Source of the DNA: an uncultured Candidatus Poseidoniales archaeon
GTDB taxonomy: Archaea > Thermoplasmatota > Poseidoniia > Poseidoniales > Thalassarchaeaceae
DNA: 10,321 nt
Direction: 5' to 3'
NCBI GenBank assembly: GCA_964645485.1
Contig: CAZXZO010000037.1
Location: forward strand, 1-10,321
The notes under the pieces were generated by a model. The model was not told the DNA's origin and searched no databases. It saw nothing but the letters and a program-made list of their open reading frames with translations. Position 1 is the first letter of the stretch, and every line of letters begins with the position of its first letter. This document shows positions 1 through 10,321 of the stretch, piece after piece. A program made the position numbers and the translations under genes.

Positions 1-52
1 CGAGGACAGTGGATTTCGAATCCACCGCGATACCGGGCTATGCGATCTCGGC
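1..52 (-). tRNA. tRNA-Ser(CGA), 5' 52 nt; 3' end runs off the left edge
   Basis: Minus strand from 52 reads GCCGAGA (acceptor 5' strand) TC GCAT AGCCCGGTA TCGC G GTGGA TT-CGA-AA TCCAC TGTCCTCG. It has the D-loop AG..GG signature, a perfect 5-bp anticodon stem, a 7-nt loop with U33 and anticodon CGA (18..16), and the start of a long variable arm typical of Ser tRNAs. No intron in the anticodon loop. T-arm and acceptor 3' strand are outside the window. Confidence 0.9.
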
Positions 53-79
53 TGTTGGACCGCCCACCTGACATTTTGG

Positions 80-92
80 CATAAGCCTAATC
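80..92 (-). promoter_or_regulatory. Putative TATA box of the tRNA-Ser gene
   Basis: Minus strand GCTTATG at 86..80, 28-34 nt upstream of the mature tRNA 5' end. The same CTTAW core precedes the nuclease gene (GCTTAAC) and ABCE1 (TCTTATA). Confidence 0.5.
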
Positions 93-105
93 ATTGGCAA
101 TTGTA

Positions 106-122
106 GGATGTCGAAACCATCC
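106..122. repeat. Inverted repeat GGATG-N7-CATCC; possible terminator hairpin or protein-binding site
   Basis: GGATG 106-110 and CATCC 118-122, between the nuclease stop (140) and the tRNA TATA box. Confidence 0.3.
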
Positions 123-139
123 ATTTGGAATCAGTGTTG

Positions 140-2035
140 TTAGGGTGCTGGGCGAAGCCTAGTTGCAAAAGTTTTCGTTACTCTCGCTTGAAGTACAATT
201 TGGCCGTATTGATCCTTTGCCTGGGCCCCCACAATTACAACTTCGTCACCCCTTTCAGGGTCATATCCTTCAAGGACAAAGCGTGATTTTTCATCTCCTC
301 CCCAGACTTGAAATGATGCCGAACCAGTATCATCAATCAATTTAGCAGCCCATTTTCCTTCTTGATGATTAAAGTTGAATAAGCGGGCGTGAACGTTGTA
401 CTCCTGTGGAATTAATTTCTCAAACAACACATCGTCCGGTGATCCAGTTGGTGCTAGTTCGATGGTCCCGCTTGATGAAACGTCAAGTCGTTTGTGGGCA
501 CCTAGAGATTTCTTCCACCCAGAAGCAATAATCCCATTTCTAATTCGAATAGTTGCGCCGTGTTCGAAACCAAATGGAATGTTTGGGCTATCTTGTCTGA
601 TAACAACAGCCAACCATTCCCCTTGACCTAAATCAAGAAAGAACTCAAGATATTCTTTCTCAAACTTTGGCCATTGTTTTACCATATTTGGTTCGCGAAC
701 GGTTCCCCTTACAGTTACGAATGGGTCAATCTCTACAATTGGTGTGCAATTTACTTGTGCCTCTGATGTTGGAGAAAATTTAGTTGAGCCTCCCTTCAAT
801 AATTCTTCCTTATGTGGTGAAGCACTACAAACAAGTTGATACTCACATGAATCACATCTTGCCATTCCTGTAAACGGTGGTGAGTCTGTAAGGACCCCAC
901 CTGGTGCAAAAGTCCTGACTGGAGCTGGATTTCCTGGGTAATCACTTTCAAGATTTTGTTCCGACATTTTGAGTTTCTCATGAAGTGGCTTGAGACGATT
1001 TTCAAGCCTAAGTAATGATTTTTCATCAGGCAGATGGATCTTTTTTCTAACTGGTACTCCTAGATACCAAATTTCTAATTCTGAAACCAACTCTTTTCTG
1101 TCGTGCGTACTCCACCAAAGGTAAGCATAAGTGGCTAATTGTTCAGGATAGCCGAAGGAGAAATCCGAAGTTCCAACACTTGCTTTCACATCATGGATTC
1201 TAGGGCTGCCTGTCCATCTATAGACTAAATCATACTCCCCCTGTAACCAGCCTTCTGGATGTATTGCTGCTAAAGCAAAAAGCCCGGCATCAGGGTCGCA
1301 GAACCATGGCCTTGCGACCTCCCATGCTTCAACTAGAGTGATTTCACCATCCGATTCAGCACATGGGTGAGCAATTGAATGGTCATAAGGAAAGCCATCT
1401 GGTGCTGGCCATTTTGGTCGATTCTTACCTGCCCGCCAATCCTTGAATGTTGGGCCACCATTTGCTTTCATGCAATCTTCCACTTCGTCAAGATGGAATT
1501 CAATTCCAGCAAACACCATTTGGCATGCTTCTTCCTTTCGTTTTTCTTCAAAAACATCCCAATCTCCTACCCTGTTAGGGTCTTCCAACCATTCCTTTTT
1601 CGCCTGTGCCCATTCCCTTTCAAAGTGAATCCTGGCCCTTGCGCCAGCCCATGTTGTAATCTGTAGTCGTTCTTTTGGCCATTCTGATGTGTCTAGAGTT
1701 GGAAGATTTTGTCCAGGCCAAATGGCATCTGACTGAGTTGAAGGACGCGCAACTAAATTCCCAGTGCCTGAAATATCAACCTCTTCTAAAGGTGAATCAA
1801 AAATTTCAGATGGCGAGTCATGCGGGACTAATACTGGAGAATCTCGCATAACTCGATTTAATGCGCCTTCAACAGCATGACCCATTGCAAAAATTGGTGG
1901 AGAGCCACCTAGTAATCCAAGAATATAGCGATTATACCACATTTTTGGACAGCGGCGATGCATATCGGCTTGTGTGTGTGAAAGCCTAGCGTAAGGACCA
2001 ACAGGGTCATCACTTGGTGGGTCCAAGACCGGCAT
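140..2035 (-). CDS. Cas4/AddB-like Fe-S PD-(D/E)XK nuclease with two C-terminal OB folds (downstream paralog, 631 aa)
   Basis: N-terminal RLS..RCP..W with C29; helix motif GHAVEGAL; GEYD269LV, IHD282VK284, Q299LATY303 (RecB-family QxxxY); C394xxC397x5C403 triad. OB-like segments ~438-530 (IVEIDPFVTVRGTV) and ~545-631 (KLIDDTGSASFQVWG, ERGDEVVIVG). RBS GAGGG 4 nt before the ATG. Confidence 0.85.
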   Translation of the reverse strand: MPVLDPPSDDPVGPYARLSHTQADMHRRCPKMWYNRYILGLLGGSPPIFAMGHAVEGALNRVMRDSPVLVPHDSPSEIFDSPLEEVDISGTGNLVARPSTQSDAIWPGQNLPTLDTSEWPKERLQITTWAGARARIHFEREWAQAKKEWLEDPNRVGDWDVFEEKRKEEACQMVFAGIEFHLDEVEDCMKANGGPTFKDWRAGKNRPKWPAPDGFPYDHSIAHPCAESDGEITLVEAWEVARPWFCDPDAGLFALAAIHPEGWLQGEYDLVYRWTGSPRIHDVKASVGTSDFSFGYPEQLATYAYLWWSTHDRKELVSELEIWYLGVPVRKKIHLPDEKSLLRLENRLKPLHEKLKMSEQNLESDYPGNPAPVRTFAPGGVLTDSPPFTGMARCDSCEYQLVCSASPHKEELLKGGSTKFSPTSEAQVNCTPIVEIDPFVTVRGTVREPNMVKQWPKFEKEYLEFFLDLGQGEWLAVVIRQDSPNIPFGFEHGATIRIRNGIIASGWKKSLGAHKRLDVSSSGTIELAPTGSPDDVLFEKLIPQEYNVHARLFNFNHQEGKWAAKLIDDTGSASFQVWGGDEKSRFVLEGYDPERGDEVVIVGAQAKDQYGQIVLQARVTKTFATRLRPAP

Positions 2036-2039
2036 CGTT

Positions 2040-2044
2040 CCCTC
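2040..2044 (-). promoter_or_regulatory. Shine-Dalgarno-like RBS for the downstream nuclease
   Basis: GAGGG-aacg-ATG in a 41-bp intergenic gap; consistent with a bicistronic mRNA. Confidence 0.55.
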
Positions 2045-2076
2045 TTAGCGGCCAAGGTTCTTCAAGAGTTCGCCAA

Positions 2077-3975
2077 TTATTGCTCTTTGACTTCAAGTCG
2101 AGTATTGCGTTGGTCAATTCTTACTTGGGGAACTCCATCTCTCCATCCTAATTCAGCGGCTAGAATCCGTACAATATCGCCAACTTTTAATTTTTGAAAA
2201 GTTCTAGTGATTGCTGAACCAAAGGCTACAACTTCGACAACTGATTCTCCGTCCCATATGTGGCAGGTTGACATTGACCAAGGCTTCCCTCTAGCGTTTA
2301 CCCCACTGTGACCACCTCTGCTAACAACCTGCCCAGATAAGTTAGCCTTGGTGGGAATTAATCCTAATCTAGTAAATTCAACATCTGCTACTTCGTCGGC
2401 TGGTTTGATTGAACTGTGTTCATCAAGATATAATCTAGTCATTCTTCGCCACACACCTGGGGCTACGTCGAGTAACGCTAATTCTGTACCTGAAGGAATT
2501 TCTCCGAATGATTCAGCACCCATCTCTTCAATAGTCACATTTGTACTACCTACCGCAATTGTTGCTCCTCGTACTTCTTCGCCATAGTGGTTTGAGAGTG
2601 GACCCCATTGTCCCTTCACCTCACCCTTTACATTGAGTCGTTGAGGTATTTCAGAAATCATCGTGCAAGGTGGTTTTTGTGTCAATGCCGCAACCAAATT
2701 CTCAGAATTTCCGAGTTCAGGTGGCGTTAATGCCCCAAGCGCTATCGCTTGCATTTTTTCTGGTGCTCCATCACAAAATGCGGCCGCAGTACATCGTTTA
2801 CAGGTCAAGGCTTTTGCCTCTTTTTCATCATCAACAGGTAATGCTTTTCCTCCCGGGGAGTGGGTTAACCAAGGTGCAGGGTCGGCTGGTGCGAGGTGAG
2901 TTGGATGCAGTCCAGAAAGAGTCATTTGTTGGTGAATATTTTTCCAACGAGCAGATTCTGATTTGAGAGTTTCATCGTCTAGTAAATCAATGATTTTTCG
3001 GTGTGGCCCATTCAAATACCATCCTTCAAGGCCTGAAAGTTCACCACCACTTTCGCCTTTATTCGGTCTTCCTGAGTGGGTGCGGGTAATTCCCCATAGC
3101 CATTGGTAAAACCGAAGTTGATTGGCTAATCCAGCAGAATATCCGCTAGTTCCTGCGCTTGCCTTAATGTCACAGATTCTTACAGTTCCATCCCATCGGT
3201 GAACTAAATCCATCTCACCAGCGGCCCAACCATCGGGATGGAAGAGCCTTTGAGGGGCGGTAATTCTTGGGTCTTTGACCCAAGGTCTAGCAATTTCCCA
3301 AGCCTCCCAGATAGTGACATCACCTGATTTTTCAAATCCCGAAGCAGCAACTCGATTAGCCTCTTCACCAGGTTTCACAGGTTCTTCATCCCAGCAAGGT
3401 GCTGGCACTGTGAAAGGGTCACCACCTTTTCTGTAAGAATTGAGATGTGGCCCACCTCCAGCGTTGAAGCAGTTTTCAACTTCCTCTAATTGTAATTTGA
3501 TTCCTCCGCGTATTAGATTTTCAATTCGCTCATCTTTGACTTCGGCAATATCTCTGCCGGCGGCTTTCCACTGAGTTGCATCCCAACGCACTTGTAAGAG
3601 CCTCTGAACTTCCCCAACCAGTGAAGGAATAACCAATTCCATCCAATGTGAAATTGATTCTAGATCTGAGATAATGACTTCGTCATTGGGGCTAATTTTT
3701 CCCAATCCGTTTTCTTGGCGACTAAAGTTCACCCATTCTGCTAGCCCGGGCATCGCCGTACCGTTTTCAGGAAAACGTTGTATGAAAAGACCACAGAGAG
3801 CATCTTCAACAACCAATCCAATTATCATCTCAGGATTAGTGGCATCATTGAGTCCGATTCTTCTACGATAATGCCATTGACGAGGACAACGCTCCCATGT
3901 GACCAAGCCACTTGCTGAAATTCGGCGTCTACTCTTACCTAGATATCCTGCGCTTGGTGGTAGAACAACTGGCAT
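2077..3975 (-). CDS. Cas4/AddB-like Fe-S PD-(D/E)XK nuclease with two C-terminal OB folds (upstream paralog, 632 aa)
   Basis: RIS..RCP..W with C30; GLVVEDAL; GEMD256LV, ICD269IK271, Q286LRFY290; C392xxC395x5C401. RPA-like OB segments ~446-525 (MISEIPQRLNVKGEV, VWRRMTRLYLDEHSSI) and ~543-630 (ANLSGQV, HIWDGESVVEVVAFG, LKVGDIVRI, GWRDGVPQVRI). Confidence 0.85.
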   Translation of the reverse strand: MPVVLPPSAGYLGKSRRRISASGLVTWERCPRQWHYRRRIGLNDATNPEMIIGLVVEDALCGLFIQRFPENGTAMPGLAEWVNFSRQENGLGKISPNDEVIISDLESISHWMELVIPSLVGEVQRLLQVRWDATQWKAAGRDIAEVKDERIENLIRGGIKLQLEEVENCFNAGGGPHLNSYRKGGDPFTVPAPCWDEEPVKPGEEANRVAASGFEKSGDVTIWEAWEIARPWVKDPRITAPQRLFHPDGWAAGEMDLVHRWDGTVRICDIKASAGTSGYSAGLANQLRFYQWLWGITRTHSGRPNKGESGGELSGLEGWYLNGPHRKIIDLLDDETLKSESARWKNIHQQMTLSGLHPTHLAPADPAPWLTHSPGGKALPVDDEKEAKALTCKRCTAAAFCDGAPEKMQAIALGALTPPELGNSENLVAALTQKPPCTMISEIPQRLNVKGEVKGQWGPLSNHYGEEVRGATIAVGSTNVTIEEMGAESFGEIPSGTELALLDVAPGVWRRMTRLYLDEHSSIKPADEVADVEFTRLGLIPTKANLSGQVVSRGGHSGVNARGKPWSMSTCHIWDGESVVEVVAFGSAITRTFQKLKVGDIVRILAAELGWRDGVPQVRIDQRNTRLEVKEQ

Positions 3976-3995
3976 TAATACTTGTGCGGCTATGA

Positions 3996-4002
3996 GTTAA
4001 GC
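3996..4002 (-). promoter_or_regulatory. Putative TATA box for a leaderless nuclease-pair transcript
   Basis: GCTTAAC at -27..-21 from ATG 3975; no SD upstream of that ATG. Confidence 0.45.
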
Positions 4003-4041
4003 ATCAATCCATCGCTTCAATAAATTGCATTTTAACAAACT

Positions 4042-4055
4042 GAAAAGTTAAAATA
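4042..4055 (+). promoter_or_regulatory. BRE-TATA promoter of the cassette (probably leaderless)
   Basis: Purine-rich GAAAAG (4042-4047) directly followed by TTAAAATA (4048-4055), 29-22 nt before ATG 4077. Confidence 0.6.
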
Positions 4056-4076
4056 ATCATACAAATTGAACAAACC

Positions 4077-5630
4077 ATGAATACATCTTGGTTATTGATA
4101 ACAGTGATTTTTTTCCTTCCATCTCTGAGTTTAGTTTCTGCTTCGAGCGAAAATTACGCTGAATCTAATTCCGCCGACATTTTTACTGAGGACACCGATT
4201 CTACATCTGATATTGATTATGGCTGGGTAGCTGGGGCTTATCCAAGCGGAATAAATGTAATAGATTGTGCAAATGAACAATTTTCTGGTGTAGGTATGTC
4301 TTTCTGTCCTAAATATGGGCCAGTAATCGTGACTGCATCTCCATTCCTAAACCCCGACTGTAGTCAATCATATGTCTCTTCAACCATCCCAGGTGCTGAA
4401 CCCTTAATTATCAACCCTTTAATTGGTGACAGAGGTTCACTATATAACTCTCAATCGCATGTTTATCGACTACAAGATTCTCAAATTTGGTTAAAACATT
4501 GTTTATTTCCTATATATCAAAATCTGAATGGAAATAATATAAATTATAACTTTATTATTTATGACGATAGGACAGGAGAATTGCCTCATGCAGGGATATT
4601 CCACCCAGAGGACTGGGCTGTAAATGTTGTACTTGATGCGGCAGAATATGATCAACCATCTCTTTTCGATCTGACATTTGAGAGTTTCATTCCTCACGAC
4701 ACAATATTAAACGAATCCGGTTATCAAAATGGCTCGAGCACTATACATATATCGAATACAAATTACTATGCTGGTTTTGGTACATACTTAGGTAGGTGGA
4801 TGAGAGAAACCACATTATATGCATACGTGTATCATGATGAAAACTTAAATCAACAAATGAACCAGTATGCATTCTTTACAGCCTACTTTAAATCTAATGA
4901 TTATCAAGGATATTATGATATATCACCCGATTTGAATAATCCAGCCCCTCAATCTAGTAATCCAGATGCATACAACGATATTCCAAAAAGGGCAATATCT
5001 GATTGGAATCTAAATATTCGAGATAAGAAGTTCGGGAAAGGAGATTGTGATAAAATTGGGACAGGAAATAAGACTTCGATGAAACAAAAGACATTATTGA
5101 GGGGGAAGAGTAGTTTGGCTGACGGCCCGATGTTTTATCCATACGGTTCACAAACTAAGGATTGGCGAACACATGGAGCGGGAGTTGAATTTTATTTATC
5201 AGTAAACTTTGATAAATACAATTGTGCATCAAAAAGCAGATCTTTACAGGTGGTATATTCAAATTCAATAGAATCATATAATGGTCAGTCATTTAATTCT
5301 AATCGGGGATCGTTCGTTCCTCCCACAACAGTTTACTGCAATAATTACGATGTAAATAATATTTACATTCCTTCCAAATCTTGTGAATTGAAAATCAAAA
5401 TGGGATTAGGTGGCGGTAGGGAACAGTTTATTTTTCAAAGCGTATCTAGAAACTATACAAAATTTGATTCATCTGATGAGCCCATTATTCCAGTGGGTCA
5501 AGTGATGCTATATTCTGGTGCTTCAGGTTATTACAAAATTAATTTCATGGCCGAACTTGAACTCAAAGAAGGTTGGAAGATTATTGATAGAGAAACAATT
5601 GATAACACATTCTATGTTGTGGTGATATGA
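4077..5630 (+). CDS. Secreted hypothetical protein (517 aa)
   Basis: Hydrophobic N-terminal signal peptide (LLITVIFFLPSLSLVSA); 8 Cys; 4 N-x-S/T sequons in the mature part; Tyr/Asn-rich; no recognisable domain; no C-terminal anchor. Confidence 0.75.
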   Translation: MNTSWLLITVIFFLPSLSLVSASSENYAESNSADIFTEDTDSTSDIDYGWVAGAYPSGINVIDCANEQFSGVGMSFCPKYGPVIVTASPFLNPDCSQSYVSSTIPGAEPLIINPLIGDRGSLYNSQSHVYRLQDSQIWLKHCLFPIYQNLNGNNINYNFIIYDDRTGELPHAGIFHPEDWAVNVVLDAAEYDQPSLFDLTFESFIPHDTILNESGYQNGSSTIHISNTNYYAGFGTYLGRWMRETTLYAYVYHDENLNQQMNQYAFFTAYFKSNDYQGYYDISPDLNNPAPQSSNPDAYNDIPKRAISDWNLNIRDKKFGKGDCDKIGTGNKTSMKQKTLLRGKSSLADGPMFYPYGSQTKDWRTHGAGVEFYLSVNFDKYNCASKSRSLQVVYSNSIESYNGQSFNSNRGSFVPPTTVYCNNYDVNNIYIPSKSCELKIKMGLGGGREQFIFQSVSRNYTKFDSSDEPIIPVGQVMLYSGASGYYKINFMAELELKEGWKIIDRETIDNTFYVVVI

Positions 5631-7132
5631 AAGTTATTGATTATAGAATCTTAGCGACAATTCTTGTTGTGACAATTTTTCTCGGTAGCAATCTTTCTCT
5701 ATCTCAGGCTGAATACCGAGAACCAACACCTAATTTTAATGATAGTATCTTGGTTGGAGATGAATTAGCGGTCACCCTATGTACAAATTCGGTTATATGG
5801 CCAAATGAGACTGCTCAGAATTCTTCAAATAATCTCCCATACCGTTTTTTCTTGATTGACACCAAGGATTCTACTGAAACATCAATTCAGATAATCCCTA
5901 CTCTACCAAATCACCTATTAGGCCAATCTTGTGCACCTTTTATTGAATATTTATCAGATTATGACAAGTATTTACTTCCAGTTACTTATGATTATTACCC
6001 TGATGGAGAGGGTTGTGGTCTAGATGTATTATTAATCAATCAGGATCATATTGAGATTGTTGCAGAAATAATAGTGGCAGAATCATATTTCTGTTTGCCT
6101 CCTTATCCATATGAATTTCAGTCAGGGAATAGTGTTGCGTTGTTACAAATATCGGGAGGAAACATAATTTTACATAGTGGTGAGAGAATAGAAACAACCA
6201 ATTATTCACATTCAGGTGTGATGACAATCCTCTTTACACCATCGGCTAACGGTACTTTGGAAGCATCAATAATTACTATTCCGCGACCCGATTATTCTGA
6301 ACAAGGGATAATTATTTCAGATATAATGGCATTAGAATTTGTGGGTGATAAACTTTACACTGTTTTCGCAACTACTGATGGATCGTTTCGTGATAATGAG
6401 AACAGGATTGTAGTTGCCAACTACCATGTCAATGGTACCATTCAGTACAACACATCAAGAATTGTGGAATTTGATAGCAATGTTTTTGGCGCTGATATAA
6501 CGCACTTTGACAATAATATTTACATCATAGCACCATCAACTCGCGAAGAAAAAAATGTAAAAGGAGTTCCTATTCATTTGAAATCTTTAGAATGGTCCAC
6601 TTTTCTAGCAAAGACGGATGTGAATCTTAGTAATGTTGAGATTTTGAATCTGGAGTTTCCAACTGATAGACAATTGAATACAATAGATATGTTGGATGAA
6701 GACACAATCTTTATTTCTTCAAATACTATTCATGAAAACTTTACTTCTGAATCTGACGGGTTGTTAATTACACTAGGGAAAGAGGGGTGTTTTTCGTTGC
6801 ATCAAAACATTGATTTTTCAATTCTTAGAATTGCAAATATTGATGGACGAAAACTGGAATCAGGTGAATTTGTGTACCTAACGGAGTATGAATTATCCGG
6901 CTCAGATGTCATTAGACAATGGAACTTACCCCCAACAAATTTAACTGCAACATTAGTGAAAGAGCCAAAAATTAACAGTAACGGTGAATCTTCTTGCACA
7001 ATTGTTGAGCAGACTAGAACCCCACTCGGTACGATAATTTTTCAATTAACCGTGCCCATTCTTGGGGTATTCGTAGTTAGTCTAATTTCAGGTCGAATAA
7101 TTAGAACAAGTATTTCCCGGGTTCGTAAGTAA
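5627..7132 (+). CDS. Membrane-anchored surface glycoprotein, probable beta-propeller (501 aa)
   Basis: ATGA overlap with the upstream gene; signal peptide; blade-like motifs about every 55-65 aa; 10 sequons in the mature part; 6 Cys; C-terminal hydrophobic helix (~468-488) followed by a basic tail (RIIRTSISRVRK). Confidence 0.75.
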   Translation: MKVIDYRILATILVVTIFLGSNLSLSQAEYREPTPNFNDSILVGDELAVTLCTNSVIWPNETAQNSSNNLPYRFFLIDTKDSTETSIQIIPTLPNHLLGQSCAPFIEYLSDYDKYLLPVTYDYYPDGEGCGLDVLLINQDHIEIVAEIIVAESYFCLPPYPYEFQSGNSVALLQISGGNIILHSGERIETTNYSHSGVMTILFTPSANGTLEASIITIPRPDYSEQGIIISDIMALEFVGDKLYTVFATTDGSFRDNENRIVVANYHVNGTIQYNTSRIVEFDSNVFGADITHFDNNIYIIAPSTREEKNVKGVPIHLKSLEWSTFLAKTDVNLSNVEILNLEFPTDRQLNTIDMLDEDTIFISSNTIHENFTSESDGLLITLGKEGCFSLHQNIDFSILRIANIDGRKLESGEFVYLTEYELSGSDVIRQWNLPPTNLTATLVKEPKINSNGESSCTIVEQTRTPLGTIIFQLTVPILGVFVVSLISGRIIRTSISRVRK

Positions 7133-7158
7133 TCTTCGGAATTAATTGATGGAATCAC

Positions 7159-8931
7159 TCAACTGTAGTAGTAATCATCGTTCGCTTTCTGTTCACGGTC
7201 TTTTTGGCTGGATTCTTTATTGATACGTGGTCGCTTTGAATCATGATCTCTACGGAAAGTAACCCCCACTCCTTTCAAAAACCGGTTCATTCCCTTGCGA
7301 AGTGATAGTGGGCCAATAGCAGAACCTGCGGTTCCCCCTTCACCCTCAAACACAAGTAAAGAGTCACTTACGATATCAATGAAATATATGTCATGGTCAA
7401 TCACCATCGCTGATTTTTCATTAGATTCCATGGTTCGCCTGATGGCCTTAGCGGCCTCCATTCTTGCATTAGCATCCAAATGAGCACTTGGTTCATCTAA
7501 CAAATAAATGTCAGCATCTCTTCCAAGGCAGATTACAATCGAAACCGCTTGTAATTCCCCCCCAGAAAGACGAGATGCATCAAGTTCCAACAATTTGTCA
7601 ACTTCTAGTGGTCTAACAACTCTAGTTTGAAATTCACCGACATGCCAAGAACTTCCAATTTCAGCATCTAGCCATTCACGTACAGAACCAGGGAATTCGG
7701 CAGTAATGTGTTGTGGCTTATAGGAAACCTTTGCCTCCATGGTGCACCATCCAGCGTCCATTTCTAATTCACCAGCAAATATCTTGGCTAGCGTAGTTTT
7801 CCCAGTTGCATTAGGTCCAACGACTCCAACCACTTCCGTTTCATGTAATGTGCCTGTACCAGTTGTGAGTTTGAAATCACCGAGTTTTTTCTCCAAATCT
7901 CCCCATTCTAGTATTGGTAATCCAACCGCCTCCTCACGGATTGAACCTCTTACGAAAGAGATTGGTTTATCGCGAATCCGTACATTCTCCTCAACCAAAA
8001 ATCCGTCAAGATAAGCATTGATTGCTTTTCTAGTTGAACGGGCAGGCGTGAAGATTCCAAAAGCCGCCCGAGTTCCATAGACGATGTGGACAAGGTCGCA
8101 CAGAACGTCGAGAATAGCCAAGTCGTGCTCAATCACGATGACTCTTTTTCCTTCGGAAAGATTTTGCAATATTTTGACGATTCTCATTCTCTCAAAAATG
8201 TCAAGATAAGAAGACGGCTCATCAAAGAAATATACATCCGCCTCTTTCAATAATGTAGCGGCGATTGCAACTCTCTGCAATTCGCCGCCAGAAAGTTGAG
8301 GCAAATTTCTCTCCATCAAATGGTCGATTCCTAAGTCAGATGTCACTTCAGCCAATGCGTCTCTCTCGTCAACAGTAGTCAACAATTCACCGACTTGACC
8401 CTTGAACGCTTTAGGAATATGGTCAACATATTGTGGTTTGAGAGCCACCCTAACCCCTGTGCCAGCCACTAGTTCAAGGTAATCTCGTAACTCTCCTTTT
8501 GGTAGGCTCCCTAGAATCTCGTCCCACTCAGCCGCTTCAATATGCCAATCTCCCAAGTTAGGCGTGATGCCTCCTGAGAGAATGTTGATCGCAGTTGATT
8601 TCCCCATCCCATTTTGACCTAGGATACCCACAACTTGTTCTTCACGCGGGGCTGGTAGGCGGAAAAGTCGGAATCCATTTCTTCCATAACGATGAATCAT
8701 GTCAGATTTCAATTCTTCTGGCAGATTTTGAATTACTAATGCATCGAAAGGACATTTGTTAACACAAATTCCACAGCCAATGCAAAGTTGCTCTGAAATT
8801 ATCGGCTTCTTTGTTTTCTCATGGAAAACGATGCATTCCTGACCGTTGCGAACTGGTGGGCAGAAGGCATGACATTGGTCGTCGCATTTCTTTGGTTGAC
8901 ATCTGTCATCAAGAAGAACTGCTACCCTCAT
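7159..8931 (-). CDS. rli: Ribosome recycling ABC ATPase ABCE1/RLI (590 aa)
   Basis: N-terminal Fe-S domain (CQPKKCDDQCHAFCP, CIGCGICVNKCP); two NBDs with Walker A GQNGMGKST and GPNATGKTT, LSGGELQ twice, Walker B FFDEPS and LLDEPS; C-terminal TFRRD...RPRINK..S..DREQK hinge. Confidence 0.97.
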   Translation of the reverse strand: MRVAVLLDDRCQPKKCDDQCHAFCPPVRNGQECIVFHEKTKKPIISEQLCIGCGICVNKCPFDALVIQNLPEELKSDMIHRYGRNGFRLFRLPAPREEQVVGILGQNGMGKSTAINILSGGITPNLGDWHIEAAEWDEILGSLPKGELRDYLELVAGTGVRVALKPQYVDHIPKAFKGQVGELLTTVDERDALAEVTSDLGIDHLMERNLPQLSGGELQRVAIAATLLKEADVYFFDEPSSYLDIFERMRIVKILQNLSEGKRVIVIEHDLAILDVLCDLVHIVYGTRAAFGIFTPARSTRKAINAYLDGFLVEENVRIRDKPISFVRGSIREEAVGLPILEWGDLEKKLGDFKLTTGTGTLHETEVVGVVGPNATGKTTLAKIFAGELEMDAGWCTMEAKVSYKPQHITAEFPGSVREWLDAEIGSSWHVGEFQTRVVRPLEVDKLLELDASRLSGGELQAVSIVICLGRDADIYLLDEPSAHLDANARMEAAKAIRRTMESNEKSAMVIDHDIYFIDIVSDSLLVFEGEGGTAGSAIGPLSLRKGMNRFLKGVGVTFRRDHDSKRPRINKESSQKDREQKANDDYYYS

Positions 8932-8935
8932 TTAC

Positions 8936-8942
8936 TCACCTC
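8936..8942 (-). promoter_or_regulatory. Shine-Dalgarno of ABCE1
   Basis: GAGGTGA-gtaa-ATG, matching the archaeal anti-SD consensus. Confidence 0.8.
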
Positions 8943-8983
8943 TATTCTTTTCGGCTTGGATTCATTGTTTCATGCTTACTGCT

Positions 8984-9001
8984 CCCATCCTATAAGATGG
9001 G
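8984..9001. promoter_or_regulatory. Inverted repeat CCCATC-N6-GATGGG enclosing a putative TATA (minus-strand TTATAG)
   Basis: Perfect 6-bp arms at 8984-8989 and 8996-9001; TATA-like loop about 60 nt upstream of the ABCE1 ATG. Confidence 0.45.
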
Positions 9002-9010
9002 CGTTTTCAA

Positions 9011-10273
9011 TTACAGACGGAAAAACCGCTGCTTGGCATAGATGGCTGCTGCTAAGGTCACTTTCTCAACTTTTGAAAGTTTGATTTGACCGTGGAAGAT
9101 ATTGCCATCTCTTTTCTTAATTTTCTTCAATATTGAACCATAAAATGCCATCATCGCGGCTGGCGAATATCGGGCTTTGCGGTTAAGAAGTGGCAACAAT
9201 TTGAGAGACCGCTTGTGATAAGTTTCAATCTTTTCAATGAATTCAGCAGAGAATGCGTGCCATCGCTTGTCATTTGCCAAGTCACCTGATAATTCACTTG
9301 GCTTTATTCCATGCCTTTCCAAGTCTTCCAAAGGCAAGTAGACTCGATTTCTACCAGCATCTTCAGCAACATCTCTCAAGATATTTGTCATCTGCATGAA
9401 AATCCCCCATGACTCAGCATATTTTACCGCCAATGGGTCATCATAATCGTATATCTCAATGCAAACAAGTCCGACAGTGGAAGCAACTCGGTAACAGTAT
9501 TTGTACAGGTCATCAAATGTTCTGTAACGGTTAGTATAGAGGTCATCCTCCATTCCCGAAATCAAGTCATCAAGGTGTTCTCTTGGAACATCAAATCGTG
9601 AAACAGTGTCTTTGAGAGCCATGAAAATTGGGTCGGTAGATGCGTAGCAATTGTAGGCGGTGGACAACTTTTTGCGGAAAAAGAATAGTTGGGCTAATTT
9701 GTCTCGGTATGTTGGTGCGTCTAACACACTCTTGTCTCCAGTCAACAACTCGAGGCTTTCTCGGTACTCCTTCGCTTCTGGGTCTTGGGCGCCTTCACTA
9801 CCTGGGAACACATCCACATAATCGCCATCAGCAATGTCATCTGCTCGGCGGCAAAATGCATAATATGCACACATTGCCTTACGTTGTTCATCTGGTAGAT
9901 ACTTGAAAGAGTGGTAGAAGTTACCCGCTTCTTTACGAGTTAGAAGTTCACAATAGGCATACGCCGCATCCATCATTTCTTGAGGTACATTTTCTTCTTC
10001 CCAAATGGGTGCTTCGATATGGGCAAATGGGTTAACTAATTCTGCTTCAAAATCAAGACCAGCCATAAAAGCTGGAATCTCTTTCAACATATCAACAGCC
10101 GTAATACTGACCGCTTTTACCGCTTCACGTGAGATTTCAACTGCTGAACGAATCTGTTCTAATCGCTCTTGTTGATTCGAGTTCAGACCGCTTTCAGATA
10201 CACCATCAAAGATGTGCGAATCACCGAAGTTAGCGGTATCTGACATACGCCTCATTGAAAGTCTGTTTAACAT
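9011..10273 (-). CDS. crtB: Phytoene/squalene synthase family prenyltransferase (CrtB/HpnD-like); true start may be 10255 or 10246
   Basis: AYAYC..LTR..AGNFY..F..LP...R.A..A.YAFCR.ADDIAD (first Asp-rich motif), YC.RVASTVG, QMTNILRDVAED (second motif) and GRNRVYLP. Family call is firm; product specificity is inferred. Confidence 0.85.
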   Translation of the reverse strand: MLNRLSMRRMSDTANFGDSHIFDGVSESGLNSNQQERLEQIRSAVEISREAVKAVSITAVDMLKEIPAFMAGLDFEAELVNPFAHIEAPIWEEENVPQEMMDAAYAYCELLTRKEAGNFYHSFKYLPDEQRKAMCAYYAFCRRADDIADGDYVDVFPGSEGAQDPEAKEYRESLELLTGDKSVLDAPTYRDKLAQLFFFRKKLSTAYNCYASTDPIFMALKDTVSRFDVPREHLDDLISGMEDDLYTNRYRTFDDLYKYCYRVASTVGLVCIEIYDYDDPLAVKYAESWGIFMQMTNILRDVAEDAGRNRVYLPLEDLERHGIKPSELSGDLANDKRWHAFSAEFIEKIETYHKRSLKLLPLLNRKARYSPAAMMAFYGSILKKIKKRDGNIFHGQIKLSKVEKVTLAAAIYAKQRFFRL

Positions 10274-10289
10274 CTCTTAATGAACCCAA

Positions 10290-10304
10290 CGGCCCTAAGG
10301 GCCG
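10290..10304. repeat. GC-rich palindrome CGGCCC-TAA-GGGCCG upstream of the synthase gene
   Basis: Perfect 6-bp arms with a 3-nt spacer, about 10 nt upstream of a TTAA box at 10277-10280. Confidence 0.45.
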
Positions 10305-10321
10305 AACGCAATGATTGGAGT

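What the first reader, a model, noticed from the sequence alone, without database searches (positions are those of the whole stretch)
140..3975. Tandem paralogous Fe-S nuclease-OB-OB pair: candidate helicase-free heterodimeric DNA-processing system
Seen: two adjacent co-oriented genes of 632 and 631 aa, 41 bp apart, with the same architecture. Both start MPV..PPS and share core blocks (EAWE[VI]ARPW..DP, 10/13 identical; HP.GW..GE.DLV.RW.G..RI.D.KAS.GTS, 21/32 identical) while the rest is strongly diverged, indicating an old duplication. Both keep D, DxK, QxxxY and all four Cys, so neither looks decayed. Established: paired RecB-family nuclease subunits occur in AddAB and AdnAB, but there they come with SF1 helicase domains, and Cas4 works with Cas1/Cas2. 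Neither partner type is present in this window. Inference: a pseudo-symmetric heterodimer with two active sites and four OB folds, acting in resection, flap/ssDNA processing, UV-damage repair or anti-viral DNA degradation. I do not recognise it as a described system, but I cannot run a novelty search.
Basis: partly seen in the sequence, partly recalled or inferred. Interest (0 to 1): 0.85.

Follow-up and report, generated by a model that had tools for sequence, protein, structure and literature searches.

The report
Paired iron-sulfur nucleases with OB folds
Two neighbouring sister genes of a Marine Group II archaeon each join a Cas4/AddB-type iron-sulfur DNA-cutting domain to two RPA-like single-strand-binding folds; the family is confined to this abundant ocean order, is unstudied, and most likely trims single-stranded DNA, but the two proteins have not been shown to need each other.

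Summary
Genes A (2077..3975, 632 aa) and B (140..2035, 631 aa) lie on the minus strand, 41 nt apart. They are full-length paralogs (28% identity, E 4e-49), both with intact RecB-family catalytic motifs and 1+3 cysteines. AlphaFold models (pLDDT 90) show a Cas4/AdnAB/AddB/Exo5/Dna2-like nuclease domain with a novel ~160-aa helical insert, followed by two RPA-like OB folds.

The family is restricted to Poseidoniales and was found in 61 of 61 high-quality genomes. It sits in a housekeeping operon directly behind ABCE1. In this window a 3.1-kb low-GC cassette has split that link.

The duplication predates the order, and both copies are under strong purifying selection (dN/dS about 0.07). The pair is not universal:
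- Seven streamlined genera keep only B.
- One lineage keeps only a cysteine-less A, with a DnaQ-like 3'-5' DNA exonuclease in B's slot.

A keeps conserved OB folds but an eroding Fe-S site. B shows the opposite pattern.

The genome also holds an AddAB-like helicase-nuclease elsewhere, and NurA was not found.

Most likely these are cooperating, motor-less ssDNA-end nucleases of genome maintenance. This scan reported the same family at least eight times before on other genomes.

The parts
2077..3975 (-). Gene A (P0001, 632 aa): Fe-S RecB/Cas4-family nuclease followed by two OB folds
   Evidence: ORF and translation. Pfam PDDEXK_1 35.2 bits and a tRNA_anti-codon OB hit at 563-621. AlphaFold2 pLDDT 90.1. 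Clade A in the tree.
2761..3975 (-). A nuclease domain (aa 1-405), including a helical insert at about aa 65-221 that the solved nucleases do not cover, and Cys 30/392/395/401
   Evidence: VIA-align: AdnAB nuclease domain Z 14.3 (232 aligned, rmsd 3.7), ACE1 Z 13.2, AddB Z 11.3, Dna2 Z 10.7, Cas4 Z 10.6, all spanning model residues about 8-405. Invariant E57, D256, D269, K271, Q286, Y290 and C169.
2080..2673 (-). A tandem OB folds (OB1 aa 435-530, OB2 aa 531-632)
   Evidence: Foldseek matches to RPA70 DBD-A/B, POT1, HIN-200 and Teb1, E 6e-9 to 1e-6. VIA Z 10-13.7. Mean pairwise identity 41-49% with 22 invariant positions, many aromatic.
2036..2076 (-). 41-nt A-B spacer with a purine-rich GAGG-type motif about 5 nt before the start codon of B
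   Evidence: Read directly from the sequence. A-B spacing is 0-61 nt in 15 of 18 paired loci; the rest are over-extended start calls or one 761-nt insert. Co-transcription is inferred.
140..2035 (-). Gene B (P0002, 631 aa): Fe-S RecB/Cas4-family nuclease followed by two OB folds
   Evidence: ORF and translation. Pfam PDDEXK_1 39.6 bits. AlphaFold2 pLDDT 90.4. Clade B in the tree.
815..2035 (-). B nuclease domain (aa 1-407), including a helical insert at about aa 65-233 and Cys 29/394/397/403
   Evidence: VIA-align: ACE1 Z 16.2 (239 aligned, rmsd 3.3), AdnAB Z 14.3, AddB Z 12.8, Exo5 Z 11.7, Cas4 Z 11.3, Dna2 Z 10.4. All catalytic residues invariant in 36 of 36 sequences; the three C-terminal Cys in 36 of 36 and C29 in 35 of 36, the exception being a 5'-truncated sequence.
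143..727 (-). B tandem OB folds (OB1 aa 437-530, OB2 aa 531-631), fast-evolving
   Evidence: VIA Z 9-12.4 to Teb1, HIN, RPA and SSB. Mean pairwise identity only 23-25% with 2 invariant positions, on the same 15 genomes where the A OB folds show 41-49%.
7159..8931 (-). ABCE1/RLI gene (P0005), the ancestral immediate upstream operon neighbour of A
   Evidence: Pfam ABC_tran, Fer4_RLI and Fer4. ABCE1, A and B are co-oriented in all 20 loci that carry an A gene. In the 16 junctions inspected, the ABCE1 stop lies about 5-13 nt before the conserved MPV start of A in most (10 measured) and up to about 40 nt in a few.
4077..7132 (+). Low-GC (35%) two-gene cassette (P0003, P0004; no Pfam family) inserted between ABCE1 and A in this genome only
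   Evidence: GC profile. No Pfam or NCBIfam hits. Absent from three genomes of the same genus, where ABCE1 abuts A (L084-L086).

Best explanation
A and B are two motor-less, single-strand-specific DNA nucleases of genome maintenance (repair or replication-intermediate processing), specific to Marine Group II archaea. In each protein, two RPA-like OB folds hold single-stranded DNA and feed an end or flap into a Cas4/AddB/Exo5/Dna2-type PD-(D/E)XK active site braced by an iron-sulfur cluster. The two paralogs work in the same pathway with a division of labour. A contributes the strongly constrained OB folds, that is, substrate binding and positioning. B contributes the strongly constrained Fe-S nuclease. 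They may form a complex, but each can function without the other.

Shown: domain architecture, catalytic conservation, distribution, synteny, selection and asymmetric conservation. Inferred: ssDNA as the substrate, end-threading, cooperation of the two proteins, and the cellular role.
For: Fold and motifs:
- Both nuclease domains match solved ssDNA-acting Fe-S RecB-family nucleases: ACE1 Z 16.2/13.2, AdnAB 14.3, AddB 12.8/11.3, Exo5 11.7, Cas4 11.3/10.6, Dna2 10.4/10.7.
- All catalytic residues are invariant.
- The C-terminal halves match tandem ssDNA-binding OB pairs of RPA70, POT1 and Teb1.

Housekeeping character:
- The family was found in 194 of 201 genomes of the order and in 61 of 61 high-quality ones.
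- The context is fixed and syntenic: ABCE1 upstream, PAC2 and eIF2-alpha downstream.
- dN/dS is 0.06-0.07.
- PADLOC gives only a domain-level hit to DruK, E 1e-4, and there is no match in phage records.

Same pathway and division of labour:
- On the same 15 genomes, the A OB folds are 41-49% identical with 22 invariant sites, against 23-25% and 2 sites in B.
- The B nuclease core has 36 invariant sites against 28 in A.
- The 4-Cys site is intact in all 36 B sequences, allowing for one truncated N-terminus. In A it is reduced to 3 Cys in 17 of 49 and to none in 5 of 49.
- In the clade that lost A, the OB2 of B is as conserved as its core (63% against 62%). In paired lineages it lags (32-40% against 50-56%).
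- In the lineage that lost B, a DnaQ/epsilon-like 3'-5' DNA exonuclease sits 14 nt behind A in the slot of B. This is seen on 4 contigs carrying 3 distinct A proteins.

Context in the genome: RadA is present and NurA was not found in 61 genomes although the controls were positive.
Against: - No biochemical or expression data exist, and no RNA run was listed.
- An AddAB-like helicase-nuclease pair is present in the same genomes. Double-strand-break resection may therefore already be covered, and the specific role of A and B stays open.
- OB folds of this type also bind RNA: aspartyl- and asparaginyl-tRNA synthetase anticodon domains score Z 10-13. The tight coupling to ABCE1 could point to RNA.
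- The division-of-labour argument rests on one loss of A and one loss of B, so n = 1 for each.
- Loss of A left no detectable relaxed patch on B.
Confidence: 0.55

Rival explanations
1. Obligate pseudo-symmetric A:B heterodimer. The two paralogs always act as one complex with two active sites and four OB folds, a helicase-free analogue of AddAB or AdnAB that cuts both strand polarities.
For: - The genes are adjacent, co-oriented and tightly spaced in every genome that has both.
- The two clades have mirrored topologies.
- Pairwise distances of A and B correlate beyond what ABCE1 explains, with a partial r of 0.57. This is weak mirror-tree evidence.
- Conservation is complementary and asymmetric.
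- The closest solved nuclease domains include those of the heterodimeric AdnAB and AddAB.
Against: - Seven genera, about 66 sampled genomes forming one clade inside B, keep B alone and away from ABCE1.
- One lineage keeps A alone with a DnaQ-like exonuclease.
- No conserved patch on B is relaxed after the loss of A.
- The only apparent A-B fusion (G130) is a run of N, not a real fusion.
- In AddAB and AdnAB the helicase lobes, not the nuclease domains, hold the subunits together (established knowledge).
Confidence: 0.25
2. RNA-directed nucleases linked to translation. The ABCE1-A-B operon would couple ribosome recycling or rescue to degradation of the released or stalled RNA, with the OB folds binding RNA.
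For: - In the junctions inspected, the ABCE1 stop mostly lies 5-13 nt before the start of A, with an SD-like GGTG/GAGG motif at the stop, in all three families of the order.
- eIF2-alpha and PAC2 lie downstream.
- The OB folds match tRNA-synthetase anticodon-binding domains as well as they match RPA.
Against: - All solved structural relatives of the nuclease domain act on DNA (ACE1 is an ssDNA endonuclease, PMC12094033).
- The gene that replaces B resembles DNA exonucleases (Pol III epsilon, PolC-exo, DinG-exo, ExoX), not RNases.
- The same co-directional gene string also holds phytoene synthases, so adjacency here mixes unrelated functions.
- In the seven B-only genera B is not next to ABCE1.
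- In the window genome itself the link is broken by a cassette.
Confidence: 0.08
3. An antiviral defence module that degrades invading single-stranded or replicating viral DNA.
For: - Cas4-family and ACE1 nucleases work in defence (PMC5704561, PMC12094033).
- There is a weak PADLOC hit of the A nuclease domain to DruK, E 1e-4.
- In this genome a variable low-GC cassette lies next to the pair.
Against: - The family is near-universal and vertically inherited across the order, at a fixed housekeeping locus.
- No cas, Argonaute, methylase or other defence gene is among the conserved neighbours.
- dN/dS of 0.07 shows no sign of arms-race evolution.
- B gives no PADLOC hit.
Confidence: 0.07

Closest known systems
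Nuclease domains of AdnAB / AddAB (bacterial helicase-nuclease end-resection machines; PDB 9np6, 6ppu, 3u44)
   Same: RecB-family PD-(D/E)XK fold with the Fe-S 'iron staple' cysteine pattern (1 + CxxCx5C). Z is 11-14 over about 230-250 residues. In both cases two paralogous nuclease-bearing subunits are encoded side by side.
   Different: There is no SF1 helicase or motor domain. Two OB folds take its place, and a ~160-aa helical insert sits in the nuclease domain. Either paralog can exist alone. A separate, genuine AddAB-like pair is present in the same genomes.
Cas4 / solo-Cas4 / ACE1 (small Fe-S PD-(D/E)XK ssDNA nucleases; PDB 9iab, 8d3l, 4ic1)
   Same: ACE1 is the best structural match for B (Z 16.2) and scores Z 13.2 for A. 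The catalytic motifs and cysteine pattern are the same. ACE1 is an ssDNA endonuclease (PMC12094033).
   Different: These proteins are three times larger, with two fused OB folds and a helical insert. No Pfam Cas_Cas4 (PF01930) hit was found. No cas or Argonaute genes are among the conserved neighbours.
Dna2 and Exo5 (eukaryotic Fe-S nucleases that thread ssDNA ends; PDB 5ean, 7lw7)
   Same: An Fe-S RecB-type nuclease is combined with OB or beta-barrel ssDNA-binding elements. Z is 10.4-10.7 for Dna2, with an alignment that runs into the OB region, and 11.7 for Exo5. The proposed logic is the same: an ssDNA binder plus an end-dependent nuclease.
   Different: There is no SF1B helicase. The OB folds are C-terminal and tandem. 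Pfam Dna2 (PF08696) gives no hit over its cut-off in these genomes, although that search was insensitive. There is no detectable sequence relationship beyond the shared nuclease fold.
RPA70 DBD-A/B, POT1, Teb1 (tandem OB ssDNA binders)
   Same: The C-terminal ~200 residues of both proteins fold as two consecutive OB barrels that match these pairs (Foldseek E 6e-9 to 1e-6; Z 10-13.7).
   Different: Here the OB pair is fused to a nuclease. Sequence similarity is marginal: PF01336 scores 22.5 bits, below its 27-bit cut-off, in A only. There is no trimerisation helix or zinc ribbon.

Membership tests
RecB/Cas4-like PD-(D/E)XK nucleases (Pfam PF12705 PDDEXK_1) | Profile match above the curated cut-off | tested here: met
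   A scores 35.2 bits and B 39.6 bits against a cut-off of 22.
RecB/Cas4-like PD-(D/E)XK nucleases (Pfam PF12705 PDDEXK_1) | Catalytic motifs: helix Glu, D, (D/E)xK, QxxxY | tested here: met
   A has E57, D256, D269, K271, Q286, Y290; B has E56, D269, D282, K284, Q299, Y303. They are invariant in 49 and 36 sequences respectively.
RecB/Cas4-like PD-(D/E)XK nucleases (Pfam PF12705 PDDEXK_1) | Four-cysteine Fe-S site (one N-terminal Cys plus CxxCx5C) | tested here: met
   The pattern is present in both window proteins. In B the three C-terminal Cys are in 36 of 36 sequences and the N-terminal Cys in 35 of 36 (one truncated sequence). Across clade A, 27 of 49 sequences have four Cys, 17 have three and 5 have none. 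Actual cluster binding cannot be tested here.
RecB/Cas4-like PD-(D/E)XK nucleases (Pfam PF12705 PDDEXK_1) | RecB-type nuclease fold | tested here: met
   Z is 10-16 to ACE1, AdnAB, AddB, Exo5, Cas4 and Dna2, covering model residues about 8-407.
CRISPR-associated Cas4 | Pfam Cas_Cas4 (PF01930) match and a cas1/cas2 neighbourhood | tested here: not met
   No PF01930 hit at E <= 0.1. The conserved neighbours are ABCE1, phytoene synthases, PAC2, eIF2-alpha, a GATase and similar genes, with no cas gene. CRISPR arrays were not searched for specifically.
AddAB / AdnAB helicase-nuclease | SF1 (UvrD-like) helicase or helicase-like domain in each subunit | tested here: not met
   A and B contain no UvrD/AAA helicase family. 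Real AddA-like (UvrD + PDDEXK_1, about 1660 aa) and AddB-like (about 1250 aa) genes lie elsewhere, at G000:C12, G003 and G027.
Dna2 | Pfam Dna2 nuclease domain (PF08696) plus an SF1B helicase | tested here: not met
   No helicase domain and no PF08696 hit in A or B. The fold resemblance is Z 10.4-10.7 only.
RPA-type OB fold (PF01336 and relatives) | Profile match above cut-off, or an OB-barrel fold | tested here: inconclusive
   By sequence, A scores 22.5 bits, below the 27-bit cut-off, and B has no hit. By fold there are clear tandem OB matches. ssDNA binding itself was not tested.
Known anti-phage defence systems (PADLOC-DB) | Match to a defence-system protein model together with its partner genes | tested here: not met
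   The only hit is a 52-residue match of A to the DruK nuclease domain (E 1e-4). B has no hit, and no partner genes are in the neighbourhood.

The most novel reading that the evidence does not exclude
The ABCE1-A-B operon is a functional unit. Under this reading A, together with B or with the DnaQ-like exonuclease that replaces B, forms a motor-less nuclease module coupled to ribosome recycling or rescue, and it degrades the nucleic acid released from stalled ribosomes. That would be the first Fe-S RecB-family nuclease acting in archaeal RNA or translation quality control.
Probability: 0.08. Interest if true: 0.85.

Novelty: new variant of a known kind. Interest (0 to 1): 0.55.

Why it matters
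Marine Group II archaea are among the most abundant archaea of the surface ocean, are uncultured, and their DNA-maintenance machinery is essentially unstudied. Here NurA was not found, a bacterial-type AddAB-like machine is present, and an order-specific pair of nuclease-OB-OB proteins is kept in every high-quality genome searched. The architecture replaces the helicase motor of AddAB, AdnAB and Dna2 with built-in RPA-like folds. It therefore offers a natural test of how far an Fe-S RecB-type nuclease can work without a motor.

The natural variants form a ready-made comparative series for biochemistry:
- the A+B pair;
- B alone;
- a cysteine-less A with a DnaQ-like exonuclease;
- A proteins with three cysteines.

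This series bears on subunit cooperation and on the role of the Fe-S cluster.

Tried and rejected
- Complex prediction (A 1-432 with B 1-436) was closed and the job was not sent. No interface test was possible.
- An apparent 1175-aa A-B fusion in G130 turned out to be a scaffold gap, a run of N across the junction. It is not a Rosetta-stone fusion.
- I searched for a patch on B that relaxed after the loss of A. Only 3 scattered positions turned up and no interface signal.
- RNA evidence: no RNA holder was listed.
- tblastn of B against phage records gave no match.
- The Rad50 zinc hook (PF04423) was not found in 5 genomes, but the control rang in only 3 of 14 genomes, so this is uninformative.
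- DUF87/HerA (PF01935) is unspecific: it rings in all 14 controls. Hits over the cut-off came only from the two f3 genomes, including an 837-aa protein.
- Pfam Dna2 gave no hit over its cut-off, with an insensitive control.
- The distant 400-477-aa relatives (P0163, P0165, P0191, P0236) are full PDDEXK_1 proteins of unknown origin. They are not the solo nuclease of Poseidoniales.
- A 572-aa protein in G196 that hit the OB part of the B profile is an RPA/SSB-like protein, not a B gene.
- My first ORF calls suggested a 4-nt overlap between ABCE1 and A. With the conserved MPV start the spacer is mostly about 5-13 nt, up to about 40 nt in a few loci.
- Literature searches found no description of this family.
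- NCBIfam gave only sub-threshold OB hits to HAN and RPA.

Full report
**What is in the window**

The 10.3-kb window is a whole contig (C37) of a 1.94-Mb, 82%-complete archaeal genome bin. Database relatives are named Thalassarchaeaceae, Poseidoniaceae or Thermoplasmatota, that is, Marine Group II / Poseidoniales.

Six genes are clear:
- B (140..2035, minus strand, 631 aa);
- A (2077..3975, minus strand, 632 aa);
- two plus-strand genes without any family in a 35%-GC stretch (4077..7132);
- ABCE1/RLI (7159..8931, minus strand);
- a phytoene/squalene synthase (9011..10273, minus strand).

**Checking the observation**

- A and B align end to end at 28% identity, E 4e-49.
- Both pass the Pfam PDDEXK_1 cut-off.
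- Both carry the helix Glu, D, DxK, QxxxY and the 1+3 cysteine pattern.
- AlphaFold2 models built on alignments of 49 and 36 homologs are confident: pLDDT 90.1 and 90.4, pTM 0.88.
- The N-terminal ~405 residues match the nuclease domains of ACE1 (Z 16.2 for B, 13.2 for A), AdnAB (14.3), AddB (12.8/11.3), Exo5 (11.7), Cas4 (11.3/10.6) and Dna2 (10.4/10.7).
- Only about 230-250 residues align in those matches. A helical insert of about 160 residues (about aa 65-225) is therefore not covered by the solved nucleases. It holds family-specific invariant residues, for example C169 in A and W129, R133 and H137 in B.
- The C-terminal ~200 residues are two consecutive OB barrels matching RPA70 DBD-A/B, POT1, Teb1 and HIN-200.

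**Distribution**

- A HMMER scan of 1.84 billion representative proteins with B found only 119 proteins at E <= 0.001, mostly fragments.
- In 201 genomes of the order, 194 have the family, including 61 of 61 high-quality ones.
- In the sister lineages of the class, only marginal hits appear, none better than E 2.6e-7.
- Full-length structural and feature look-alikes in the ESM Atlas are all Thermoplasmatota.
- No paper describing the family was found.

The family is an order-specific invention built from known domains.

**History of the pair**

A maximum-likelihood tree of 51 proteins splits A and B cleanly (SH-aLRT 100). Each clade repeats the f1/f2/f3 family structure, so the duplication predates the sampled order. 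Both genes are under strong purifying selection: dN/dS is 0.06-0.07 against three congeners, compared with 0.02-0.03 for ABCE1.

The pair is not universal.
- Seven f1 genera with 1.3-1.5-Mb genomes have a single gene. These genes form one clade inside B (support 99), which means a single loss of A.
- One f3 lineage (genus g23 plus environmental contigs) has only A, and B was not found with a B profile. That A has lost all four cysteines but keeps every catalytic residue.
- In that lineage, 14 nt downstream in the slot of B, lies a 279-aa DEDD exonuclease. Its best relatives are Pol III epsilon, PolC-exo, DinG-exo and ExoX, all DNA exonucleases.
- It is an extra paralog of a DnaQ-like gene that nearly all Poseidoniales carry elsewhere.
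- An apparent A-B fusion in G130 is a run of N.

**Asymmetry between the paralogs**

On the same 15 genomes:

| Region | A | B |
|---|---|---|
| OB folds, mean identity | 41-49% | 23-25% |
| OB folds, invariant sites | 22 | 2 |
| Nuclease core, invariant sites | 28 | 36 |

The four-cysteine site is intact in all 36 B sequences, apart from one truncated N-terminus. In A it drops to three Cys in 17 of 49 sequences (mostly f3) and to none in 5 of 49. Where A was lost, the OB2 of B is as conserved as its core (63% against 62%). In paired lineages it lags (32-40% against 50-56%).

I read this as sub-functionalisation within one pathway, with compensation after loss. It rests on single loss events and is an inference.

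**Genomic context**

In all 20 loci that carry an A gene, ABCE1 is the co-oriented upstream neighbour. Among the 16 ABCE1-A junctions inspected, the conserved MPV start of A lies about 5-13 nt after the ABCE1 stop in most (10 measured) and up to about 40 nt in a few. An SD-like GGTG/GAGG motif often overlaps the stop.

A and B are 0-61 nt apart in most loci. In the window a GAGG motif precedes the start of B. PAC2 and eIF2-alpha lie downstream on the other strand, and phytoene synthases lie upstream of ABCE1.

No helicase, cas or defence gene is among the conserved neighbours. In the B-only genera B follows a radical-SAM gene instead of ABCE1. In this window a 3.1-kb low-GC cassette, absent from three congeners, separates ABCE1 from A.

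This is a core housekeeping string rather than a mobile island. Because the string mixes unrelated functions, I give the ABCE1 adjacency little functional weight.

**Rest of the genome**

- RadA is present in 5 of 5 genomes.
- NurA was not found in 61 genomes (59 of them high quality), although the same search detects it in four control archaea.
- Poseidoniales, including this genome (contig C12) and a B-only genome, encode an adjacent pair elsewhere: an AddB-like protein (about 1250 aa, PDDEXK_1) and an AddA-like protein (about 1660 aa, UvrD helicase plus PDDEXK_1).
- 'Helicase-free' is therefore true of the locus but not of the cell. Bulk double-strand-break resection may belong to that machine.

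**Mechanism I commit to (confidence 0.55)**

A and B are motor-less nucleases specific for ssDNA ends or flaps. Their tandem OB folds bind ssDNA and present it to an Fe-S-braced RecB-type site, as RPA does for Dna2 or the helicase lobes do for AddB.

They act in genome maintenance, for example on flaps, gaps, or stalled-fork and post-resection ssDNA. They cooperate, with A dominant in binding and B in cutting, and B's role can be taken over by a 3'-5' DNA exonuclease.

Rivals:
- obligate heterodimer, 0.25;
- an RNA- or translation-linked role, 0.08;
- antiviral defence, 0.07.

The complex predictor was closed, so the heterodimer remains untested.

**Relation to earlier notes of this scan**

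The same family was reported at least eight times on other genomes, with similar readings. Several of those notes say that all Marine Group II archaea carry both genes, always behind ABCE1. My survey contradicts the words 'all' and 'always'. What this report adds:
- the B-only and A-plus-DnaQ configurations;
- the erosion of the Fe-S site in A;
- the asymmetric conservation of the two paralogs;
- the absence of NurA;
- the AddAB-like pair elsewhere in the genome.

Noticed in passing
window 4077..7132 (+): A two-gene cassette (517 and 501 aa; N-terminal hydrophobic signal-like segments; no Pfam or NCBIfam family) at 35% GC, against about 44% in the flanks. It sits on the opposite strand, between ABCE1 and gene A. 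It is absent from three genomes of the same genus, where ABCE1 abuts A.
   Followed up: partly
G000:C12:16700-25500 (L106:1702-10487); also L104 (G003) and L105 (G027): An adjacent AddB-like gene (about 1250 aa, PDDEXK_1) and AddA-like gene (about 1660 aa, UvrD helicase plus PDDEXK_1; NCBIfam addA and recB hits below cut-off). This is a bacterial-type helicase-nuclease pair in Marine Group II archaea.
   Followed up: partly
order-wide (61 genomes): NurA (PF09376) was not found in any of 61 Poseidoniales genomes (59 high quality), while the same search rings in four control archaea. RadA is present in 5 of 5.
   Followed up: partly
G003:C1:286859-288839; G027:C1:286807-288737; G002:C1:19599-22368; G012:C7:180800-183128: A solo ~390-480-aa PDDEXK_1 nuclease lies next to, and convergent with, the DnaQ-like DEDD exonuclease that nearly all Poseidoniales carry (119 of 121 genomes). 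This is a second nuclease-exonuclease neighbourhood.
   Followed up: no
L069 (G200:C65), between A (4546-6495) and B (7257-9143): In genus g24 a 761-nt insert with a 191-aa ORF separates A from B. It is the only paired locus sampled with a gene between them.
   Followed up: no
L083 (G130:C13) about 5960-6010: A run of N spans the A-B junction and creates a false 1175-aa fused reading frame.
   Followed up: yes
G115:C23:21116-22867 and G115:C40:615-2390: One genome of a B-only genus shows two full-length B-type genes on different contigs (E 1e-103 and 4e-96). This may be a recent duplication or a mixed bin.
   Followed up: no
window 9011..10273 (-) and neighbours in L084-L086: Two paralogous squalene/phytoene synthase genes (about 337 and 420 aa) precede ABCE1 in most f1 and f2 loci. 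In several f3 loci a ~975-aa PPDK_N/response-regulator protein takes that place.
   Followed up: no
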